Assembly: GCA_964609085.1 (NCBI GenBank)
Contig: CAZSRZ010000002.1
Location: forward strand, 29,477-93,476
Direction of reading: 5' to 3'
DNA length: 64,000 nt
DNA from: an uncultured bacterium
GTDB lineage: Bacteria > Armatimonadota > SYMT01
The translations under genes were made by a program, and so were the position numbers. Positions 1-64,000 of this stretch are shown one piece after another; position 1 is the first letter of the stretch; every line of letters begins with the position of its first letter. The notes below the pieces were generated by a model, which worked only from the letters and a program-made list of their open reading frames with translations, did no database searches and was not told the DNA's origin.

Positions 1-467
1 ACGACCGGCGCCATGCTGAGGCGGTAGATGCCGGCTAACGGTGCCTGGTAAACGAGCGTCACGTCCGGGTCGAGGGCGTGCAACACCTTGCGCCAACCTG
101 CAGTTGGGGCACCGGCGATGCCCGCCGGGTCGATAGCCCGGGGGCCTCCCGTGGGCGGGGTCGCGATCTGATCCGCGGCCCGGTCCGGCCGCACCAGACT
201 CCAGGCGACCGCAATCCTGCCGTTCGGCGGTAGCAATGATGGCCGCTGGATCGCCACCGTCATCTGCCGTGCTTCCCGAGCCGAGAGACGTATGTCCCGG
301 CTCCAGGGGCCTCGGAGCGCGATGGGGCCGTCGGCGGCGCCTACCGGGCGACCTGCGGCGTCCTTCCGCGCACCGGCTCCAGAGTTGCCGCCAGCAGCCA
401 GGGCCAGTGTCGTCAATCCACAGCAGGTTGCCAGCAGAACGGCGTGCTTGAACGTGGTGTTGTTCAC
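1..467 (-). CDS. Partial CDS (5' part only; continues past the window edge) for a putative lipoprotein or secreted protein. N-terminus reads VNNTTFKHAVLLATCCGLTTLALAAG with lipobox-like LLATC.
   Basis: Minus-strand frame is open from a GTG at 467 down to position 1. It has signal-peptide/lipobox-like residues and high GC3 codon usage. It is absent from the ORF track because it is truncated at the window edge. Confidence 0.35.
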   Translation of the reverse strand, partial: MNNTTFKHAVLLATCCGLTTLALAAGGNSGAGARKDAAGRPVGAADGPIALRGPWSRDIRLSAREARQMTVAIQRPSLLPPNGRIAVAWSLVRPDRAADQIATPPTGGPRAIDPAGIAGAPTAGWRKVLHALDPDVTLVYQAPLAGIYRLSMAPV

Positions 468-597
468 GTTGCGGTCTCTCTCGGGGTCGGGTAGGCGAAT
501 TGCCGACAGAATTGGGACGAGCCTGGACGAATGAAGTTTCGTACGCGCGTTCCCGCAGGTCGACTTCCCCTCGGGCCAACCGAGATGGCGCACCGCG

Positions 598-1752
598 TCA
601 GCCCACTGCGTGCATTTCATCGCGGACGAACCGGTCGGGCTCTCCGCCGAGTCGCACGCCAATCTCTTCGCGAGCGCGCTGCGGATCAAGGCGGGCGAGG
701 GCCCAAACGGCGTGCCCGCGCACGAGCGGCTCTGGATCGTCCAGGGCCCGCACCAGTGCCGGAACCGCACGGGCATCACCGCTGTTCCCCAGGGCGACAC
801 AAATGTTCCGGAGGAAGCCGCGCCGCCGCGCCCGTAGGATTGGGCTGCCGTCGAACCGGCTTCGGAATGAGGGCTCGTCGAGGGCGAGAAGCTCGATCAG
901 GTCGGGAGCCTCCAGCCCGTGGCTGGGACGGAACGCAGTCTCGAGGCTGCGCAGGGACTTGCGGTTCCACGGACACACCTCCTGGCACAGGTCGCATCCG
1001 AAGATCCAGTTGCCTACCAGCGGGCGAAGCTCCCGCGGGATCGGTCCCTTCAGCTCGATGGTGAGATAGGAGATGCACCGCCGCGCGTCCAGCACGTACG
1101 GGGAGACGAACGCTCCGGTGGGGCAGACATCGAGACACCGTCGGCACGTGCCGCAGTGGGCGGAGGTTTCAGTGTCGGACGGAAGCTCTCGATTGATCAG
1201 GAGAGCGCCGAGGAAGAAGTAGCTGCCCTCTGCACGATTCAGCAACATGGTGTTCTTGCCAAACCAGCCGAGCCCGGCACGCCGGGCGAGATCGCGCTCG
1301 AGGAGCGGCCCCGCGTCGACATAGGCCCGACCCTCCAATCCCGGATCCGCACCGGACCGGACCCGGTCGAGGAGGGCGAGCAGGCGATCCCGGATGAGAT
1401 CGTGGTAGTCGCGGCCCACCGCGTAGCGGGCGATGCGGCCGGTGTCCCAACTCTGGGCGGAAGGGTCGGGGTCCCACACGCGGTGGTTGAGCGCCACCAC
1501 CAGGATCGATCCGCACTGCGGCCAGCCGATCCTGGGGCTCGCACGTCGATCGGGATCCCGGGCCATGTAGCCCATTTCGCCGTGGTGACCGGCCGCCAGC
1601 CAGTCGCGATAGGCGGCGGAGGTTTCTGCGGGCGATGCGGGCGCAATCCCGGCCGGGGCGAATCCGGCCTCGCCAGCCTCCCGCAGAAGCTCGGCCTTCA
1701 GGAATTCGGGGCGGCAGGTGCCGGGCTCCGTCTCGGCGCGGATCTCGTCCAA
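598..1752 (-). CDS. queG: Epoxyqueuosine reductase QueG (tRNA queuosine biosynthesis, 4Fe-4S ferredoxin-type + HEAT-like C-terminus)
   Basis: Two ferredoxin-type Cys clusters (CGTCRRCLDVCP ... CDLCQEVCPWN) and a HEAT-like tail (PLVRGHAVWALARL) typical of QueG. The likely start is a TTG at 1752 preceded by GGGGA. The ORF-track extension to 1992 is Arg-rich and non-protein-like. Confidence 0.85.
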   Translation of the reverse strand: MDEIRAETEPGTCRPEFLKAELLREAGEAGFAPAGIAPASPAETSAAYRDWLAAGHHGEMGYMARDPDRRASPRIGWPQCGSILVVALNHRVWDPDPSAQSWDTGRIARYAVGRDYHDLIRDRLLALLDRVRSGADPGLEGRAYVDAGPLLERDLARRAGLGWFGKNTMLLNRAEGSYFFLGALLINRELPSDTETSAHCGTCRRCLDVCPTGAFVSPYVLDARRCISYLTIELKGPIPRELRPLVGNWIFGCDLCQEVCPWNRKSLRSLETAFRPSHGLEAPDLIELLALDEPSFRSRFDGSPILRARRRGFLRNICVALGNSGDARAVPALVRALDDPEPLVRGHAVWALARLDPQRAREEIGVRLGGEPDRFVRDEMHAVG

Positions 1753-1874
1753 CGTGGTGGTCCCCAGGTCGGATGCAGCTTCCGACTCGCCGCGGGCGAT
1801 TCCTGTCTGCTTCACGGTACGCGAAGACGGCCGACCCGAGGGCCGGCCGTCGATTCGTGCCTCGCTGGAGAGCT

Positions 1875-2087
1875 TCAGGCGAGGGCGAGTTCGCGCCGTG
1901 GGCCCATCGCCACGATGGCCGCGTCCGCCGCATTGAGTGCAGCACGAACTGCGGCAGCGGCGGTGGCGGCACGGGTGGATGTGTCGCCGCATGCAGAGTT
2001 GCGGGCCAGCCGGATGGCCTCCCGCCAGGTGAGATCCTCGCCATCGAGCTGCAGGATCAGAAGGGCAAGTCGTTGTCGCTGGGTCAT
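1875..2087 (-). CDS. Small hypothetical protein (70 aa, Ala-rich; MTQRQRLALLILQLDGEDLTWREAIRLARNS...)
   Basis: Intact ORF between queG and the upstream oxidoreductase gene. It has a helix-like N-terminus and no recognisable family. Confidence 0.25.
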   Translation of the reverse strand: MTQRQRLALLILQLDGEDLTWREAIRLARNSACGDTSTRAATAAAAVRAALNAADAAIVAMGPRRELALA

Positions 2088-2217
2088 GTTTTCTTGTTAC
2101 CGCTGGTAGCCTTGTTGAGGGTGTTCAGGTCCAAACCGCGCCAGTATAGCACCCTTGTCAAGCCCCCCCCCGGTGCGGTGCGCTTAAAGATGATCCGCCG
2201 GGTTCCGATGCCCGCCC

Positions 2218-3225
2218 CTATGAGAACTCGTAGGTCCGACCGGTGCGGGCGCTGGTGTAGATCCCGTGCAGCAGCGCGGTCAGAGCGCGTCCGTCGTCGA
2301 TCGTGATCCGCATTTCGGTGCCTGAAGTGAGGGCGGCGATCCACTGGTCCAACGGGGTCGGGAGCGGATCTGGTAGTTTCGCCGGGACGAAGGTTCCGGA
2401 GAGATCGAGGGGAGACACCGAACGGCTCTGCAGCATCACCGGCGACCCCGGGTAACCCCGACCGGCGAACCCCTCGGTGCCGTAGACCTCCCAGGTGTTC
2501 GGTCCGCTCCGGTGAACCCAGGAGACATCGAGGATGCCGATGGCGCCACTCTTGAAGGTCACCACGGCGACGGCCATGTCGTCGATCGGGTAGGCGCCCG
2601 CGTAGTTGGCGATCGTGGCGTGCACGCAGCGGGGCTCCCCCAGAAACCAGAGCATGGCGTCCACGGTGTGGCAGCCCAGATCGAACAGGCTCCCGCCACC
2701 CGCCAGCTTCTCGTCGCCGAACCAGAGGCTGCCCTCCTTGAACCAGCGATCCAGGGCGGCGGCGTGGGCGATCCGGGCGCGCATCATCGTGATCGTGCCC
2801 AGCAGTCCGTCGTCAATGCACCGCTTCAGGAAGAGAGCCTCGGGGTGGGAGCGCTGCGGCAGCGAAATCATGAACTTGACGCCCGCCTGCTTGACCGCGG
2901 CAACCACTGCGTCCGCCTCCTCGAGACCGATCGTGAGCGCCTTCTCTGTGAAAACGTGTTTCCCAGCCGCGGCTGCGGCAAGGATGAGGTCACCGTGCTT
3001 GTTGGTTTCGCTGTTCAGCACGACGCCGTCGATCCGGGCGTCACCGAGTACCTCGTGGAGGTTGTCCGCGAAAGGGACTTCGAACAGGCGGGCGCCAGCG
3101 CGACCACGGGCAGGATCGTCATCCCACACACACGCGATCTCGGCATCCGGGTTGCGTTGGATTTGCTGCCCATAGCCGCGGGCGTGGACGTGGGCCATGC
3201 TGAGCATGGCGAGGCGAACGGGCAT
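2218..3225 (-). CDS. Gfo/Idh/MocA family NAD(P)-dependent oxidoreductase
   Basis: N-terminal Rossmann segment (VRLAMLSMAHVHARGY), the EKAL motif (HVFTEKALT) and a C-terminal GFO_IDH_MocA_C-like region. ATG at 3225 is preceded by GGAGGAG. Confidence 0.85.
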   Translation of the reverse strand: MPVRLAMLSMAHVHARGYGQQIQRNPDAEIACVWDDDPARGRAGARLFEVPFADNLHEVLGDARIDGVVLNSETNKHGDLILAAAAAGKHVFTEKALTIGLEEADAVVAAVKQAGVKFMISLPQRSHPEALFLKRCIDDGLLGTITMMRARIAHAAALDRWFKEGSLWFGDEKLAGGGSLFDLGCHTVDAMLWFLGEPRCVHATIANYAGAYPIDDMAVAVVTFKSGAIGILDVSWVHRSGPNTWEVYGTEGFAGRGYPGSPVMLQSRSVSPLDLSGTFVPAKLPDPLPTPLDQWIAALTSGTEMRITIDDGRALTALLHGIYTSARTGRTYEFS

Positions 3226-3321
3226 TGGCTCCTCCGGTAAGCAGGTAGTCGGTCGCGAGATCCGCGCCACTCGGGGAAGTGCGCCGTGAGGACGCCAGGT
3301 CCCTACCCGCTCAGAAACCGC

Positions 3322-4677
3322 TCACGCGGTGTCGCGCTGCCGTACCTGATCCAGCATCACGGCCCCCAGGATGACGAGCCCCAGGATCACCGTCTGCGTG
3401 TAGCTCTGGACGCCCATGAGGTTCATGCCGTTGCGGATGACGGCGATGACCAGCGCACCGAGCAGGGTGCCGAAGGCCTTTCCCCTACCGCCGGAGAGCG
3501 AGGCACCCCCGACGACGACCGCGGCGATGACGAACAGTTCGTACATCTGCCCGTAGGTCGGCGAGCCGCTGTTGAGCTGGCTGGCCATAACGACGCCCCC
3601 CAGCCCCGCCAGCGCCGCCGATAGGGTGTAGACGATGCACAGGACGCGCTGGATGGGGATCCCGGACAACCGGGCGGCTTCCGCATTGCTGCCGACGGCG
3701 TAGACTGCCCTGCCGCCGCCCGTCCTCGTCATCAGCAGGTGCGCCGTCGCGTAGAGCGCCAGGGTCAGCCAGACCGCGATCGGCAACCCCACCGCCGATC
3801 CGCGACCCAACGTGACGAAACTCTCCGGCAGCCGGTAGACCGACTCCCCCCCGGCGAGGATGAATGCCAACCCGCTTGTTACCAGCATCATTGCGAGCGT
3901 GACGATGAAGGCGGGGATGCGAAACCGCGTGATCATCAGCCCGGTGAACAGTCCGACGGCGCCACACCCGGCGATGCCGACGAGGCAGGCCAGCAACATG
4001 GCTGCGCCGCTCGCCTGCTGGGCGCCGCCCACATCGCGGATGAGTCGGGCGGTGATCACGGCGGAGAGGGCGATCAGACTCCCCACGGAGAGGTCGATTC
4101 CGCCCGTGATGATCACCAGGGTCATCCCGATCGCGAGGATGGCGATGACGGCAATCTGGTTGGCAATGTTCAGCAGGTTCTCGGGTTTCAGAAACACCGA
4201 GCCTCGGTACCTGCTGGGCACCGCTACCACAGCGCCTCGCAGCGCGGGGAACCGGTTCTGTGCGCCATCCCAGAGCGGCCAGGGGGCGGTCGCGCGGCTA
4301 AGCACCAACGCCGCCGCGCTCGCCTTTCCGGCCGACAGTCTGTCCAACTCTTCCCGCGTCTCCGCGGGGCCGCCGCTCAATACGGTGACGCCAACCCCGG
4401 TTATCCTGGCGAGACGCACCCGCAGGGCCTCTGCGAGGGCAGCGTCGTCCGGTCCGGCCGCGACGACGACCAGCACCCGCGCGCCGGGAGTCAGCCGCGG
4501 AGCGACCGACTCCGCCAGTTGCTTCCCCGCGGCAGCGCCTTCAGGCTGCTGGTCCCGAAACGTGGCCAGGCTGAAGAAGGTGCACAGCACCACCAGGGCA
4601 AGGACGATTCCGTAGTCCCCAAGGAACCCGCGGATGGCCTGTCGGACGGGCGAGGTCGCGGTCGCGCCGTCGGTCAC
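3322..4677 (-). CDS. ABC sugar transporter permease (RbsC/BPD_transp_2 family) with an atypical ~110-aa insertion after TM1
   Basis: Core IAVIAILAIGMTLVIITGGIDLSVGS is a ribose-type permease signature with multiple TM segments. The N-terminus holds TM1 and then a long soluble insert not normally present. It overlaps the upstream SBP gene by 4 nt (ATGA). Confidence 0.85.
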   Translation of the reverse strand: MTDGATATSPVRQAIRGFLGDYGIVLALVVLCTFFSLATFRDQQPEGAAAGKQLAESVAPRLTPGARVLVVVAAGPDDAALAEALRVRLARITGVGVTVLSGGPAETREELDRLSAGKASAAALVLSRATAPWPLWDGAQNRFPALRGAVVAVPSRYRGSVFLKPENLLNIANQIAVIAILAIGMTLVIITGGIDLSVGSLIALSAVITARLIRDVGGAQQASGAAMLLACLVGIAGCGAVGLFTGLMITRFRIPAFIVTLAMMLVTSGLAFILAGGESVYRLPESFVTLGRGSAVGLPIAVWLTLALYATAHLLMTRTGGGRAVYAVGSNAEAARLSGIPIQRVLCIVYTLSAALAGLGGVVMASQLNSGSPTYGQMYELFVIAAVVVGGASLSGGRGKAFGTLLGALVIAVIRNGMNLMGVQSYTQTVILGLVILGAVMLDQVRQRDTA

Positions 4678-5681
4678 CGGGCGGAGAGTTCTGGGTCGCG
4701 CTCGGCATCAGCCTTCCGATAAAGCGCGGTGGGAATCAGAATTTCCGGCACGGGCTTCTCGCCCTTGAAGTGATGGACGATGGCGGTGACGGTCTCCTTG
4801 CCGATGCGGTCGGGAAACTGGACCGGGTCCGCATAGATCTTGCCGTCGCGAATCGCTTCTTTGCCTTCGGGCTGGCCATCGAAGGCGACGATCTTCACAC
4901 CAGCCGCCTTGCCGGCTTTCTCCAGCGCCGCGCGTGCGCCGAGTCCCGAGGGATCATTGATCGCGAAGATGCCGGCTAGATCCGGATGCGCCTGGAGGGC
5001 GTCCTCGGTGGCCTTGAAACCCTGATCTTTCGCGCCGCCACCGTTGAGGGTGGTGACGATTTGGATCTTGCCGCCTTTCCCGGCGCCGTTGTGGGCCGCG
5101 ATAACTTCGTTGAACCCCTTCACCCGGAGAATGCACGACTCCACGACCGGGAAGTCCAGGATGGCGACTTTGCCCCCGGCCTCCCCCAGTGCCTCGATCA
5201 TGGCTCTGCCGGCTTCCTTACCGCCACCGTAGTTGTCCGTGGCGATGTGGGTGACCACCTTCGCCCCCGGAGCCAGACAGGCGATGTCCGCAGTGAAGAC
5301 GGGGATCCCGGCCTCGTTGGCCTCCTGAATCGCCGGCCCGATCGACTTGGAGTCGCACGGCGTCAGCACGATCGCCGCGACTTTCCGGACGATGAAGTCC
5401 TTCACCTGGTTTTGCTGTCTGGCCACGTCGAACTCGCCGCTGACCGTAGTTACCTCGTACCCGTGCAGACGCGCTTCGGCCGTCATGCTGTCCGAGATGA
5501 CCTTGAAGAAGGGGTTAGTGAGGGTCAGTACGGAGAGACCAATCACCCCTCGAGTGGGCGGGCCGGACAGCTCGGTCATGCCGTTGCCCGTGCTGGTGGC
5601 CATCTGCGGAGGCTGGGAGGGTTGGCAGCCGCCCGCGATGGTCAACAGGCAGAGGCCCAGTCCCCGGATCAGGGCTTTCAT
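4674..5681 (-). CDS. ABC sugar transporter periplasmic substrate-binding lipoprotein (RbsB/PBP1 family)
   Basis: MKALIRGLGLCLLTIAGGC is a lipoprotein signal with lipobox. It has the periplasmic-binding-protein type-1 fold (VAAIVLTP, GIPVFTADI, AINDPSGLGA). ATG at 5681 is preceded by GGAAGGA. Confidence 0.85.
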   Translation of the reverse strand: MKALIRGLGLCLLTIAGGCQPSQPPQMATSTGNGMTELSGPPTRGVIGLSVLTLTNPFFKVISDSMTAEARLHGYEVTTVSGEFDVARQQNQVKDFIVRKVAAIVLTPCDSKSIGPAIQEANEAGIPVFTADIACLAPGAKVVTHIATDNYGGGKEAGRAMIEALGEAGGKVAILDFPVVESCILRVKGFNEVIAAHNGAGKGGKIQIVTTLNGGGAKDQGFKATEDALQAHPDLAGIFAINDPSGLGARAALEKAGKAAGVKIVAFDGQPEGKEAIRDGKIYADPVQFPDRIGKETVTAIVHHFKGEKPVPEILIPTALYRKADAERDPELSAR

Positions 5682-5817
5682 CAGACGGTCCTTCCGCGCG
5701 CCCGGCCGGTCCCTAGCGTGCCGGCGACGCAGGATGGAGCGTGACAAGCCGTACCGGCCACCGCCATCCTGGCCGAGCGCATGCGCCATGATTACAGGAC
5801 GCCCACGGCTTTCCCTG

Positions 5818-6951
5818 CTATGGACCGGCTGGCGGAGGGTTGAGGCCGTTGATCACATCGGTGATCAACCCGAATTTGTTCGCTTCGATGCGTGTGCCGG
5901 CGTTTTGGGAGCCTGGAACGGGCGGCAGGTCGGAGGTTCCGTGCGTGTGGACACCGAACGCGTAAGGTCCCGTGCCTGGTCCGGGCACCAGCGGCGCAAT
6001 CCGGTAGATGGCGCTCCCACTCTGTCCGCCGCCTGTATCGATCTGGTACTTGAAGCGGTGCTCGGTGTAGGCAAGCATCTGGCCATTGTCGGTGTAGAGG
6101 TGGACGCCGGCGGCCCGATCTCCCGGGTATCCTTCGATGATGCCGTTGAGCCCGGCGTCGATGGTGGCGTCCGCGACCGTTTCGTAACCGAAGAAGCCAG
6201 TGGTGTTGCCGATGTTGCTATTGATGCGGATCACCCCGAAGTCCGCGTCGAGATTCCCGTCATTGACGAACCCAAGGAAGGTGAAGACGGCGGTCGCTTG
6301 GTGTGAACCGTACGGCTTGTACGGCCCGTCGAGCGCCGGGATCACCTCGATCGACTTGGCGAAGGCAGAGGGCGGATCAGCCGGCTTGTCTTTGTGAAGA
6401 TAGACGCAGTGTCCGGCGGTGAGCACCACGTTCGGGGCGACCAGGGTTCCGGTGCCAATGAACACGGCATTGTCCGAGCGGGTGATGTAGAGCTTGCAGA
6501 TCGGGCGGTCCGGGTAGTTGGTGGTCGGCGTGACCCGGACTCGAGTGTCGCCGGGCGGGATGACAGATCGAGGGCCCTGGGTGAACAGGTCCAGCAGTGA
6601 AGGGTCGAACGGGAGCGACTGACCGCCATCGCCCGCAAACCCGGGGTAGCTGGTGACGTCCGGGTTGGCCGTGGGCCGGGGACCGTTCCAGCGCCGTCTG
6701 CGGGATGGCAGCCAGGCGACGATGCGAGCCGCCTTCTTAGGCGGGAGCAGCTTGTGGCCCCGCTTCGGACCCCTTGGTGCCGGAATCGGTCTGGCGTTGA
6801 GATACCGATCACCCAGCCGCGCAGCCGCGTCCGCTGGGTGGAGCGGGAAGTTGGACCGCGCGGTCCCAGGCGTGGGAGCGGCCAACACCGCCGCGGTTGC
6901 CGCGACGGCGAGGGCGAAGAGAGGACGATGGAAGCGGAAACTCTTTCGCAT
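5818..6951 (-). CDS. Secreted trypsin-like serine endopeptidase (S1B / glutamyl-endopeptidase-like)
   Basis: Signal peptide, catalytic His in LTAGHCV and catalytic Ser in DTGGGQSGSAIY; the Asp region is present. Confidence 0.8.
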   Translation of the reverse strand: MRKSFRFHRPLFALAVAATAAVLAAPTPGTARSNFPLHPADAAARLGDRYLNARPIPAPRGPKRGHKLLPPKKAARIVAWLPSRRRRWNGPRPTANPDVTSYPGFAGDGGQSLPFDPSLLDLFTQGPRSVIPPGDTRVRVTPTTNYPDRPICKLYITRSDNAVFIGTGTLVAPNVVLTAGHCVYLHKDKPADPPSAFAKSIEVIPALDGPYKPYGSHQATAVFTFLGFVNDGNLDADFGVIRINSNIGNTTGFFGYETVADATIDAGLNGIIEGYPGDRAAGVHLYTDNGQMLAYTEHRFKYQIDTGGGQSGSAIYRIAPLVPGPGTGPYAFGVHTHGTSDLPPVPGSQNAGTRIEANKFGLITDVINGLNPPPAGP

Positions 6952-6956
6952 GCGAC

Positions 6957-7538
6957 TTACCTTTTATGGCACCGGCGGGCGGCCAGGCCGGCGGGAAGCA
7001 ACCCGGCGAGGATCAGTGCGAGGGAACCGGGCTCCGGGACAGCCGATGCCTGGAAGTCATCCAGCGTAAACGAGTGGCTCGGGCTGTCGGTGAAGATTTC
7101 GAAGCTCAGGATGTCCGTGTTCGCGGAGAAAACGCCTGGTGTGGAGACGCCAAGGTTGCTCGGAACACCGCTCACCTCGTTGATGAGTAGCGCCCCGGTT
7201 TGATTGAGGCCCGAATAGGCGCGGATGCGCAGGGTTTCGCACCAGGTGAACCAGGCGCGGAACGAGCGGACGCCGGAGTAATTGAAATTCCCGAGGATCG
7301 CATGGCCGTTGTCCTCGATCACGTTGATTCCCGAGTGGGGTGGGAACCGCGGGTCATTGAGCGAACTGGGCTTCTGCAGCACCCGGGCATTCTGGAACGT
7401 GACGCCCGCCGTCACCGCAAACTGGTTGGTGACGTTGGTGAGATCCGCAAGCCCCTCGAAGTCGATCACCGTTTGCGCGGAAGCCGGCACAGCCCAGCTC
7501 AGGCTCAGGATGCAGAGAACGCCGAAGAAGAATCGCAT
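6957..7538 (-). CDS. PEP-CTERM sorting-domain secreted protein (exosortase substrate)
   Basis: N-terminal signal peptide. The C-terminus VPEPGSLALILAGLLPAGLAARRCHKR is a VPEP motif + TM helix + basic tail, the canonical PEP-CTERM. Confidence 0.7.
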   Translation of the reverse strand: MRFFFGVLCILSLSWAVPASAQTVIDFEGLADLTNVTNQFAVTAGVTFQNARVLQKPSSLNDPRFPPHSGINVIEDNGHAILGNFNYSGVRSFRAWFTWCETLRIRAYSGLNQTGALLINEVSGVPSNLGVSTPGVFSANTDILSFEIFTDSPSHSFTLDDFQASAVPEPGSLALILAGLLPAGLAARRCHKR

Positions 7539-7589
7539 GGACGGATCCTCGCAGACTCGGGAGTGAACTCAAGCAAAACCACGGGTCAT

Positions 7590-8156
7590 CTAAGTACAGC
7601 GCTGGTTCGTCGCCGCTGTGACATCGATATGCCAGCCGGAGTCGTGGACCATCGTTCGCAGGCGTGCACGCAGTCGCTCCAGCCGCTTGCGGAGGGCTCC
7701 GTGGGTGCAGCCCAATAGACGGGCCACTTCCGGGCAGCCTCGCTCGTCCAGCAGACACATCCGGAACAATTCGCGATCCTGATGACAAAGCTGGGTTTGG
7801 AGGTCCCGCACCAACTCGCGCCACTCCCAGTGGATCCACGGGTCGTGCGCCAGCTCGTGGGCGTCGGGCTGGTAACTCGCGAGGAGACGCTCCGCGTCCG
7901 CCAGCCGGGCAGCTTCGCGGATAGCCAGCCGGATGGCCGCATGCCAGAGGTAGTGATAGAGTGCCGGGCTGTGGGCCGGGATCGTGTGCGCCCGTCGCGT
8001 CAGGATCTCCGCCGCAAAGTCCACGCCGAGGGCGTCCGCGTCCGCGGGCTGTAGCCCGGCGCGCCTGGCTGCAGCCTCCCCCAGACGGCGCAGTGCAACC
8101 ACCGCCTGGGGCAACAGGCAGGTCTCGCCCGCGAGGTATCGTCGGACCGGATCCAT
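7590..8156 (-). CDS. ECF (sigma-70 family group IV) RNA polymerase sigma factor
   Basis: Region-2-like segment (YHYLWHAAIRLAIREAAR) and region-4 HTH (DRELFRMCLLDERGCPEVARLLGCTHGALRKRLERLRARL). ATG at 8156; the longer ORF-track N-terminus is Arg/Pro-rich. Confidence 0.8.
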   Translation of the reverse strand: MDPVRRYLAGETCLLPQAVVALRRLGEAAARRAGLQPADADALGVDFAAEILTRRAHTIPAHSPALYHYLWHAAIRLAIREAARLADAERLLASYQPDAHELAHDPWIHWEWRELVRDLQTQLCHQDRELFRMCLLDERGCPEVARLLGCTHGALRKRLERLRARLRTMVHDSGWHIDVTAATNQRCT

Positions 8157-8313
8157 CGAGGCCGGCTCCAGACTGCAGCGCGGCGTGGGGACCCAAGCGT
8201 CTGGACCACCACCGCTCGATTTGCCGCTGGTCAGTTGCGGAAGTCGTGTGCGGATTCCTCTTGGAGTTTGGCGGGGCGGGCGCGGGCGGACGGTGTTGCG
8301 CCGCAACGGGAGC

Positions 8314-9246
8314 CTATGCGGGCGCCGAGGTCCGGTCGCGGGGCGTCAGCCACTGGAGCTTCGCGCCGCTCGGGCGAATCCGCGCGGGCGTGCCGTCCAG
8401 CAACTCGCCGTCCAGCGTGGGCACAAGGACGGAGGTCGAGTCAACTTGCACTTCCCGGACTCGCCAGGATCGGACGCCGGGGTGGCGCACATGCCCGCCA
8501 GAAAAGATGGAAGGGAACTGGCGCAGCAGCTCCAGTCGCGGGATGTCTCCCACGAGCACCACATCGAGCAGCCCATCGTCGATCACGGCATCCGGTGCGA
8601 TGCGCATCCCGCCGCCGTAGCAGGCCCCGTTGCCAAACGCCACCAGCCATGCTGAGCCGGCGTACGCCAATTCCGCACCGTCGTCGCCCACCAGACGCAT
8701 CTCGATGGGGGGAGGATTGAATCGCGGGAGGGTGCACAGCAGGGCTGTTGCATATGCCGGAGCACCGGTCAGCCAGGTGAATCGCGAGTTCACCGCCTGC
8801 GCAACGGCTGCGTCGAGACCCACCCCAGCGACGTTGACGAACACCGACTCGTTCCAGAGCCAGAGATCGATCGGACGCGTGTTGCCGCTCGCCACCAACT
8901 CCGCCAGCTCCGCAGGGGAGTTCGGCGCCGTCAGTGATCGGACGAGGTCATTGCCCGTCCCCGCGGGCAGGATGCCGACCCGCACGGTCCCCACCCGACC
9001 TGCGTCGTGGAGCCCCTGAACGGCATCGCGCAGGGTTCCATCTCCCCCGATCACGAGCAGCGTGGAGACATCCTCCCCCAACCCGGATGCCAGGCGACGC
9101 GCATCCCCTGGAGCAGAAGTTGGCAGCACGATGGGCGTACCGTGCCGAGCCTGTACGCAGGCCTCCAACTCGCGCAGCCGGGACTCCCCGCGCCCTCGCC
9201 CGGAGCGGGGGTTGCCCAGTAGCGCGACCCGACCCACCTGCTCCAC
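8314..9246 (-). CDS. Diacylglycerol-kinase catalytic-domain lipid kinase (YegS/BmrU family)
   Basis: VALLGNPRSGRG ... LLVIGGDGTLRDAVQGL ... GILPAGTGNDLVRSL are DAGK_cat motifs. GTG start at 9246, 20 nt below the upstream gene stop. Confidence 0.75.
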   Translation of the reverse strand: MEQVGRVALLGNPRSGRGRGESRLRELEACVQARHGTPIVLPTSAPGDARRLASGLGEDVSTLLVIGGDGTLRDAVQGLHDAGRVGTVRVGILPAGTGNDLVRSLTAPNSPAELAELVASGNTRPIDLWLWNESVFVNVAGVGLDAAVAQAVNSRFTWLTGAPAYATALLCTLPRFNPPPIEMRLVGDDGAELAYAGSAWLVAFGNGACYGGGMRIAPDAVIDDGLLDVVLVGDIPRLELLRQFPSIFSGGHVRHPGVRSWRVREVQVDSTSVLVPTLDGELLDGTPARIRPSGAKLQWLTPRDRTSAPA

Positions 9247-9266
9247 GGCGGTGTCCCTCCCGAGCC

Positions 9267-9980
9267 TTACCGGCCTCCGCCGACCCCGCCGGGAGCCCCG
9301 CCCGGCGGCCGGGGCGAACCCGTAGCGATCTTGTAGTCCGAGGGGACGGTAAACGTCGTGGCCGGGATGGTCTGTCCCAGCCGGATCTGGGTCAACGTGA
9401 TCGTCATGGTCTGGTTGATTTTGACGTCCGGCTTGACCAACCTGTCTGTGACCACTGCCTTGATGGGGAAGCTGGGCGTCATTTTCTGCGGGATCCACAC
9501 GCGCACCGTTCGAGCGGCTCCCGCCGGGTTGGTCTCCGTGTTGGTTAGCACGTCGCACGCGTAGCCGGAGACCGTCTCGGTGCCCACCTTTTTCGCCCCC
9601 TTCAGGGCCCCGCGGGCGTCGAAAGCGAACTGCGTGACGAAGAAGTCAAAGTTGTCCCGCTTCTTCTTCACGTCATCGGGGAGTGGTGCCCGGATACCCT
9701 TCTTGCCCCCGCGATCGAGCTGGTACAGGTACCCCCCGGTGACGAGGAATGCCGCTTGCCCGGACATGGGGTCGCGCATCTCCACGCGGGCCTGGTCCGA
9801 GGTCAGCCAGGCCTCACCGCGAACGGTCACCTCCATTCCCTGACCCTGCCGCACGGAGGTGATCTTGAAGGACGCGGTCTTCAACCCCCCTTGCGCCATC
9901 GCCGATGGACCGGCGTGAGCGAGGGCGGCAGCCATGACGACGGCCCCGAGGCGGATGGTGCGGCGCGCGGTGCGATTCAA
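9267..9980 (-). CDS. Secreted hypothetical protein (possible LolA-like / lipoprotein-sorting-like fold), Gly/Pro-rich C-terminus
   Basis: Signal peptide NRTARRTIRLGAVVMAAALAHAGPSAMA. A TTG at 9980 is preceded by GGGAGAAA. No catalytic motifs; the family assignment is tentative. Confidence 0.5.
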   Translation of the reverse strand: MNRTARRTIRLGAVVMAAALAHAGPSAMAQGGLKTASFKITSVRQGQGMEVTVRGEAWLTSDQARVEMRDPMSGQAAFLVTGGYLYQLDRGGKKGIRAPLPDDVKKKRDNFDFFVTQFAFDARGALKGAKKVGTETVSGYACDVLTNTETNPAGAARTVRVWIPQKMTPSFPIKAVVTDRLVKPDVKINQTMTITLTQIRLGQTIPATTFTVPSDYKIATGSPRPPGGAPGGVGGGR

Positions 9981-10142
9981 CGCTTTCTCCCGGTCTAGCG
10001 TGGGGACGGCATCCCCCACGGGGGTAAGTATACGCGCCTGGAGTGTCGCGGGCGGGCCCAGCGGGGGGCTTCGGGACCGCCGGAGTAATGGTCGGGGATT
10101 CTCGGGGAGATTTGTACAAAATCTGGGGACAAACGGGGAAGC

Positions 10143-10826
10143 ATGGGCTATACTCGGCTCAAGATCGATTGCCGGGTCCCTGTCCGGCTCCGGAGGGTAT
10201 CCCTCATGCTTCCACCGCGCACCCCGCCGACCATGCTGACGGCCGTCAGCTATTTCCCGACCCGCCCCGGTCCTCGCGCCCTTTTTCTGATTGAGAACTC
10301 CAGCCGCAAGGTCGAGCTGCTGGCGCGTCGGCTGTTCAATACGGTGGGCAGGATCGCGGAGGTCGTGCCGATTGCCCACGGGGTCTTGATCGGGTTCGCC
10401 GTCCAGGGCGGCGAAGATCCCGATCTGATCGCCAAGATCGACCGGGTGCTGCGTCCGAGTTGCGGGTTCTACCTGGTTGAGCCGGACTTCAGCCGCACAA
10501 CCTTTGAGCTCGTCCGCAGCCTGTGTGAGGATGCCGGTGCGGCGATTGCTGAGATCCCGACCTGCGGCATCTGCGAGACACCCGACCCTTTTCCGGCCCG
10601 GATAGCGGCGCGCGCGGCCGGTCGCGCCGAGTCGCTGCAGCGGGCCTACTGCGTGCGGTGCGTGGCGCGCAACGCGGCCGTGGAAGCCGGCGCGGAGGTG
10701 GTGGCGCTTCTCCGGGAGGACGGGATGGGGTTTGGGCTGAGCCCCGTGCTCGACTTTCGCGTCATCCCAGAAATGGTGGATGAGCTCGGGGAGCAGCGCG
10801 ACGACTCCTATGCCCTTGCAATGTAG
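10143..10826 (+). CDS. Hypothetical protein with a CxxC...CxxC pair (TCGIC ... CVRC)
   Basis: Intact ORF with plausible codon usage lying directly upstream of mraZ. No recognisable domain; the start is uncertain (alternatives at 10206 or 10233). Confidence 0.4.
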   Translation: MGYTRLKIDCRVPVRLRRVSLMLPPRTPPTMLTAVSYFPTRPGPRALFLIENSSRKVELLARRLFNTVGRIAEVVPIAHGVLIGFAVQGGEDPDLIAKIDRVLRPSCGFYLVEPDFSRTTFELVRSLCEDAGAAIAEIPTCGICETPDPFPARIAARAAGRAESLQRAYCVRCVARNAAVEAGAEVVALLREDGMGFGLSPVLDFRVIPEMVDELGEQRDDSYALAM

Positions 10827-10846
10827 CCTGGCACTGAGTCGCCCGC

Positions 10847-11272
10847 GTGTTCCTCGGATCCTTCAACTATAAGATTGACGATCGTGGCCGGCTGAAAATG
10901 CCGTCCGCCTTTGCCTCGTCACTCGGGAACGATTTCACCATCACCCGCAGCCTGGACGATTACCTCTGGGTGATGCCGCAGCAGGAGTGGATGGTGCTTG
11001 CCGCCAGGCTCACCAAGGATGAGCGAGCGGATCCGGACCTTGCCGAGCTGCAGCGGTGGTTTTTCGGCTCAGCCGAGATAACCAGTCTGGACAGCGCCGG
11101 CCGGATGGCGATCCCCGATCCGCTTCTTGCCTGGGCTGACATCAAGCACGAAGTTCGGCTAGTCGGCGTCGGCTCACGTATTGAACTGTGGGCAATGGAG
11201 CGATGGCAGGCACACGATGCCGCCATAAAGCATGCCAAACTCCGGAAAGACGCAGTTATCTATAAGATCTGA
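10847..11272 (+). CDS. mraZ: Transcriptional regulator MraZ
   Basis: N-terminus MFLGSFNYKIDDRGRLKMP is the textbook MraZ start. Two SpoVT/AbrB-like halves; 141 aa. Confidence 0.9.
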   Translation: MFLGSFNYKIDDRGRLKMPSAFASSLGNDFTITRSLDDYLWVMPQQEWMVLAARLTKDERADPDLAELQRWFFGSAEITSLDSAGRMAIPDPLLAWADIKHEVRLVGVGSRIELWAMERWQAHDAAIKHAKLRKDAVIYKI

Positions 11273-11327
11273 CCGAGGGCGGACGAGGTCCGTGCCCGAT
11301 GCCCCGCGCTTCGATGGCCGTACCTGA

Positions 11328-12098
11328 TCAGTGCACTGCGGAGGGGCCCGGCTCCCCTGGGAGCGCGAATCCCATACGCACCAGGGTCCGGCCATCGTCG
11401 GCAAACACTTCCAGCCGGTCCGTCAGAGCGCGAACCAGTCTCATTCCGCGACCGTCCCGAGTCCTCGCGTCGAAGCCTGCTCCCCAATCCCGCACATCCA
11501 CCAGCAGTAGTCTGCCCTCGCGATGGAAGGAGAGTTGCAGGTGCTGCCGTGCGCCTTCTGGTGAGCCGTGCGTCACTGCATTGGCGACCACTTCCGTGGT
11601 GGCGGTGCTGACGTCGCCGGCGCGGCCTGGCGCACAACCGCAATCCTGGGCGAAGCGCAGGGCGAGCGTGCGCGCCCGGTCCACATTCTCGGGCCGGCTC
11701 TGCAACACGACGGACAGGTCGCGGCTTCCCGTGGTGAGCCACCCAGCGGTGGCGGCGGAAAGGGTGGCTGCGTGCTGGACCCCACCGATACCCAGCAGGG
11801 AATCCACGGTTCCTACGGGAGCGGCGTCAGCGCGGATCAGCTTGACTTCCCGGGATTCTCGTCGGGCCGCCCGGGCGATCTCCGCCAGCCGGCAGCGCAA
11901 CTCTTCGTCCCAGGCCGTCACGGTGTCCATGCGCAGTATCAGGCCGCGACAGTCGGAAGCCGGCCAATTCCGTACAGGGAGCGGTGCCGCGTCGACCTGC
12001 CAGGTGAGGATTAGGAACGGACCGGCGACCTCGACCCGGGGGGTGCCGGCGCGTCCCCAGTTACCTCCGCGTAGCTCCTGCTCCATCCTTGCTTGCAT
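11328..12098 (-). CDS. Anti-sigma-factor-type Ser protein kinase (HATPase_c, RsbW/SpoIIAB-like) with N-terminal STAS-like (anti-sigma antagonist) segment
   Basis: C-terminal half TEVVANAVTHG ... LLLVDVRDWGAGFD ... GRGMRLVRAL has the HATPase_c N, G1 and G2 boxes of RsbW-like kinases. The N-terminal half has a STAS-like DSLLGIGG motif (compare DSSGLG). Confidence 0.7.
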   Translation of the reverse strand: MQARMEQELRGGNWGRAGTPRVEVAGPFLILTWQVDAAPLPVRNWPASDCRGLILRMDTVTAWDEELRCRLAEIARAARRESREVKLIRADAAPVGTVDSLLGIGGVQHAATLSAATAGWLTTGSRDLSVVLQSRPENVDRARTLALRFAQDCGCAPGRAGDVSTATTEVVANAVTHGSPEGARQHLQLSFHREGRLLLVDVRDWGAGFDARTRDGRGMRLVRALTDRLEVFADDGRTLVRMGFALPGEPGPSAVH

Positions 12099-12183
12099 CC
12101 GTGTCTCCCCGCGTGGCCGATTCGAATCTACGGAGATTGTCGGACCGTCGCGAATCCGACTCCAGCCGACTCTTCTCCAGCCA

Positions 12184-12921
12184 TCAGAGGGGGTGCTTGC
12201 GTGCCGAGCCCGGGCGTCGCGGATACGCGGCGGAGGTTGGGCTGACTTTCGGAATGATCACGAGGGATCGCTGGATATCCGTGCCGGGAAGGGACAGCCG
12301 CTGGACCACCGGAGGTCCTCCGCCCAGAAGTCCGATCGCCGCATCGGCCTCCCGCACTTCCTCGTCGACGTCAGGGCCCTTCATGGCCACGACAGACCCG
12401 CCTACCCGCGCATATGGGAGCGTCCACTCGAGCAAGGTATGGAGCCGGGCAACGGCCCGCGCGGTCACCAGGTCTCCCGTCTCCCGCAGTGGGCGTCCGA
12501 CCCACGCCACACCGGCTGCGTCTTCCGCCCGCGCGTGGATGAGCGCAACGCCACCCACGCCCAGGGATCCCACCACCCGTTCCACGAACTTCAGGCGCTT
12601 CTGCAGGGAATCGATGGCCACCAACTCCAGGTGGGGGAATGCAAGCTTCAGGACCAGGCCGGGGAAGCCCGCCCCGCTGCCGACGTCGATCAGACGGGTG
12701 ACGGCGGTCAGGTCAATCGCGGCCGACACGGACAGAGAATCCAGGAAGTGCTTGGCTACCACCTCCACCGGGTCGTCGATCGCGGTCAGGTTGAAGAAGC
12801 GGTTCCACTCGCCCAGCAGCGCCGCGTAGCGGCGGAGTTGGTCCAGGGTGGCTCCACCCAGCTCGACTCCGAGAGCTTGCGCCTGCTCAGGCAGGCGTGC
12901 CCAGGGGTCTCCTCCAGACAT
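12184..12921 (-). CDS. rsmG: 16S rRNA (guanine527-N7)-methyltransferase RsmG (GidB)
   Basis: IDVGSGAGFPGLVLKLAFP is the SAM-binding motif, and the overall GidB architecture is present. ATG at 12921. Confidence 0.9.
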   Translation of the reverse strand: MSGGDPWARLPEQAQALGVELGGATLDQLRRYAALLGEWNRFFNLTAIDDPVEVVAKHFLDSLSVSAAIDLTAVTRLIDVGSGAGFPGLVLKLAFPHLELVAIDSLQKRLKFVERVVGSLGVGGVALIHARAEDAAGVAWVGRPLRETGDLVTARAVARLHTLLEWTLPYARVGGSVVAMKGPDVDEEVREADAAIGLLGGGPPVVQRLSLPGTDIQRSLVIIPKVSPTSAAYPRRPGSARKHPL

Positions 12922-12974
12922 ACCCGGGTTCGGCTGCACGGCGTCATCATAGCGCCCGCCGGGAGACCAGGGAA

Positions 12975-13577
12975 CTACCTGCCGCCTGGCCCGTCCCAGA
13001 TGCGGATTCGCAGTGCCTCTCCCGCGGCGACTTCACTGCCGCTGGTTGCCTCATCGTCCACGAAGAAGCGTCCCGGGCCGTCACCGAAAACCGCGTCGCC
13101 TTCCGTGTCGATGAAGTTGAAGACCTCCAACCCGTCCAGGAAGCCCTTCACCGTCCGAGTCGCGGCATCGCGCTCGAGGCGCAACACGACCCATTGATCG
13201 ACGGCGATCTGGCCCCCGATCCCGAGGTTGTAGAACTGTAGCTGTCCCTCGTACACGTAGAGCCCGGTGTCCCGCGCCCGGTTTTGGAAGTCGATGACTT
13301 TCTGCCAGTTTTCGACTTTGCGGAATCGCATCGTGACCTCGACGGTGAAGCTCTCCCCGACGCCCGGCGAACGCAGTTCCAATCCCTGGCCAGCGTCAAA
13401 CCGGTAGAGCCCGTCGATGAATGTCCCGGCCGCTTGCTCGAGGGCGGGACCGCGCTCCAGGGCATCGCGCACGGAAACCAGACGGTAGTCGCGGATGAGC
13501 TTGGGCGACGCTTCCTCGCTTTTGCCGGTGGTGGGGATCAGGAAGAGACAGAGGAGGACGGCGGCGAGGCGTGCCAT
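12975..13577 (-). CDS. Secreted hypothetical protein
   Basis: Signal peptide MARLAAVLLCLFLIPTTGKSEEA followed by a beta-rich domain. No recognised motifs. Confidence 0.5.
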   Translation of the reverse strand: MARLAAVLLCLFLIPTTGKSEEASPKLIRDYRLVSVRDALERGPALEQAAGTFIDGLYRFDAGQGLELRSPGVGESFTVEVTMRFRKVENWQKVIDFQNRARDTGLYVYEGQLQFYNLGIGGQIAVDQWVVLRLERDAATRTVKGFLDGLEVFNFIDTEGDAVFGDGPGRFFVDDEATSGSEVAAGEALRIRIWDGPGGR

Positions 13578-13715
13578 GAGGATCTCCGCGAAGGGCCAGC
13601 CATGGGGCCGACACTGGTTGGACGCTGGGAAGCGGGCCAGGGTAACAGGTGCGAGAAGAGCCCCCGGGGAAGGGATCCCCGGGGGCTCTTTCACCTGGCA
13701 ACCTCGAGGGGCGCC

Positions 13716-16481
13716 CTAGCGCCCCTTCTTCTTCTTCGGCGCGACGATCGAGAAGGTCTGGGAATCCGCCTGGACTGCGGGATCCATTGTCCAGACAATC
13801 CGGATCTTCACTCTCGCCGAGGTCTTCCCATTCACCCCAATCGCCTGGGCGCCGTCGTTCGCGGTCCCGCTGATCAGGTTCGAGAAGGTCCGGCCGCCGT
13901 CTTTCGAGATCTGGATATCGACCCGGTTGCCGGGGAGATTGGCCCCGACGGTGGTGCCGCTCCACTCGATCATCTCCTGCTTGCCCTGTCGCCACCTCGT
14001 GTTAGCGACCGGGTTGACCACAAACAGGTTCGGCTCACGGATGAAGAAGGCCTGACTCACCGTCTGCGCGCCGCTGGTCAGGTCCGTGAGACGGAGCAGG
14101 GCGTCGGTAGTTTCCGGGCCCTCCACCAGCCAGGACGTCTGTCCGAGATTGGGGGTCTGCGTCAGAACCTCGAAGTTGTCGCCCCCGTCCCGTGAGAGTT
14201 CCACCTGGATCAGGTCATCCGCGCGGATACCGGTCGTCGTCCAAGTTACCGACTCCGTGGTGCCGATCAGCGTGGTCTGCGACGGACTGGGGGCGGTGAT
14301 GGTGATGGACGGGACCTCGATGCGGAAGAGCCCGTTGCTCACGTCCTTTACGCCCGGCTCGTCGACGGAACTCACCCGAATTCGGGCGTTGGCGGTGATG
14401 GGACCGGTGACCGTCCATGCCTCCGAGCCGTCATCGGCCGTGTTGGCGAAGATCGTCTCGTAGGTGCCCCCGCCATTCCGGCTGACTTCGATCTTCACAG
14501 GGCCGGTAAACCCGGCGCTGCTCCAATTGACGGGCAGCGTCTCGCCGACGACGAACATCTCGCCCCCGTTGGGTGACTGGACAGTGATGCGCGATTGCTC
14601 GCGGATCTCGAAGTCCACGTCGCTCTCGTCGTTGAAGAACGGGAGAGAGACTGCGGTCACGCGGACTCGGGCTTCGATGGTCGCCGGGCCGCGAGCTACG
14701 AAGGTAGCCGTGTTGCTGCCCACGGAGTTCAATGCGCTCGGGACGACGGTCTCGTAGGAGACCCCGCCATCGCGGGAGAGATCGATGCGCGCGGTCTGGC
14801 TGGCGCCGGCGAATCCGGCGGTGTCCCACTCGACGGTGACTCTCTCACCGAACCTGAACACCTCGGAGCCATTCGGCGAGACGACCTGGATCGACCCCTG
14901 GACCACACGGAAATTAGAGTCGCTGACGTCGCTGCCGGTGAGATTCCCGATGTTGGTCAGCTCGACTCGGATCCGGCAGAGGTCACTCGTGGGCCCCGTG
15001 GAAGTCCAATTGAAGACGCCCGTGTCGGTGAGATTGGTCGCCAACACCTCGCTGAAGCTGACGCCGCCGTTGCGAGAGAGCGAGATCCGGACCCGTCGAT
15101 TTGCGGGGTAGCCCTGTGTGGTCCACGTGATCGGGATGAGATCACCGACCTGGTAGATCTCCCCGCCGTTCGGCTCGAGCACCTGGACCAGGCGCATGGC
15201 CCGCTGCAGATTGACGCGACCACCGGTGGTGCATCGGCCCGTAAGGCTCGGGAGCACGTCAACCGTGTTGTAGAGGCGGTTCTTGACGTCCAGATAGGTC
15301 TGGTTCGTCAGATCCTGGGCGTAGATCAGGCCGGCCGCCCCCGCTGCCATGGGGGACGCCATCGACGTGCCGTCCTCAAGGGCGTAGGCGTTGTTCGGGA
15401 GGGTGCTTAGGATCTGCTCTCCCGGGGCCCCGATGTTGACGCTGGTAGCCCCGAAGTTCGAGAAGCTCGCCAGGTCGTCCAGATTATTTGTCGCCGCCAC
15501 GGAGACGACGTTGTCGAACTCGGTGGAGTAGTCGCAGGGGTAGGAGTCGACCAGGTCATTGTCTTCGGCGTCGTTGCCAGCGGCCGCGAAGATCAGCACA
15601 CCGGCTGCCCGGCTCCGCTGGACCGCGTCGCGCAGCACCTGTGCATCGACAGGACCGCCGAGACTGGCGTTGAGAATCTTCACATTGCGCTGGGATGCAA
15701 AGTCGAACCCGGCTGCGATCGCGGCGAAGGAGCCCGACCCGCCGGAGTCGAGGACCTTGATCGGCATGATCTTCGCTACATGGCAGACGCCCGAGACGCC
15801 GACGGCATTGTTGCCACGGGCGGCCATGATGCCGCTGACGTGGGTACCGTGGCCTTCATCGTCTATCGGGTCGTTGTCGTCGTTGATGAAGTCGTAGCCG
15901 ATCACCTGATTGGCGCCGTTCCGCAGGATGTTGGCCGTGAGGTCCGGGTGGGTGTAATCGGTACCGGTATCAGTGACGGCCATGATGAGCTGGTCGCTGC
16001 CGGTGATCGTGTCCCAGGCCTCGGATGCCTTGATGTCCGCGCCGATGGTGCCGCCGTTCTGGCCGGTGTTGTGCAGACCGTACTGTTCGGAGAAGCGCGG
16101 ATCGTTCGGGATCAGCGTCGCGTAGGCCAGGTAATCCGGCTCCGCTGAGCGGACGCCGGGGAGCCGGAGCATGGCCGCAACCGCGTTGGGCACGGTCACC
16201 CCTGCTGCCTGCGCGGCCGGGGTGATCTTGTAGCGCGTGAAGTAGGGCGACCGCAGATGGTTGTCCTTCTCCAGACCCAACTGCGCCGCAGCCTGCCGCT
16301 GCGCCGCCGTTTCGCCGTCATGGTAGGTCACCACCACCAGATTGGGGAGATAGAGCGCCTGCTGGTTGGCATGCAACCGAGGACCCGCAGCCACGCTGAT
16401 GAGGAATGCGGCGGCGAAGATGGCGAGATAGGATCCTCGACGCAGCAGGGGGGTGAGGACCCGAGAGGTCACCGAGTTCAT
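13716..16481 (-). CDS. Secreted subtilisin-like serine protease (peptidase S8) with I9 propeptide, five C-terminal tandem Kre9/KNH-like Ig-like repeats and a poly-Lys tail
   Basis: Catalytic triad is in DTGTDYTHPDL, HGTHVSGIMAA and GTSMASPMAAGAAGL. There are five roughly 90-aa repeats of pattern SPNGGE..VG....W......G..V.I.LSRDGG.T. The protein ends APKKKKGR. Signal peptide begins at M65 (ATG 16481). Confidence 0.9.
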   Translation of the reverse strand: MNSVTSRVLTPLLRRGSYLAIFAAAFLISVAAGPRLHANQQALYLPNLVVVTYHDGETAAQRQAAAQLGLEKDNHLRSPYFTRYKITPAAQAAGVTVPNAVAAMLRLPGVRSAEPDYLAYATLIPNDPRFSEQYGLHNTGQNGGTIGADIKASEAWDTITGSDQLIMAVTDTGTDYTHPDLTANILRNGANQVIGYDFINDDNDPIDDEGHGTHVSGIMAARGNNAVGVSGVCHVAKIMPIKVLDSGGSGSFAAIAAGFDFASQRNVKILNASLGGPVDAQVLRDAVQRSRAAGVLIFAAAGNDAEDNDLVDSYPCDYSTEFDNVVSVAATNNLDDLASFSNFGATSVNIGAPGEQILSTLPNNAYALEDGTSMASPMAAGAAGLIYAQDLTNQTYLDVKNRLYNTVDVLPSLTGRCTTGGRVNLQRAMRLVQVLEPNGGEIYQVGDLIPITWTTQGYPANRRVRISLSRNGGVSFSEVLATNLTDTGVFNWTSTGPTSDLCRIRVELTNIGNLTGSDVSDSNFRVVQGSIQVVSPNGSEVFRFGERVTVEWDTAGFAGASQTARIDLSRDGGVSYETVVPSALNSVGSNTATFVARGPATIEARVRVTAVSLPFFNDESDVDFEIREQSRITVQSPNGGEMFVVGETLPVNWSSAGFTGPVKIEVSRNGGGTYETIFANTADDGSEAWTVTGPITANARIRVSSVDEPGVKDVSNGLFRIEVPSITITAPSPSQTTLIGTTESVTWTTTGIRADDLIQVELSRDGGDNFEVLTQTPNLGQTSWLVEGPETTDALLRLTDLTSGAQTVSQAFFIREPNLFVVNPVANTRWRQGKQEMIEWSGTTVGANLPGNRVDIQISKDGGRTFSNLISGTANDGAQAIGVNGKTSARVKIRIVWTMDPAVQADSQTFSIVAPKKKKGR

Positions 16482-16739
16482 GAACACCTCGTACACGTCT
16501 GCCAGCCGAACGACTCCGCTGTCCGGATCCGGCCGGCGGCCGGGCAAGCGGTGAGGTCCGCGGATGGCGAACTTTAGCAGTTTAAGTATACCGTTGTTGC
16601 GGTATTGGGCACACCGGCCGAACCACCGCCCCGCCCAAGTGACGCTCTGTCGCGACGAAACGGCGCGTGGCATTCAGCCGGGGAGGACTGGATCACGCCG
16701 TCGCCGCACATGGGCCTGCCTCTAGTTCGAGATGGACCG

Positions 16740-17414
16740 ATGAAAACCATTTGCGCTGCCACACTCGCCAAGCTCAAAGAGATCGACAGCCCGACGGTGG
16801 CCAACGCCATCGAGAAGTTTGGAGTGCGGCCAGACACGTCCGGCTACACGGGTCACGAAATCCGATCTCTCTTTCCCGAGATGGGTGTGATGGTCGGCTA
16901 CGCCGTCACCGCGGTCATGGGCCCACGCGAGGTGGGTGAGCAAGGCTGGCGGCAGGGCTGGCTGGATTTCACCGCCGCCATCGAGACTTCGCCGCGACCG
17001 GCTATCTGTGTCATCGAGGATTCGCCCATCTGGCACGCTCAAGGTGCGCTCGTCGGTGAGGTGATGGCGACGTGCATGCAAGCCCTCGGCGCGGTAGGGT
17101 GCGTCACCAATGGAACGGTGCGCGATGTGGAGCAAGTGCGGGCCCTTGGTTTCCAGTACCACGCCGCCGGCGTCATCGTCAGCCACGGCCAGTTGAAGTT
17201 CCACGAAGTGCAAGGACCGGTGCGTCTGGGCCGCCTTCAGGTGCTCCCCGGCGACCTGCTGCACGCCGACTCAAATGGAATCGTAGTGGTCCCGTTTGAA
17301 ATCGCGGACGAGATCCCGGCCATCGCGCAGAAGATCCTCGACGCCGAGGCGGAGATCCTGGAGCTGGCACGCACACCCGGATTCAGCGCAGAGCGTCTCC
17401 GCCAACTCTACTGA
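16740..17414 (+). CDS. RraA-family protein (ribonuclease E inhibitor RraA / HMG-CHA aldolase-like)
   Basis: Length and motifs (GYAVTAVMG, GCVTNGTVRDVEQV) match the RraA/MenG family. ATG at 16740. Confidence 0.8.
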   Translation: MKTICAATLAKLKEIDSPTVANAIEKFGVRPDTSGYTGHEIRSLFPEMGVMVGYAVTAVMGPREVGEQGWRQGWLDFTAAIETSPRPAICVIEDSPIWHAQGALVGEVMATCMQALGAVGCVTNGTVRDVEQVRALGFQYHAAGVIVSHGQLKFHEVQGPVRLGRLQVLPGDLLHADSNGIVVVPFEIADEIPAIAQKILDAEAEILELARTPGFSAERLRQLY

Positions 17415-17418
17415 GCTT

Positions 17419-18045
17419 TCACCCTCGGGCCGTCTTCTTCTCCACCGGCCGCGCGGCGATCGCGTCGAGAATCAGCCTGCGGATGGTGGGGTGCCCCATG
17501 GACGCTGTCAGGGGCGTCCAGTCGTCCAGCCGCCCGGAGACCACCGTCCGGCCGCGCACATCCAGGTCGGCGTGCTGTGCCAACAGCAGGCGCACCGCCT
17601 CTGTATTGCGCGCCGCGACCGCCGATAGCAGGGCCGTCGTCCCGTCGACCGCTTTCGCATCGACGTCCGCCCCGCTGCGGATGAGAAGGCGCGTCATCTC
17701 TGCCTTTCGCTGCAGTGGTACGCGCACGGCGCCGCCACTGGTTGTTGCCCAGATCAGGGGGGTTCGACCCCACTTGTCACGCGCATTCACCTCGGACCCG
17801 GTCTTGAGGAGGCGGCGGGCCTCGTTCGTCTGGCCGAAGAGGGCGGCGAACATCAACCCGGTCATGCCGGATGCGGGGTCGCGCACATCGCCGCCGTTCT
17901 CAATCAGCGACCGAGCCAGGGAGAAGTCCGGGGTCTGCAGGGCGGAGTAAATCGCCCGCCGATTCGGGCTGCCGTCAATCGCGGTGAAAGCGATTGTGGC
18001 TGTGATCAGTAGGGCAACGAGTAGGATTCCCCCGACCACGGCCAT
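17419..18045 (-). CDS. Membrane-anchored ankyrin-repeat protein
   Basis: N-terminal TM helix (MAVVGGILLVALLITATIAF) followed by about four ankyrin repeats (GMTGLMFAALFGQTNEARRLLKTGSEVNARDKWGRTPLIWA ...). Confidence 0.75.
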   Translation of the reverse strand: MAVVGGILLVALLITATIAFTAIDGSPNRRAIYSALQTPDFSLARSLIENGGDVRDPASGMTGLMFAALFGQTNEARRLLKTGSEVNARDKWGRTPLIWATTSGGAVRVPLQRKAEMTRLLIRSGADVDAKAVDGTTALLSAVAARNTEAVRLLLAQHADLDVRGRTVVSGRLDDWTPLTASMGHPTIRRLILDAIAARPVEKKTARG

Positions 18046-18323
18046 TGGGTTGGCTCGCTTCTTGATGGGTGACTTTGGTGCAAGGGGCCTAGTCTGCAAC
18101 ACGTCCGGGTGGTAATCTGGTGGGCGGGAACCTGGCGGGCGGATGCCCCTACGAGTTTTCGGCAGCCTGGTGGCATCCTGAAGGGTATTCGTGCCGATAG
18201 GATTCGGGTCTGGCGCCGTGGTGGCTATGGATGCTCTAGCTCGTTCGCCGCTCCCGGGTGCTCCCCGCTGCTGATCCTGCCAGAATAAGGCATGGCGAGG
18301 CGTGGTCCGCTCGTCGGAGGCAC

Positions 18324-19271
18324 ATGGCCACCAGCGTCACTTCGCATATCAGTCCATCGCCCGGTCCACACCTGACGACGGGGCAGGCTCCCTTCATCGA
18401 GCAGGCTCGCCGGGAAGGCGAGCTGTACATTCGCCAACCCTACGAGCTCTACTCGGAAGAGAATCACGAGGCATGGCGACGGCTGTTCAGCCGGATGCTT
18501 CCTCTCTGGCAGCGGCATGCCTGCGAGCGTTATCGCGAGGGAGTCCGTCGGGTGGCGCTTCCGGCGGATCGGGTGCCCCGGTTGGAGGAGGTGAACCAGT
18601 TCATGGCTTCGCTGACCGGATTCGTGGCTCTGCCTGTGAGCGGATACATCCCGGCATTCTCATTCTTCTCCTGCCTCGGCCGCCGCGAATTCCCCACCAC
18701 GATTACCATCCGGGACCTCCGCCGTCTGGACTACCTCCCCGAGCCGGACATTTTCCACGACATTGCCGGTCATGTTCCCATGCACACGGAGCCGGCGTTC
18801 GCCGATGCGATCGCCCGTTTCGGGGCGTGTGCTCCGCTTGCCGCAGCGATGCTTGCCTCGGCCCCCGACGCCGGCAAGCGGCGGGAGTGGGCCGGAAGCA
18901 TCCTGCGGGCGTTGGCCCGCTTCTTCTGGTTCACGATCGAATTTGGCTTGATCCGGGAGGCCGGCGAGACGAAGGTCTATGGAAGCGGGCTGCTCAGCTC
19001 CTCAGGGGAGATTGTGCACGCGGTGGAGTCGGCTGAGGTGCAGCGCTACCCGTTCCAGCTCGAGTGGGTGATCAATCAGGCATTCGCGATCCACCACTTT
19101 CAGCCACTGCTCTTCGTGATCGACGGCTTCGATCACCTCTTCGCCCTGGTGAAGGAACTCGAGTCGTGGCTGCTTGCGGGCAGATTAAACTGCGTGGCCC
19201 CGGGGGAGCCGGAGATTCCCGCCACGGACGTGGATAGCTTTCTGCACGCAGCCGAGGCTAGCCCTCGGTGA
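18324..19271 (+). CDS. phhA: Phenylalanine 4-monooxygenase (aromatic amino-acid hydroxylase, biopterin-dependent)
   Basis: PDIFHDIAGHVPM (2-His iron site), FWFTIEFGL and KVYGSGLLSSSGE are conserved biopterin_H motifs. Confidence 0.85.
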   Translation: MATSVTSHISPSPGPHLTTGQAPFIEQARREGELYIRQPYELYSEENHEAWRRLFSRMLPLWQRHACERYREGVRRVALPADRVPRLEEVNQFMASLTGFVALPVSGYIPAFSFFSCLGRREFPTTITIRDLRRLDYLPEPDIFHDIAGHVPMHTEPAFADAIARFGACAPLAAAMLASAPDAGKRREWAGSILRALARFFWFTIEFGLIREAGETKVYGSGLLSSSGEIVHAVESAEVQRYPFQLEWVINQAFAIHHFQPLLFVIDGFDHLFALVKELESWLLAGRLNCVAPGEPEIPATDVDSFLHAAEASPR

Positions 19272-20985
19272 GGATCCGGCTCCAGCGCAGGGTAACGCCT
19301 CGCGCTGTCAGCACTTCCTGAAACTCTCGCAGCCGTTCCGCGTGCGCACGCACTGAGGCCGGGGTGAGGTCCCGGGTCAGGCAGTAGGCCGCCAGAGTGC
19401 CGGCCACTTCACCGACCAGCCACTCCGTGGGGTGCATCCGGGCGGAGGCCAGCGCCAGGCGGGTGGCGCCGAAGTTCTTCGCGGCAGGGAGAAGGTTGTC
19501 CGGGCCGTCGCGGGCAATGAAGGAGCCCAGCGGGATCTCGTAGGGCAGGGCACGCGAGAGCAGCGGCGGCTCCCCTCGGGCTGGGTGGATGTCGATGGCG
19601 TAGAGTGCCGTGCCCACGCTGTCGGGGAACTCAGTCCCCCAGCGGCGTTCGGGGCGGGCAGGGTCCGGCAACATGTCCTGCTGACGGAGCATGGTCAACC
19701 CCACGAGGCGACGAGCTTCGCGGATGTAGGGATGCGGGGCGAGCCCGTCCTCGCCGCCGAAGACATCCATTGCCAGCTTCATCTCCGGGTAACCGAGTCC
19801 GCGACCGTCGTCGCGCGGGCACTCGGTTTGGAGCCAGTACAGGAAGCCCAGCGAGAAGTCGCGTGCCCGCCGCAGGATCCGAACCTGCTCCGCGGGCTCC
19901 TTGCCCAGCGGCGTCTCGTCGTGGAAGTCATTGCCGCGCCAGTTGATGAGCGCCAGGTCGGCAACTACACCAGCCGTGGGGTCAAAGCTGCTCGCGGCGA
20001 GGATGCGGCGATAGGTCCAGAACGGACCGCCCGCACCGGGCGCTCGCTCGAAGACCTTGTAATAGATCTGGCCGCGCTCATCCGAGTAGTCGTACCGGAG
20101 CGTGTACTCGCCCAGCGCCTTGAAGGCGTCGTACTCGCGGGGGCGAGGGACGCGCGCTTCGGGAGCATCCGGGAGCCAGCGAACGGCGAAGCAGTAGGTC
20201 AGGCTCTGGATCCAGTCGGGGCGGGGCTGCTCGGGTGCGGAGGGCTCTCCATACGCATCCCGGCCCTCGGCTCCCAGGGAGTGCTCGGCGGCAGCCAACG
20301 GGAGTACGTCTCCCATCTCGCTCGCATCCAGAAGATAGCGGGCAGCCACGCGGGTGATCTTGCGGCTGTCCAGATCCACGAGATCGGTGTAGTGACAGCG
20401 TCCCGTGGCGTCGAAGCGGCGCACCTGGACGGGCTCATGGCGAAGCAGGATTTTCCGGATGCCCCCTGGGCCCGACAGCGGCGCAAGCCGGGCGCGGATG
20501 ACCGCCTCCCAGGCTGCGGGTTCGCCGCTGAGCCGGCTGACCCAGCACTGACCTACGTTCTGCGCTCGCCCGGGTCGGATCCCGGGGCGGGCGGCGTAGT
20601 ATGCCCGCAGGTCGTCGCGGAGCCGCCGGTAGGCCGCCGTCCCGGTGCCCGGGTTTCTCTCTATGTGGCTGTTCTCGTCCGGACACGTCACTCCCTGGGA
20701 GGTGAATTGACCCCCCAGGCGCGAGGTCGGCTCCGTGAGGATCACCGTCAGCCCGGCCTGGGCAGCGGCTTCGGCGGCCGCCACCCCGCCGACTCCGCCG
20801 CCCACCACCAGGACGTCGCAGGTGAGAATCCGGTTGGGCTGCGTCGCGACCGGCACAACGCGCAGCTTCTCGACGTCCAGGGCTTCCCGCCGCCGGGGAC
20901 CTTGCTGTGCTGCGGCCGCGGGAAGGGAGACCGCCAACGCGAGCGCGGGAATCAGCAGGGCAGTCGAGGGGAGCTTTGAAGTCAT
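19258..20985 (-). CDS. Secreted FAD-dependent oxidoreductase (FAD_oxidored family)
   Basis: Signal peptide MTSKLPSTALLIPALALAVSLPAAAAQ followed by the dinucleotide fold CDVLVVGGGVGGVAAAEAAAQAGLTVILTE. ATG at 20985. Confidence 0.75.
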   Translation of the reverse strand: MTSKLPSTALLIPALALAVSLPAAAAQQGPRRREALDVEKLRVVPVATQPNRILTCDVLVVGGGVGGVAAAEAAAQAGLTVILTEPTSRLGGQFTSQGVTCPDENSHIERNPGTGTAAYRRLRDDLRAYYAARPGIRPGRAQNVGQCWVSRLSGEPAAWEAVIRARLAPLSGPGGIRKILLRHEPVQVRRFDATGRCHYTDLVDLDSRKITRVAARYLLDASEMGDVLPLAAAEHSLGAEGRDAYGEPSAPEQPRPDWIQSLTYCFAVRWLPDAPEARVPRPREYDAFKALGEYTLRYDYSDERGQIYYKVFERAPGAGGPFWTYRRILAASSFDPTAGVVADLALINWRGNDFHDETPLGKEPAEQVRILRRARDFSLGFLYWLQTECPRDDGRGLGYPEMKLAMDVFGGEDGLAPHPYIREARRLVGLTMLRQQDMLPDPARPERRWGTEFPDSVGTALYAIDIHPARGEPPLLSRALPYEIPLGSFIARDGPDNLLPAAKNFGATRLALASARMHPTEWLVGEVAGTLAAYCLTRDLTPASVRAHAERLREFQEVLTARGVTLRWSRILTEG

Positions 20986-21099
20986 GCCGGGGGCAGGGCG
21001 GGGTTGACGTCTGGGATACACTTCTCGGGCGTCGGGGAGTTCGGCCGGCATCATCATCTCGTGATCCGGCGTCCGGGACAAGTGTCGGCGGTGAGTACT

Positions 21100-21714
21100 A
21101 TGAGCGAATCCAAGAGCACAAACATCGTCTGGCATCAGCACACCGTCACCCGGGCGGAACGACAGGAGAAATTCGGCCACCGTGGCTGCACAATCTGGCT
21201 GACTGGGCTGTCCGGCTCGGGCAAGTCCACGCTCGCCAACGCCCTGGACGAGTATCTGTGGGGTCGCGGCGTCCGGTCCTACGTCCTCGACGGCGACAAC
21301 ATCCGTCACGGCTTGAACAAGGACCTTGGGTTCAGCCCCGAGGACCGAACGGAGAACATTCGGCGGATCGGCGAGGTGGCTCGCCTCTTCACCGATGCCG
21401 GCATCATCAACGTGACAGCCTTCATCTCTCCCTACCGCGCGGACCGCGACAAGGCACGAGAGTGCCAGAAGCCTGGGGATTTCCTGGAGATCTACATCAA
21501 GGCCTCGGTCGAAGAGTGCGAGCGGCGAGACACCAAGGGCCTCTACGCGAAGGCCCGGGCCGGTCAGATCAAGGAATTCACCGGAGTCTCCGCGCCGTAC
21601 GAGGAGCCGCTGTCGGCGGAACTCGTCGTTGAGACGGAGGGGCGGACCGTGAGCGAATCGCTGACCGACATCGTCGCTTTCCTCGAAGCCCGGGGCTATC
21701 TGGCCGCGGAGTGA
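21100..21714 (+). CDS. cysC: Adenylyl-sulfate (APS) kinase
   Basis: P-loop GLSGSGKSTLA, LDGDNIRHGLNKDLGFS and the overall CysC length; it is stand-alone, with no CysN fusion. Confidence 0.9.
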   Translation: MSESKSTNIVWHQHTVTRAERQEKFGHRGCTIWLTGLSGSGKSTLANALDEYLWGRGVRSYVLDGDNIRHGLNKDLGFSPEDRTENIRRIGEVARLFTDAGIINVTAFISPYRADRDKARECQKPGDFLEIYIKASVEECERRDTKGLYAKARAGQIKEFTGVSAPYEEPLSAELVVETEGRTVSESLTDIVAFLEARGYLAAE

Positions 21715-21747
21715 GCCCGGGAGCAGACCGACAGCGCGCCAACGGCA

Positions 21748-23376
21748 TCACCCGGTGCCGGCGCTGATGGCGGTGCGTACGTTCCGCCCGATCTCCGTGC
21801 CGAAACGGCGTAGAGCGATGGACATGTCGTCCTCATCAACGACCGCGTCAATCAGATAAACGCCCCCTCGGGCTTCCGCCCGACGCAGCGCCTCGCCGAA
21901 GTCCGCCCGACGGTCTACCCGCTCGCCCTGCGCACCCAGGGCGCGCGCCAGCCCCGCGTAGTCCCATCGACGGACCTTCATGTATGGCCGATCTTGATCG
22001 AAGGCCTTCAACGTGGCGAAGGTTCCGTTGTTAATAACCACCACGATCTGATTGAGGTCGAGTCCGACCGCCGTGCTGATTTCGACGCCGTCCATCTGAA
22101 ACGCGCCGTCGCCCACCATCACCACGGGTTTCAGATCCGGGCGGGCCAGGGCGGCGCCGATGGCCCCGGGCACCGCAAGTCCCATGCTGGCGTAGTAGCC
22201 GGCTCCAATGAACAACCCGGAGCGCAGCGCGACAGCCCCGAACAGCGGATCCCCGACGTCGCTCACCACGATGTGGTCGTCGCGCAGGTAGCCGTTCAAC
22301 TCTGCGAGGATGCCATCCATGGTCAACTCGCCCTGAACGGTGTCGGGGCGCGGGTCTGGCTGTGGCTGCGGGAGCCAGTCGTGCCGCCGCAGGTCATCGC
22401 GATCCAGCAGCCCCTCAATCACGTCGCGCAGGTTGATGTTGGGATACTGGGCATGGCTGATGCGCAGGCTGGAGGAGGTAGCCTGGATGAGTCTGGCGGG
22501 CGGCAGTGCCGCGCTGAATCCGCCCGTGTCCATGTCCGAGAGCAGAATCCCCAGGCCGAAAATGCACTCCGCACTCTCCACCGTCTCACGCACCTGGCTG
22601 TCGCTGACGCGGCCGACGTACTGGCCGATGAAGTTCGGGTGGTTCTCGGGCACCACGCTCTTGCCGATGAACGAGGTGGTCACCGGGACGTTGAGGCGCT
22701 CCACCAGTGCCACTAGCTTGCTGGTCAGGTTGAACCTCTCCGCCTCCTGCCCAGCGTAGATCACCACGCTCCGGGCCGTGTTCAGCCGGTGGACGAGGAC
22801 GTCTAGCGCTTCGTCGAGACCGCTTTTGTCCGGCGTCGGGGGACGGTACTTCGGCGCGTTGGGATCGATTTCCGCGTTGACGATGTCGCGCGGGATCTCC
22901 AGGTAACCGGGCCGCGAGAGGGTGCGGACGCAATCAATGACGCGATCGATCTCGTAGGCGGCTGTCCAGGGATCGCGGAGCACGGCGGAGGCTTCCGTCA
23001 CCTCCTGCATCACTCGGAATTGCGAATCGTAGTTCTTCACCCGGTGATGGAAGAAAATATCATTCCGCCGCGTGCCGACTTCCGGTGCTCCGGAGATCAC
23101 CAGCATGGGCGATTCCTCGGCGTACGCCATGGCCACCGCGTTCACCATGTTCAGGGCACCCGCCCCGTAGGTGACCACAGCCACGCCGAGCCCTCGAAGT
23201 CGACCGTACACGTCCGCCGCGTACCCCACAGAGGGTTCGTGCGTCATCACCACGGTAGGCATCCCGACGGATAACTGGGCGGCGAACAGGGGGAGGGCAT
23301 AGTCGCCCGGGATCCCGAAGGTGGTCTCCACCCGATGGGCCCGCAGACGTTCGAAGAGGTACTCCGCAACTCGCAT
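21748..23376 (-). CDS. Thiamine-pyrophosphate-dependent 2-keto-acid decarboxylase (indolepyruvate/phenylpyruvate/pyruvate decarboxylase family)
   Basis: N-terminal TPP_enzyme_N (FGIPGDY, VVTYGAGALN) and C-terminal TPP-binding GDGAFQM ... NNGTF. About 540 aa; substrate cannot be assigned from sequence alone. Confidence 0.85.
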   Translation of the reverse strand: MRVAEYLFERLRAHRVETTFGIPGDYALPLFAAQLSVGMPTVVMTHEPSVGYAADVYGRLRGLGVAVVTYGAGALNMVNAVAMAYAEESPMLVISGAPEVGTRRNDIFFHHRVKNYDSQFRVMQEVTEASAVLRDPWTAAYEIDRVIDCVRTLSRPGYLEIPRDIVNAEIDPNAPKYRPPTPDKSGLDEALDVLVHRLNTARSVVIYAGQEAERFNLTSKLVALVERLNVPVTTSFIGKSVVPENHPNFIGQYVGRVSDSQVRETVESAECIFGLGILLSDMDTGGFSAALPPARLIQATSSSLRISHAQYPNINLRDVIEGLLDRDDLRRHDWLPQPQPDPRPDTVQGELTMDGILAELNGYLRDDHIVVSDVGDPLFGAVALRSGLFIGAGYYASMGLAVPGAIGAALARPDLKPVVMVGDGAFQMDGVEISTAVGLDLNQIVVVINNGTFATLKAFDQDRPYMKVRRWDYAGLARALGAQGERVDRRADFGEALRRAEARGGVYLIDAVVDEDDMSIALRRFGTEIGRNVRTAISAGTG

Positions 23377-23567
23377 TTCCGGCTCCAGCGCATCAGGCGA
23401 CGACGTTGTCGCCACCCCATTCTATGGCCTCGAGACCGGGCGGGTGTGGCCGCGGGATGTCCGTCCCGATCCCACATGTGCAGGATGCGGGTAACCTGAG
23501 GGAGAAGGTTCCGGAGCCGACATGGTGATCACGGGCGTGCAGGGTGGCCCGGCGCAAGGAGAATTAG

Positions 23568-24131
23568 ATGCAAGTGACCTTCGCGAGCAAGTCCACCGGA
23601 CTGGGCGAGCGGGAGCGAGAGTACGCGATCCGCAAGCTGGAGCGGCTGGGTAAGTACTTCCGCGGCGGCCGAGACGCCCACCTGACGCATGGGCTGCAGC
23701 GGAACCAGCACACCGTCGAAGTGCAGATGGATCTGGACGGGCTCATCATTCGGGCAGAGGAGTGCAGTCCGGACCTGCATGCGGCAATCGACGCCGTTGC
23801 GGACAAGCTCGACGGCCAGATCCGCCGTCTGAAGGACCGCGTCCGATCCCATCGGGGGCGCGCCGATGCGCCCACGGTTGCCTCCCACTTTGCGGAGTTG
23901 GCTGACGCCGTGCCGGCTGACGCGGACGCGTCCATCGTGGAGCCGCTTGCTCGCTTGGTCAGGCGCAAACCGGTTACGATAAAACCCATGACTGTGGATC
24001 AGGCGACGCTCCAGATGGAGTTGCTCAACCACGACTTCTTCGCGTTCGTCAACGTCGACACCGCGCAGGGGGCAGTTCTCTACCGCCGGCGAGACGGCGA
24101 TCTCGGGCTGCTCGAGCTGGAACCTGGTTAA
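23568..24131 (+). CDS. hpf: Ribosome hibernation-promoting factor (long HPF / RaiA family)
   Basis: N-terminal S30AE domain (MQVTFASKSTGLGEREREYAIRKLERLGKYF) plus a C-terminal dimerisation extension. RBS GGAGAA lies before the ATG. Confidence 0.85.
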   Translation: MQVTFASKSTGLGEREREYAIRKLERLGKYFRGGRDAHLTHGLQRNQHTVEVQMDLDGLIIRAEECSPDLHAAIDAVADKLDGQIRRLKDRVRSHRGRADAPTVASHFAELADAVPADADASIVEPLARLVRRKPVTIKPMTVDQATLQMELLNHDFFAFVNVDTAQGAVLYRRRDGDLGLLELEPG

Positions 24132-24198
24132 CCTGGCCCGGCGGCGCACGGTGCCCGCATCCGGGTCGGGAGGTCGGCCGTAGGGAACGGAGTTCAGC

Positions 24199-25236
24199 AT
24201 GCGGGTGGGAATACTGACCGGCGGCGGCGATTGTCCCGGACTCAACCCGGCCATCCGAGGCGCTGTCCTGCGTGGGCTGGACCACGGCTTCGAGTTTGTC
24301 GGCTTGGAGCTCGGATGGAAGGGGCTCGTCGAGGGGATCACCACCCCGGTCAGCCTGGAGCGTGTCGAGGAGATCATCCGTCAAGGCGGCACGATCCTTG
24401 GCTCGTCCCGGACGAATCCGTTCCGCAAGGGCGCCGAGGACGATCTGGCGAGCGCGCTGGAAAACTGGAAGAAACTGGGGCTCGATGCGCTGATTGCCCT
24501 CGGCGGCGAAGACACTCTGGGGGTGGCAAACAAGCTCTGGAAGCAGTTCCACCTGCAGGTGGTCGGCGTCCCCAAGACAATGGACAACGACCTCAACCAC
24601 ACCGACTACACCTTTGGCTTCGACACTGCGGCGAGCGTCGCTCTCGACGCCGCAGACCGACTCCTCGACACAGCCAAGAGCCACCGCCGCATCCTGGTCC
24701 TGGAGGTCATGGGTCGGCATGCCGGATGGGTTGCCCTACATGTGGGGATCGGCTCCGGCGCGGACTGGATTACCATCCCCGAGGTGCCGTTGGATCTCGG
24801 TGCGATGATCGCCGCCCTGCGGCGCAAACGGAATCGCGGGAAGACGTGGGGATTGGTGGTCGCCTCCGAGGGGACCGAGTTGCCGTCGGTGGACACAGAG
24901 GATCTGCAGGTGGATGCGTTCGGCCATGTGAGCATGTCCCGACGGGCAGTGGGCGAGTCGATCGCCAACGAAATTGAGAAGGCCCTCGGGATCGAGACGC
25001 GGTCCGTGGTGCTCGGCCACGTGCAGCGAGGCGGGACCCCCTCGCTCTTCGATCGGGTGCTCGGTTCCCGCGTGGGCATCCTCGCTGCGGACATGGTGAA
25101 GGACGGTAACTGGGGCAAGATGGCCGCGATCCAGGGGACCCGCGTGGTCCCCGTGGAGTTGGAACTTGCCGTCGGCACGCTGAAGACGGTGCCGATCGAA
25201 CTCTGGCGCGAGACGATCTCCCTCATCAACAAGTAA
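24199..25236 (+). CDS. pfkA: 6-phosphofructokinase
   Basis: MRVGILTGGGDCPGLNPAIRG ... GGEDTLGVANKL ... PKTMDNDL are PFK active-site motifs. Confidence 0.9.
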   Translation: MRVGILTGGGDCPGLNPAIRGAVLRGLDHGFEFVGLELGWKGLVEGITTPVSLERVEEIIRQGGTILGSSRTNPFRKGAEDDLASALENWKKLGLDALIALGGEDTLGVANKLWKQFHLQVVGVPKTMDNDLNHTDYTFGFDTAASVALDAADRLLDTAKSHRRILVLEVMGRHAGWVALHVGIGSGADWITIPEVPLDLGAMIAALRRKRNRGKTWGLVVASEGTELPSVDTEDLQVDAFGHVSMSRRAVGESIANEIEKALGIETRSVVLGHVQRGGTPSLFDRVLGSRVGILAADMVKDGNWGKMAAIQGTRVVPVELELAVGTLKTVPIELWRETISLINK

Positions 25237-25242
25237 GCCGAG

Positions 25243-26202
25243 GTGTCCGTCGTCTGTGTCGGGGAAGCGCTCATCGACTTCGTGCCGGATCAGTCCGGAC
25301 TTCGTCTGGCTGAGTGCGCCGGCTTCCGACGAGCGGCAGGGGGAGCCCCGGCCAACGTCGCCGCGGGTGTCGCCCGCCTGGGCGGGGAGGCGGTATTCCT
25401 CGGCAGGGTCGGCGCCGACGCCTTCGGCGAGTTCCTCATAGCGTCCCTGACAGCCGCCGGAGTGCACACGGACTGGATCGTGGCCGACCCTTGGGCGAAC
25501 ACTGGGCTGGCCTTCGTCTCGCTTTCGCTCTCGGGTGAGCGGGACTTTGTTTTCTACAGGAATCCGAGCGCAGACATGCTCCATCGTCGCGGGGATGTGC
25601 CCGAGGCCGCGCTCGATGGCTGCCGCGTGTGCCACTATGGCTCCATCTCATTGATCCAGGAGCCGAGCAGGACCACGACGCTCGACACGATCGCTCGGGC
25701 ACGGGCGCGGGGTGCCTGGATTTCCTACGATCCCAATCTGCGCCCACCGCTCTGGCCCAGCCTGGACGCCGCCCGCCGGACGATTCTGGAAACTCTGCCT
25801 CTCGCCGACCTGGTCAAAGTGAGTGTCGAGGAGGGCGAGTTCCTGTTTGGGTCAGCCGATCCGGTCGAAATTGCCGGGCGTCTCCTCGCGACCGGCGCGC
25901 GGCTGGCCGCGGTCACCGGCGGGGCATCGCCGGCCGTGCTGGCCACGGCCGACCGCCTCGTCCAAATCCCGAGCTTCCGGGTGGACGTTGTTGACACCAC
26001 GGGTGCGGGTGATGGATTCGTGGCGGGAGTGCTTCACTTGATTGCCGCCGGTCTGGGGTGGGGGAGCAGGGAAGAGTTGCTTGAGCTGGGCCGATTCGGG
26101 GCCGCCGTCGGCGGCCTCACATGCACACGCAAGGGGGCGATCCCCGCGCTCCCGAGCGCGTCGGAAGTGCGCGAACTCCTGGCGCACGTCGCGCGCGATT
26201 AA
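25243..26202 (+). CDS. PfkB-family carbohydrate kinase (fructokinase-like)
   Basis: GTG start. VCVGEALIDFVP N-terminus and the C-terminal PfkB motif DTTGAGDGFVAGVL. Confidence 0.85.
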   Translation: MSVVCVGEALIDFVPDQSGLRLAECAGFRRAAGGAPANVAAGVARLGGEAVFLGRVGADAFGEFLIASLTAAGVHTDWIVADPWANTGLAFVSLSLSGERDFVFYRNPSADMLHRRGDVPEAALDGCRVCHYGSISLIQEPSRTTTLDTIARARARGAWISYDPNLRPPLWPSLDAARRTILETLPLADLVKVSVEEGEFLFGSADPVEIAGRLLATGARLAAVTGGASPAVLATADRLVQIPSFRVDVVDTTGAGDGFVAGVLHLIAAGLGWGSREELLELGRFGAAVGGLTCTRKGAIPALPSASEVRELLAHVARD

Positions 26203-26313
26203 TCTTTGCGAGCAGGGACCCGACAGCGCCATGGGGAACCGACAACCGGACGTGCGGGATGGCGCGTTCCTTTTCCCCGACTGCCGCCGGCACGGTTGCC
26301 AGGATCTCCAACG

Positions 26314-27423
26314 ATGAAGTCCTCCCCTCGCCCCACCTCACCCTCGGCCGATGTCGAGCCTACCCGCCTGGATCGGCGCGGGCTGCTGCGCTCGGCCGGC
26401 GTCCTCATTCCCGCCATTCCACTCCTCATGACCACCGACGCCAACGCCAGGGACTTCGGTCCCCACGCCGCTCCCGTGCGCTATCCCGAGCCCGACGTGG
26501 TTGTCATCGACGACCGCTTCAAGAAGTACAAGATCGGCAACACGCCCATCCGACGCCATCACACCGGCATGCTCTGGGCCGAAGGTACCGCCTGGAACGG
26601 GGTCGGCCGCTTCCTGGTGTGGAGCGACATCCCGAACAACATCCAGCACCGGCTCCTGGAAGAGGACGGCCATGTCAGCGTCTTCCGGAATCCGGCGGGG
26701 TATTCGAACGGCAACACGTTCGACTTCCAGGGCCGACAGATCTCCTTCGAGCACGGTAACCGGCGCGTCGTACGGTACGAGTATGACGGCACCATCACCG
26801 TCCTTGCGGAGCGGTTCGAGAACAAGCGCTTCAACGCACCCAACGACGGTGCCGTCCACCCGGACGGCTCGCTCTGGTTCACGGACCCGGGGTACGGCAG
26901 CCTGGGCAACTACGAAGGGTTCAAGGGCCCCCTGGAATTGAAGGAGGCCGTCTATCGGGTTGACGGCAAGTCGGGCAAGATCGAAAAAGTCACGGACGAG
27001 ATCTTCAAGCCCAACGGCCTCTGCTTCTCGCCCGACTACAAGAAGCTCTACGTCTCAGACACCGGGGCTTCCCACTATCCGAACGCACCGAAGAACATCA
27101 AGATGTGGGACATCGTCGATGGCAAGAAGCTGGCCAATGGCCGGCAATTCGCGTCGATGGACCTGGGCGGCAAGGCCGGCTTCGCGGACGGGATCCGGGC
27201 GGACGTGGATGGCAACATCTGGGCGGCGGCCGGTTGGGTGGGGGAAGGCTACGACGGCGTGCACATCTTCGCGCCGGACGGAGTCCGCATCGGCCAGATC
27301 CTGCTCCCGGAGATCTGCGGCAACCTGTGCTTCGGCGGTCAGAAGCGCAACCGGCTCTTCATGGCCGCCAGCCAGTCCCTCTACTCTGTCTACGTAGAGA
27401 CCCAGGGCGCGCACGTCAGTTGA
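26314..27423 (+). CDS. Tat-exported SMP-30/gluconolactonase/LRE-like beta-propeller hydrolase
   Basis: Twin-arginine signal DRRGLLRSAGVL followed by an SGL-type propeller (NGNTFD, WFTDPGYG, FKPNGLCFSPD). Confidence 0.8.
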   Translation: MKSSPRPTSPSADVEPTRLDRRGLLRSAGVLIPAIPLLMTTDANARDFGPHAAPVRYPEPDVVVIDDRFKKYKIGNTPIRRHHTGMLWAEGTAWNGVGRFLVWSDIPNNIQHRLLEEDGHVSVFRNPAGYSNGNTFDFQGRQISFEHGNRRVVRYEYDGTITVLAERFENKRFNAPNDGAVHPDGSLWFTDPGYGSLGNYEGFKGPLELKEAVYRVDGKSGKIEKVTDEIFKPNGLCFSPDYKKLYVSDTGASHYPNAPKNIKMWDIVDGKKLANGRQFASMDLGGKAGFADGIRADVDGNIWAAAGWVGEGYDGVHIFAPDGVRIGQILLPEICGNLCFGGQKRNRLFMAASQSLYSVYVETQGAHVS

Positions 27424-27533
27424 AAACGGCGGGTACTCGTCTGCGGCGGAGCAGCCTGCCCGGGTTGAAACCCAGGGCCCTGCCCGGTGTCGTCATGTCC
27501 CGGTAGAAGTGTGGGGCGTGAGGCGACTTTTTC

Positions 27534-28895
27534 GTGATCAGACTGGGATCGATTGAGGCAGGGGAGTGCCGGGGCCTGGGTCGCCGCGAGGTGATCCAGG
27601 TGGGGGCGGCGGGGGCGCTGGGTCTGGCGTTGCCGCAATTGGTGGCAGCGCAGCCTGCGGACCGACGGCTCTCCGTTCTCTGTGTCTTCCTTCGGGGCGG
27701 CGTTTCGCACATCGACACGTGGGATGTGAAGCCCGAGGCAACCGCCGCTGAAGCCCGGGGGGAGTTCAAGCCGATTCCTACCAGCGTGGCCGGGCTGCAG
27801 TTCTGCGAACTGCTTCCCCTGCTCGCACGGCAGGCTCACCATCTCAATGTGTTGCACGGGGCCAGCCACTCCGAAGGTGAGCACGATCGCGCCATGCAGT
27901 GGGTGCTTACCGGCTATCCATCCACCAATCCGCGCGTCTACCCGAATCCCGGCGCGATCCTCGGCAAGTACATTCCCAGCACCAACTCGCTCCCCCCGGC
28001 GATCCACGTGCAGACGCCCGGAATCGGGAACCCCCAGGCCCCGCCCTCCCCGGCCTCACAGCCGGGCATCGGTGCCGGTTTCTTCGGCGCCGGCCACCAG
28101 CCGTTCATGCTCACGGACCCCCTGAAACTGGATGAGACCGACTGGCTTCGGCCCGGCCCCATCGTGGCTGACCGGCTGGACCGCCGCCAGGCCATCCTGC
28201 AGGGCATTGACCGGATGCAACGCCGCTTCGACTCGTGCGAACTCGGGGACCAGCATACCGCCGCCTACCAGCGTGCATTCTCCATCGTCAGCTCGCCCGA
28301 GGCAAAGAAGGCGTTCCGGTTGGATGACGAGCCCGACGCCCTTCGTGATCAGTACGGACGCCACGAGTTCGGCCAGTCCTGCCTGCTAGGCCGACGCCTG
28401 ATCGAAGCCGGAGTGCGGTACGTTCAGGTCAACTGGTCTGCTCGTGGCTGGGACGCCATCACGAAGAAGGACGACCTCTTCACCCGGAGCACCTTCGATT
28501 CGCATTTCGGACACTTCCCCTGGCTGCGCCGACAACTGCCCAGGCTGGATCAGGGGCTCGCCACGCTGATGGCTGATCTACACCAGCGGGGCACGCTGGA
28601 GAAAACGCTCGTGGTGGTGCTGACCGAGTTCGGCCGCACCGTCGGCATCAACGGGGACGGCGGCCGCGACCACTGGCCGCAGGCATTCTCCGTGCTCATC
28701 GGCGGTGGCGGAATCCCGTGTGGGCGGCGGATCGGCGCGACCAATGACAACGGGATGGAGATCACTGACGGTCGCTTCGAGCCGCAGTCGCTGCTGAACT
28801 CGATCTACACGCTCTGCGGCCTGGATGTCTCTGTGGGCCTCCGACAGGCCGGCATCACGGGCGACAATTCCGAGGGCGTGCCGGGTCTCATCTAG
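27534..28895 (+). CDS. DUF1501 family protein (sulfatase/alkaline-phosphatase-like, Tat signal)
   Basis: Tat-like RREVIQVGAAGALGLALPQ. GGVSHIDTWDVKP matches the DUF1501 signature GG.S..DTFD.KP. The gene is C-terminally complete. Confidence 0.8.
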   Translation: MIRLGSIEAGECRGLGRREVIQVGAAGALGLALPQLVAAQPADRRLSVLCVFLRGGVSHIDTWDVKPEATAAEARGEFKPIPTSVAGLQFCELLPLLARQAHHLNVLHGASHSEGEHDRAMQWVLTGYPSTNPRVYPNPGAILGKYIPSTNSLPPAIHVQTPGIGNPQAPPSPASQPGIGAGFFGAGHQPFMLTDPLKLDETDWLRPGPIVADRLDRRQAILQGIDRMQRRFDSCELGDQHTAAYQRAFSIVSSPEAKKAFRLDDEPDALRDQYGRHEFGQSCLLGRRLIEAGVRYVQVNWSARGWDAITKKDDLFTRSTFDSHFGHFPWLRRQLPRLDQGLATLMADLHQRGTLEKTLVVVLTEFGRTVGINGDGGRDHWPQAFSVLIGGGGIPCGRRIGATNDNGMEITDGRFEPQSLLNSIYTLCGLDVSVGLRQAGITGDNSEGVPGLI

Positions 28896-28929
28896 CCCCC
28901 GGCTGCCGACACCTGGCCGACCGGGCAGG

Positions 28930-29985
28930 TCAGCGGTCGACGCCGCAGAGCTGGCGATAGAGGCGGGTGATGCGGGTGATGTAGACTTGCGTCTCGCGGT
29001 AGGGCGGGATGCCCTGGTACTTCTTGACTGCGCCCGCGCCCGCGTTGTAGCAGGCCAGCGCTAGCTTCACCGCTTCTTCCTTCACGCGCCCGTCCGCGCC
29101 CATGTTCCGCAGGTGCGAGCTTAGGAGCCGGGTGCTGCCTTCCAGGTTCTGCTGGATGTTGAAGGCGTTGCCCACGCCGAGATCGCCCGCGGTCCCGGGC
29201 ATCAACTGTCCCAGCCCCATGGCACCGGCCCGGGAAACGGCGCTGGGGTCAAAATTGCTCTCGCAGGCAATGACCGCCATCACGAGGCGTGCATCCAGGT
29301 CGTATTTCAGACTGTAGGCAAGGATGTTCTGCGCGATGTGCTTCGCCGTGCCGACCTCGATGCGCCGGTTGAAGTAACGTACGGCATCGGAGTAGACCTT
29401 GATCAACTGCTCCGGGGAGTAGACGCGCGGCCCGCGGACGGTTCTCCCGGGAGCATTGCTGCTCACACCGCGGCTCGTCGTCTTGCGCGGCGGAGCACTG
29501 CGGGCGCGCAGCGCCGCGGCCTCGCGGGTCTTCTTCTCGTCTTCGGCCTTCTTCCGGGCGAGTTCAAAGGCGGATGCCTCGGCCTCGCGGACAGCAACCA
29601 CCACTTCCAGGCTCCCGCTGCTGCTGCCGTCGAGCGTCACCACGCGGCAGAGCGTGCGCAGAGCCGCGCCCACGTCGAGCGATACCCCTGGATGTGGAAG
29701 CCCCTCACCCTTCAGCATCACCTGCGTCCCGCCGTTCGGACCTGTGAGCGAGATCAGGGTCCGGTCGGCCTTGATGATGGCGCTGATGACCCCATGGACC
29801 TCCACGAGTTTGCCTTCGAAGGCGGCGGGTTGAGTCTGAATCAGGTGCTGCTCGGCCCGTTCGATCACCTGTGCGCGATCACGCACCTCAAAGTACGCGT
29901 CGGCGGCCGGGTAGGGTCCTGCGGCCGCCGGCGAGGCCAGCAGGCCGGCAAGCAAGGCTGAAGTGAGGGGGCCAGGGATCCGCAT
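28930..29985 (-). CDS. Secreted lytic transglycosylase (SLT domain) with N-terminal unknown domain
   Basis: Signal peptide. The C-terminal SLT motifs are VIACESNFDPSAVSRAGAMGLGQLMP ... ACYNAGAGAV. Confidence 0.8.
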   Translation of the reverse strand: MRIPGPLTSALLAGLLASPAAAGPYPAADAYFEVRDRAQVIERAEQHLIQTQPAAFEGKLVEVHGVISAIIKADRTLISLTGPNGGTQVMLKGEGLPHPGVSLDVGAALRTLCRVVTLDGSSSGSLEVVVAVREAEASAFELARKKAEDEKKTREAAALRARSAPPRKTTSRGVSSNAPGRTVRGPRVYSPEQLIKVYSDAVRYFNRRIEVGTAKHIAQNILAYSLKYDLDARLVMAVIACESNFDPSAVSRAGAMGLGQLMPGTAGDLGVGNAFNIQQNLEGSTRLLSSHLRNMGADGRVKEEAVKLALACYNAGAGAVKKYQGIPPYRETQVYITRITRLYRQLCGVDR

Positions 29986-30291
29986 GTTCACTACTTTAGA
30001 CGCGCGATCGAACGGGGAGTTCGGCGGAAGATGATGCGCACGCCTCGTCGTTGAGGGCAACGGCGGTTTAGTTTAGCCGTAGCCCCCTGCGCAGGCAACC
30101 GCTGGGTGATTCTGGCACCATCGCCGGTGCCATCGAGTCAACCGATGGTGGATCCTGGACAGCCCGGGTGCGTGGGGCGTTCTGCCCGAATGGCCCTGGT
30201 GCACGGGCGTCTCGACCACATGGCCCTGGTGCGCGTGCGTCTGGCCCGCCTGCCCCCCGGACCGGGGCCTAACGGGGAGCCCCGACGCAGG

Positions 30292-31209
30292 TCATGCGGC
30301 GTGCTCAATGGCGTCCGTCGACGCCTCTCGGACGGGGCGGTCCGGTGCCTCAGCCGCCGCCCGCTCCAATTCGGCCCACGTCACCCGCGGTCGGATTCCG
30401 TACTCGATGTAAAGCGGCTGCTGCTCGATGACGAAGAAACGCCGACCCAGCCGGCACGCCGCTTCTGCCGTGGTTCCCGTGCCGCCGAAGGGGTCGAGCA
30501 CCAGATCATCGGGACGGCTGCAGGCCCTCACCACTCGCTCGATGAGGGCCAGAGGCTTCTCCGTGCTGTGCAGCTTCTTGCCGTCGCCCGCCTTCTTCCG
30601 CGAGTCGCCGTTGCAGATCGGGAAGCGCCAGACGCTGCGCATCTGCTTACCGCCGTTCTCTTCCTTCATCTGCTGGTAGTTGAACGTGTAGCCCCGGGCA
30701 TGCCGAGCGCTCTTCGCCGCCCAGATCATCTCCTCGTGAGCATTGCAGAACCGGACTCCCCGGAAGTGGGGGGTCGGGTTGTTCTTTTCCCAGACGACGG
30801 TGTTGAGGAACCAGTAGCCCAGGTCCTGCATCTGCGTGCCGATCCGGAACAGGTTGTGGTACATCCCGATCACCCACAGGGTGCCGTTGTCCTTCAGCAC
30901 GCGCCGGCACTCCACCAGCCACTCCCGGCAGAACTCATCATACTCGGCGTAGCTGCCGAACTGGTCCCATGCATCGTCCACGGCGTCGACGAGGCTATCG
31001 TCCGGCCGTCGCAACTCCTGCTGCAACTGCATGTAGTAGGGCGGGTCGGCGAAGATCAGGTCGACGGAGCGGTCGGGCAAATCCCGCAGCACCTGGCGGC
31101 AGTCGCCCTGCACGACCCAAGACGTATCGAGCGGGAAGTGCTGGCCGGGCTGGTGGAGAGTAAAGCGAGGCGAGGTCGGGTTGGGCGGCATGGGCGGTGG
31201 ACTCCACAT
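30292..31209 (-). CDS. Beta-class N6-adenine (or N4-cytosine) DNA methyltransferase, CcrM/M.HinfI-like; orphan
   Basis: Motif IV DLIFADPPYYM precedes motif I DPFGGTGTTAEAA, the beta-class order, and the N-terminus resembles CcrM. No restriction endonuclease ORF lies on either side. Confidence 0.85.
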   Translation of the reverse strand: MWSPPPMPPNPTSPRFTLHQPGQHFPLDTSWVVQGDCRQVLRDLPDRSVDLIFADPPYYMQLQQELRRPDDSLVDAVDDAWDQFGSYAEYDEFCREWLVECRRVLKDNGTLWVIGMYHNLFRIGTQMQDLGYWFLNTVVWEKNNPTPHFRGVRFCNAHEEMIWAAKSARHARGYTFNYQQMKEENGGKQMRSVWRFPICNGDSRKKAGDGKKLHSTEKPLALIERVVRACSRPDDLVLDPFGGTGTTAEAACRLGRRFFVIEQQPLYIEYGIRPRVTWAELERAAAEAPDRPVREASTDAIEHAA

Positions 31210-31478
31210 ATAGAGTCGGCGGTTCGAGTCGTGGGATTCAGTCAGGTGCGTTCGATAGACCGTGAAGCGGTTGCCGCAGGGCGATCGCTGCCCACGCCGC
31301 CGCAATGGGCGGGGCCCGTAGAGGAGGAGATGGCGCCGTGGGGCGCGAAAACGGCATCGTTCGGCATCTACCCGGGATCGGCAGTGTTCCAATTAGATGC
31401 TGGGGCTCGGGCTTCCCCGAGGCCGAGGAGCGCCAGGTTGGCGAACTGAACCCCGTCTGAACTGCCCAGGAGACCGCC

Positions 31479-32738
31479 ATGTCCGCGTCCTCACTTAACC
31501 GCCGTCAACTGCTTGCGGGTTCCCTCGGGAGCGGGATCCTGATGCTTGCGGGGGACGCCCAGCGCGTCTGGGGCGCGGGCGAGCGTCCGGGTCTGGGGTT
31601 CATCGGCGTCAAGAACCGTGGGATGCAGAATCTCAACCCGCTGATGAAGCACTGCGTCGCCGTTTGCGATGTGGATAGCGCGGTGATGGGGGCGGCGAGC
31701 CAGGCCGTGCAGAAGGCCACCGGGACAGCCCCCGCCGCCTACACCGACTACCGGCGGCTGTTGGAAGACAAGAACGTGGACGCCGTGGTCATCTCCACGC
31801 CGGACCACTGGCATGCGCTGCAGACGATCGACGCGTGTGTCGCCGGGAAGGATGTCTACTGCGAGAAGCCGCTGACGTTGACGGTGCGCGAGGGGCAGGC
31901 CATGCTCGCGGCCGCTCGCAAGCATGGTCGGGTTGTCGGCAATGGCAGCCAGCAGCGGTCCGGCGCCGAGTTCCGCCTCGCTGTGGAAACGGTGCGCAAT
32001 GGCAGGCTCGGCAAGCTGAAGTCCGTCAAAGTTGGGATTCCCGGCGTCAACTTCAACGCCGTCGTCGTCCCCGATTCCTCGCCGCCCTCGGAACTCGATT
32101 ACGAAATGTGGCTGGGCCCTGCTCCGCAACGCCCCTACAACGTGAACCGCATCCACTACAATTTCCGCTTCTTCTGGGACTACAGCGGCGGCCAGATGAC
32201 GAACTGGGGTGCCCATCATCTGGATATCGCCCAGTGGGCACTCGGCATGGACGCGGGCGGTCCGGTGACGGTGGAGGGCAAAGCGGCGTACAAGCCCGGC
32301 GCGTACTACGAAGTACCGGAGACCTTCCTGCTCATCTATCGGTATGCCGATGGGACGGAGCTGCACTGCGGATGCGGCCCCGGCCAACAGGTCGGCACTA
32401 CCTTCGAGGGCGAACTCGGCACGCTATTTGTGAACCGGGGCAAGATCGTCGCAAATCCGCCCGAACTGCTGCCCGCAGACCTGCCGAAGTTCCCCGGAGA
32501 CACCACCACACTGCACCACAAGAACTGGCTGGAGTGCATCAAGTCTCGTGCGCTACCCGCGGCCGACGTGGCGATCGCTCATCGAACCGCGACCGTGTGT
32601 CATCTCGGCAACATCGCGCTGCGGTCCGGTCGCCCCGTCCGCTGGGATCCCGCCCGCGAAGTGATCACCGGTGATGCAGAGCAGAGCGCGATGCTCGCCC
32701 GGCCGTACCGGGCACCGTGGAAGCTGGGGCAGGGCTGA
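31479..32738 (+). CDS. Tat-exported Gfo/Idh/MocA family oxidoreductase
   Basis: Tat signal NRRQLLAGSLGSG followed by the Rossmann and EKPL (CEKPLTLT) motifs. Confidence 0.85.
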   Translation: MSASSLNRRQLLAGSLGSGILMLAGDAQRVWGAGERPGLGFIGVKNRGMQNLNPLMKHCVAVCDVDSAVMGAASQAVQKATGTAPAAYTDYRRLLEDKNVDAVVISTPDHWHALQTIDACVAGKDVYCEKPLTLTVREGQAMLAAARKHGRVVGNGSQQRSGAEFRLAVETVRNGRLGKLKSVKVGIPGVNFNAVVVPDSSPPSELDYEMWLGPAPQRPYNVNRIHYNFRFFWDYSGGQMTNWGAHHLDIAQWALGMDAGGPVTVEGKAAYKPGAYYEVPETFLLIYRYADGTELHCGCGPGQQVGTTFEGELGTLFVNRGKIVANPPELLPADLPKFPGDTTTLHHKNWLECIKSRALPAADVAIAHRTATVCHLGNIALRSGRPVRWDPAREVITGDAEQSAMLARPYRAPWKLGQG

Positions 32739-32759
32739 AACCGGGGCGCACTACGGCTG

Positions 32760-33716
32760 TCAGACCCTGTTTGGCGGCTCCTCGCCCCGAAGCACGGCCA
32801 CCAGGTTGCGGACACAGGTTCGCGTCATTCCGTGCCTGGCCACATAGCTCGCGCTGCCGATGTGTGGCGTGACAAAGATCCCCGGGGTGTGCAGCACGGG
32901 ATCGTCCGGCCGCGGTGGTTCCGGATCGGTTACATCCAGACCGGCGCCGGCGAGCCTGCCCGAGCGCACTGCCTCGACCAACGCCGCCTGATCGACGAGC
33001 GGGCCACGGCCTGTGTTGACGAGTACTGCCGACGGCTTCATTCGGGAAAGAGCTTCCGTTCCGATGAGTCCGACGGTGTCCGGCGTCAAGGCGCAGTGGA
33101 GGCTGACGAAGTCTGACTGCTGGAGCAACTCCTCAAATGGGAGGTACCGGGCGCCGAGAGCCACTTCCAGCTCCGGCTTCCGCGACCGGCCCGTATAGAG
33201 CAGGCGCATCCCGAACCCCTGCGCTCTCCGCGCCACGGCAGTCCCGATGCGTCCCAGGCCGACGATGCCGAGCGTCGCTTCGTGGACGTCGCGCCCCCAG
33301 AGCAGTCCCTGGGCCCACTGCCACCGGGCCTCTCGTGCGGCCGTCTGACCCTCGCCGAACCGTCGCGCGGCCGCCAGCAGCAAGCCGAATGCGACGTCCG
33401 CCGTCGCCTCCACCAGCACGTCCGGCGTGTTCGTCACCACGACTCCGCAGGCCCTGGCGGCGGCGACGTCGATGTTGTCGTAGCCGACACCGAACTGTGC
33501 CACCACCCGCAGGCCTGGTCCGGCGGCGGCGAGGACGGTGGCATTCACCGGAGCTCCATTGACCGGGAGCAGCCCGGCCAGCCCGGGGACACCGGCGAGC
33601 ATCTCCGTTTGCGTGGCGCGTTCCGCCTGCGTCCGAACCTCAACGGCAGCCACGTCTCGAAGCGGCGTCAACTCGCTGTCGGCCACAGGACCCGTGATCC
33701 AGACCCTCGGGCGCAT
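32760..33716 (-). CDS. D-isomer-specific 2-hydroxyacid dehydrogenase (glyoxylate/hydroxypyruvate reductase-like)
   Basis: NAD-binding GIVGLGRIGTAVARRA with the catalytic-domain R, E and H context (VNTGRGPLVD, PHIGSAS). Confidence 0.9.
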   Translation of the reverse strand: MRPRVWITGPVADSELTPLRDVAAVEVRTQAERATQTEMLAGVPGLAGLLPVNGAPVNATVLAAAGPGLRVVAQFGVGYDNIDVAAARACGVVVTNTPDVLVEATADVAFGLLLAAARRFGEGQTAAREARWQWAQGLLWGRDVHEATLGIVGLGRIGTAVARRAQGFGMRLLYTGRSRKPELEVALGARYLPFEELLQQSDFVSLHCALTPDTVGLIGTEALSRMKPSAVLVNTGRGPLVDQAALVEAVRSGRLAGAGLDVTDPEPPRPDDPVLHTPGIFVTPHIGSASYVARHGMTRTCVRNLVAVLRGEEPPNRV

Positions 33717-33718
33717 CG

Positions 33719-34441
33719 CTACCCCTCTCTCCGGGCCCGGACGCATAAAAACCCCGGCTCACGCATCAGTTCCGCATGCGCGGCGGGGTCGGCCGCCGCG
33801 AAATCGTCCGTCGGCAGAGGCTCCAGACTGCCATCCAGGCGATATCCCGCCTCCAGTACCGGGTTCAACACGGCAGAGAGGGGGCGCCGGTAGGACGGCA
33901 CCACGACCGGGGTGCCGAAACCGCGCCAGGGAGTCGATTGCACCTCGACGGCGTGATAGCTGTCCGTCCACCTCATCCGCCACGCCGAGGCCGGATGCTC
34001 ACACGAGAAAACCAGCCAACCCCCCGGCCTGGTGATGCGGCGGAACTCCGCCATCACCGCCCGCCAATCGAGGACATAATCCAACGCCAGAGCGCTGACG
34101 ATGCCGTCGAATCGGCCGTCTTCGAAGAGCGAAAGTGGCGTGCCCAGGTCCCAGAGATCCGCTCGGGCGCGGTCCCCCAGCCGAGCGCGGAACTCCGCCA
34201 GCATCGCCGGGGAGACATCAATGCCGTGCACCTGGGCGCCCCGTCCGACCAGCGCTTCCGCGTAGGCGCCCGGTCCGCAGCCGGCATCCAGCACCTGCAG
34301 CCCCTCCAGGGCCGGAAGCAGTGAGAGCACGGCCGGCCGGTCGTAGTAGGCGTTGTGCGGCTTTGTGTCGACTCGCGCGGCATACGGACCGGCCAGTTGC
34401 TCATACGCGGCCAATGCGAGAGGTTCGTTGAGCTTCTCCAT
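33719..34441 (-). CDS. Class I SAM-dependent methyltransferase
   Basis: Motif I VLDAGCGPGAYAE, motif post-I HGIDVS and motif II FDGIVSALAL. ATG at 34441. Confidence 0.8.
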   Translation of the reverse strand: MEKLNEPLALAAYEQLAGPYAARVDTKPHNAYYDRPAVLSLLPALEGLQVLDAGCGPGAYAEALVGRGAQVHGIDVSPAMLAEFRARLGDRARADLWDLGTPLSLFEDGRFDGIVSALALDYVLDWRAVMAEFRRITRPGGWLVFSCEHPASAWRMRWTDSYHAVEVQSTPWRGFGTPVVVPSYRRPLSAVLNPVLEAGYRLDGSLEPLPTDDFAAADPAAHAELMREPGFLCVRARREG

Positions 34442-34454
34442 CGGGGCACTCCGG

Positions 34455-34949
34455 TCAGTACGTCCAGTCCTGTTTCTGCGCCAGCGCCAGGACACCCAGC
34501 AGGCACTCCGGGCTTGGCCGCCCTCGAGGACCGCTGCTGATCCAGAAGCACGAGAGCTTTCCAAGGCTGTCGATGAGGTAGACCGAGGATGCCCGATAGC
34601 AGGTGTATCCGTTCGGTCGCTGCTCGTGCGGTTCGTAGACGTCCAGGAGTTCCCCCACCGCGCCGTCCTCATCCACCAGAATCCGCGGCCGGATCTTGAA
34701 CTGCTCGCGAAACACCCGGTGTTCCTCGCGGCCGCCCCGCACCATGAAGACGAGCTCCGTATTCATGCCACGCAGGATGTGCATGAAGGTGCTCCAGAGG
34801 GCGAACTCGCCCCGAGTGGTGTGTCAGAACTCGCCGCGACACGTGTGGATGATGATCATCTTGCCGAGGAAATCCCGGGATCGCCACACTCTGTCCTCCG
34901 TGTCGCGCAGCTCCAGATCGAGATCCTGTCCGTTCACCAGGCGCGGCAT
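34455..34949 (-). CDS. Thioredoxin-fold redoxin (AhpC/TSA/redoxin family) interrupted by one in-frame TGA (codon 42, nt 34826-34824): candidate selenoprotein or recent pseudogene
   Basis: The read-through translation is MPRLVNGQDLDLELRDTEDRVWRSRDFLGKMIIIHTCRGEF-TGA-HTTRGEFALWSTF...RASSVYLIDSLGKLSCFW. The C-terminal half (ORF 34455..34784) has the redoxin beta-strand pattern. The TGA falls where the active-site Cys motif is expected. See the hairpin feature below. Confidence 0.55.
34797..34826 (-). promoter_or_regulatory. SECIS-like element: UGA + 10 nt + hairpin GGGCG-AGUU-CGCCC
   Basis: Read directly from sequence. The loop GU lies at about +21/+22 from the U of UGA (E. coli fdhF has G23/U24). 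The hairpin overlaps an imperfect 13-nt direct repeat (TCGCGGCGAGTTC / TCGGGGCGAGTTC) that flanks the TGA. Confidence 0.3.
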
Positions 34950-34952
34950 GGG

Positions 34953-35141
34953 TCACAGGCCCTCACTGGCGTGGGGAGGCGCCGGGCGAAACAGCGCGAA
35001 GCAGCTCATGCATCGGAGCGACTCCATTCCATGGGTCATGACCACCTCCAACGTACCGCAGCACTCGGGGCAGAAATCCCGGTCGGAGATCTCCATACGC
35101 ATCACATCACCGCGAACCACGGCCTCGGTCACAAATCGCAT
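34953..35141 (-). CDS. Small 4-Cys zinc-ribbon-like protein (62 aa; CPECCG ... CMSC)
   Basis: Intact ORF whose stop lies 3 nt upstream of the redoxin ATG and whose 5' end overlaps the ferredoxin gene by 13 nt (translational coupling). The pairing of C-x-x-C-C with C-x-x-C suggests metal binding. Confidence 0.35.
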
Positions 35142-35572
35142 TGGAGTTCTGGAGCCGCTGAGAGCGGCTGGCTTGCGGGCGGCTGGCTGGAGAGTGGATT
35201 ACTGGCGAACGCGAACTCAGCCACCGGGCGACCGCCGATGAGGTGCTCCTGGATGATCCGCTCGCATACCTCGGGGGTAACTCCAGCATACCAGGTGCCG
35301 TCCGGATAGACGACGGCGGTGGGGCCTTGACGGCATATCCGCAGGCATCCAACCTTGCTTCGGTAGACAGCGCCGTTCACCAGCCCCAGTTCCTTCAACC
35401 GGCGCTTCAGGTAGTCCCAAGTCGCCAGGCCGACTTCGGACGAGCAGCAGTCTGGCCCGACGCACAGCAGCATGTGCCGCCGGTACTCACCGATACCGAG
35501 CGCCTCGGCGATGCGTTCGAGCTGGCCACGCGGGGGCAGAGCCTCTTCTTCTGGGGTGAGTTCAACCGCCAT
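35129..35572 (-). CDS. Thioredoxin-like [2Fe-2S] ferredoxin
   Basis: CVGPDCCSS ... [21 protein letters not shown] is the Cys ligand pattern of Trx-like 2Fe-2S ferredoxins (NuoE/Aquifex Fd4-like). Confidence 0.75.
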
Positions 35573-35580
35573 GCATCCCC

Positions 35581-36105
35581 CTACCGCAAGATCTCCCACA
35601 CCAGGTGGTCCAGTTCCGGCACGATCAGCTTCTCCAGTGCCAGCTTCACCGCGTTCGTGCTGCCGGGCATGCTGAAGATGAGTCGGTTTGAGTAGACTCC
35701 CGCGGTCGCCCGGCTCAACATCGCCGCGGGGCCGACCTGTTCGTAGCTGAGCACCCGGAAGATCTCTCCGAAGCCGGGGAGAGTCTTTTCCAGGAGGCCG
35801 GTAACGGCGTCATAAGTCGTGTCCCGCTTTGCGATCCCGGTGCCGCCATTGATGAGGATGGCGAGCGCCGGGGTGGTAGCGATGATGCGGTGTATCGCGG
35901 CCTCAATCAGACTCGGCTCGTCGCGCACGATCTCGTGGAACACCACCTGGTGGCCCGCGGCTTCCAGTTGCTCACGGATGGTCCGCCCGCTGGTGTCCGT
36001 CTCCGGGGTCCGCGTGTCGCTGGCGGTGATGATTGCGCAAGTAACGGGACCGCGCTCGGCGGCGGCGGCGCGGTGGGCCTGAGTTGAGGGACTGGCCTCG
36101 GACAT
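35581..36105 (-). CDS. moaB: Molybdenum cofactor biosynthesis protein MoaB/MogA family
   Basis: The MoCF_biosynth fold is indicated by ITASDTR ... [15 protein letters not shown] ... [19 protein letters not shown]. Confidence 0.8.
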
Positions 36106-36230
36106 GGAATCTCCCGCCGGTCAGCCGAGCCGGAGTAGCTGCGGGTGCGGCCATTGATTGTAGTCCCCACACCACCCACAGACAAAGGGTAAACCCCCGG
36201 GCGGAGGCGCTCCACGCGGGGTCCCCGGCG

Positions 36231-37277
36231 CTACAGGAGTACCCGCATTCCTGTCGCCGCGCTTTCGTAGGCGGCGAGGCACATCGCCGTGGAAACCTTT
36301 CCGCCGTGGGCGTCACAGTCCGGCAGTTCGTCGCGCAGCAACTGGTCAATCCAGGGTCGGGGGACGGCGGCGATCCGCTCGCCGTGGGTCTGCGGGATCG
36401 GCATGTGGATTTCCTCAAACCGCTGCCCCGCCCCGCGACGGAGCAGCTTCAGCGGGGCCGCCCCGGGCGGCGCGTGCGGGGTGGAGACGCCGTCGCCGAA
36501 GTAGTGGTGGAGCGTGGCCTGGTCGCCGTAGATCTCCGTGGTGATCTCGGCACCCAGGGTAACGGAGGCATTGTAGAGCAGGCCAAACGAGCGGTCGGCG
36601 AAGCGGTAGATTGCCATCCCGGTATCGTCCGGAGCGCAGTTCGTGAGCGCGTTGCCGATTTCCGCCATCACGCTGACCGGCTTGCCCAGCATCCAGTAGA
36701 GGAAGTCCGCAGCGTGGACGGCGTCGTCCATGAACATGCCTTTGTTGGCCACCGGTTCGATATGCCAGCGGCTGGGGCCGGTGACGAACGTCTCGTTGAA
36801 GAGGAGATTCAGGCAGTGTCGGCGGCGCAGGGTGCCGATCTTGCCGAAGATCCCCTCCTCTGCCATTTGCTTCATCCGCTGATTGACGGGATCGCAGCGC
36901 ATCTGGAACGCCATCCGCAGGGTGACTCCGGCCCGTTCTACCGCCTGGATGATCGTGTCGCAGTCCGCCACGGTGAGGGCCATCGGTTTCTGGAGCAGGA
37001 TCTGTTTGCCCGCCGCTGCCGCAGCAAGGCAGTGCGCCGTGTGTTTGTTGGTCTCACTGGTGACGATGACGGCGTCGATGTCCGGCCGACCGAGTAGATC
37101 CTCCAGGTGGGGAGAGTAGTCCATCCCGAAGGAGGCTGCCTGCTTCTCGCCCCGCGCGGTGTCATCGTCCCAGGCAGCCACCAGGCGCACGTCGTCCCAC
37201 TGCTTCATCTGGTTGCAGTACATGACGACGTGCCCGTGGGCGAAGCTGATCACCCCAATCCCGATCTTCTTCCCCAT
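36231..37277 (-). CDS. Gfo/Idh/MocA family oxidoreductase (cytoplasmic)
   Basis: MGKKIGIGVISFAHGHV Rossmann N-terminus and the LLQKPMAL motif. Confidence 0.85.
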   Translation of the reverse strand: MGKKIGIGVISFAHGHVVMYCNQMKQWDDVRLVAAWDDDTARGEKQAASFGMDYSPHLEDLLGRPDIDAVIVTSETNKHTAHCLAAAAAGKQILLQKPMALTVADCDTIIQAVERAGVTLRMAFQMRCDPVNQRMKQMAEEGIFGKIGTLRRRHCLNLLFNETFVTGPSRWHIEPVANKGMFMDDAVHAADFLYWMLGKPVSVMAEIGNALTNCAPDDTGMAIYRFADRSFGLLYNASVTLGAEITTEIYGDQATLHHYFGDGVSTPHAPPGAAPLKLLRRGAGQRFEEIHMPIPQTHGERIAAVPRPWIDQLLRDELPDCDAHGGKVSTAMCLAAYESAATGMRVLL

Positions 37278-37325
37278 CCGTTCGATCCGATCTCTCTCTG
37301 AAGCTCACCGACCCGTCGTGCCGGA

Positions 37326-38573
37326 TCAGGCTGAGGTCACCGACCACTGGTGCGGGCGCAGAGCCAGCGCCGTCCGGACGGCCTCTTCCAGTGGAAGCTG
37401 TCCCTTGGCGCGCTCCTCGATCAACTTTGCCTTGTCCGCCTCGGGCACGCCGCCGTTCAGCACCACGCCGCGGAAGATCTGATCGTGGTAGTAGCGGTTC
37501 TTCGCCACGACGGCATCGTGCACGGCCTTCGCCTGCGACGCGATGGGTCCGGCATCGATCATCGCCAGGTTCACGCCCTGGGCCAGCGCTGCGGCGTCCG
37601 TGGTGAGCACCATCTCATCGTCGATGCGGATGTTGTAGCTGCCGGATTTCAGTCCTGTAACTCGCAGCACGTAGCGGTTGAGTTCCTCGACGATCGGCAC
37701 CCACTCCAGAATTGCGCGCCCACGCGGATCAATGTGCCAGGGCAGCGCGTCATCCGCGCGCTCGAAACTGATTCCACCGCGCTCGCTCTTCAGCTTGCTG
37801 ATCTTGCATCCGACGGCCTTTCCGGCGCGACGACGGCCGGCATCCACGGCGGCTTCGGTGACGAGTGGCCCGGCACCGAGGCCCTTGAGGATCGCCCACG
37901 CCATGAGATACTGCCCCGTCGCCCCGGGGTGGACGGCGTCCCCGCCGTTGATCCGGAGTTTTGGATCGCGGTCACGGGCCTTCTGGAGGGCGGCGACGTG
38001 CGGATGGAACTGATCGACGAAGGTAAAGCCGTTCTCGTCGGCCACGGCTTTGGCATTAGCCGCAAACGTCTCCAGGGTCTGGTTGTAGCCTTCCAGCGCG
38101 GAGCCGTCTTCTTTTTTCTCCACCGGGCTGGATGAGAGGATGGCGGTGCGCACCTTCGCGGCTTTGAGCTGTTCCGCCATTCCCTTTAGCCCGACGACGT
38201 AGGCCTGCAGCCGGGCGGGGTCCGGCGGCTGTCGGTAGCCGCCATCGTTCATGCCGAAGGTAATGGTGCACGCCGTGGGCTGGAACGTGAGGATGTCGCG
38301 GACCGTTCGGCGGTTGCCGCCCGTCGAGGTGTCGCCGCCGATGCCCACATTCCGGAACGCCAGGCTCCACGTTGGGTGGCGGCTGACGACAAAGGCCTCG
38401 ACGTAGTTGGAGTGGAGGAGTTGCTCGGTGATGCTGTCCCCGATCATCACCACGCGATCGCCATCCCGAAAGAAGCCAGCGGGAGCATCCGCGGCCAGAA
38501 TCGGCCGGCCCAGGTCGTGAGCGCCCAGCGTCAGGGCGGAGGCCGTCAGGCCCAGAAAACATCTTCGATCCAT
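37326..38573 (-). CDS. Tat-exported SGNH/GDSL-family hydrolase with C-terminal beta-rich domain
   Basis: Tat signal MDRRCFLGLTASALTLGA. GDSL block I is VVMIGDSITEQ, and the DAVHP catalytic His block is present. Confidence 0.8.
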   Translation of the reverse strand: MDRRCFLGLTASALTLGAHDLGRPILAADAPAGFFRDGDRVVMIGDSITEQLLHSNYVEAFVVSRHPTWSLAFRNVGIGGDTSTGGNRRTVRDILTFQPTACTITFGMNDGGYRQPPDPARLQAYVVGLKGMAEQLKAAKVRTAILSSSPVEKKEDGSALEGYNQTLETFAANAKAVADENGFTFVDQFHPHVAALQKARDRDPKLRINGGDAVHPGATGQYLMAWAILKGLGAGPLVTEAAVDAGRRRAGKAVGCKISKLKSERGGISFERADDALPWHIDPRGRAILEWVPIVEELNRYVLRVTGLKSGSYNIRIDDEMVLTTDAAALAQGVNLAMIDAGPIASQAKAVHDAVVAKNRYYHDQIFRGVVLNGGVPEADKAKLIEERAKGQLPLEEAVRTALALRPHQWSVTSA

Positions 38574-39024
38574 CACGCCGCTCCTCTCGTCCCGACCGTG
38601 TGCCCGGACACTCCCCACCCATTCGGGACGGGAGCCCAACGTCCCTTCACGACGCCACAGGCGAGGGGACGGGTATCGGGCTCGAGGAGGCCGGAATCAC
38701 CGATTCTTGGGATGAGCCGGGCGATGGACGGCTTCCACCTGGGGGTCGATTGCTGCGGGAGCCGCCGCGGCACGGCCCGCATCCGCCATGGAAGCGCGGC
38801 CGCTCGCGGCGATTGCACTGGCGACGGGGGAATCGCATCATCATCCGCCTCCCACGGTTGGCGGGCGATCCGGCGCGGCGCATACTTCATGCAGCGGGTC
38901 CTTCGATTGACACCGGATGGCACCTGCCGCCGCACTTGCCGACTCCGCCTCGGCGGAAACGCACTGGGCGGATGCGGCCCTCCCTTTCTCGACCACCGCT
39001 CCGCGGAGATTGCCCGGCCCCGCC

Positions 39025-42000
39025 ATGTCGTTCGTGCACCTGCACTGTCACACCGAAGGCAGCCTGCTCGACGGCATGTGTCGCTCCAAGGACATGGCCC
39101 GGCAGGCAGCCGAGTTCGGGATGCCTGCCGTGGCCATCACCGATCACGGCGTGATGTACAACGTCATCCAGTTCTACGAGAACTGCACCGACGCCGGAGT
39201 GAAGCCGATCATCGGCTGCGAGGTGTACGTGGCCCCCGGCAAGCGGCAGGAGCGGGGGAGAGGTAGGGGAGAGGACAACTATTACCACATGCTCCTGCTC
39301 GCGCAGAACGAGCAGGGTTACAAGAACCTCATCAAGCTCGTCAGTCGCGGCTACCTGGAGGGGTTTTACTACAAGCCCCGCGTGGACAAAGAGCTGCTCT
39401 CCGAGTACAGCGAGGGCCTCATCGCCACCAGCGCCTGTCTCGGCGGAGAGATCTGCAACGCCATCCTGCGGGGTGAGCTGAAGCAGGCGAGATACCGGGC
39501 TTCGCAGTTGCGGGAGATCTACGGCCCGGAGCGGTTCTTCCTGGAGCTGCAGAACCACGGTCTACCCGACCAGCAGGTGGCCAATGAGGAACTGGTGCGC
39601 ATCGCCGCGGAGTTGAGCATCCCGCTGGTGGCGACGAACGATGTCCACTACCTGCGGACGCAGGACGCCGATCCGCACGAAGTGCTGCTGTGCATCCAGA
39701 CCGGCCACACGATGAACGACGCCAAACGGCTGCGCTACGGGCCGCCGAATTTCTACCTCCGCAGCCCGGAAGAGATGGCCACGCTCTTCGCCGCCTGGCC
39801 CGAAGCACTGGAGAACACTCTCCGGATTGCCGACCAGTGCAACTTCAAGTTCGACTTCACCCAGACCCACCTCCCGCACTGCGACGTGCCGAAGGGGCAC
39901 ACTCACGACACCTGGCTGGAACGACTCTGCCGCGAAGCGATCCCCGACAAGTACCCCTTCGTCACCGAGGAGTTGGAGCAGCGCCTCGTCTACGAACTGG
40001 ACGTCATCCGGACCAAGGGCTACTCCGCCTACTTCCTGATCGTGCACGACTTCGTCCGCTTCGGCCGGAGCCGGGGCATCATGTCCCAGGCCCGGGGCTC
40101 GGCAGCCGGCAGTCTCGTTTCCTTCCTGCTCGGCCTGACCGTCATCGATCCGCTGCGCTACAACCTGCTCTTCGAGCGCTTCCTCAACCGCGATCGCAAG
40201 TCGATGCCCGACATCGACCTGGATTTCGCGGACGACCGGCGGGATGAGGTGATCCAGTACTGCCGTGACCGTTACGGCGCAGATCACGTTGCCCAGATCA
40301 TCGCCTTCGGAACCATGGCGGCCAAGGCGGCAGTACGCGATGCCGGCCGTGCCCTGGAGTACCCGATCCCCGAAGTGGATCGTGTCGCCAAACTGATCCC
40401 GACCACGCCCGGCACCCGCCTGGACGAAACGCTGACGGGCGTGCCCGAACTGAAGACGATGTATGACGGTGACGAGCGCGTGCGCAAGCTCGTCGATGCG
40501 GCCCGGAGCGTGGAGGGGCTCTACCGCCACGCCAGCGTGCATGCCGCGGGGGTGGTGATCACCCGCGAGCCCGTCATGGAATACGCCCCCGTTCAGCGGA
40601 TGACCGACGACAACATCGCGATCCAGTACGAGATGAACGACGCCGAGAAGATCGGCCTCGTCAAGATGGACTTCCTGGGTCTGCGCAACCTGACCGTCGT
40701 GGACGGGTGCCTGCGGGCACTCCGCGAGAGCCGCGGCATCGACATCGTCCTGAAGGATGTGCCGCTGGACGATCCTCGCACGTACCACCTTCTCCAGCAG
40801 GGCGATTCGATCGGCGTGTTCCAATTCGAGTCGGCCGGAATGCAGAAACTGCTCCGCAGCCTGCGCCCGGACCGTCTGGAGGACCTGATCGCCCTCGTCG
40901 CCCTGTATAGGCCCGGGCCGCTGCAGAGCGGCATGGCGGAGCAGTTCGTGCGCCGCAAACACGGCCTCGAGCCGATCCGCTACGAGCACCCTCTGCTAGA
41001 GCCGATCCTCTCCAACAGCTACGGCATCGTGCTCTATCAGGAGCAAGTCATGCAGATCACGATGGCCATGTCGGGCTTCTCCGCCGGGCAGGCCGAAGCC
41101 GCGATGAAGGCGATGAGCAAGAAGAAAGCGGACGTGATGGTCCGCCTGAAGCCCGAGTTCCTGGAGGGCGCCGTAGAACGCGGCGTGGATAGGAAGATCG
41201 CGGAGCAAATCTACGAGGTGATGTACAACTTCGCCTCCTACGGCTTCAACTTGAACCACAGCGCCGCCTACGCCGTGTTGAGCTACCACACCGCATATCT
41301 GAAGGCGAACTATCCCTGCGAGTTCATGGCCAACAACCTCTCATCCATCGTGGACAAGAAGGACAAGCTGGCGCTCTACATCCACGACGTGCGCCGGACG
41401 GGGATAGAGTTGCGCCCGCCAAGCGTCCAGGAGAGCCGCGCCGAGTTCACCGTCGAAGCCCTGCCGGATGAGCGGGCGGGAACGCGGGGCGCGATCCGCA
41501 TGGGGCTGGATGCCATCAAGTCTGTCGGCAGGCCGGCCGTCGAGGCCATTCTCCGCGCCCGGGAAGCCGGGCCGTTCCGTGGGTTTACGGACTTCGTCCG
41601 CCGCATCTGCGCAGCGGCGGAGGGTGCCCCCATCAACAAGACCGCGATCGAGAATCTGATCAAGTGCGGGGCGCTGGATGGCCTGCCCGGGCATCGAGCG
41701 CAGTTCCTGGCTGTGCTCGAGCCGGCACTTGGTGCGGCCTCCGCGGCGAGGCGGCAGGCGGCGTGTGGGCAGGGCTCCCTCTTTGGGGGGGATGAGTCGG
41801 ACGGCGACTCCGAGTTGCCGTTGCCCCACGCACCGCACCTTTCTCGCCGTGACGCCCTCTCGCTCGAACGCGAGCTGCTTGGGGTCTACGTCTCCGACCA
41901 CCCCCTTCGCGAGGTAGAAGGCGCGCTGCGCAGCGTGGTCTCCACCCTGGCCGCAGAGTTGCCCGAGCGCAAGGATCGCGACGAGGTCACGATCGGAGGC

Positions 42001-42495
42001 TGCATTTCCCAGGTGACCACGCGGTACACCAAAAAGAATGAGGCGATGGCGAACGTCGTCCTCGAAGACGTGACGGGTCAGATGACGGTAGTGTTCTTTC
42101 CTCGAACCTACGAGAAGTACCGCGATGAGTTGGTGGCGGAGAGAATCGTCATCATCAAGGGTCGAGCCAGCGTCCGTGATCGTCTCGGCGAGGACGAAGA
42201 CACGCCGGCCACCGTCGAGGTGAGGGGCGAAGAGGTGACCATTCTGGAAACACCGTCCACCTCGCGGCAGCCTCGCGTCCATGTGAAGCTGAGACAGGCT
42301 CGCCGCCAGGAGTTGCTGACGATGAAGCACATCTTTGCCGCCAACCCCGGGCCCGCGCCCTTGTTGGTGCACATCGAGGGTGACGGCTCGGAGGAGACGG
42401 TCATCTCGAGCCTCCGGGTGGATCTCAGTCCGAAGCTGGTGCAGGAATTGAGCGCCGTGGCCGGGCGTGCAGGCGGGATGGTCTGGGTGGAGTGA
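39025..42495 (+). CDS. dnaE: DNA polymerase III subunit alpha
   Basis: PHP domain start MSFVHLHCHTEGSLLDG, polymerase core, and the OB-fold C-terminus. 1,156 aa. Confidence 0.95.
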   Translation: MSFVHLHCHTEGSLLDGMCRSKDMARQAAEFGMPAVAITDHGVMYNVIQFYENCTDAGVKPIIGCEVYVAPGKRQERGRGRGEDNYYHMLLLAQNEQGYKNLIKLVSRGYLEGFYYKPRVDKELLSEYSEGLIATSACLGGEICNAILRGELKQARYRASQLREIYGPERFFLELQNHGLPDQQVANEELVRIAAELSIPLVATNDVHYLRTQDADPHEVLLCIQTGHTMNDAKRLRYGPPNFYLRSPEEMATLFAAWPEALENTLRIADQCNFKFDFTQTHLPHCDVPKGHTHDTWLERLCREAIPDKYPFVTEELEQRLVYELDVIRTKGYSAYFLIVHDFVRFGRSRGIMSQARGSAAGSLVSFLLGLTVIDPLRYNLLFERFLNRDRKSMPDIDLDFADDRRDEVIQYCRDRYGADHVAQIIAFGTMAAKAAVRDAGRALEYPIPEVDRVAKLIPTTPGTRLDETLTGVPELKTMYDGDERVRKLVDAARSVEGLYRHASVHAAGVVITREPVMEYAPVQRMTDDNIAIQYEMNDAEKIGLVKMDFLGLRNLTVVDGCLRALRESRGIDIVLKDVPLDDPRTYHLLQQGDSIGVFQFESAGMQKLLRSLRPDRLEDLIALVALYRPGPLQSGMAEQFVRRKHGLEPIRYEHPLLEPILSNSYGIVLYQEQVMQITMAMSGFSAGQAEAAMKAMSKKKADVMVRLKPEFLEGAVERGVDRKIAEQIYEVMYNFASYGFNLNHSAAYAVLSYHTAYLKANYPCEFMANNLSSIVDKKDKLALYIHDVRRTGIELRPPSVQESRAEFTVEALPDERAGTRGAIRMGLDAIKSVGRPAVEAILRAREAGPFRGFTDFVRRICAAAEGAPINKTAIENLIKCGALDGLPGHRAQFLAVLEPALGAASAARRQAACGQGSLFGGDESDGDSELPLPHAPHLSRRDALSLERELLGVYVSDHPLREVEGALRSVVSTLAAELPERKDRDEVTIGGCISQVTTRYTKKNEAMANVVLEDVTGQMTVVFFPRTYEKYRDELVAERIVIIKGRASVRDRLGEDEDTPATVEVRGEEVTILETPSTSRQPRVHVKLRQARRQELLTMKHIFAANPGPAPLLVHIEGDGSEETVISSLRVDLSPKLVQELSAVAGRAGGMVWVE

Positions 42496-42505
42496 GGAGA
42501 GCGCA

Positions 42506-44245
42506 ATGGATGACAGGGGAAAGCCAGAAGCGCGACGCGGTCGTCGGGTCACCCGCAGGGGTGCATTGGGCGCAGCCGCGGCCGCCGCGCTAGGCGCCGC
42601 CGTCGCGGCGGAAGCCCAGGGCACCCAGGAGCCGGTTTCCGCAGCGGATGTAACCGGCGCCGCCGATCTGGCCGGCCGCACCTTCACGGACGCCCAGAAG
42701 GCGGCGATGTCGCAGCGGCTCAACCGGACGCGAACGGGTCTACAGGCCCTGCGAGCAGTGGAAACCGGTCCGCTGGACGCCCCTGCATTTCATTTCGACC
42801 CCCGCGTGCCCGGGGTCGACTACCCCACGCGAACGGGAAGATTCCGCATCAGCGAGGCCCCGGTACCGGACTGGGACGGGGCGATCGAGAGTGTCGCCTT
42901 CCACTCGGTCACTGATCTCTCGCGGATGATCAAGTCCCGCGTGATCACCTCCTCCGCCCTGACCCGGATGTACTTCGAGCGCCTCAAGAAGTTCGGCCCG
43001 CCCCTGAATTGCGTGGTCACCATGATGGAGGAGCACGCGCTGGCGCAGGCTCAGCGCGCCGATGCCGAGATCGCGGCGGGCCGGTACCGGGGCCCGCTGC
43101 ACGGCATCCCCTGGGGCGCGAAGGACTTGCTGGCCACGAAAAGTGTCCGCACCACCTGGGGCGCGAAACCCTTCGAGAGCCAGATATTCGACTACGACGC
43201 CACCGTCGTCCGCAAGCTGGACGCCGCCGGCGCCGTGTTGATGTGCAAACTGACTACCGGCGAACTCGCCCTCGGCGATCTCTGGTTCGGTGGCCGCACC
43301 CGCAACCCGTGGGACCCCCGACAGGGGAGCAGCGGCTCGTCGGCCGGACCCGGCAGCGCGACCGCGGCCGGCCTGCTCGCGTTCGCCATCGGCAGTGAGA
43401 CGCTGGGCAGCATCGTCAGCCCCTCGGTCGTCAACGGCGTCACCGGGCTTCGCCCCACCTTCGGACGGGTGAGCCGCCATGGTGCCATGCCGCTGTCGTG
43501 GACCATGGACAAGCTCGGCCCCATGTGCCGGGGGGTGGAAGACTGCGCCGTGATCTTGCGAGCGATCATGGGCCCCGACGGCCACGACCCCACCGTGACC
43601 GAGCAGACCTTCGAGTGGGATCCCGACAAGGGTCTGGCAGATCTCCGGGTCGGCTACGATCCCGCCGCTTTCGAAGGCGGGGGGAGAACTCCCAGCCGCA
43701 AGCCGGTGTACGACGAGGTTCTGAAGGTACTCCGCGACAAGTTGGGATTGAAGCTGATTCCGGTCAAGCTGCCGGATCGAAGCGCGGCGTATGAAGCCCT
43801 TGCCGGCCTGACCATCGACGTGGAGTCGGCGGCGGCGTTTTCCCGACTGGTCGAGGACGGCCGGCTCGATACTCTGGCCGGCCCCACCTGGCCGCTGACG
43901 TTCCGCTCCGGCAGCCTGATCCCGGCGGCGGACTACATCCAGGCGATGCGCGTCCGCGCCCAGCTTCAGCGCGCCATGCATGTGGCACTCAAGGACGTGG
44001 ACCTCTACGTCACGGTGCCGTTCGCCGGTCCGACGATCTTCTACACGAATCTGACCGGCCACCCAACGCTGATCACTCGCTGCGGCATGCAGGACGATCA
44101 ACCCGTTTCCATCGAGATCACCGGCAACCTCTATCGGGAAGATGCGATCCTGCGCCTGGGTCGCGCCTTTGAGCAGGCGACAGAGTGGCACCGAAAGTGG
44201 CCGGACCCGGAGCGCACCATCAAGAAGCTCCAGGCACCCGCCTGA
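42506..44245 (+). CDS. Tat-exported amidase (amidase-signature family)
   Basis: Tat signal RRGRRVTRRGALGAAAAAALGAAVA. AS-family Gly/Ser-rich motif GSSGSSAGPGSATAAGL ... GSETLGSIVSPS. RBS GGAGAG precedes the ATG, which follows the dnaE stop immediately. Confidence 0.85.
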   Translation: MDDRGKPEARRGRRVTRRGALGAAAAAALGAAVAAEAQGTQEPVSAADVTGAADLAGRTFTDAQKAAMSQRLNRTRTGLQALRAVETGPLDAPAFHFDPRVPGVDYPTRTGRFRISEAPVPDWDGAIESVAFHSVTDLSRMIKSRVITSSALTRMYFERLKKFGPPLNCVVTMMEEHALAQAQRADAEIAAGRYRGPLHGIPWGAKDLLATKSVRTTWGAKPFESQIFDYDATVVRKLDAAGAVLMCKLTTGELALGDLWFGGRTRNPWDPRQGSSGSSAGPGSATAAGLLAFAIGSETLGSIVSPSVVNGVTGLRPTFGRVSRHGAMPLSWTMDKLGPMCRGVEDCAVILRAIMGPDGHDPTVTEQTFEWDPDKGLADLRVGYDPAAFEGGGRTPSRKPVYDEVLKVLRDKLGLKLIPVKLPDRSAAYEALAGLTIDVESAAAFSRLVEDGRLDTLAGPTWPLTFRSGSLIPAADYIQAMRVRAQLQRAMHVALKDVDLYVTVPFAGPTIFYTNLTGHPTLITRCGMQDDQPVSIEITGNLYREDAILRLGRAFEQATEWHRKWPDPERTIKKLQAPA

Positions 44246-44293
44246 GGCATGCCCGGGGCGTTGGGCGAGGTCGAACAAGCAGCGGGGGACCGG

Positions 44294-45031
44294 ATGAACG
44301 GCATGGAGCACCGGCGAGGCTTCACCCTGATCGAACTACTGGTGGTGATCGCCATCATCGCCATCCTCGCGGCGATGCTCTTCCCCGTGTTTGCCCAGGC
44401 GCGCGAGGCAGCCCGGCGCACCACCTGTCTCTCCAACATGCGTCAGCTCGGTACCGCCTTGACGATGTACATCGGCGACTACGACGAGTTCTATTTCTTC
44501 TTCGGACACAACAGCCAGCTCAGCAGGGTCAACCCCGCAGTTCCGCTCGGCGCAACCCGGGAGAACCGGTGGTGGAACCAGATCCTTCCCTACACTCGGA
44601 CAGGCGGGTCGCTGATCGTCTGCCCGTCGGACAACGGGAAGTTGCCCCACGCGACCGAGGACGGTCAGGCCGGGCGACCGCTCGTTCCCCGGTCCTACGT
44701 CGCAAACCGAATGGTGGAGGCGCTCTCCATGGCCCAGGTCGATCGCCCGGCGGACGTGGTGCTGGTGACCGAGAAGGGCGACAGGTTCGACGACTCCTGG
44801 TATGAGCCGCCGAAGAACCTGTACGACAAGCCGGGCTTTGGCGAGCCGGTGCTGGCCATGCGTCGGCATGCGGTGGGTGCCAACGCCATGTTCTGTGACG
44901 GCCACGCAAAGTGGCTCGGCAACGGGACGTGGCTGCGGGATCCCTGCGGGGATCCCTGGTCGGGCGTCTCGTTGATGCGTCTCTACCCCATCCCAGGCGC
45001 GGCGCCCTGGCATCCCAACTGTCCGAACTGA
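44294..45031 (+). CDS. DUF1559 protein with prepilin-type N-terminal cleavage/methylation domain (H-X9-DG family)
   Basis: [45 protein letters not shown] is the type-IV-pilin-like N-terminus, and the C-terminal FCDGHAKW is an H-X9-DG-like motif. Confidence 0.8.
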
Positions 45032-46854
45032 GCGGCAGAGCGCGGGGCGGTGCACTTCAGGTCGGGCGAGAACTCTGAGGTGTAGGGGGTCGAGCCGGCG
45101 ACAGTCGAGGTAAAGCAGAGCTTTTTGGCCTCTCCACAGGTGATGGCGCCTGCTATCGGCCAGGTGAACGATCCGTCCGCCTCGGCGGTCACCCGTCCAA
45201 GAAAGACCACGCCTTCGCCGTTCTTTGGGTTGCCTGTGCGGGCACCCGTCTCTCGCCGGAAGACATCGACCACGCTCGCGGGTACGGTGCGGCCGAGCAC
45301 TTTCATGGAGACATCGTCGTGCCTGAGTCGGTCGGGGCATGGGATGTTCTCATTGGTCCGGCGCGGCGTGCTGTTCGGCGTGACGCCGATTGGGAGCAGG
45401 TCGATGCCGGGACCGCCGTTGGCGCCCATTGCCACCCCAGACACCCGAACACGCGACTGGGGCCCGACGAAAACACCGGCCTCGGCGTTCCCCTTGACCT
45501 CGCCTCCCACGACCTCCGCAAGCACTTTCCTGGTGCAGTAGATCCCCGAGCCGCCGCAATCTCGGATCAGGTTGTCCGTCAGCCGTGAGACGCCCTCACC
45601 CGGGTGGATGTACACGCCCGAGTTCGTGGCCCGCAGCACCGTGTTTCCTCGCAACTCCGCGACGGCCGAGGGCACGGACAGGTTGACGCCGATGCCTGTG
45701 GTCCTCTCCACGGTGTTGCTCTCGATGCTGGAGGTGCCCAGGCTCGTCAGGTCGATCCCGATGCCGGGTCGCCGGCCGGTGCCGGCGCGAACAATCGTGT
45801 TGTTGCGGCAGATCAGGGTGTTGTCCGGACCGCAGCCCAGCTCGAGCGCAAACCGGCTGCTCCGGATGTTGTTGTTTTCCACGATGGCCGTGAGCGTTCC
45901 GCTCCCCGCCACGCAACGGACCCCGGTCGGTGCGTCCGAAACGCTGTTGTACTCCACGCGGATCTCGCCGCCACCCGCATCCAACTCATGCGAGCCGACG
46001 GCGATCCCGGCCCCCCTCAGCGTGTTTTGGATCACTCGGGTATCCCGTCGGTAGCATTCAATCCCCACGTTCGAGATGGAAGACAGCAGCTCGTTGTCCT
46101 GGATCAGGACTTCACCCAGGCTCGTGTGCAGCGACTCGACCAGGATGCCGAAGCCGGGCGGATCTTCGAAGCGGTTGCCGCGGATTTCGCCGGACAGGCA
46201 CGCTGATCGCAGGTTCGTTCCCTCGAACCCGTTCGCCTGGACGATCAGCCCGTTGCCCGCCACCTCGAACAGACCCGTCTCGCCGCCCCTAATCAGGTTG
46301 CCGATCACTCGCAGCCGCGTCGTCTGGTGCCCCTCGATCGCGGCCGCGGGTGAGCCGAGGAAGGAGTTCGGCTCGTCCAGGCTGCCGATCTCGGTGTCGG
46401 CGGCGCCAGGCTGCACCAGGATGGATCCGTTCTTGCCGGTGAAGGTGCAACCCAGGACGCTGACTCCACTCACGCCCTGGGCGATCTGCAGTTGCAGGTT
46501 CTTCCAACCCAGCCCCCGCAGTTGGGTGGAGCTGCCCCGCACGATGACAGTCGCGGGCTTTCGCCCCCGCGCCACGCTGCCGGGTCCCCGAATGGTGAGC
46601 GCCGTCAAAGCCGCCGGGATTTCGAGCGGGCCGGCGAGCACGATTTCCCGTGCCTGGGGAAAGGCGATGGTGTCCCCGGATTGGGCAGCCGACAGGATCA
46701 GGGCACGGAGCGAGCCTGCCGGCGGCGACGCAAGATCATCCGAGAAGTTGGTGAGGTTGTGGGTCACGGCTCCACGGCTGCCCACAGCCAGGAGCAGCGT
46801 GAGACCAGGGATGACGGCCGCCGAAACGATCCGTCGGAGCGCGGAGTGTGGCAT
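44983..46854 (-). CDS. Secreted right-handed parallel beta-helix repeat protein
   Basis: Signal peptide [25 protein letters not shown]. Repeated NN.I..N / G.G.I motifs typical of pectate-lyase/NosD-like beta-helices. The true ATG is at 46854; the ORF-track extension to 48252 is antisense to sucC. Its 3' end overlaps the DUF1559 gene by 49 nt. Confidence 0.7.
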
Positions 46855-46989
46855 GGCGGATTCCCCCGCGGAGATAGGCGTCACGGACTGTTCAACGACC
46901 AGGCTTTCCGGGCCTGCCCGAGCGGGAAAGTGGCGGCCGGGCGGCGTGATACGATTGCTGGGCCCCGGCCATCGGCCGTCGGGGCGGGA

Positions 46990-48171
<1,182 letters not shown>

Positions 48172-48178
48172 CCGTCCG

Positions 48179-49528
48179 TTACCTGGCTGCCGGGTGGATC
48201 CAGGGTTTGCGGTATGGGCGACGCAGCAGGCGGTTGGCCTCGTCGTCTCCAACCACCCGGCCGCGGACAGGGTCCCACTCCAGAGTCCGCCCCAGCCTCA
48301 GTGCCATGTTGGCGAGGATGCAACTGGCGGTCGAGATGTGGCCTTCCTCAATGTCCGCTACTGGCTTGCCGCGCGACGCCCGTGCGGCCAGAAAGTCCTT
48401 CATGTGCTGCCGGATGGCCGGGGCGACGTGTCGCTCCAAATCGGCCTCGGTCCGGTCCTCGGGGTACTGATCCAGCTCCATCGTGACGTCCTTGTGGACG
48501 GGCGCACCGCCTCCCAGCGGGATGAAATCGTAGCCGTTCACGCTCATCTTCAGCGTTCCGCGGTCTCCGTAGAGGGTGGCGGCCCAGGGGTACTTTTCGT
48601 CCGCGGGGTGCCCCCAGGATCGGTGTTGCCAGGTGACGGTGGTCTCGCCGAAGTCAAAGGTGGCCGTCTGCGTGTCGGTGATATTGGCCTTGCTGCGGGG
48701 GTCGACGAGGATCCCTCCGGTGGATGCCACGCGCTTCGGCCATCCCAGACCGAGCGTCCAGCGGACCATGTCGAGCATGTGGATGCACATGTCGCCGACG
48801 ATGCCGTTGCCGTACTCCATGAACGCTCGCCAGCGGCGGGGATGGACGAGGGAATTGTAAGGGCGCATCGGCGCCGGCCCCGTCCACATCTCGTAGTCGA
48901 GGTTCTCCGGCGGGGCGGTGTCCGGCGGCGTTTCGCGCGCGCGCATGTGGTAGTAGCAGCAGATCTCCACGTGGGAGATCTTGCCCAGTAACCCCGGTCG
49001 AACAAACCGATCCCGGGCCTCGACCAGGTGCGGAGTGCTCCGTCGCTGGGTACCCACCTGCACCACCCGCCCCGTTCGCCGAGCGGCTGCCAGCATTGCC
49101 TGGCCCTCCGCGACGTCCACGCTGATCGGCTTCTGGACGTAGACATCGGCCCCGGCCTCAACCGCGGCGATCATCGCGAGCGCATGCCAGTGATCGGGTG
49201 TGGCGATCAGCACGATGTCGAGATCTTTCTCTCGCAGCATCTCCCGGTAGTCGCTGAAACTGCGCGGACGCTTCCGCGAGGCCTGACGCTGGCTCACCAG
49301 ATCACCGGCCTCGGAGAGCATTTGCCTGTCCACGTCGCAGAGGGAGACGACTTCAACGGGAGCCACCTGGATCAGCCGCAGCAGATCGCACTTCCCGTAC
49401 CAGCCGGTGCCGATGAGGCCAACACGCGGCTTTGTCTCGGCGAAAGCCTCGGCAAACGGAGCGATGCCCAGGGTTGCTCCCGCTGCGCCCGTGGTCAGCC
49501 CTGTGGTCAGCAGCGAGCGTCGATTCAT
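48179..49528 (-). CDS. Tat-exported Gfo/Idh/MocA family oxidoreductase
   Basis: Tat signal [17 protein letters not shown]. Rossmann N-terminus and the YVQKPIS motif. Confidence 0.85.
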
Positions 49529-49681
49529 CGGCGGTCCTCCACGGGGTCGGCTGGTGGTTTCGTCCCCGCCGTCAGTTCTGCGATGTGGGAGCGAGACCCT
49601 GCCTCGCAGGGGTTCATCCTACCGTCAAAGAAAGCGGCTGCGGTGACCGGCCCCGCGCCGAAGCCAGGGAGGGATTGGACG

Positions 49682-50671
49682 ATGGAGACCCGTGCAGTTA
49701 TGGCGGTGGCGATCAACAGGGTGGAGGCGAGGCCGGTGGAGGTACCCCCGCCGGGACCGGGCGAAGTCTTGATTCGAACCAGTCACACCTGCATCAGCCC
49801 AGGAACGGAACTACGTTGCCTTGCGGGGCTGCAGCAGGGGACGCCCGGGTGGCCGTTTATCCTGGGCTACGCGCTGGTTGGGCACGTGGAGGCGGTCGGA
49901 CCTGGAGCGCACCTGGCGGTGGGAGCACGAGTGTTGTGCGGAGGGACGAGCCGTGCGGCTACGCATCGGCTCTGGGGGGGGCACATCGGCCTCGCTGTCC
50001 AACCCGAGAACGCGGTCCACATCATTCCTGCGGGCGTGGATCCAGTCGAGGCGGCGGTCGGCCGCATCCTCGCCATCGCGCTGCATGGCGTGAGCCTCAG
50101 CCGACCGGACCCGCACGAGACGGTGGCAGTCGTCGGGCTCGGGCTGATCGGGCAGTTGTCAGCCAGGTTGCACGCGATGGGCGGAGCTCGCGTGGTCGGG
50201 ATCGATCGATCGGCCTCTCGGGTCGAGGTCGCCCGCGGTGCGGGGATCGAGGGTCTCGCCGCCCAGGATGCGGCCACTGCTTTTCGGGAACGCGTGCCAG
50301 ACGGCGCCGACCTGGTGGTGGATGCCACCGGCTCACCGACGGCGCTCGCCGCTTCCATTGAGTGTGCGCGCGACAGGCCGTACGAGGATCTGCCGTTGGC
50401 CGGTCCGCGCCTGCTGCTGCAGGGAAGCTACCCGGGGGACTTCACGGTGCCCTACCACCCCGTGTTCCGTCGAGAGATGACGGTGCTGGTGCCGAGGGAT
50501 CGGCAGCCCCGCGATATGCGCGCGGCACTGGACCTGCTCGCCCGTCGCCGCATCGGTGTGCGAGACCTGGTGGGGCGTGTTTGTCCACCGGAGGCGGCCC
50601 AGGAGGTCTACGACGCCTTGCGGGATCCCGGCGGGGAGTTGTTGACGGCCGTGTTCGATTGGACCGCGTGA
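49682..50671 (+). CDS. Zinc-binding medium-chain alcohol/polyol dehydrogenase
   Basis: GHVEAVG region with Cys/His zinc ligands, and the NAD-binding VVGLGLIGQL. ATG at 49682; the upstream ORF-track extension is non-coding-like. Confidence 0.8.
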   Translation: METRAVMAVAINRVEARPVEVPPPGPGEVLIRTSHTCISPGTELRCLAGLQQGTPGWPFILGYALVGHVEAVGPGAHLAVGARVLCGGTSRAATHRLWGGHIGLAVQPENAVHIIPAGVDPVEAAVGRILAIALHGVSLSRPDPHETVAVVGLGLIGQLSARLHAMGGARVVGIDRSASRVEVARGAGIEGLAAQDAATAFRERVPDGADLVVDATGSPTALAASIECARDRPYEDLPLAGPRLLLQGSYPGDFTVPYHPVFRREMTVLVPRDRQPRDMRAALDLLARRRIGVRDLVGRVCPPEAAQEVYDALRDPGGELLTAVFDWTA

Positions 50672-50677
50672 GGCGAG

Positions 50678-51175
50678 CTAGGCTGCGGGGAGTTGCTCCC
50701 GCGGTTGGCGAAGCCATACGGCCGTCAGCGCGGAGATGATCAAGCCGGTAACGAGCGTCCCCAGTGCCCCGGCTAGGGCCTGCAGGAGCGGGGACTCCGA
50801 GGCACGGGCCGATTCCATTGCCGCGCGGATAGCCTCCGGGGACTGGCCTGCCTGCCGAAGCATCTCTTCCTGGACTGTGCGCAACTCCTCGAAATAGTTC
50901 GGAAAAGCAACCGTGGTGAACAGTATTGAGCCGGGGATGATGATGAGGCCAGCCACCAGTGAGGTGAGCAGGCCCATCCCAATTTGTCGCCCGTAGCTGC
51001 GTGTGAGCCGGGTCTGGTAGAGCACGGCGATGACGATGGCGATCTGGATGAAAATCACGAGCCAGAACGCGTTCACCATGAGCGGATGCCTGTACCATCC
51101 GGTGAAGCCCATCACGTAGGTCCAGCCCTCTACCATCAGCCCGAGGACCAGACCTCCGACCACCGCTACCCGCAT
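50678..51175 (-). CDS. Small integral membrane protein (DUF4199-like, four TM segments)
   Basis: Hydrophobic segments with plausible codon usage; no catalytic motifs. Confidence 0.5.
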   Translation of the reverse strand: MRVAVVGGLVLGLMVEGWTYVMGFTGWYRHPLMVNAFWLVIFIQIAIVIAVLYQTRLTRSYGRQIGMGLLTSLVAGLIIIPGSILFTTVAFPNYFEELRTVQEEMLRQAGQSPEAIRAAMESARASESPLLQALAGALGTLVTGLIISALTAVWLRQPREQLPAA

Positions 51176-51224
51176 CGAGTCGCTCCCGTTTGGCAGCGTC
51201 TCTCGTCGCCGCCCGGTGTTCGTG

Positions 51225-51306
51225 TGCCGAAGGCGGGGGTCGAACCCGCACTCCTTTCGGAACCGGTTTTTGAGACCGGCGCGTCTGCCTATTCCGCCAC
51301 TTCGGC
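51225..51306 (-). tRNA. tRNA-Leu (anticodon CAA), type II with long variable arm
   Basis: Hand-folded from sequence: a 7-bp acceptor stem (GCCGAAG/CTTCGGC), anticodon loop CUCAAAA, T-arm GCGGG-TTCGACC-CCCGC and a long extra arm. CCA is not encoded. Confidence 0.85.
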
Positions 51307-51445
51307 CTGACCGGAAGTATAGGCAGCGACTAAGAACCCGTCAACGCCTCCGCCAGCCGGCTCCCCCGGATCAGAACCGGGCAGGAGAACCCCCCTGGGT
51401 GCACGAACGCGGATGCGGACCGATTGGCAGTATTGGAGGGCGGCA

Positions 51446-54400
51446 ATGGCGACGCTTCAGGTGACGTGTCCGCGCTGCGGCGCGCAGGGGGGGGTGGACG
51501 CTTCGTTTGCGGGCCGGCAGATCCGGTGCCGCTGCGGGACGGACTTCGTGGTGCCCGCGGTCAGCCCGGCCCCCGGCGCCACTCCTGGCCCGGCGTCCGG
51601 TCCCACCGGCTCAGCGGACACCTCTCCGGCTGACTGGAGCGTGGGTCTCGAGGTCGGCGGGCGGTTCCTGGTCACGGAGATTCTTGGCGGCCCGGCGCTC
51701 TGCCGAGTGGACGACCGAGTGTGGGAAACGACCCTGCTCGTGGCTACCGCCAGTGAGGGGGACGAGGATGGCTTCACCTCCGTCGCCGACCGCTGGGTGG
51801 CGCTGGGCACCCACCCCAACATCCAGGTCGCTTACTACCTTCATCGGCTCGGCGGCCGCGCCCGCCTGGTGATGGAGGATCCTGGTCCGAATTCGCTCGC
51901 GGACCTACCGGCCGCCGCGCTGGCATCGGACCCCGGACGCCTGTGCGATCTGGCGATCCAGTCCGCCTGGGGCTTGCTGGCGCTTCACGACGCGGGGATG
52001 GTCCACGGGCGGGTGCATGCGGCATGCCTGCGGGTCACGGGGCTCGACCTGGTTAAGCTGGGGGACATCACCTTCACGTTGACTCCGGGTGAGATGGCGC
52101 CTGCTCCGGAGGTGGCTGCCGGTGCATCGCCGGGACCTCCGGCCGACCTCTGGCAATGGGCGTCCGTCTTCCACAAGCTCGGAGGTGCCGCGGCACCTCC
52201 CGCCCTGCGCGAATTGCTCGATCGCTGCCTCGCGGCCGACCCGGCGCAGCGTCCCCGAGACCTCCGTGAGGCGGTGACGGGGCTGCAGTCGATCTACAAA
52301 CAGGCGCGCGGGGACTTCTACGCACGCCCCGCGCCGCGCACCTACGCCGCGGACACGGCAAGCAACCGCGGACTGGCGCTCCTGGCGATCGGGCGTCCCG
52401 AAGAAGCCGCCGGGTCGTGGGAAGAGGCGGTCCGCGTAGCTGCGGGTCACCTGGAGGCGACCTACCACCTCGCCCTCTACCAGTGGCGAAACGGCAAAAT
52501 CGCCGATGACGAGGTCGTGCGCCGGCTCACGCCGATTGTTGCGGCCAGCACCGACTGGATGGCACCGATGTTGCAGGGGCACGTCCAGGCTGAGCGTCTG
52601 GACCGTCGTTCTGCTCTACTCGGCTACGGGGAGGCCGAGCGACTCGGAGGCGGAGAAGCTGCGGCGGTGGCGCGCCGGAGAGTCGCCGCTATCCCGGCGG
52701 ACCACGGCGGGCACGAACTCGCCGAACACCCGCACGAGGTATGGAGTCTGGGGCTGACCCCCGACGGCTCACGCGTGGTCACGGCGAGCGGCGACTCGCT
52801 CCTCCGCGTCTGGGATCTTGCTTCCGGGGAAGTCACCCACGAGCTGGCGGGCCACCAACACTCCGTCCGGGCGTCGGCGCTGAATGCCGATGGACGATTT
52901 GCCATCTCTGGGAGTTGGGACGGCACCGCCAGGGTGTGGGACATCACGACGGGTGCCGCGGTCCGGCAACTCAAGGGGGAGGCGCCGATCCATTCCGTGG
53001 CGCTGAGTGCGGACGCCCGCTATGCCCTGTCTGGCGGGGACGACCCGGTGCTTCGCTTCTGGGCGACGCAGACGGCCCAGGTGGCACGGTCGATGGAAGG
53101 CCACACGGATTCGATCCAGGCGGTGGCCCTCAATGCCGATGGTCGCTTTGCGCTGTCGGCCGGCAGGGACGGGGCCGTCTTCCTCTGGGATGTCGCTCAG
53201 GCCAGGTGCCTGCAGACGCTGAGCGGGCACACCGGCATGGTTCGAGCGGTCGCGCTAAGCGGTGACGGTCGCGTGAGCGTCACCGCGGGAGAAGATCGGA
53301 CGCTGCGGCTTTGGGACAACGCAACGGGCGTCTGCGCCCGCGTTTTCGAGGGGCACCAGGATGCAGTTGACGCGGTGGCGATCGCCCTCGCGGCCGGCTG
53401 GATCGTGAGCGGCGGCAGGGATCGCACGCTCCGTGTATGGGAAGTTGCCACCGGGCGTTGCCGGCGCACCATCGGGGGCTATCTGGGCGGTGTGCTGGCG
53501 GTCGGGCTGACGCCGGACGCACGCATTTGCGTCACCGGCAGTGCGGAGAAAACGCTGCGAACGTGGGACCTCTCCGCCTTCACGGGGCCGGACGCGATCA
53601 GCATGTCCGCGCCTCCGGCGATCAGCCGTCCGGAGCGGTCGCAAGAAGCGCAGCGGGTTCAGCGCCAGTACCGGATGCTGGTTGAGAAGGCGGCGCTGGC
53701 GGAGAACCCGGCCGCGGAACTCAATCTGCTGCGGGAAGCCCGATCGCTGACGGGTCGCTCACGTGCGACCGAGGCTCGGGAGAGGTGGCAGCGCCTATCG
53801 GGCAGCATGGTTCGGTCCGGGTTGCGCGACGTCTGGCTGGGTCGGGTGTTTGACCCACCGGAGCAGCCGTGTACCGGTCTTGCCGTGCGGGAGGACGATC
53901 TGTGGGTGCTCTCGGGCAGCCCGGACGGCCGTCCCCGATTGTGGGAAGTGGCGTCCGGACGCTGCCTAAAACCCATGGATGCGCACGGCAGCGAACTCAC
54001 CGCCGTAGGGCTGAGTCCTGATGGCCGCTGGGCACTGGCGGGCAGCATGGAGGGCAGCCTCCGTCTGTGGGACGTCGAGCGAGGACGCACAGCCCATAGC
54101 TACCTGGGTGTCACTGTGCCGACTCGCGCCGCGTGCTTGAGCTCAGACGCCCGCTGGGTGCTCTCGGGGAGCGATGACGGCATGGTCCGCGTGTGGGATG
54201 TCGCCGGTGGACGGCTTGTGCGCGTGCAGGAGGGGCATGTCTCACCGGTTCAATCCGTCGCCTGGACGGCGGACGGCCGGTTCATGTTGTCGGGCGACAC
54301 GGGCGGCACCATCCGCCTTTGGGACGCCGCCTCCGGGGCGTGCCGGCAGGTGATCGACGACCAGGCCGGTTCCGTGATGGCGCTCTCCTGCGCCCGCGAT

Positions 54401-55000
54401 GGCATCCGGGCTCTGGCAGCCGAGCACGATGGAACGATCACCCTGCTGAATCTCGACGACGGTTCGGTGATCCATCGGCTGCAGACGGAACGTATCACGA
54501 AGGCGGCTCTCACCCCAGAGGGCCGCTGGGCGGTGCTGGCCACGGAGGCGGGTGAGGTCGTCGTGTGGGATCTCCCCACCGGCAGCCGCTTGGCGTCCGT
54601 CCCCTGCGGGCCGGTCGGCGCGTTCTGCCTCTCGCCGGATGGGCACTACCTGCTCACCGCCCCGCCGGAGGGCCCCATCAGCGAGTGGATCCTCGATTGG
54701 GACCTGGAGCTCCCCCCGGTGGAAGCGTGGTCAGACGCCGCTCGCCCCTACCTGGCCGCCTTCCTCCGAGTCCACCAACCCTATGCCGTTTACCTTGCGG
54801 CGACGCGGGATGTGTCCGATGAAGAGTTGGCCAATGCGCTGGTGCGCCGCCCCGAGCCGAACTGGACCTCGGAAAACTACCCGGAGTTGCTGGCTACGCT
54901 CGCACGAGTCGGGCTCGGCTGGCTGAAGTCCGAGCGCACGTTCCACGAACTGGAGTCCATGACCGAAGCGTTCGGTCGCGCCGCTGGGAGTGGCTCCTAG
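51446..55000 (+). CDS. Large multidomain protein: MJ0042-type zinc ribbon + degenerate Ser/Thr protein-kinase-like (pseudokinase) domain + TPR-like linker + two 7-bladed WD40 propellers
   Basis: N-terminal C-P-R-C-G...C-R-C-G ribbon. Kinase-fold remnants APE (PAPEVAAG) and D.W..G (DLWQWASVFHKLG) are present, but the catalytic loop is HGRVHAACL (no HRD Asp) and no VAIK Lys is evident. At least 14 WD40 repeats follow (GH...WD patterns, e.g. LRVWDLASG, ARVWDITTG). Confidence 0.85.
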   Translation: MATLQVTCPRCGAQGGVDASFAGRQIRCRCGTDFVVPAVSPAPGATPGPASGPTGSADTSPADWSVGLEVGGRFLVTEILGGPALCRVDDRVWETTLLVATASEGDEDGFTSVADRWVALGTHPNIQVAYYLHRLGGRARLVMEDPGPNSLADLPAAALASDPGRLCDLAIQSAWGLLALHDAGMVHGRVHAACLRVTGLDLVKLGDITFTLTPGEMAPAPEVAAGASPGPPADLWQWASVFHKLGGAAAPPALRELLDRCLAADPAQRPRDLREAVTGLQSIYKQARGDFYARPAPRTYAADTASNRGLALLAIGRPEEAAGSWEEAVRVAAGHLEATYHLALYQWRNGKIADDEVVRRLTPIVAASTDWMAPMLQGHVQAERLDRRSALLGYGEAERLGGGEAAAVARRRVAAIPADHGGHELAEHPHEVWSLGLTPDGSRVVTASGDSLLRVWDLASGEVTHELAGHQHSVRASALNADGRFAISGSWDGTARVWDITTGAAVRQLKGEAPIHSVALSADARYALSGGDDPVLRFWATQTAQVARSMEGHTDSIQAVALNADGRFALSAGRDGAVFLWDVAQARCLQTLSGHTGMVRAVALSGDGRVSVTAGEDRTLRLWDNATGVCARVFEGHQDAVDAVAIALAAGWIVSGGRDRTLRVWEVATGRCRRTIGGYLGGVLAVGLTPDARICVTGSAEKTLRTWDLSAFTGPDAISMSAPPAISRPERSQEAQRVQRQYRMLVEKAALAENPAAELNLLREARSLTGRSRATEARERWQRLSGSMVRSGLRDVWLGRVFDPPEQPCTGLAVREDDLWVLSGSPDGRPRLWEVASGRCLKPMDAHGSELTAVGLSPDGRWALAGSMEGSLRLWDVERGRTAHSYLGVTVPTRAACLSSDARWVLSGSDDGMVRVWDVAGGRLVRVQEGHVSPVQSVAWTADGRFMLSGDTGGTIRLWDAASGACRQVIDDQAGSVMALSCARDGIRALAAEHDGTITLLNLDDGSVIHRLQTERITKAALTPEGRWAVLATEAGEVVVWDLPTGSRLASVPCGPVGAFCLSPDGHYLLTAPPEGPISEWILDWDLELPPVEAWSDAARPYLAAFLRVHQPYAVYLAATRDVSDEELANALVRRPEPNWTSENYPELLATLARVGLGWLKSERTFHELESMTEAFGRAAGSGS

Positions 55001-55025
55001 CTCACTTTGCTCCTCGCTGTCCGGG

Positions 55026-56693
55026 TCACTCCAGCCGGCTGAAGCGGCTGGAGATGGAGGTGTCGCCCGAGTCGCCGTCGCTCGCGAATCGAAGGTATCG
55101 CTGGGCCTCCGCGTGGTCAGGGTCCAGGCTCAGCACGCGGCGAAACTGGAAGGCGGCCTCCGCCATCCGCCCCGCCTCGTAGCGGGCGATCCCGGCCGCC
55201 AGACACCGGCGGATTTCCACGGCGCGGAGGCGGTCGGCGACTTCCGGGGTAGGGTGCAGGTCCTGCGCCTTGCGCCACAGCGTGATCGCGGTGCCCATGT
55301 CGCCCAGGGCATCCTGGGTATCTCCGGCGGCGAGGAGGGCGCTTGCCTGGCCCCGGCGGACTCGGCCGAGAGCCTCCCTGGAGGCGTGGCGCTGTGGGTC
55401 TAAAAGGAGGATGGCTTCGTGCGTTCGCTGGGTGCCGGACCAATCGCCGGCGGCTTCCAGCCGGAGCGCCTCCGCCTCCAGATCCCCGAGGTGTTGGGAT
55501 CGGGCCCGTACCATTCGATCAAACAGGCCTGCGTCCCACGGGGCCAACTCGCGGGCGGACTGCAGCCGGGAAATCGCCTCTCCTCCATCCCTCGCCGCCA
55601 GCGCGTCTTCGGCCGCGGTGATGTGGGATGCTACCTGCCTCGCGAGACTCGCCTCCAGTTCTTTCGAGGCGCTGACGTTGCTGGGGTCCGCGGCCAGGAC
55701 CATGTGGAGGTCAGCGATTGCCCGCCCGAGATCTCCAGCGGCAATGGCCCCACGGGCCTGGTCGAGGATGAGTGTCTCCGACCCGGCGGCAAAGGCGGCC
55801 TCAAAGCACATGGCGATGGAGCTTGTTAGGGTGACGAGCAGGTAGCGGCCGCTCGGAGACAGGCACACTCCTGTCGGCTCCGCGGGTAGCTGGTAGTCCC
55901 ACACGGGGTTGCCTCGGGAGTCGAGGCAGAGAAGCCGATGCTCGGCGCCGTCCGACACCACGGCTGCCGTCCAGCTTGCCGCCTCATCGGTGGCGATGCC
56001 GAGGACCGGTTGCCCGACCCCTATTCGCCAGGCGATCCCGCCGTCGCCGTCTGTCGCCAGCACGTCTCCAGCCTCCGTGCCCACCCGGAGCCGCTGTCCC
56101 CTGCGACCGAAGGCAATCGCGCTGGCCGGACTGTCGAGAGCGTTCTCCGCCAGTAGCACCCGCTCGTGGTCAAATGAGAGGAGCATCCCGTCCCGGAGGC
56201 CGACGGCGCAGGCCGACCCATCATACGCAACACCTGTGCGGGCAACCGGACCCGGAAGGTCTTTGGACCAGATGGCGCGGCCGCCGATGTCCCCATAGAT
56301 GAGGCCGTGCGACGCAAACACCTCGTCGGAGAAAGCAGCGACGAAGAAGCGGCCGTTCCGGCTCGGGGCACAGTCGCTGTAGAGAGCCCGGCGCTCGGGT
56401 TGGAAGCGCGACTTGCGTCCCTCGCGAAAGATGTAGAGGTCGTCGTCGGTCATCGCGAGCAGCACACCGGCACCGGGGAGAATCTCGAACTCCCGCACAG
56501 TCTCCACGGAGATGGCGCTATGCTCCCGCTGCTCCCCCGACACGCCCACCTCCAGGAGCTTGTACGTGCGAGTGGCGAACATGTCGGGCTGGATCAACAG
56601 GGCGTTGCCGTCATCGTCGACGGCATTCAGCCCCGACGGAATCAGGCCTCGGATGCGGTGCTGCCACAGAAGGTTGACCGTCGTTTCGCGCAC
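55026..56693 (-). CDS. Hypothetical protein: N-terminal beta-propeller (PQQ/WD-like) + C-terminal TPR repeats
   Basis: Repeated roughly 40-aa beta-sheet units with Gly/Asp turns, then Ala-rich TPR-like helices (AEAQRYLRFA, LGDMGTAITLWRKAQDL). Its start overlaps the NHL gene stop (ATGA-type overlap). Confidence 0.6.
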   Translation of the reverse strand: MRETTVNLLWQHRIRGLIPSGLNAVDDDGNALLIQPDMFATRTYKLLEVGVSGEQREHSAISVETVREFEILPGAGVLLAMTDDDLYIFREGRKSRFQPERRALYSDCAPSRNGRFFVAAFSDEVFASHGLIYGDIGGRAIWSKDLPGPVARTGVAYDGSACAVGLRDGMLLSFDHERVLLAENALDSPASAIAFGRRGQRLRVGTEAGDVLATDGDGGIAWRIGVGQPVLGIATDEAASWTAAVVSDGAEHRLLCLDSRGNPVWDYQLPAEPTGVCLSPSGRYLLVTLTSSIAMCFEAAFAAGSETLILDQARGAIAAGDLGRAIADLHMVLAADPSNVSASKELEASLARQVASHITAAEDALAARDGGEAISRLQSARELAPWDAGLFDRMVRARSQHLGDLEAEALRLEAAGDWSGTQRTHEAILLLDPQRHASREALGRVRRGQASALLAAGDTQDALGDMGTAITLWRKAQDLHPTPEVADRLRAVEIRRCLAAGIARYEAGRMAEAAFQFRRVLSLDPDHAEAQRYLRFASDGDSGDTSISSRFSRLE

Positions 56694-56696
56694 GGC

Positions 56697-57677
56697 TTAC
56701 TCCGGGGTGGCGAACTCGCGCAGGCGGATCACACGATGGTTGGCGGTGTCGGCTACGTAGACGGTGTCATCGGCCGCAACCGCCACGCCGCAGGGTCCAT
56801 TCAACGATCCGTGGCCCTGAACTTCCGTGATGATCGCCACCGACCTGCCGGCCGGATCGAAGATCTGGATCCGATGATTGCCGGTTTCGGCGACGATCAC
56901 GCGCCCCTGGCGGTCGATGGCCAGATCCTGCGGCTCGTTCAGGAACCCCGCGGCGACCCCGATGCCCCCGAATTGGCCCAACGTCTGTAGCTCGGAGGAA
57001 AAGACATGGACCACGTGGCGGCTGCGGTCCGCCACGAAGATGCGGCCCGCGCGGTCGACACAGATCCCCTGCGGGCTACCCATCAGCACTCCGCCCCGGG
57101 CGGTCAACCCGCCGATGGCCAGGGGCTGACCGTAGCGGGCCCAGACGGTCAGGCGCCGGTTGCCGGTGTCCGCGACGAACAGGTTCCCGCAGGGTCCCAG
57201 GGCGAGGCCCGTCGGTGACTGGAACTGGCTCAACCCACTCCCCGACGAACCGAAGCATCCCAGCGACGAGCCGTCCACACCGATCACCTGGACACGGGAG
57301 TTCCCCTGTTCGAGGACATAGAGCCGGCCTTCTTCGTCGACGACGCAACCCTGCGGGTTGAGAAAGCATCCCCCGAGGTGGCCACGTGCGCCGAGGACAG
57401 CGACATCTCCCTGGATCGATATGCGCTGGACCCGGTGGTTGTAGGAGTCCGCGACGAACAGGTTGCCTTCTCCGTCCACGGCTACGCCGCCGGGGGAGAG
57501 GAACTGCCCGACGCCGCTCCCTCGTTCACCGACCACTTCCACAGCGCGCCATACGGATACCGGAGTCGACGCGGCCACGGTGCGTGGGGCGGGGGTCGCC
57601 GCCGGGACTTCCTGCCGGGCGCGTTTGGGGGGTCGAGCGTCGCCGATTTCCAGGAAGTCGAATCTGTTGTCGCTCAT
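56697..57677 (-). CDS. NHL-repeat (six-bladed beta-propeller) protein
   Basis: There are six repeats of the NHL pattern, e.g. GNLFVADSYNHRVQRIS and GRVIVAETGNHRIQIFD. ATG at 57677. Confidence 0.8.
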   Translation of the reverse strand: MSDNRFDFLEIGDARPPKRARQEVPAATPAPRTVAASTPVSVWRAVEVVGERGSGVGQFLSPGGVAVDGEGNLFVADSYNHRVQRISIQGDVAVLGARGHLGGCFLNPQGCVVDEEGRLYVLEQGNSRVQVIGVDGSSLGCFGSSGSGLSQFQSPTGLALGPCGNLFVADTGNRRLTVWARYGQPLAIGGLTARGGVLMGSPQGICVDRAGRIFVADRSRHVVHVFSSELQTLGQFGGIGVAAGFLNEPQDLAIDRQGRVIVAETGNHRIQIFDPAGRSVAIITEVQGHGSLNGPCGVAVAADDTVYVADTANHRVIRLREFATPE

Positions 57678-57741
57678 CAGGGGAATTGCGTCTGGGACTG
57701 CGTGTGCTGAAGCCACGACGATCACGGCGGGGCAGTACGCA

Positions 57742-58596
57742 TCATATCCCAGCCCCCGCATACACGAAAGCCGCGGGCCCCGTCATGGTCAGTTCCAACC
57801 CCGGGCCGACGCTCACCTGCAGCGTCCCTCCGCGCGACACTACTTCCATCTCCGCACCGGATCGACCGGACAGCAGCGAGGCCACCGCCACGGCGCATGC
57901 CCCCGTACCGCAAGCCAGCGTCTCACCGGCACCTCGCTCCCAGATCCTCACCCGGGCTCGACCGGGTTCCTCCAGTGTGGTCCACATGATGGACGTGCGC
58001 TCGGGAAAGAGCGGGTGGTGTTCTAGACGCGGGCTCAGCCCGGCGAACTCCAGCTCGCTCGGCTCATGGTAGACCACCGTGTGCGCCGTCCCGGTGGACA
58101 GAGCATAGATCTGCAGCGGGGTCCCGCCGACGTCGATCCACTCACCGAGGACTTGGTTGGTCTGGAAGAGGGCGGGGATCGCAGCGGGCTCGAGCCGGGC
58201 CCGGCCCATAGCGATCCGCACATCCGCGCGCGTCCCCTCGCTCCGGGTGATCTCCACTTGTCGCACCCCGGCGATCGTCTCAATGGAGAAAGCCCTGCCT
58301 TCTACCAGGCCTTCGCGCACCGCGTACCAAGCGATGCATCTAAGTCCGTTGCCGCAATCATCCTCGGTGCCGTCCGGGTTGAACATCCGCATGCGGATGT
58401 CGGCTAAGGATGAAGGCAGGGCAGCCAGCAGTCCATCGCTCCCGATCGCCGTCCGGCGGCAACAGACCGCACGTGCCACGGCGGACCAGTCCAACTCCAG
58501 CCCGGAGAGGCCGAGACCGGTTACGACAAAGTCGTTTCCGGCACCCTCAAACTTCTGAAACGGCAGGTTCACCCGGGCTCTCGGCGGTCTCGGCAA
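57742..58596 (-). CDS. dapF: Diaminopimelate epimerase
   Basis: [14 protein letters not shown]-terminal motif and the second active-site Cys in ETLACGTGACAVAVA. Confidence 0.85.
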   Translation of the reverse strand: MPRPPRARVNLPFQKFEGAGNDFVVTGLGLSGLELDWSAVARAVCCRRTAIGSDGLLAALPSSLADIRMRMFNPDGTEDDCGNGLRCIAWYAVREGLVEGRAFSIETIAGVRQVEITRSEGTRADVRIAMGRARLEPAAIPALFQTNQVLGEWIDVGGTPLQIYALSTGTAHTVVYHEPSELEFAGLSPRLEHHPLFPERTSIMWTTLEEPGRARVRIWERGAGETLACGTGACAVAVASLLSGRSGAEMEVVSRGGTLQVSVGPGLELTMTGPAAFVYAGAGI

Positions 58597-60223
58597 CTTC
58601 GGCAGACTGGGCGTCGTCCGCCGCAGCCGCGTCCGGCATTGCTCCGCCGGCCGCTGGAGATTCAGCCGCCACGGCCGGGTGCGTGGGGGGGTGACGGCCG
58701 TACTCCTGCTCCAGAGTCGGGTGCGCTTCTGTTGCCGCTGTGTCCGACGACGCCGTTCGGGCTCGAGTGGACGCCCATTCCCGCAGCACGTCGATCTGTT
58801 CGCGCATGGTCCGGCTCAGCGGCACGGAGATCCGAATGCTGGCGAGGACGTCGTCCGTAGTGATGTCACGACCACCGTCGAACGCATCGTAGAGGGCGGA
58901 TACGATCGCCTGCTCGATCTCAGCCCCGCTGTAGCCCATTGCTGCCGCAGCGAGGGCCCGCCGGTCGAAGTTGGCCGCATCCCTCTTCCGCTTGCGGAAG
59001 TGGATATCAAAGATTTCTTCGCGCTCGGTCTGTCCCGGCAGGTCCACGAAGAAGATCTCGTCGAAGCGTCCCTTGCGGAGCAGTTCCGGCGGCAACATGT
59101 CGACGCGGTTCGCCGTGGCGACCACGAAGACCGCCGCCTTCTTCTCCTGCAGCCAGGTTATGAAGCTCGCGAAGACTCGGGCTGTCGTGCCGCCGTCCGT
59201 CACGCCGCTCGACTGGGTGCCCGAGAAGCCCTTCTCCAGCTCGTCGAGCCAAAGGACGGCCGGAGCGATCGACTCCGCCATTCTAATCGCGCGACGCATG
59301 TTCTCTTCGCTCTGACCGACGATGCCGCCGAAGATCTTGCCGACGTCCAGCCGGACGAGAGGAAGGCGCCACTGGCTGGCGATTGCCTTCGCAGCCAGGC
59401 TCTTCCCGCAGCCCTGAACCCCGAGCAGCAGGATGCCCTTGGGCGAAGGTAAGCCGAAGTCGCGGGCACGCTGGCCGAACGCGGCGCTACGCTTGCGCAT
59501 CCAGTCCTTCAAGACGTCGAGGCCGCCGACGTCCGCCATCGTCTCATCCATCCGGTAGTACTCGAGCATCCCGCTCTTCCGGATAATCTGTTCCTTCTCG
59601 GTGAGGATCGTGTCCACGTCGAACTTGCGCTTCTCCACCAGGCTCCGCGCAAACACGTTCTCCGCTTCGTTCGCCGTCAGGCCCACCGCAGCTTCGATCA
59701 CCCGCTCCCGCTCCGCCGGGTCCAATTTCGTCTCGATCTGCGCGTTGTTCTTGACCGACTGGATGATGTTCTCCAGCAGTCGATCCAGATCTTCGTGGTC
59801 CGGCAAGGCGTAGTCGACGACCGTCACCTCTTTCTCCAGCTCGGGCGGCAGCTTCAACGTCGGCGCCAGGACGACCAGCGTCTTGTAGCTGGTCTTCAGT
59901 GAGTAGGTCAGGTCCCGCAGCCGGCGAGTGATGTCGGTGTCGGTGATGAAGGGGTGGAAGTCTTTGAGGACGAAGACGGCCGGCTCTGTGGATTGCTCGA
60001 TGTAGTCCAGCACAGCCATCGGTTGGCGGGTGTTCTTGTCGCGCGCGGTCGGAGAGGTCACCAGCCCCTGCGTCACGGTCCACACAAACATCCGCTTACC
60101 GCGGTTGGTGCTGATCGCGCGCAGTGCATCCTCGACGCGCTTCTCTTCCCAGGAAACCACGTAGATGAGTGGATACCGTGCCCGGATGAGGATCTCAAGT
60201 TCCTGGTCGACCGTGCTGGCCAT
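58547..60223 (-). CDS. AAA+ family ATPase with ~250-aa N-terminal domain and acidic disordered C-tail
   Basis: Walker [16 protein letters not shown], Walker [10 protein letters not shown], and sensor/Arg-finger region [29 protein letters not shown] precedes the ATG at 60223. Confidence 0.85.
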
Positions 60224-60246
60224 GGCGGCGCTCCCTGCCGGCGGGG

Positions 60247-60495
60247 TCACGCCCCCTCGGGCTGGACGACCTCGACGCTGATCTCATGCACCATGCCGTC
60301 GTCGGTGGCGACCCACTCTTCCTTGAAGCTGCGGAGAGAGATATCGTTGCGCGTGTCCCGGAGGAGCCGGGTGAGCTGCTGCCCGAAGTTGCGCTCTGTG
60401 GAGGCCGCCTGTATGGCGCGAGCGGGGGCGCTGTCGGCCACGTCGGAGTGATTCTCCGTTCGTGCTTTCAGGACCTGACGGTTGGTATCAGCCAT
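60247..60495 (-). CDS. Small hypothetical protein (82 aa) immediately upstream of the AAA+ ATPase
   Basis: Intact ORF on the same strand ending 24 nt before the ATPase ATG. No recognisable family; it could be a non-coding leader. Confidence 0.35.
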   Translation of the reverse strand: MADTNRQVLKARTENHSDVADSAPARAIQAASTERNFGQQLTRLLRDTRNDISLRSFKEEWVATDDGMVHEISVEVVQPEGA

Positions 60496-60530
60496 GTGAA
60501 TTCATCCTGGCGACGCGGCGGACCGGGGCC

Positions 60531-60596
60531 GAGAGTGGGCGAGCGGTCGAGAGTCGGCGAGCGGTCGAGAGTCGGCGAGCGGTCAAGAGTCGGCGG
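60531..60596. repeat. 18-bp tandem repeat, about 3.6 copies (GAGAGTSGGCGAGCGGTC)
   Basis: Read directly from sequence. The copies lie at 60531-60548, 60549-60566, 60567-60584 and a partial copy at 60585-60596. They sit in the divergent intergenic region between the small ORF/AAA ATPase operon and the sugar-phosphate isomerase gene. Confidence 0.8.
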
Positions 60597-60710
60597 ATTG
60601 TATCATGTGAGGCCGCGCAGCAGAGGGACGGCCCCGATCCTGAAACCTGACTCCGTCCTCTGCCGGCACCACACTCAGAACAGAGGGATCCCCCGAGGAG
60701 AGTGAGTAGG

Positions 60711-61634
60711 ATGCTCGATCGGCGCACCATTTTGGCAGCGGGAGCGCTTCCCGCGCTGGCGCGGCAGGCCCATGCGGCGTCGACGGTAACGTGCCAGGTC
60801 GCGTGCACGACCTATGTCTACCGCCGCTTCCCCCTCCGGCGCGCGCTTGAGGGCATTGCCGGCGCGGGCTTTCGGTTCGTGGCCTGGGGCACCGAGCACC
60901 GGGAGGCGGATGGTCGCTCGACCCCCGTGATGCCGCCCGACGCACATCCGAGTGTCGCCGCGGCGCTGGCGAAGCGGTGTCGGTCGATGGGGCTCGAGCC
61001 CGTGATGTTGTTCTCCACCATCTACCCGGAACACCAGGATGGGCTGACGGTGCTTCGCCGGCGGATACAGCAGGCCGAGGCGGCGAGAATTCCACAGGTT
61101 CTCACCTTCGGCCACATCGAGAAGGATGGGCGTGACCGATGGCGAGAGCGGTTCCGCCTGCTCGGCCCGGAGGCGCGGAAAGCCGGCGTAACCATCGTCA
61201 TCAAGCAGCATGGGGGCGAGTCAGGCACGGGCGATGCCTGCGCCCGGTTCACTCGCGAGCTGGGAGAGTCACACGTCAAGGTGAACTACGACGCTGGCAA
61301 CGTGATGGACTACCTGAACATCGACCCCATTCCCGATCTGCGTTCCTGCCTGGACGAGGTTCGAAGCTTCTGCATCAAGGATCACCGCAATTCACCGAAG
61401 GACGAGGATTGCGGCCCGGGGTTTGGGGAGATCGACCACTACCGATTACTGGACCCTGCGATCAACCCCCGGTTGGTCAGGGCTGCGACATTGCCGCTGT
61501 GCTGCGAGAACATCTTCCCGCCGCTGCTGGGGATGCCCACCTCTCCCTCGGTCGTCGATGACTACGCACGCCGGGCCCGTGTGTTCCTGGAGACCGTGAT
61601 TGCCGGGCTGCGGAAATCTGCGGAGGAGAGCTGA
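60711..61634 (+). CDS. Tat-exported sugar phosphate isomerase/epimerase (xylose-isomerase-like TIM barrel)
   Basis: Tat signal DRRTILAAGALPALA with a TIM-barrel AP_endonuc_2-like pattern. RBS GAGGAG precedes the ATG at 60711. Confidence 0.75.
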   Translation: MLDRRTILAAGALPALARQAHAASTVTCQVACTTYVYRRFPLRRALEGIAGAGFRFVAWGTEHREADGRSTPVMPPDAHPSVAAALAKRCRSMGLEPVMLFSTIYPEHQDGLTVLRRRIQQAEAARIPQVLTFGHIEKDGRDRWRERFRLLGPEARKAGVTIVIKQHGGESGTGDACARFTRELGESHVKVNYDAGNVMDYLNIDPIPDLRSCLDEVRSFCIKDHRNSPKDEDCGPGFGEIDHYRLLDPAINPRLVRAATLPLCCENIFPPLLGMPTSPSVVDDYARRARVFLETVIAGLRKSAEES

Positions 61635-62392
61635 TGGGTGTGCTGCTTGAGGTGATCGTGTCGTCGCTGGACGACGCCCGCGCCGCCGCGGCCGGCGGCG
61701 CGGATCGGTTCGAGCTTTGCTCCGGGCTCGCCCTGGGCGGGCTGACCCCGAGCCTGGGCTTGCTCCAACTCTTGAAGGAGGAGATCTCGACCCCCACCGT
61801 GTTCATGCTGCGGCCCCGAGAGGGCGGCATGTGCTACGCACGCGGGGAGCTGTCCTCAATCGACCGGGATGCCGAGCTCGCCCTCGAAGCGGGGGCCGAG
61901 GGCCTGGTGGTTGGGTTCCTCACACCAGATGGGGAGGTGGATGTACCCCAGTGCCGCGACTTCCTCCGGCGCTGCAGCCGCGTAGCTGCGGGGCGGCAAT
62001 GGGTCTTCCACCGTGCCTTCGACGTGCTGCGCGATCCCGATGTGGGGCTCGAGCAACTCATCGACCTGGGCTTCACCCGCATCCTCACGTCCGGACGTGC
62101 GGCCCGGGCGTTTGATGGATTGCGTGAGATCCGCAGGATGGTGGAGTTGGCTGATGGTCGCATCGAGATCCTGCCGGGCGGAGGAATCCGGTTGGATCAT
62201 CTGGCTCAAGTAGTGCGGGAAACCGGGGTGAACCAGGTGCACATGTCGATCACGGACAGATCTTCGGACAGCTCCGCCACTCACAATCCCGTCATCCGGT
62301 TCGGCGCAAATCTCCCGGAGACCGAGTCGGACTTCCGCGTCGCCTCCACGGGCGGCGTCCGTCAGGCGAAGGCGATGCTCGCGGGTCTCTGA
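61634..62392 (+). CDS. cutC: Copper homeostasis protein CutC family
   Basis: MGVLLEVIVSSLDDARAAAAGGADRFELCS matches the CutC N-terminus; TIM-barrel length about 250 aa. Confidence 0.85.
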   Translation: MGVLLEVIVSSLDDARAAAAGGADRFELCSGLALGGLTPSLGLLQLLKEEISTPTVFMLRPREGGMCYARGELSSIDRDAELALEAGAEGLVVGFLTPDGEVDVPQCRDFLRRCSRVAAGRQWVFHRAFDVLRDPDVGLEQLIDLGFTRILTSGRAARAFDGLREIRRMVELADGRIEILPGGGIRLDHLAQVVRETGVNQVHMSITDRSSDSSATHNPVIRFGANLPETESDFRVASTGGVRQAKAMLAGL

Positions 62393-62441
62393 CCGGGTGA
62401 AGATAGCGTTTTTGCAGGATGTCGGTGGCGACCCTCCCTCG

Positions 62442-62463
62442 CGGAGGGAGGCCGGTGCCGGTT
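62442..62463 (+). terminator. GC-rich hairpin (CCTCCCTC-GCG-GAGGGAGG) 50 nt downstream of cutC stop; possible intrinsic terminator without U-tract
   Basis: Perfect 8-bp inverted repeat read from sequence. There is no T-run, which is common in high-GC genomes. Confidence 0.3.
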
Positions 62464-62723
62464 GGCCAAGTAGTGGCTCGACTGCCTGAGACCGGAACGC
62501 GATAGGCGCGTTCGGGGCGAGGCCCGATCACTGGAGGCCCGGCCTGACACCCCCACCCCCTCGCGTTTGTCGGTGGGCACCGCTCTGCAGCGCCCTCATC
62601 CTGATTGCAGGTCTGGCGGTTCGTGCCGCCGCCGAGGACTGGCCACACTGGAGAGGCCCCCGGCGCGACAACGTTTCCACGGAGGGCGGCCTCCTCCGCG
62701 CCTTCCCGCCGGAAGGCCCCCGC

Positions 62724-63791
62724 GTGCTCTGGCAGCGCCCCATCCCCGGGGGCTGGTCGCAGCCCTCCACCTCGAAGGGGCGGCTGTTCATCCAGACCGA
62801 AGACCAGAAGCAAGAGATCGTGCTCTGCCTCGAGCCGAAGTCGGGGAAGACGATCTGGGAGTTCAAGTACGACTGCGACTACGATCAATACCCGGACATG
62901 GACCAGCGGTTCAAGAGCGGGCCGCGGTCTACGCCGACAGTGGATGGGGATCGCGTCTACACCCTCGGCACCACCGGCATCCTGAACTGCCTGACCGCAG
63001 CGGAGGGCCGGTTGATCTGGCAGCGGGATCTGAAAGAGATGAATGGCGGGAAGTCGCCGGAGCTTGGCTATACTCACTCGCTGTTCATTTCCGGCGATCT
63101 GCTGTTCACCCACCCGGGCGGGATGAACTCGTCGCTCGCGGCGCTCAAGAAGCAGGACGGCAGCGTGGTTTGGAAGGGTGAGAGCGACACGCTTGGGTAC
63201 AGCACGCCTATCCTGATCGAGTTCGAGGGCCGGCCGCAGCTCATCCACTTCACCGGGCGCGGAGTAGTGGCGGTGACCCCCTCGACGGGTGCCGTCCGCT
63301 GGCGCTATGACTGGAAGACGAACTTCGACCTCAACGTCGCGACGCCGATCCACCACGAGGGCCAGGTGTTCATCTCCTCCAACTACGGCCACGGTGCGGC
63401 AATGCTGCGGATCGAGCGCGATGCGCCGCCGAGGGAGATCTACACCACCAAGGCGATGCAGAATTGGTTCACCGGCTCCATCCTGCATCGGGGCCACCTC
63501 TACGGGTTCAACGACAACAGGCTGACTTGCCTGGAGTGGCAGACCGGAGCCCTGAAGTGGGACAAGTCCGGCCTGGGACGCGGCAGCCTGTTGATTGCGG
63601 ATGGGCAATTGATTCTCTTGAGCGAGCGGGGCGAGGTCGTGCTTGCCGAGGCAACCCCGGAGGCCTACAAGGAAACGGCCCGCTGGAAGTCGCCGCTGCA
63701 GCCGCCGTGCTGGACGAGCCCCGTCCTTTCCAACGGAGTGCTTTACATCCGCAATCAGGAGCAAATGCTCGCCCTGGCCATGACCCCTTGA
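62724..63791 (+). CDS. PQQ-like beta-propeller repeat protein (BamB-like fold); true N-terminus probably upstream (~62565-62601)
   Basis: PQQ-repeat W/G patterns (DGDRVYTLGTTGILNCL, GEVVLAEA). The frame stays open upstream to 62490 and encodes a signal-peptide-like LILIAGLAVRAAA and the canonical mature start EDWPHWRGPRRDN, but there is no ATG/GTG/TTG. Confidence 0.75.
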   Translation: MLWQRPIPGGWSQPSTSKGRLFIQTEDQKQEIVLCLEPKSGKTIWEFKYDCDYDQYPDMDQRFKSGPRSTPTVDGDRVYTLGTTGILNCLTAAEGRLIWQRDLKEMNGGKSPELGYTHSLFISGDLLFTHPGGMNSSLAALKKQDGSVVWKGESDTLGYSTPILIEFEGRPQLIHFTGRGVVAVTPSTGAVRWRYDWKTNFDLNVATPIHHEGQVFISSNYGHGAAMLRIERDAPPREIYTTKAMQNWFTGSILHRGHLYGFNDNRLTCLEWQTGALKWDKSGLGRGSLLIADGQLILLSERGEVVLAEATPEAYKETARWKSPLQPPCWTSPVLSNGVLYIRNQEQMLALAMTP

Positions 63792-63856
63792 GGCGGCTGG
63801 TCCGCCCCGCGAAAGCACCGGGATCCTCGGGATAGAAAAGCCTCGGGGGCAGAGTG

Positions 63857-64000
63857 ATGTCAACGGGACCCGCGGGGCGTCGGTTGTTGGTGGTCGGAAG
63901 CAGTGGATTCCTCGGTCGGCGCGTCACCCGTGACTTCTCCGCAGGCGGGTGGTCGGTTGCCACGCTGTCCCGGCGTCCCGGGTTGCTGCCGGGCGCGGAT
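63857..64000 (+). CDS. Partial CDS (N-terminus only): NAD-dependent epimerase/dehydratase-like Rossmann protein
   Basis: MSTGPAGRRLLVVGSSGFLGRRV is a GxxGxxG-type dinucleotide-binding start; it runs off the window end. Confidence 0.4.
   Translation, partial: MSTGPAGRRLLVVGSSGFLGRRVTRDFSAGGWSVATLSRRPGLLPGAD

Follow-up and report, generated by a model that had tools for sequence, protein, structure and literature searches.

Glutathione peroxidases carry the active site U/C-G-x-T, and thioredoxin 2 (TrxC) of E. coli has a zinc finger with two CxxC motifs joined to the N-terminal side of its Trx fold. Bacterial selenoproteins of the Prx-like or AhpC/TSA type have been catalogued as a 'Prx-like thiol:disulfide oxidoreductase' with UxxC or UxxU motifs, and as a 'Peroxiredoxin-like family protein' (cd02970) with a UxxS motif (PMC2398784, PMC13188914). 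UxxT appears among the listed selenoprotein motifs for glutathione peroxidases (PMC13188914). We found no description of Armatimonadota selenoproteins in the literature. Here, we describe an Armatimonadota locus whose conserved core, in the reading that we favour as reasonably probable, is a selenocysteine (Sec) redoxin of the UxxT type, decoded with the aid of a hairpin, together with a small zinc-ribbon protein (mini) acting as its partner.

The window, a 64-kb stretch of DNA, contains six minus-strand genes at 32760–36105, with inter-gene spacing of −13 to +13 nt, and the compact six-gene arrangement proposed in the initial annotation is thus borne out. From the sequence, 8 nt separate the MoaB stop from the ferredoxin ATG, the ferredoxin and mini ORFs share 13 nt, 3 nt lie between the mini stop and the redoxin ATG, 13 nt between the redoxin stop and the methyltransferase ATG, and 2 nt between the methyltransferase stop and the dehydrogenase ATG. 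The overlap and the 3-nt gap are as that annotation gave them, while its 14 nt ahead of the methyltransferase needs correcting by one. A sigma-70-like promoter match (TTGTCT-17-TACAAT, 36157–36185, minus strand) just 5′ of MoaB is a possible operon start. It is the sole such match on the minus strand of the 9 kb scanned, where 1.0 is expected by chance, and it therefore carries little weight as evidence. The shared strand and the short or overlapping junctions are those of an operon; gene order across divergent genomes is not conserved, its invariant part being mini and the redoxin only. We infer that the six genes are one compact operon on the chromosome of an Armatimonadota bacterium, with a predicted functional core of two conserved genes. 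Judged by gene spacing alone, the functional unit looked too large; comparison across loci reduces it from six genes to two.

This comparison covered about 20 loci from related Armatimonadota. Wherever the sequence extends far enough to judge (15 distinct pairs), mini lies directly 5′ of the redoxin, with gaps ranging from −13 to +110 nt. The pairing outlasts the exchange of upstream genes (ferredoxin, MoaB, GNAT, FMN reductase and an unknown protein) as well as of downstream genes (methyltransferase, dehydrogenase, cellulase, EF-P and DUF6932). To judge from these arrangements, mini and the redoxin are a conserved and usually translationally coupled pair. The co-translated redox module of the initial annotation stands for these two genes, and falls for the ferredoxin as an obligate member and for the methyltransferase. 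The conservation of gene neighbourhood that it called for is likewise partial: mini–redoxin is invariant, the other members vary, and at 12 further Armatimonadota loci the more distant redoxin homologues lack all of the six-gene neighbours, mini included.

The adjacency could reflect shared ancestry only, with mini doing something unrelated, such as binding nucleic acids as a small zinc ribbon. The mini-linked loci all come from one fairly narrow lineage, so that their adjacency could be partly inherited rather than selected; their redoxins form a single clade and are 66–79% identical. GDSL, GFO and MoaB genes upstream are also syntenic in this clade, and part of the conservation is therefore attributable to close relatedness and not to function. 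Further, the nearest folds of mini are transcription-type zinc ribbons, its more distant relatives adjoin unrelated genes rather than redoxins, one redoxin inside the mini-linked clade has no mini within 10 kb (L003), and one divergent mini copy has no redoxin downstream (L031). Against this, the adjacency has survived at least five upstream and at least five downstream gene replacements, 10 of the 15 distinct loci have the mini stop overlapping the redoxin start or within 3 nt of it, and Sec is retained in every mini-linked redoxin. We consider shared ancestry alone an unlikely explanation.

Mini (34953–35141, minus strand; 62 aa) is the first core member, a CPECCG...CxSC protein whose gene is uncalled in the annotation of the source genome. 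Its homologues fall into at least 79 clusters, every one of them stand-alone and 52–73 aa long, and its mean pairwise differences by codon position (0.27, 0.17 and 0.51) follow a coding pattern. It is therefore not a chance ORF, the outcome that had been set beforehand as fatal to the proposed module. Ten residues are invariant (D22, C24, P25, E26, C27, C28, G29, L31, C44 and S46), and five cysteines are near-invariant, three in CPECCG (C24, C27 and C28) and two in CxSC (C44 and C47). The AF2 model (pLDDT 88.9) is all-beta: a beta-hairpin leads into a ribbon whose strands 30–36 and 39–44 flank the Cys knuckles. These two knuckles on a three-stranded ribbon give the model a zinc-ribbon topology. 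The nearest folds are the zinc ribbons ZifS and RPC10/Rpb9, matched weakly (E > 0.6). Mini is confined to a narrow lineage. Identification as a rubredoxin was rejected, given that no rubredoxin family (PF00301) was matched at Pfam E ≤ 0.1 and that the motifs CPECCG and CxSC differ from the rubredoxin CxxCG ... CPxCG.

We propose that the selenol of the redoxin acts as the reductant of a peroxide or disulfide, and would thereby become a selenenic acid or a selenenylsulfide. A UxxT selenoenzyme with no second active-site Cys needs some recycling agent, and it is from this missing Cys that mini is taken to be the dedicated partner of the redoxin. Mini may act as a resolving or reducing thiol, by way of the additional Cys28 next to the metal site, or alternatively through a redox-active metal-thiolate centre. 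Where present, the Trx-like ferredoxin may supply electrons to the pair, and at one locus an FMN reductase occupies its position. A dedicated, co-translated protein with five cysteines is a concrete and testable candidate for recycling.

Mini might instead be a rubredoxin-like Fe(Cys)4 one-electron carrier, not a thiol partner, passing electrons from the ferredoxin or FMN reductase to the selenoprotein in a ferredoxin-dependent selenoperoxidase. Its ribbon fold does present two CxxC knuckles, its upstream neighbour encodes a ferredoxin in 11 locus types and, in L025, a flavoprotein of the FMN_red type, and the ferredoxin and mini genes overlap. Yet the Pfam search that set aside a rubredoxin identity counts equally here, the nearest folds are, if weakly, zinc ribbons, and the sister loci L024 and L038 show that the ferredoxin is dispensable. 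Trx-fold redoxins carry out two-electron thiol chemistry, which also tells against such a carrier, and we think it unlikely. A further reading makes mini a minimal redox adaptor of a new kind. Through its metal-tetrathiolate centre and the free Cys next to it, one-electron or flavin donors, either the Trx-like [2Fe-2S] ferredoxin or the L025 FMN reductase, would recycle the selenenic acid or selenenylsulfide of the UxxT selenoenzyme. We offer this as speculation that is quite unlikely to be correct; if true, it would describe a ferredoxin-dependent, thioredoxin-independent selenoperoxidase system.

The remaining genes of the operon are more variable companions. The ferredoxin (35129–35572, minus strand; 147 aa from its ATG, with an alternative GTG at 35599) matches the PDB entries 7t2r_B (the N-terminus of hydrogenase HydB) and 1f37 (Aquifex Fd4) at E of about 1e-12. 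Its C37, C42, C76 and C80 align with the cluster ligands of 7t2r_B and are invariant in three orthologues, giving the C-x4-C ... C-x3-C pattern on a Trx-like fold that typifies Trx-like [2Fe-2S] ferredoxins. Scores against curated models lie below threshold: NCBIfam fdxn_Clost reaches E 1e-11, beneath its cut-off, PF01257 13.2 of the required 24.8 bits, and NF041612 and NF041613 45 and 35 bits against 150 and 195. The likeness to Aquifex Fd4, the Clostridium pasteurianum 2Fe ferredoxin and the HydB/NuoF-like N-terminal domain extends over about 90 residues and the four Cys ligands; the window protein differs in having about 30 additional aa at its N-terminus and a tail rich in Pro and Ser. Of the 17 locus types in which the gene preceding mini is visible, 11 have the ferredoxin and six lack it. 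It is missing from L021, L024 and L036, and its position is taken by GNAT in L017, by FMN reductase in L025 and by the unknown protein in L032. Where present, it overlaps or abuts the start of mini, by 13 nt in the window and by 4 nt in L001, L002 and L038. The ferredoxin is an accessory member of the unit, not an obligate one.

MoaB (35581–36105, minus strand; 174 aa) is a predicted molybdopterin-binding protein of the MoaB/MogA family, with a PF00994 MoCF_biosynth domain (E 3e-31, 108 bits) and a TIGR02667 equivalog score of 160 bits, under the cut-off of 222. It is usually found upstream of mini, at most related loci, and overlaps the start of mini in L021 and L024. The class I SAM-dependent methyltransferase (33719–34441, minus strand; 240 aa; PF08241 E 1e-19) matches no specific NCBIfam equivalog and has no counterpart at any of the related loci compared, where the redoxin is followed directly by a dehydrogenase, cellulase, EF-P or DUF6932 gene. 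It is an insertion specific to the source genome, outside the conserved unit. The D-2-hydroxyacid dehydrogenase (32760–33716, minus strand; 318 aa; PF02826 E 3e-61) resembles glyoxylate/hydroxypyruvate reductases, scoring 310 bits against PRK13243, below the cut-off of 455. It lies 3′ of the redoxin in L002, L016, L027, L029 and L036, and upstream on the opposite strand in L021, and other genes stand in its place in L032, L038 and L039; it is often nearby, but its position shifts. We count MoaB, the methyltransferase and this dehydrogenase as neighbours within the operon, rather than as established parts of the redox unit.

That all six genes should instead constitute one dedicated pathway, combining electron delivery with a small-molecule methylation and reduction route, is very unlikely. 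Their common strand, junctions that overlap or leave no more than 13 nt between genes, and single promoter-like site 5′ of MoaB would suit such a pathway, as would the recurrence of MoaB, ferredoxin, mini, redoxin and dehydrogenase in L002, L027 and L029. However, the methyltransferase occurs in the window only, and the ferredoxin and dehydrogenase come and go as described above. The GDSL and GFO genes further upstream are equally syntenic, and conservation in this clade consequently reaches beyond any plausible pathway.

The second core member is the redoxin (34455–34949, minus strand), a predicted Sec-containing protein of 164 aa with the AhpC/TSA fold, U42 and the motif C-RGEF-U-HTT. Its in-frame UGA (34824–34826, minus strand) aligns opposite an invariant Cys in full-length homologues of 167 aa. 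At this codon, 21 distinct relatives have TGA and four have TGC or TGT. Coding composition is maintained on both sides of the UGA (GC3 of 0.83 on the 5′ side and 0.82 on the 3′ side), and coding conservation on both flanks, with Cys at this position in homologues, is what distinguishes a selenoprotein gene. The protein is 60% identical to the Cys homologue P0005, and its ORF is the sole coding candidate split by TGA within the window. Sec forms are found throughout the mini-linked clade. The TGA is therefore very probably a selenocysteine codon on alignment evidence, and of the thiol or selenol redoxin in the initial annotation the selenol form is favoured. Neither selA, selB, selC nor selD was seen within the window, where the only tRNA found was tRNA-Leu. 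No NCBIfam selenoprotein model matched the redoxin, and within the data searched its family occurs in Armatimonadota only. Although gene callers do annotate the TGA as a true stop, which would leave a pseudogene or separate small ORFs of 41 and 109 aa, this is scarcely tenable: full-length homologues encode Cys there, 21 distinct sequences have the identical TGA, and frame and protein sequence persist across it, along with a conserved hairpin downstream.

Decoding of the UGA would be helped by this short hairpin, a candidate bacterial SECIS element (GGGGCG-AGUU-CGCCCU, 34798–34813, minus strand) that starts 10 nt 3′ of the UGA and consists of a 6-bp stem and an AGUU loop. In Sec forms, the synonymous sites of the hairpin are 0.95–1.0 conserved, against 0.48–0.90 where the same RGEF peptide is encoded a little further 5′. 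This conservation is limited to Sec forms, and the hairpin is degraded in Cys forms: broken pair cells number one of 108 in the former and seven of 24 in the latter (107 and 17 intact, respectively). A single compensatory change was observed, from G-C to A-U in L021. Covariation was not significant, the observed value being reached by 64 of 500 shuffles, the free energy of the hairpin was not unusual (MFE z-score 0.37), and no Rfam family matched it.

Public annotation cuts the Sec redoxin in two. Most of the 101 redoxin-family clusters retrieved are either 103–109 aa long or split into pieces of 41/42 aa and 109 aa, and the database entries of 103–109 aa start 3′ of the TGA. Restoring the complete gene adds a clear selenoprotein family to the Armatimonadota.

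By class, the redoxin passes the PF00578 threshold (29.7 bits against a cut-off of 26) and has a peroxiredoxin/Trx fold as seen in the model of P0005, whose best matches in Foldseek are Bcp4 (E 1e-11) and Bcp1 (E 1e-10). Its nearest folds are Bcp4 (3hjp), Bcp1 and ResA. Profile alignment places U opposite Cys74 of ResA and the Thr opposite its Cys77, and places U opposite the Thr of the TxxC of Bcp4. Sec thus stands at the first Cys of the thioredoxin CxxC and Thr at the position of the peroxidatic Cys, defining a UxxT site. Two assignments were rejected accordingly: a canonical peroxiredoxin PxxxTxxC site, since the peroxidatic position is Thr45 and U42 corresponds to the Thr of TxxC, and a CxxC thiol-disulfide oxidoreductase of the ResA/TlpA type, since only the first position is filled, by U. 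The second CxxC position is Thr in all 27 sequences.

These alignments set the redoxin among several described families. Sulfolobus Bcp4, of the BCP/PrxQ group, is both its best profile match (E 3e-11) and, at a TM of about 0.7, its best fold match; the difference is that the redoxin has Thr at the peroxidatic Cys of PxxxTxxC and Sec three residues earlier. ResA/TlpA proteins match equally well in profile and fold, with U opposite the first, nucleophilic Cys of CPHC, and differ in their second Cys; the redoxin also has neither signal peptide nor membrane anchor in its sequence, and is therefore presumably cytoplasmic. Glutathione peroxidases have in common with it the UxxT selenol spacing on a Trx fold, but it has no sequence match to their PF00255 family. 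TrxC is a lead only: it likewise combines a four-Cys zinc-binding module, predicted in the case of mini, with a Trx-fold redox protein, but here the two modules are distinct polypeptides, mini possesses a fifth Cys and an additional beta-hairpin, and no sequence similarity was detected. With the Prx-like and AhpC/TSA selenoproteins, the redoxin shares the Trx-fold AhpC/TSA scaffold, Sec at the N-terminal nucleophile position before helix alpha-1, the existence of Cys homologues and genes that annotation pipelines routinely truncate. It differs in its U-[HP]-T-T motif (UxxT), which a Cys often precedes by five residues, and the lists of Prx-like selenoproteins make no mention of a dedicated zinc-ribbon partner gene (PMC2398784, PMC13188914). 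Its sequence marks the redoxin as a variant of these known Prx-like selenoproteins, with a mechanism that we infer and a partner that has not previously been described.

What is conserved at this locus is a pair of genes encoding a 62-aa zinc-ribbon protein (hereafter mini) and a redoxin with an in-frame TGA at codon 42, within a stretch of six minus-strand open reading frames at 32760-36105 that are present as the initial annotation noted. From the upstream end, they encode a MoaB-family protein (35581-36105; PF00994, E = 3e-31), a thioredoxin-like [2Fe-2S] ferredoxin (Fdx; 35129-35572), the Cys-rich mini (34953-35141), an AhpC/TSA redoxin (Prx; 34455-34949; PF00578, 29.7 bits against a cut-off of 26) split by TGA at 34824-34826, a class I SAM methyltransferase (MT; 33719-34441; PF08241, E = 1e-19) and a D-2-hydroxyacid dehydrogenase (HADH; 32760-33716; PF02826, E = 3e-61). 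Their junctions, in that order, are +8, -13, +3, +13 and +2 nt, so that the gap between redoxin and methyltransferase, previously given as 14 nt, is 13 nt. The ferredoxin has weak Pfam and NCBIfam matches, and PDB matches at E ~1e-12 (Aquifex Fd4 and the N-terminal domain of hydrogenase subunit B) in which all four Cys ligands align. A promoter-like match just upstream of MoaB is the only one on the strand, where chance expectation is also one. In Rfam, a c-di-AMP match upstream of MoaB scores 17 bits against a threshold of 38, and no riboswitch family was found.

Neighbourhoods were compared by tblastn of window proteins against all fetched loci, together with gene calls and Pfam marks of long contigs. 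The window reads GDSL-GFO-MoaB-Fdx-mini-Prx-MT-HADH. Related loci read MoaB-Fdx-mini-Prx-HADH (L002, L027, L029), GDSL-GFO-MoaB-Fdx-mini-Prx(-cellulase) (L026, L038), MoaB-HTTM/VKGC-Fdx-mini-Prx(-EF-P) (L001, L039), MoaB-mini-Prx(-HADH) (L021, L024, L036), MoaB-GNAT-mini-Prx (L017), FMN reductase-mini (L025) and unknown-unknown-mini-Prx-DUF6932 (L032). The redoxin directly follows mini in all loci with enough sequence, at gaps of -13, -13, -13, -8, -4, -1, 0, 0, 0, 3, 18, 23, 33, 78 and 110 nt. The GDSL lipase-like and GFO/IDH/MocA genes upstream of MoaB (36231-38639) are syntenic in L026, L038, L021 and L036, and clade-level synteny therefore extends past the proposed operon. It is conceivable that the adjacency of mini and redoxin was merely inherited, without function. 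L003, from genome JAWLHY01 and inside the mini-linked clade, has a solitary redoxin. Of 12 remoter redoxin loci, from Abditibacteriaceae and other groups at 52-64% identity, none shows mini or any shared neighbour, and an HMM search for mini in these 12 gave no match. The more distant mini relatives (CPECCGG...) do not adjoin redoxins, and clustering of redoxin neighbours revealed no further conserved partner, the recurrent ones being only common GFO/IDH/MocA oxidoreductases.

The mini is a real gene of narrow distribution, and is uncalled in the source genome. It matches no curated family (Zn_ribbon_6 at E = 0.029 is below cut-off), and one sequence used as query recovered just one homologue; further ones came only with a profile built from locus-derived sequences. 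Scanning metagenomes with an alignment of three sequences placed it in 15 loci, and the profile search returned at least 79 clusters, all stand-alone proteins of 52-73 aa, of which the few with a source organism name are all Armatimonadota. HMMER run exhaustively over 1.84 billion representatives gave just 15 matches at E <= 1e-3. Several homologues of 57-66 aa (P0108, P0126, P0133, P0137, P0141, P0156) are named 'tRNA(Ile2) C34 agmatinyltransferase TiaS' or 'McsA' by JGI, probably a carry-over from zinc-ribbon similarity. Substitutions are concentrated at third codon positions, and D22, C24, P25, E26, C27, C28, G29, L31, C44 and S46 are invariant. AF2 models it confidently (pLDDT 88.9) as an all-beta hairpin at the N-terminus that leads into a zinc ribbon. 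Structure comparison gave nothing significant, the closest folds being zinc ribbons at E > 0.6, and a literature search on the top fold match, ZifS, gave unrelated papers only. The mini is a previously undescribed, lineage-restricted zinc-ribbon protein and the putative partner of a Prx-like selenoprotein.

The redoxin's one reactive selenol has no second Cys beside it in the active site, which means that reduction must come from outside; elsewhere in the protein C134 alone, on a distal strand, is retained throughout the clade with a single exception. The co-translated five-Cys mini would be the obvious candidate. We speculate that it acts via Cys28, beside the predicted metal site, or via a metal-thiolate centre, with the upstream ferredoxin or FMN reductase as a possible electron source. 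Alternatively, though less probably, mini might be a rubredoxin-like one-electron relay. Mini and redoxin represent a testable, putative two-component selenoenzyme. Mini's stop and the redoxin ATG lie one codon apart in the same frame (TGA CCC ATG, 34949-34955), which suggested a read-through fusion. This was rejected, as frames and spacings differ in other loci, and the arrangement is judged a coincidence because the frame relation is not conserved there.

The initial annotation had gone further, reading the tight spacing as co-translation of a small redox module (ferredoxin, mini and redoxin) with the methyltransferase. This reading is partly supported: the mini-redoxin pair is conserved, but the other members vary. 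A dedicated pathway of all six genes is unlikely, and no new pathway of that kind was revealed. MoaB is a persistent upstream neighbour and the dehydrogenase a loose one, while the methyltransferase, without a counterpart in any compared locus, is a lineage-specific insertion. Ferredoxin is a frequent accessory, tightly coupled where present, and its presence differs between sister loci L024 and L038. In L025 a FMN_red/flavodoxin-like reductase (738-1376) replaces it, overlapping the mini start by 4 nt, and in L017 a GNAT acetyltransferase (597-1010) takes its place at the mini start. Between MoaB and ferredoxin, L001 (2800-4323) and L039 (3105-4544) carry a 480-507-aa HTTM/vitamin-K-dependent gamma-carboxylase-like membrane protein (PF05090, E = 2e-79, plus a VKGC lumenal domain), whose gene overlaps the MoaB stop. 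That the Glu-rich mini is a substrate of this protein was rejected as a general explanation, since HTTM occurs in two loci only. The rest of the window is ordinary chromosome (HPF, PFK, DnaE, amidase and similar). It includes an N6/N4 DNA methyltransferase (30292-31392, minus strand; PF01555, E = 3e-60), near which the scanned neighbouring genes revealed no restriction enzyme, and the window's sole tRNA gene (tRNA-Leu-CAA, 51224-51306), which adjoins the gene for a 1195-aa protein rich in WD40 repeats (51413-55000, plus strand).

The redoxin TGA is very probably read as selenocysteine. It falls at the exact codon in 21 distinct genes from genomic and metagenomic loci, with TGC or TGT in 4; full-length 167-aa relatives align a Cys with it (...CRGEY-C-PTTRGEF...), and coding composition is equal on both sides (GC3 0.83 before, 0.82 after). 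A true stop is very unlikely on these grounds. No sel genes or tRNA-Sec occur within the 64-kb window. No other coding candidate in the window is split by TGA. Most of the 101 relatives found by database search are 103-109-aa fragments starting just past the TGA, a widespread mis-annotation that is hereby corrected. One Sec-form homologue (L015, ~9137-9139) has a second in-frame TGA replacing a conserved Trp (EFAL*DTF), which probably reflects either a sequencing error or a pseudogene.

A candidate hairpin, GGGGCG-AGUU-CGCCCU (34798-34813, minus strand), starts 10 nt downstream of the UGA. Across Sec forms, third positions of its R-G-E-F-A codons are 0.95-1.0 conserved, against 0.48-0.90 in the RGEF copy just upstream of the UGA, an internal control. 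Both flanks of the UGA (34796-34838; RGEF-U-HTT-RGEF) carry the peptide RGEF together with the 9-nt string GGCGAGTTC; the downstream copy builds the hairpin, and the upstream one shows free synonymous variation. By tally of alignment and pair counts, 1/108 pair cells are broken in Sec forms versus 7/24 in Cys forms. L021 shows one compensatory change (G-C to A-U) and L018 one change from G-C to G-U. Covariation was not significant (64/500 shuffles reached the observed value) and the folding-energy z-score was unremarkable, both being uninformative because the helix barely varies. Rfam held no SECIS family or other model matching the hairpin.

Profile alignments pair U42 with the first Cys of CPHC in ResA and with the Thr of TxxC in Bcp4; at the canonical peroxidatic position the redoxin has Thr, which makes the site U-[HP]-T-T. 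Redoxin clades lacking mini (L007-L015 compared) mostly have an extra Cys at position ~65 (MN-C-E). This position is Thr in 15/15 mini-linked sequences and in L003, as in the window (Thr64, motif MNTE, 34749-34751). The redoxin scores above the Pfam threshold and shares the fold, and lacks both the defining Prx motif and CxxC. When a Cys homologue was modelled with AF2 (pLDDT 71, with low values around the active-site loop), its fold came out as near to BCP/PrxQ peroxiredoxins as to ResA-type oxidoreductases. Published catalogues (PMC2398784, PMC13188914) already contain Prx-like selenoproteins whose motifs are UxxC, UxxU and UxxS, and the redoxin is a further variant among them.

What the first reader, a model, noticed from the sequence alone, without database searches (positions are those of the whole stretch)
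34455..34949. Redoxin gene with a single in-frame TGA followed by a SECIS-like hairpin: candidate selenoprotein (or very recent pseudogene)
The sequence shows a thioredoxin-fold ORF (redoxin C-terminal beta-strand pattern RASSVYLIDSLGKLS) whose N-terminal third is separated from the rest by one TGA at codon 42. This is exactly where the redox-active residue of AhpC/TSA/redoxin proteins is expected. On the mRNA strand, the 10 nt after UGA are followed by a perfect GGGCG/CGCCC hairpin with an AGUU loop. The loop G/U sit about 21-22 nt from the UGA U, close to the G23/U24 geometry of the E. coli fdhF SECIS. Established knowledge: bacterial selenoproteomes are dominated by thioredoxin-fold redox proteins (Prx-like, Trx-like, AhpD-like) carrying Sec in place of a redox Cys. 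Counter-evidence: the TGA is flanked by an imperfect 13-nt direct repeat (TCGCGGCGAGTTC...TCGGGGCGAGTTC, giving RGEF-stop-HTTRGEF), so a 24-nt slippage duplication creating a nonsense codon is also possible. Both outcomes are interesting. A Planctomycete-like selenoprotein with an unusual C-x4-U arrangement would be new; otherwise this is a fresh pseudogenisation inside an otherwise intact operon.
Basis: partly seen in the sequence, partly recalled or inferred. Interest (0 to 1): 0.65.

Follow-up and report, generated by a model that had tools for sequence, protein, structure and literature searches.

The report
Selenocysteine redoxin gene with conserved SECIS
The apparent stop codon inside this small redox-enzyme gene is almost certainly read as selenocysteine. 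The same TGA, followed by the same RNA hairpin, is kept in dozens of related bacteria, and public annotations cut all of these genes short.

Summary
A 164-codon AhpC/TSA-type thioredoxin-fold gene lies on the minus strand (34949..34455). It has one in-frame TGA at codon 42 (34826..34824). Ten nucleotides downstream is a GGGGCG-AGUU-CGCCCU hairpin.

Comparative data support the selenoprotein reading and rule out a fresh pseudogene:
- 37 distinct homologous loci, mostly Armatimonadota MAGs down to 52% protein identity, carry TGA at this codon. Protein sequence is conserved on both sides of it.
- 14 loci carry TGC or TGT there instead.
- The RGEF...RGEF "repeat" is an old family motif, also present in the Cys forms. 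It is not a slippage duplication.
- In the TGA forms the hairpin codons are frozen at synonymous sites (CGG GGC GAG TTC GCC in 28/31; about 4% expected from codon usage). None of 13 Cys forms has this combination.
- Stem and loop are intact in 37/37 TGA forms and 1/14 Cys forms.
- The hairpin meets all four constraints of the published bacterial SECIS model.

Sec sits just before helix 1, at the position of the first Cys of a CxxC motif, giving a UxxT motif. It is not at the classical peroxiredoxin TxxC cysteine.

Not shown: selA, selB, selC and selD in this genome. No NCBIfam model and no entry in a 2026 catalogue matches the family. I rate it a new member of a well-known kind.

The parts
34455..34949 (-). 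Complete read-through gene: 164 codons plus the terminal TGA (34457..34455). It encodes an AhpC/TSA-type thioredoxin-fold redoxin with Sec at residue 42.
   Evidence: Translation. Pfam AhpC-TSA 29.7 bits over residues 11-132, spanning the TGA. Full-length Cys homologues of 167 aa align end to end.
34824..34826 (-). In-frame UGA at codon 42, the inferred Sec codon.
   Evidence: TGA at this codon in 37 distinct loci and TGC/TGT in 14. TGA is otherwise the commonest terminator in the window, and it terminates 20/31 of these same genes.
34794..34819 (-). Bacterial SECIS-type hairpin. Lower stem CCA/UGG (34819..34817 with 34796..34794). Upper stem GGGGCG/CGCCCU (34813..34808 with 34803..34798). Apical loop AGUU (34807..34804).
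   Evidence: MFE structure. Inner 5 bp and AGUU loop intact in 37/37 TGA forms vs 1/14 Cys forms. Codons 46-50 are frozen at synonymous sites in TGA forms only. One compensatory G:C to A:U change, plus G:C to G:U changes: two among the 36 rows scored, and a third locus (L064). Meets all four bSECIS model constraints given in PMC13188914.
34827..34949 (-). N-terminal 41 codons: beta-hairpin, strand beta1 (KMIIIH) and the active-site loop TCRGEF. Gene callers leave this as an orphan 41-42 aa ORF or drop it.
   Evidence: Mean pairwise amino-acid identity among TGA forms is 63% upstream of U and 69% downstream. Orphan 41-42 aa ORFs are called in L001-L004.
34839..34841 (-). Cys37 (TGT), five residues upstream of Sec. 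A possible resolving or partner thiol, but not invariant.
   Evidence: Cys in 77% of Sec forms and 69% of Cys forms. Replaced by Gly or Val in others, such as L001, L003, L012 and L055.
34953..35141 (-). 62-aa zinc-ribbon protein gene. Its TGA stop lies 3 nt upstream of the redoxin ATG. It is the most consistently linked neighbour in the closer clade.
   Evidence: Weak Pfam Zn_ribbon hits. Found 170-300 nt upstream of the redoxin in about 18 loci.

Best explanation
This is an intact selenoprotein gene.

Recoding step. The ribosome reaches UGA at codon 42. The mRNA hairpin 10 nt downstream (GGGGCG-AGUU-CGCCCU over a short CCA/UGG lower stem) acts as a bacterial SECIS. It recruits SelB-GTP-Sec-tRNA(Sec), so selenocysteine is inserted and a 164-residue protein is made.

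The protein. It has an AhpC/TSA/redoxin-type thioredoxin fold. Sec sits in the loop immediately before helix 1. That is the position of the nucleophilic first Cys of a CxxC motif, as in ResA and TlpA. It is also the position of the Thr in the peroxiredoxin TxxC motif. The local motif is U-[H/P]-T-T (UxxT).

Inferred chemistry. I infer a single-selenol redox enzyme. The selenolate attacks a peroxide, a sulfenic acid or a disulfide. The oxidised selenium is then resolved by a thiol, either Cys37, the nearly invariant Cys134, or an external reductant.

What is shown: conservation of the UGA, the Sec/Cys pairing, SECIS constraint limited to UGA forms, and the fold and position of Sec.
What is inferred: SelB dependence, actual selenium incorporation, substrate and reductant.
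For: 1. The domain spans the TGA. Pfam AhpC-TSA covers residues 11-132.
2. Homologue lengths fit a conserved TGA. About 80 of about 100 database homologues are called as 96-111 aa fragments starting after the TGA. About 15 are full-length 167-aa proteins with Cys at that column.
3. In fetched DNA, TGA sits at the same codon in 37 distinct loci and TGC/TGT in 14. Sec-form proteins diverge to 52% identity, and both halves are conserved.
4. There is no conserved start for a separate downstream protein. The first Met after the TGA (window codon 56) is Met in only 9/31, and the peptide HTTRGEFALW between the TGA and that Met is conserved.
5. Synonymous sites in the hairpin are frozen. Codons 46-50 have modal-codon fractions of 0.94-1.0, against a mean of 0.65 for 62 other conserved degenerate codons. 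All five modal codons occur together in 28/31 Sec forms (4% expected) and 0/13 Cys forms. Arg46 is CGG in 30/31 Sec forms and never in Cys forms, which use CGC in 11/12.
6. Stem and AGUU loop are intact in 37/37 Sec forms vs 1/14 Cys forms (Fisher 3e-11, not corrected for phylogeny). A rough neighbour-joining tree needs at least 4 Sec/Cys switches.
7. The rare changes in Sec forms preserve pairing: G:C to A:U in L039, and G:C to G:U in L028, L047 and L064.
8. The hairpin satisfies the bSECIS model: 4-nt loop, 6-bp upper stem, G at loop position 2 followed by U, 16 nt between UGA and loop, MFE -14.9 kcal/mol.
9. TGA is a normal terminator here.
10. An AF2 model of the Cys homologue P0003 (pLDDT 83) places the Cys equivalent to Sec directly before helix 48-58. 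The top fold matches are Bcp, ResA and Prx. HMMER aligns it to ResA Cys74.
11. Literature: Armatimonadota MAGs carry Sec-type hydrogenases and canonical tRNA-Sec (PMC13582414).
Against: - No selA, selB, selD or tRNA-Sec was found in the 64-kb window or in about 0.5 Mb of related loci. The rest of the genome could not be searched, so the machinery is unverified for this organism.
- Covariation support is thin. The stem is nearly invariant, with one compensatory pair, and 11/500 shuffles reach the observed score.
- The single-sequence fold is not significant (z = -1.34).
- The hairpin overlaps conserved amino acids (RGEFAL), so part of its conservation is protein-driven. The synonymous-site argument and the Cys-form contrast address this, but the loci are phylogenetically related.
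- The structure was modelled on a 60%-identical Cys homologue, not on the window protein.
- There are no experimental data.
Confidence: 0.87

Rival explanations
1. SECIS- and SelB-dependent recoding of this UGA as cysteine rather than selenocysteine. A non-canonical tRNA(ReC)/SelC*-type tRNA would do this, either exclusively or alongside Sec.
For: PMC13582414 reports tRNA(ReC)-like tRNAs, in addition to canonical tRNA-Sec, in 5/5 Armatimonadota genomes carrying UXXU hydrogenases. It cites Vargas-Rodriguez et al. 2018 for UGA-to-Cys decoding when a SECIS is present. Everything found here (conserved UGA, SECIS, Cys in orthologues) is equally compatible with this reading.
Against: The same paper finds canonical tRNA-Sec in those genomes. 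It is hard to see why UGA plus a costly SECIS constraint would be held across 52%-divergent lineages if a plain TGC codon gave the same product. No tRNA of either kind could be examined for this genome.
Confidence: 0.07
2. A recent pseudogene. A 24-nt slippage duplication (RGEF-stop-HTT-RGEF) introduced a nonsense codon into a Cys-type redoxin.
For: A 12/13-identical 13-nt direct repeat flanks the TGA in the window.
Against: Both RGE[FY] copies and the intervening x-x-T-T are present in all family members, including Cys forms, so nothing is inserted relative to the relatives. The TGA is shared by 37 distinct loci with purifying selection on both sides. In other members the upstream copy differs at the DNA level, for example CGGGGCGTTTAC and CGCGGAGAATAC.
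Confidence: 0.01
3. The gene is truly split or truncated. Translation stops at the TGA, and only a 41-aa peptide and/or a 109-aa C-terminal protein starting at Met56 is made, as public annotations show.
For: Gene callers annotate 96-111 aa products in every source.
Against: Met56 is not conserved (9/31). The segment between the TGA and the called starts is conserved as protein. The C-terminal piece would lack strand beta1 and the active-site helix start of the thioredoxin fold, and alone it scores only 14 bits against AhpC-TSA. This reading gives no explanation for the frozen synonymous sites.
Confidence: 0.02

Closest known systems
Prx-like thiol:disulfide oxidoreductase selenoproteins (PF00578, UxxC/UxxU; Kryukov & Gladyshev / Zhang & Gladyshev families, as listed in PMC13188914)
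   Same: AhpC/TSA-type thioredoxin fold. Sec is at the N-terminal position of the CxxC-equivalent motif, just before helix 1. A bSECIS hairpin follows the UGA directly inside the coding region. Cys-containing orthologues exist.
   Different: The +3 residue is Thr, not Cys or Sec (U-[H/P]-T-T), so no CxxC-type dithiol/selenol pair is possible. The family has its own signature (RGE[FY]-U-x-TTRGEF and W[IL][LS]SGPRGRPSPE). It was found almost only in Armatimonadota MAGs. Direct homology to the catalogued exemplar WP_010940744.1 was not tested.
[quoted passage not shown]
   Same: AhpC/TSA-like scaffold. The motif is monoselenol: Sec followed at +3 by a hydroxyl residue (UxxS there, UxxT here).
   Different: Ser versus Thr at +3. 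The organisms differ (deltaproteobacterial symbionts versus Armatimonadota).
PrxU, the Sec-containing peroxiredoxin of Eubacterium acidaminophilum (TxxU; NCBIfam NF040737)
   Same: Same Pfam family, with Sec replacing a redox Cys.
   Different: In PrxU, Sec is the peroxidatic residue in the first helical turn (PxxxTxxU). Here Sec sits three residues earlier, at the Thr position. The NF040737 score is 11 bits against a cutoff of 270.
ResA/TlpA-type CxxC thiol-disulfide oxidoreductases (PDB 1st9, 1su9)
   Same: Profile and fold matches at E about 1e-10 to 1e-12. Sec aligns with the nucleophilic Cys74 of ResA.
   Different: No second Cys at +3. The cis-Pro before strand beta3 is not conserved: the window has A-S-S where relatives have A-P-A/S. 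The protein looks cytoplasmic, with no evident signal or anchor at the N-terminus on reading the sequence.
Glutathione peroxidase (GPX-like selenoproteins, PF00255, UxxT)
   Same: Thioredoxin fold with Sec at the N-terminus of helix 1 and a UxxT motif (motif as listed in PMC13188914). It is a plausible functional analogue as a one-selenol peroxidase.
   Different: No Pfam GSHPx match at E <= 1. The Gln/Trp/Asn catalytic residues of GPx were not identified. This is a resemblance only.
E. coli fdhF SECIS (from own knowledge)
   Same: A stem-loop starting about 10-11 nt after UGA. The small apical loop has G-U as the critical bases, about 21-24 nt from the UGA.
   Different: The upper stem is shorter, with no bulged U. 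The loop is AGUU rather than GGUC. G and U lie at +21/+22 instead of +23/+24.

Membership tests
Bacterial selenoprotein gene | In-frame UGA conserved at the same codon in orthologues, with coding conservation on both sides | tested here: met
   37 distinct TGA loci. Amino-acid identity is 63% upstream and 69% downstream of U.
Bacterial selenoprotein gene | Cys-containing homologues whose Cys aligns with the UGA (Sec/Cys pair) | tested here: met
   14 loci with TGC/TGT, and about 15 full-length database proteins with Cys at that column.
Bacterial selenoprotein gene | bSECIS model (PMC13188914): 3-9 nt apical loop; 4-16 bp upper stem; G in the first two loop positions; 16-37 nt from UGA to loop; MFE <= -7.5 kcal/mol | tested here: met
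   Loop AGUU (4 nt). Upper stem 6 bp. G at loop position 2, followed by U. 16 nt between UGA and loop. MFE -14.9 kcal/mol. bSECISearch itself was not run.
Bacterial selenoprotein gene | SECIS conserved beyond what the protein sequence requires, and lost in Cys forms | tested here: met
   All five modal codons together in 28/31 Sec forms (4% expected) and 0/13 Cys forms. Hairpin intact in 37/37 vs 1/14.
Bacterial selenoprotein gene | selA, selB, selD and tRNA-Sec present in the same genome | not testable with these tools
   None found in the window or in about 0.5 Mb of related loci. There is only phylum-level support from PMC13582414.
Bacterial selenoprotein gene | Selenium demonstrated in the protein (75Se labelling or mass spectrometry) | not testable with these tools
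   Needs an experiment.
Pfam AhpC/TSA (PF00578) | Whole-protein score at or above the gathering threshold | tested here: met
   29.7 bits vs 26, with U replaced by C. Homologues carry precomputed PF00578 and PF08534 hits.
Canonical peroxiredoxin (Prx/Bcp/PrxU) | PxxxTxxC(U) motif, with the redox residue at the C position in the first turn of the helix | tested here: not met
   Sec aligns with the Thr position of Bcp4 (FTSVS) and lies before the helix. The +3 residue is Thr. NCBIfam PrxU 11 bits vs 270 and PrxQ 13 bits vs 260.
TlpA/ResA-type CxxC oxidoreductase | CxxC (or UxxC) active-site pair | tested here: not met
   The motif is U-[H/P]-T-T in all 37 Sec forms, and C-[H/P]-T-[T/P] in Cys forms.

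The most novel reading that the evidence does not exclude
This would be an uncatalogued selenoprotein family essentially restricted to Armatimonadota. It is an AhpC/TSA-scaffold enzyme whose only essential redox residue is a Sec at the helix-1 N-cap in a UxxT motif. That would make it a glutathione-peroxidase-like one-selenol active site built convergently on a peroxiredoxin/ResA scaffold. Its SECIS is so invariant (a 16-nt core identical across 52%-divergent proteins) that it could serve as a lineage-specific probe. Because Armatimonadota also carry tRNA(ReC)-like tRNAs, the same UGA/SECIS might be decoded as either Sec or Cys depending on selenium supply.
Probability: 0.4. Interest if true: 0.5.

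Novelty: new member of a known kind. Interest (0 to 1): 0.42.

Why it matters
Practical value. Every public call of the TGA-form genes seen here is a truncated 96-111 aa fragment, named "hypothetical protein" or "peroxiredoxin" where named at all. Recognising the Sec codon restores a full thioredoxin-fold enzyme in dozens of soil and freshwater Armatimonadota MAGs. It also adds a selenoprotein to a phylum whose selenium use is barely documented.

Value as an example. The family is an unusually clean natural case of SECIS constraint. The synonymous sites of five codons are frozen while UGA is present and are released in each lineage that switched to Cys.

Limits. Thioredoxin-fold Prx-like selenoproteins are the commonest class of bacterial selenoprotein, so a specialist would find this expected rather than surprising.

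Tried and rejected
- Plasmid database megablast of 34000-36000: no match.
- Exact look-up of the window's own 109-aa fragment (P0001) for its contig: not on record. Its cluster carries no name or accession, so the source assembly could not be identified.
The 60%-identical Cys homologue P0003 was modelled instead.
- Rfam at a permissive E-value over 34300-35100: only chance hits, with no SECIS or tRNA-Sec family match.
- ARAGORN on the window and 23 loci: no tRNA-Sec.
- Scan of the window for other in-frame-TGA split genes, using a GC3 filter: only this gene was credible. The other 37 candidates were non-coding frames or ordinary stops between genes.
- Supplementary tables of PMC13582414, to look for these assemblies among Sec-utilising Armatimonadota: not held.
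- A SelA/SelB homologue search to trace the machinery to the same MAGs was considered and not run. Without an Armatimonadota query, the top hits would have been enterobacterial.
- Operon-based functional inference was largely abandoned. The MoaB / 2Fe-2S ferredoxin-like / Zn-ribbon / redoxin order holds only in the closer clade.

Full report
**1. What is in the sequence**

The gene lies on the minus strand. Its ATG is at 34949 and its terminal TGA at 34457..34455. Translation gives 41 codons, a TGA at codon 42 (34826..34824), and then 122 more sense codons:

...GKMIIIHTCRGEF-*-HTTRGEFALWSTFMHIL...SSVYLIDSLGKLSCFWISSGPRGRPSPEC...DWTY*

With the stop replaced by Cys, the protein matches Pfam AhpC-TSA above threshold (29.7 bits, gathering score 26) over residues 11-132, so the match runs across the TGA. 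The post-TGA fragment alone scores only 14 bits.

After the TGA come 10 nt (CACACCACUC). They are followed by GGGGCG (34813..34808), the loop AGUU (34807..34804) and CGCCCU (34803..34798). A 3-bp lower stem, CCA/UGG, flanks this.

Taken alone, the hairpin is not statistically remarkable. Its MFE is -14.9 kcal/mol, with z = -1.34 against dinucleotide shuffles.

**2. Homologues decide between selenoprotein and pseudogene**

A search of about 5.8 billion proteins returned about 100 relatives.
- About 15 are full-length 167-aa proteins carrying PF00578/PF08534.
- About 80 are 96-111 aa fragments that begin just after the position of the TGA.

In the alignment, the full-length proteins have Cys exactly at the TGA column, within HFCRGEYC[H/P]TTRGEF. 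The RGEF...RGEF "duplication" is thus an ancient feature of the whole family. No relative lacks the 24-nt segment.

Fetching DNA for the truncated forms showed an orphan 41-42 aa ORF directly upstream. Read through, the genes contain an in-frame TGA at the same codon. One scan of species-representative genomes and one of metagenomes added more loci.

In total, 37 distinct sequences carry TGA and 14 carry TGC or TGT. The TGA forms diverge to 52% protein identity, with a mean of 68%. They are conserved both upstream (63%) and downstream (69%) of the TGA.

The first Met after the TGA is not conserved (9/31), so a separately initiated C-terminal protein is not credible.

TGA is the commonest terminator in the window, and it terminates 20/31 of these same genes. 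The genetic code is therefore not generally reassigned.

Labelled carriers are mostly Armatimonadota or Abditibacteriaceae MAGs. Four contigs from three MAGs are labelled Actinomycetota or Actinomycetes, and none is Planctomycetes.

**3. The hairpin behaves as a SECIS**

The five hairpin codons (Arg46-Gly-Glu-Phe-Ala50) behave very differently in the two forms:

| Measure | 31 full-length TGA forms | 13 Cys forms |
|---|---|---|
| CGG GGC GAG TTC GCC all together | 28/31 (about 4% expected from these genes' own codon usage) | 0/13 |
| Arg46 codon | CGG in 30/31 | CGC in 11/12, never CGG |

- Modal-codon fractions for the five codons are 0.94-1.0. The mean for 62 other conserved degenerate codons is 0.65, and only one of those reaches 0.93.
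- The same residues R-G-E-F eight codons upstream use mixed codons: CGG 15 / CGC 15, GAG 24 / GAA 6, TTC 20 / TTT 4.
- The inner 5-bp stem with an AGUU loop is intact in 37/37 TGA forms and 1/14 Cys forms (Fisher 3e-11, not corrected for phylogeny).
- A rough NJ tree needs at least four Sec/Cys switches, so the association does not rest on a single event.
- The few changes in TGA forms keep pairing. L039 has G15:C28 changed to A:U. L028, L047 and L064 have G:C changed to G:U.

Formal covariation is weak because the stem hardly varies: one compensatory pair, and 11/500 shuffles reach the observed score. The argument therefore rests on synonymous-site constraint and on the Sec-versus-Cys contrast.

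The element meets all four constraints of the published bSECIS model (PMC13188914):
- a 3-9 nt loop;
- a 4-16 bp upper stem;
- G in the first two loop positions, followed by G or U;
- 16-37 nt from UGA to the loop (here 16), with MFE <= -7.5 kcal/mol.

**4. Where Sec sits and how the protein probably works**

The window protein could not be submitted for modelling. The 60%-identical Cys homologue P0003 was modelled with a 29-sequence alignment, giving pLDDT 83 and pTM 0.82.

In the model, strand MVILHF is followed by the loop CRGVYC, and helix 48-58 starts right after Cys47, the residue equivalent to Sec. That is the N-cap position taken by the first, nucleophilic Cys of CxxC proteins.

HMMER aligns this residue with Cys74 of ResA and with the Thr of the Bcp4 "FTSVS" (TxxC) motif. 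Foldseek's best matches are Bcp4, ResA, PrxQ and typical Prx, with TM about 0.7-0.8.

The motif is U-[H/P]-T-T, so there is no CxxC partner. Sec also does not occupy the canonical peroxidatic position. Cys134 (SCFW) is about 90% conserved.

I infer a one-selenol redox enzyme, either a peroxidase or a sulfenate/disulfide reductase. Its oxidised selenium would be resolved by Cys37, Cys134 or an external thiol. This part is inference, not shown.

**5. What is not shown**

- No selA, selB, selD or tRNA-Sec lies in the window or in about 0.5 Mb of fetched loci. The rest of the genome was out of reach.
- Phylum-level support exists. PMC13582414 reports Sec-type group 4 hydrogenases and canonical tRNA-Sec in Armatimonadota MAGs.
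- The same paper reports tRNA(ReC)-like tRNAs in 5/5 of those genomes. These can decode UGA plus SECIS as Cys, so Cys insertion at this codon remains a minor rival.

**6. Comparison with known families**

The 2026 inventory of prokaryotic selenoproteins (PMC13188914) lists these relevant families:

| Family | Motif |
|---|---|
| Prx (PF00578) | TxxU |
| Prx-like thiol:disulfide oxidoreductase (PF00578) | UxxC / UxxU |
| AhpC/TSA-like (cd02970) | UxxS |
| Redoxin (PF08534) | UxxC |
| TlpA-like | UGC |
| Prx-SUH | CxxU |

None is a PF00578/PF08534 family with UxxT.

NCBIfam (June 2026) has no model for the family. The best scores are 13 and 11 bits, against cutoffs of 260-270. No source annotates any TGA form through the stop.

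Two literature searches, pairing "Armatimonadetes" with "selenoprotein" and "Armatimonadota" with "selenocysteine", found three papers, none describing this family.

It is therefore best described as a new, probably uncatalogued member of the very well-known class of thioredoxin-fold Prx-like selenoproteins. Homology to the catalogued exemplars could not be tested directly.

**7. Context**

In the window and its closer relatives the gene follows this order: a GFO/IDH/MocA oxidoreductase, a MoaB/MogA-like protein, a thioredoxin-like 2Fe-2S-ferredoxin-like protein, and a 62-aa zinc ribbon. The order is not kept in the more distant clades, so it gives little functional leverage.

**8. Verdict**

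- The selenoprotein interpretation is supported, with confidence about 0.87 that the UGA is recoded through this SECIS to give a full-length Sec protein.
- The pseudogene alternative is rejected.
- Interest is moderate. This is a clean, mis-annotated, likely uncatalogued family, but of the most expected kind.

Noticed in passing
window 34953-37277 (minus strand): Gene order: GFO/IDH/MocA oxidoreductase (36231-37277), MoaB/MogA-like (35581-36105), a 156-aa Cys-rich protein (35129-35599) and a 62-aa zinc ribbon (34953-35141), then the Sec-redoxin. The 156-aa protein resembles thioredoxin-like 2Fe-2S ferredoxins (NCBIfam fdxn_Clost E = 1e-11, below cutoff; no Pfam hit). The order recurs only in the closer clade of loci. 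The ferredoxin-like protein could be a redox partner.
   Followed up: partly
L021 (JACQGJ010000226.1), about 9113-9145: This TGA-form gene carries a second in-frame TGA replacing the otherwise invariant Trp52 (TGG to TGA), just 3' of the SECIS. It may be a true pseudogene, a sequencing error or a second recoding event.
   Followed up: no
L039 (JGI10216J12902_100417081), about 4074-4568: An ATG follows the TGA directly (U-M-T-T), which is presumably why the related database entry P0018 (123 aa) begins at 'MTTRGEF'. This locus also holds the only compensatory SECIS change (G:C to A:U), together with a Leu-to-Tyr replacement.
   Followed up: partly
L005/L031 (SYMT01000308.1), L022/L059 and L023/L067 (SYKE01), L011 (JANPLG01): MAGs labelled Actinomycetota or Actinomycetes carry this gene, and in most cases the same neighbours, at 68-77% identity to the window, like the Armatimonadota MAGs. 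The taxonomic labels, or the binning, look doubtful.
   Followed up: no
window 34953-34955 / 34947-34949: The zinc-ribbon gene ends in TGA only 3 nt before the redoxin ATG and in the same reading frame (...ASEGL*PMPRLVNG...). This is an ordinary stop. No conservation across it was examined.
   Followed up: no
window 35581-35599: The MoaB-like gene and the 2Fe-2S-ferredoxin-like ORF overlap by 19 nt if the longest ORF (GTG start at 35599) is taken. The true start of the latter may be further downstream, since homologues are called at 141 aa.
   Followed up: no
window 51224-51306 (minus strand): tRNA-Leu (CAA) is the only tRNA in the 64-kb window.
   Followed up: no

Follow-up and report, generated by a model that had tools for sequence, protein, structure and literature searches.

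Two beta-propeller proteins encoded in one operon with a very strongly conserved Ycf46-type AAA+ ATPase in the 64-kb stretch of DNA analysed here (the window) carry the same six-residue peptide, RFxxLE, at one end of the chain. The peptide is conserved, terminal in position and distributed with the ATPase gene, and it is the main new observation of this work. Since RFxxLE also marks unrelated proteins encoded next to relatives of this ATPase from other phyla and from phages, it is probably a docking tag. The reading favoured here, at a probability of about 0.55, is that the tag serves the ATPase within a conserved protein-remodelling module and that the locus is not an anti-phage system.

The five minus-strand genes described in an earlier note on this DNA are all present as ORFs, each with the codon-position GC profile typical of a real gene, and the locus is flanked by chromosomal housekeeping genes (dnaE, sucC-like, cutC, dapF). 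The ATPase gene (58547-60223) starts at ATG 60223 and encodes 558 amino acids that match the database protein P0001 at 100%. As had been noted, a small gene, orf82 (60247-60495), lies within 24 nt of this start; its TGA at 60249-60247 leaves a 23-nt gap. The dapF ORF opens at TTG 58596, and the gene probably starts at GTG 58572 (57742-58572), overlapping the ATPase tail by 26 nt. All NHL orthologues begin at M29 of the ORF (ATG 57677), which is therefore almost certainly where this protein truly starts; the dapF stop lies 64 nt before it. An overlap had been assumed between the NHL stop and the start of the propeller-TPR gene. The sequence gives instead a TAA at 56699-56697, a GCC, and then the GTG at 56693-56691 with GGAG upstream, so that the two genes are separated by a 3-nt spacer but are tightly packed nonetheless.

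The NHL gene (minus strand, 56697-57677) encodes a cytoplasmic six-bladed NHL propeller of 326 amino acids (PF01436, 6 repeats, E = 2e-45), laid out as an N-terminal tag, a Pro/Ala-rich linker of ~35 residues and the propeller; its N-terminus shows no hydrophobic stretch resembling a signal sequence. The propeller-TPR protein (minus strand, 55026-56693) has 555 residues and a GTG start. It gives weak propeller matches in Pfam and a TPR_2 match of 32.6 bits (cut-off 27), and its AF2 model, with a pLDDT of 76.5, predicts a WD40-like beta-propeller at residues ~25-298 (55800-56621) followed by a TPR-like helical solenoid at residues 299-539 (55077-55799). The best Foldseek matches are WD40 propellers and propeller-plus-solenoid proteins such as IFT-A (E ~1e-12).

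The order ATPase then NHL on the same strand, usually with the propeller-TPR gene, is found in about 20 species-level genomes of Armatimonadota, and ATPase followed by NHL was also seen in independent metagenome contigs. Chthonomonas calidirosea (L043) is among the species with the operon. Eighteen other loci (GTDB species) have an NHL orthologue, and in 17 of them this gene follows the ATPase gene directly, mostly with ORF-to-ORF gaps of 7-25 nt. The propeller-TPR gene lies ~1.3 kb or less from the ATPase gene in seven loci and 1.9-5.5 kb away in five more. The flanks differ from locus to locus, for example a his operon and HpcH in L001 and ilvD and biotin genes in L002, yet ATPase-NHL recurs. 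Part of the proposed block is therefore a conserved functional unit, and the earlier note's own refuting case, genes never syntenic elsewhere, does not apply to it. The operon core is the ATPase and two soluble beta-propeller scaffold proteins, conserved and vertically inherited in Armatimonadota. A WD40 protein elsewhere in the window had been proposed as a further member, but none of the related loci has a counterpart of it.

In the NHL protein the peptide is RFDFLE (minus strand, 57648-57665), residues 5-10 of MSDNRFDFLEIGD. Across 19 aligned orthologues, only 31-55% identical overall, M1, R5, F6 and E10 are invariant (19/19) while the neighbouring linker is hypervariable. All six Arg codons are used for the motif Arg, which argues that selection acts on the peptide. 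In the propeller-TPR protein the peptide is RFSRLE-COOH, residues 550-555, directly before the stop (minus strand, 55029-55046). Its 13 orthologues share 25-45% identity; [DS]RF[ST][RKM]LE is the extreme C-terminus in 11 of them and ends no more than one residue from the terminus in 12, the other two being L020, which has one extra residue (RFSRLEQ) and counts among the 12, and L025 (RFSRLD plus a seven-residue extension). AF2 models the tail (residues 540-555) at a pLDDT below 50 and undocked in cis, as fits a partner in trans.

The motif is sparse. Six-frame translation of the window yields five matches, two of which are these termini, and 735,595 residues of all-frame ORFs hold 64 occurrences, 42 of them terminal. 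A set of 78 ATPase loci contains 39 ORFs with a terminal motif; every one is on the strand of the ATPase gene, and 38 are found no more than 5 kb from it (near versus far, Fisher p = 1.5e-6). Unrelated carriers beside the ATPase include a TPR protein (MGRFEWIELG, six loci), a double zinc ribbon, a pentapeptide-repeat protein and small proteins. A C-terminal match on an SMC-like protein in L057 may be due to chance. Several loci were not used in finding the motif. In L087 a SNF2 helicase directly 3' of the ATPase gene has the N-terminus MDERFEWLEIPEDDE; phage-like L090 encodes a 206-aa protein ending in RFTELE*; in Mycobacterium phage Shida, gp92 ends in RFSQLEH* with an AAA-ATPase 2.2 kb away. 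Among metagenome loci collected through the NHL gene, the ATPase is directly upstream in 3 of 4 with the motif and in 0 of 47 without it (hypergeometric p ≈ 2e-4, resting on four motif-bearing loci); the exception, L101, has no ATPase gene within 6 kb. For many members of the family no neighbouring gene carries the motif; examples are the Capsulimonadaceae loci, the cyanobacterial and IncC plasmids, L088 and L089.

The ATPase is 55-83% identical to thousands of proteins of ~505-520 amino acids over ~87% of its length, and it matches phrog_8638 over its full length (E = 7e-158). Pfam places PF00004 at residues 273-403 of the 567-aa ORF and has no match in the ~250 residues ahead of it. The earlier note had left this N-terminal domain without a function; residues 1-240 (59504-60223) in fact form a degenerate AAA+ module, with SWEEKR in the place of the P-loop. 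The active classical AAA module occupies residues ~250-505 (58709-59476) with intact catalytic motifs: Walker A GVQGCGKS at residues 268-275 (59399-59422), Walker B WLDELEK, sensor-1 ATAN and the Arg fingers in RKGRFD. The dapF start overlaps an Ala/Glu/Pro-rich tail (residues 506-558, 58550-58708) that is peculiar to this genome; homologues stop at ~505-520 residues. The codon-position GC of the tail is atypical (0.84/0.61/0.66, against 0.65/0.44/0.82 for the ATPase). One homologue contains an intein, and on a Pseudanabaena plasmid the homologue is adjoined by GrpE-Hsp70, a setting in keeping with a role in stress or proteostasis.

Two further genes that had been counted in the block do not belong to it. 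DapF is a clear diaminopimelate epimerase (TIGR00652, 198 bits, cut-off 114.65, aligned from residue 13). Its gene adjoins the ATPase gene only in the window, L001/L003 and L007 and is absent from the other ~18 ATPase-NHL loci; since L003 and L007 are the two closest relatives, it represents a lineage-specific insertion between the ATPase and NHL genes. By its coding-like codon-position GC (0.68/0.45/0.82) and its three homologues (59% identity, 38 invariant columns), orf82 qualifies as a real but narrowly distributed gene, probably co-transcribed with the ATPase in the window. It has no match in Pfam, NCBIfam, PADLOC or PHROG. The idea that it is a small partner of the ATPase fails: tblastn found no orf82 upstream of the ATPase in any of 80 genome loci, and in L083 the contig continues for ~3.8 kb downstream of the homologue without an ATPase gene.

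These features suggest a machine. Its ATPase combines a catalytically dead AAA-like module with a single active module of the classical AAA type on which it is stacked, and each scaffold carries RFxxLE on a flexible tether, N-terminal in the NHL protein and at the extreme C-terminus of the propeller-TPR protein. The tag would dock to the ATPase, most plausibly at the degenerate N-module, and so bring in both scaffolds. These would serve as adaptors, presenting whatever is bound by the propeller and TPR surfaces, or would be the clients that are remodelled. The inserted dapF and the lineage-specific orf82 in front stand outside this machine, which may act as a cellular proteostasis or stress-remodelling device.

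A genuine tag might have another receptor, either small proteins of the DUF1257/DUF2997 type or the scaffolds' own surfaces, the TPR of one capturing the tag of the other, with the ATPase only co-regulated. Peptide binding is a classical role of TPRs and of WD40/NHL propellers. In many lineages the ATPase is found together with DUF1257/DUF2997 proteins; DUF1257 adjoins it in 21 of the distant loci, several of which also encode a motif-bearing protein, and the Armatimonadota-type contig L092 reads ATPase, RF-NHL, DUF1257 and, further on, propeller-TPR-RF. We nevertheless find this doubtful. Neither DUF1257 nor DUF2997 is encoded within 10 kb in the window and L003-L052, motif proteins occur beside the ATPase with no TPR, propeller or DUF1257 in reach (L087 has only the SNF2 helicase), and the C-terminal tag is not docked on its own TPR or propeller in the AF2 model. 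No gene other than the ATPase is shared by all motif-bearing neighbourhoods. This follows in part from the design, most loci having been retrieved through the ATPase, a bias for which only the near/far and NHL-anchored comparisons correct. It is very unlikely that the genes are mere neighbours and the shared peptide a convergent or low-complexity artefact. RFxxLE is a short motif that fixes four positions, about a third of the ATPase-NHL loci lack the propeller-TPR gene or have it displaced, and insertions of dapF, MscL and DUF2750 are tolerated. Against this, genes no more than 5 kb from the ATPase gene account for nearly all of the 42 terminal motifs, the motif residues do not vary among such divergent orthologues, and the loci not used in finding the motif behaved as predicted.

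The earlier note had raised the possibility of an undescribed system, perhaps anti-phage. In such a system against phages or mobile elements, repeat scaffolds would sense the invader and the ATPase would be motor or effector. Distant relatives of the ATPase (33-45% identical) are indeed known from phages (phrog_8638; Corndog-cluster mycobacteriophages), a streptococcal satellite, phage-like contigs and 686 plasmid records, the IncC backbone among them; RloB, an ATP-binding protein and a zeta toxin are among the neighbours on a Geminocystis plasmid. The IetA/IteA matches in PADLOC and NCBIfam are weak and span the generic AAA core only (73.6 bits against a cut-off of 510; 81 bits over profile positions 116-345 of 374), and no IetS-like protease, nuclease or other effector was found with Pfam, PADLOC or NCBIfam, the lack of an effector having been noted before. 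The flanks are housekeeping genes. Between the window and L003 the ATPase is 83% identical and DapF 56% (NHL 54%, propeller-TPR 45%), and in the listed loci ATPase identity is lower the more distant the taxon, close relatives within Armatimonadota ranking above other phyla. This pattern is the opposite of that of patchy, fast-evolving defence genes, and a defence role is improbable.

The preferred reading, an ATPase with tagged scaffolds, places the module among protein-remodelling machines. The closest solved relatives of the ATPase are Cdc48/p97, VAT and NVL (phmmer E ~1e-52 to both D1 and D2 of Cdc48/p97), and by analogy it would be expected to work as a hexamer in protein remodelling or unfolding. 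Its pore-loop-1 is GIVG, with Ile-Val in place of an aromatic residue, compared to MWYG in Cdc48 D2; since typical threading AAA unfoldases have the aromatic residue, processive unfolding is not assured. The cyanobacterial counterpart is likely Ycf46, an orthology for which the support is indirect. The anti-phage half of the earlier proposal is unsupported at this locus, but its other half, a stress module, may be close, as Ycf46 is part of a three-gene operon that is strongly induced by stress (PMC7496141; bioRxiv 10.1101/2025.07.21.665879).

Five consecutive open reading frames (ORFs) occupy positions 55026–60495 on the minus strand, in a window with a G+C content of 64–69% throughout, and in all five the GC content by codon position is that of real genes. 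In order they encode an 82-residue protein (orf82), an AAA+ ATPase, DapF, an NHL propeller protein and a protein that joins a propeller to TPR-like helices (propeller-TPR). The codon-position values are 0.68/0.45/0.82 for orf82 compared to 0.65/0.44/0.82 for the ATPase. As read from the sequence, the orf82 stop (60249–60247) is followed after a 23-nt gap, with AGGGAG ahead, by the ATPase start at ATG 60223. The resulting 558-residue product is identical to a database protein (P0001); an exact-sequence look-up of the window ATPase returned no record. The most likely start of dapF is the GTG at 58572 (counted from the TTG of the ORF, the TIGR00652 alignment opens at residue 13); from this GTG the gene overlaps the 3′ end of the ATPase gene by 26 nt, and it stops at 57744–57742. 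ATG 57677 was preferred over the upstream ATG 57761 as the start of the NHL gene because all orthologues open at the equivalent Met. The NHL stop, TAA (56699–56697), is followed by GCC and then by the propeller-TPR GTG at 56693, with GGAG seven bases upstream. An earlier note on this DNA was largely correct in what it observed here, with one detail wrong: the overlap it claimed between the NHL stop and the propeller-TPR start is off by a few bases, the sequence having a 3-nt spacer. The tight packing of the two genes is real.

On one side the block meets a convergent WD40 gene, with 25 nt between its stop (55000) and that of the propeller-TPR gene; on the other lies a 206-nt divergent intergenic region, across which a xylose-isomerase-like TIM-barrel gene (60702–61634, plus strand) lies opposite orf82. 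This intergenic region contains 3.7 copies of an 18-nt tandem repeat, CGAGAGTCGGCGAGCGGT, at 60530–60595 (95% matches), which could serve the operon as a regulatory array. A promoter and terminator scan of 54900–60800 gave nothing above shuffled background. The WD40 gene (51413–55000, plus strand) encodes a 1195-residue protein, called a pseudokinase in the earlier note. Its residues 1–429 had no kinase Pfam match at E < 0.001, only TPR_16; PADLOC gave weak matches to PD-T4-6 (kinase-like) at residues 130–219 and a match to HEAT-ARM_XIII through the WD40 part. The description of the neighborhood as propeller-rich was borne out by a third propeller gene (PQQ_2/BamB-like, E = 2e-29) at 62724–63791 on the plus strand, 2.2 kb upstream of the block, which is not conserved beside the ATPase in other loci.

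The ATPase matches PF00004 (E = 1.3e-28) and has the hallmarks of the classical AAA clade: Walker A (GVQGCGKS, residue 268), Walker B (WLDELEK, residue 325), sensor-1 (ATAN, residue 369) and the Arg fingers in RKGRFD (residue 383). Its C-terminal half is a complete classical AAA module. It aligns with both rings of Cdc48/p97, D1 and D2 (E ~1e-52). Pore loop 1 reads GIVG where Cdc48 D2 has MWYG, so the aromatic residue typical of threading unfoldases (K/M-[YWF]-x-G) is missing; GGIVG aligns to SKMAG of D1, and the loop is aliphatic like that of D1. A fold search showed that residues 1–240, the N-module, have a degenerate AAA fold; in a test for internal duplication, hhalign of the N-module against the C-terminal module produced only a lid-to-lid alignment (E = 0.098), and it was the fold search that decided the matter. 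The ATPase thus consists of an inactive AAA-like module stacked on an active one. The fold of the N-module matches none of the double-psi barrel, the M41 protease or the OB/coiled coil.

Assignment to a named family was rejected in each case tried with NCBIfam. The ATPase is not a CDC48 member because it scored 109 bits against a cut-off of about 802–803, and the scores were likewise low for PAN (107, cut-off 500), FtsH (91, cut-off 600) and Mpa (pup_AAA; 58, cut-off 505). It has thousands of relatives with 55–83% identity over approximately 87% of its length, typically of 505–520 residues. The window protein ends in an Ala/Glu/Pro-rich tail of about 53 residues (58550–58708) that is absent in homologues and has atypical codon-position GC (0.84/0.61/0.66); the dapF start overlaps it, and it looks like a read-through extension from insertion of dapF. 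One homologue, the 864-residue database protein P0093, contains homing-endonuclease/intein domains (PF05204, PF05203). Inteins typically reside in highly conserved, important genes.

Of the remaining block proteins, DapF is an ordinary diaminopimelate epimerase, with 198.2 bits to TIGR00652 over residues 13–281 (cut-off 114.65) and two DAP_epimerase domains. The NHL protein has six stretches of PF01436 (E = 2e-45) and no hydrophobic signal-like segment at its N-terminus; it fell short of ScyF (172.6 bits, cut-off 350). The 555-residue propeller-TPR protein, modelled with AF2 at a pLDDT of 76.5, has a WD40-like propeller at approximately 25–298 followed by TPR-like helices at 299–539, and TPR_2 scored above its cut-off, consistent with a propeller and solenoid scaffold. 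Both domains were modelled confidently, unlike the first 100 residues and the tail. The underlying alignment had two rows because a word-indexed homologue search returned only two proteins, probably due to low-complexity words. Foldseek retrieved WD40 propellers (TMt up to 0.74) and, at low TM, propeller and solenoid proteins of the IFT-A type, a likeness at the level of architecture only. Orf82 is a real gene, since three homologues, 59% identical, share 38 invariant columns with it.

Which of these genes belong together was judged from a survey in which a single genome represented each GTDB species; it yielded 521 ATPase relatives, of which 80 loci were kept and analyzed by tblastn with the window proteins and by clustering of all ORFs. 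An NHL orthologue is present on the ATPase strand in 18 loci, in 17 of them directly downstream of the ATPase, with ORF-to-ORF gaps mostly of 7–25 nt; the exception, L003, has dapF, DUF2750 and MscL genes inserted between the two. A further, partial NHL copy was found in L023. The NHL-carrying loci belong to Chthonomonadales and other Armatimonadota, including a MAG of Chthonomonas calidirosea (L043). A propeller-TPR orthologue lies within about 1.3 kb of the ATPase in seven loci and at 1.9–5.5 kb, behind insertions, in five more. The flanking genes are completely different from locus to locus. dapF stands beside the ATPase only in the window, L001/L003 and L007. Orf82 is absent from the 80 ATPase loci, where relaxed tblastn gave noise only (E > 0.1), and L083, the only long contig with an orf82 homologue, has no ATPase within the approximately 3.8 kb available downstream. 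Nor did tblastn find a counterpart of the WD40 protein near the ATPase in any of the 80 loci. The conserved unit is therefore the ATPase with the NHL protein and, in part of the loci, the propeller-TPR protein; dapF and orf82, two of the five block genes, are passengers. Identities to L003 are 83% for the ATPase, 56% for DapF, 54% for the NHL protein and 45% for the propeller-TPR protein; constraint on the ATPase is much stronger than on a core biosynthetic enzyme.

The two scaffold proteins share a short peptide, RFxxLE, at a free terminus. In all 19 NHL sequences the N-terminus is M-(S/T/P)-D-R-F-(D/N/E)-(F/Y)-(L/I)-E-(I/L/F)-(G/D), in which M, R, F and E are invariant, and the linker that follows varies in length and sequence. 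The propeller-TPR protein ends exactly in (D/S)-R-F-(S/T)-(R/K/M)-L-E-stop in 11 of 13 cases; the exceptions have one extra residue (L020) or RFSRLD with a 7-residue extension (L025). Peptides that represent the tag are MSDNRFDFLEIGD and SSRFSRLE. Across orthologues the Arg is encoded by all six of its codons, and selection has therefore acted on the peptide, not on the RNA. A resemblance between GRFDxLE and the Arg-finger segment KGRFDEIF of the ATPase was considered and set aside as probably coincidental. At the other end of the NHL protein, 16 of the 19 aligned sequences terminate in HR(V/I)(L/V/I)R(L/V/M)(A/T/E/V)W(E/D/H/R), most often LRLAWE; the remaining three (window, L003 and L032) end differently, in a longer tail.

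The all-frame ORFs of the 80 loci, 735,595 residues in total, contain RFxx[LIM]E 64 times, 42 of them terminal, and a six-frame search of the 64-kb window with a slightly looser pattern gave five hits, two of which are the two termini. Across 78 ATPase loci, 39 ORFs have the terminal motif, every one of them on the ATPase strand and 38 of them no more than 5 kb from the ATPase; 38 of 1871 near ORFs carry it compared to 1 of 1025 far ones (Fisher p = 1.5e-6). Not all carriers in these loci are homologous: six distant loci have a TPR protein with N-terminal MGRFEWIELG, and other carriers are a double-zinc-ribbon protein (MDNKDRFGKIE), a protein of pentapeptide repeats (C-terminal GRFRNLEL) and two small proteins on an Omnitrophota contig. 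In L057 the motif falls in an SMC-like protein, perhaps by chance.

Distant family members that were reached through a search with the N-module, and had no part in motif discovery, supplied independent loci. In L087 a SNF2 helicase encoded directly after the ATPase begins MDERFEWLEIPEDDE, with the tag RFEWLE, and the equivalent helicase of L086 has SRIEWIQIPEE near its N-terminus. In both (L086, 7482–11374; L087, 7501–11036) the gene order is ATPase, SNF2-family helicase and a protein of about 560–630 residues without a Pfam match, which looks like a second conserved operon type; one of the two loci is Sericytochromatia-like. A 206-residue protein on a phage-like contig (L090) ends in RFTELE. 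Likewise gp92 of Mycobacterium phage Shida, a hypothetical protein of 149 residues (L084, 7775–8224) encoded 2.2 kb downstream of the AAA-ATPase gp98, ends in RFSQLEH. Searches of L088, L089, the Treponema locus, the Pseudanabaena and Geminocystis plasmid loci and the IncC locus gave no terminal RFxxLE. Many family members thus lack the tag in their neighborhood, and its use is not universal.

The reciprocal question was asked of metagenomes scanned with the NHL alignment. The ATPase gene was immediately upstream of three of the four tagged NHL genes (L091, L092 and L104, not L101) and of none of the 47 tag-less ones for which 2 kb or more of upstream sequence was available (hypergeometric p ≈ 2e-4, with only four tagged genes). 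Across unrelated carriers the tag is thus associated, statistically and reciprocally, with the ATPase gene. The NHL gene of L053 was rejected as an orthologue; it encodes a different, untagged NHL protein with a hydrophobic N-terminus. A literature search on RFxxLE, DUF1257, DUF2997, Ycf35, Ycf46 and slr0374 found no description of the motif or of the Armatimonadota operon.

In the best-supported reading, a Ycf46-type AAA+ machine and two propeller scaffolds would form a conserved remodelling module, the scaffolds being tethered to the ATPase through RFxxLE, most plausibly with the degenerate N-module as its receptor. We infer hexamer formation, physical binding, an adaptor-or-client role for the tagged proteins and the physiological role of the module from these patterns. 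A broader proposal, to which we give a probability of roughly 0.4, is that a free-terminal RFxxLE may be a general recruitment tag of Ycf46-family AAA+ ATPases that marks their adaptors or clients. In Armatimonadota these would be the NHL and WD40-TPR scaffolds; elsewhere among bacteria they would comprise TPR proteins, an SNF2 helicase, and zinc-ribbon and pentapeptide proteins, and in mycobacteriophages small proteins. In the main rival account the tag is bound by something other than the ATPase: DUF1257/DUF2997, or TPR and propeller surfaces. A DUF1257 gene follows the ATPase in 21 more distant loci, and DUF2997 occurs in L053, L086, L089 and the Pseudanabaena and Geminocystis plasmids. Neither was found in the window, where a DUF1257 HMM had no match in six-frame translations, or within 10 kb of the ATPase in the comparison loci L003–L052. 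As for TPR and propeller surfaces, the tagged tail of the propeller-TPR protein is, in the AF2 model, a low-confidence short helix undocked on its own TPR and propeller domains.

The earlier note had also likened the block to anti-phage or stress modules. Distant relatives of the ATPase do reside on mobile elements, but a defence role at the window locus is unlikely: the block has no effector, its similarity to IetA/IteA is that of a generic AAA core, the context is one of housekeeping genes and the ATPase is extremely conserved. The intuition of an undescribed system was partly right, although the gene set and the reason differ from those proposed. If the tag does recruit partners to Ycf46-family ATPases in general, candidates could be found by sequence alone wherever it is used, which gives a rule for listing them in such genomes. 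The ATPase family is widespread, and the literature searched describes its function as unknown; the tag offers a testable handle on its partners. Tractable carriers are C. calidirosea, which has the operon, and the Corndog-cluster phages of M. smegmatis, which have the ATPase and a tagged protein; gp92 and gp98 of Shida are a tractable system for the tag.

The wider family is large. The N-module alone retrieved 5410 cluster representatives at 50% identity, and the ATPase family extends over many bacterial phyla, cyanobacterial plasmids, phages and 686 plasmid records, 576 of which are predicted to be conjugative and most of which come from Enterobacterales, including IncC. There are N-module homologues in Sericytochromatia, full-length homologues with 41–44% identity on plasmids of Pseudanabaena, Geminocystis and Planktothrix, one in a streptococcal satellite, and 34 mycobacteriophage records that carry the ATPase, including the Corndog cluster. 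The source names of family representatives are generic (“SpoVK/Ycf46/Vps4 family” in two cluster look-ups). The named Ycf46 family is also plastid-encoded.

Several of the distant loci have neighborhoods of their own. In the Pseudanabaena galeata plasmid (L172, 580–8737) GrpE, Hsp70, DUF1257, an ATP-binding protein, a hypothetical protein, DUF2997, the ATPase homologue and a 734-residue hypothetical protein are encoded on one strand, an order that places the family beside a chaperone system. On a contig with spore-coat genes (L088, 2069–7515) the homologue comes right after an FtsK/SpoIIIE (EssC-like) gene, together with WXG100 genes, and its context is type VII secretion. The E. coli IncC plasmid LC744494.1 (L174, 4974–10233) encodes a homologue with 34% identity, followed by a 130-residue protein and a 64-residue DUF2997-like protein; three further downstream proteins end in (K/R)RKIILD, a tail that might be the counterpart of RFxxLE there. 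On an Armatimonadota-type metagenome contig (L092) a DUF1257 gene (7220–7705) lies between the tagged NHL and tagged propeller-TPR genes, in the order AAA, NHL, DUF1257 and, further on, propeller-TPR, and so links the two kinds of neighborhood.

Among known proteins, Ycf46 (Slr0374, Synpcc7942_0417) is likened to the window ATPase in its length of about 500 residues, with approximately 250 conserved residues preceding one classical AAA module; the window ATPase has the same architecture, with Walker A near residue 265. A 12-residue Cys-containing tryptic peptide of Slr0374 lies at 260–271, with Cys269 (PMC13214033); the sole Cys of the window ATPase, Cys272, is in a 12-residue stretch at 263–274, coordinates that fit this peptide. 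Both genes sit in small operons with uncharacterized partners. A genomic link to DUF1257 and DUF2997 was seen in distant members of the ATPase family and, for DUF1257, on the related contig L092, but neither in the window nor within 10 kb in L003–L052. DUF1257 is Ycf35 (PMC4284462), and ycf35 and ycf46 have been lost together in red-algal plastids (PMC5940233). The gene for Slr0374 is part of the strongly stress-induced operon slr0373-0374-0376 (PMC7496141), and the Synechococcus counterpart belongs to a three-gene operon induced by severe oxidative stress in a (p)ppGpp-dependent manner (bioRxiv 10.1101/2025.07.21.665879). For Ycf46 itself, published observations are limited to induction by stress and to effects on the use of CO2 and on circadian timing. 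The differences are that the window host belongs to a non-photosynthetic phylum and that an NHL propeller and a propeller-TPR protein take the place of the two small proteins that accompany Ycf46. The window ATPase is a candidate Ycf46 orthologue on indirect evidence.

IetA/IteA is also a classical-clade AAA ATPase and gave the best PADLOC match to the window ATPase (PDLC02196, E = 2.7e-23), but the match is limited to the AAA core, residues 264–494, and the IetA profiles do not align with the N-module. Membership in IetAS/IteA was rejected (NF042959, 73.6 bits over the core only, cut-off 510), and the operon has no IetS-type protease. The proteins of phrog_8638 (E = 7e-158), gp96–98 of the Corndog cluster and the IncC homologues are full-length relatives with the same two-module architecture, the phage and IncC homologues being 33–34% identical over 84% of the length. 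In contrast to the window ATPase they are borne on mobile elements and are much more divergent, without an assigned function.

Cdc48/p97/VAT and NVL/Rix7 are the closest solved sequences and supply the closest folds for the N-module. They too have two stacked modules, and in several such families one ring is weak or inactive. Diverse adaptors dock on Cdc48/p97-type ATPases through short linear motifs (SHP, VIM, VBM, PUB/PIM). In the window ATPase, however, the first module has lost its P-loop altogether, a double-psi-barrel N domain is absent, pore loop 1 has no aromatic residue, and RFxxLE is unlike any p97 motif. In Vps4 (MIT–MIM) and ClpX (SspB XB) a short peptide, tethered at the terminus of a partner, docks on the N-terminal, non-catalytic region of an AAA+ hexamer, and the partner or its cargo is delivered in this way. 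The likeness to these would be one of mechanism only. The N-domains differ in fold, being a MIT three-helix bundle or a zinc-binding domain in those systems and a degenerate AAA module in the window ATPase, and the peptide motifs bear no relation to RFxxLE. In the proposed reading, the Armatimonadota module would be an AAA+ remodeller with motif-docked partners.
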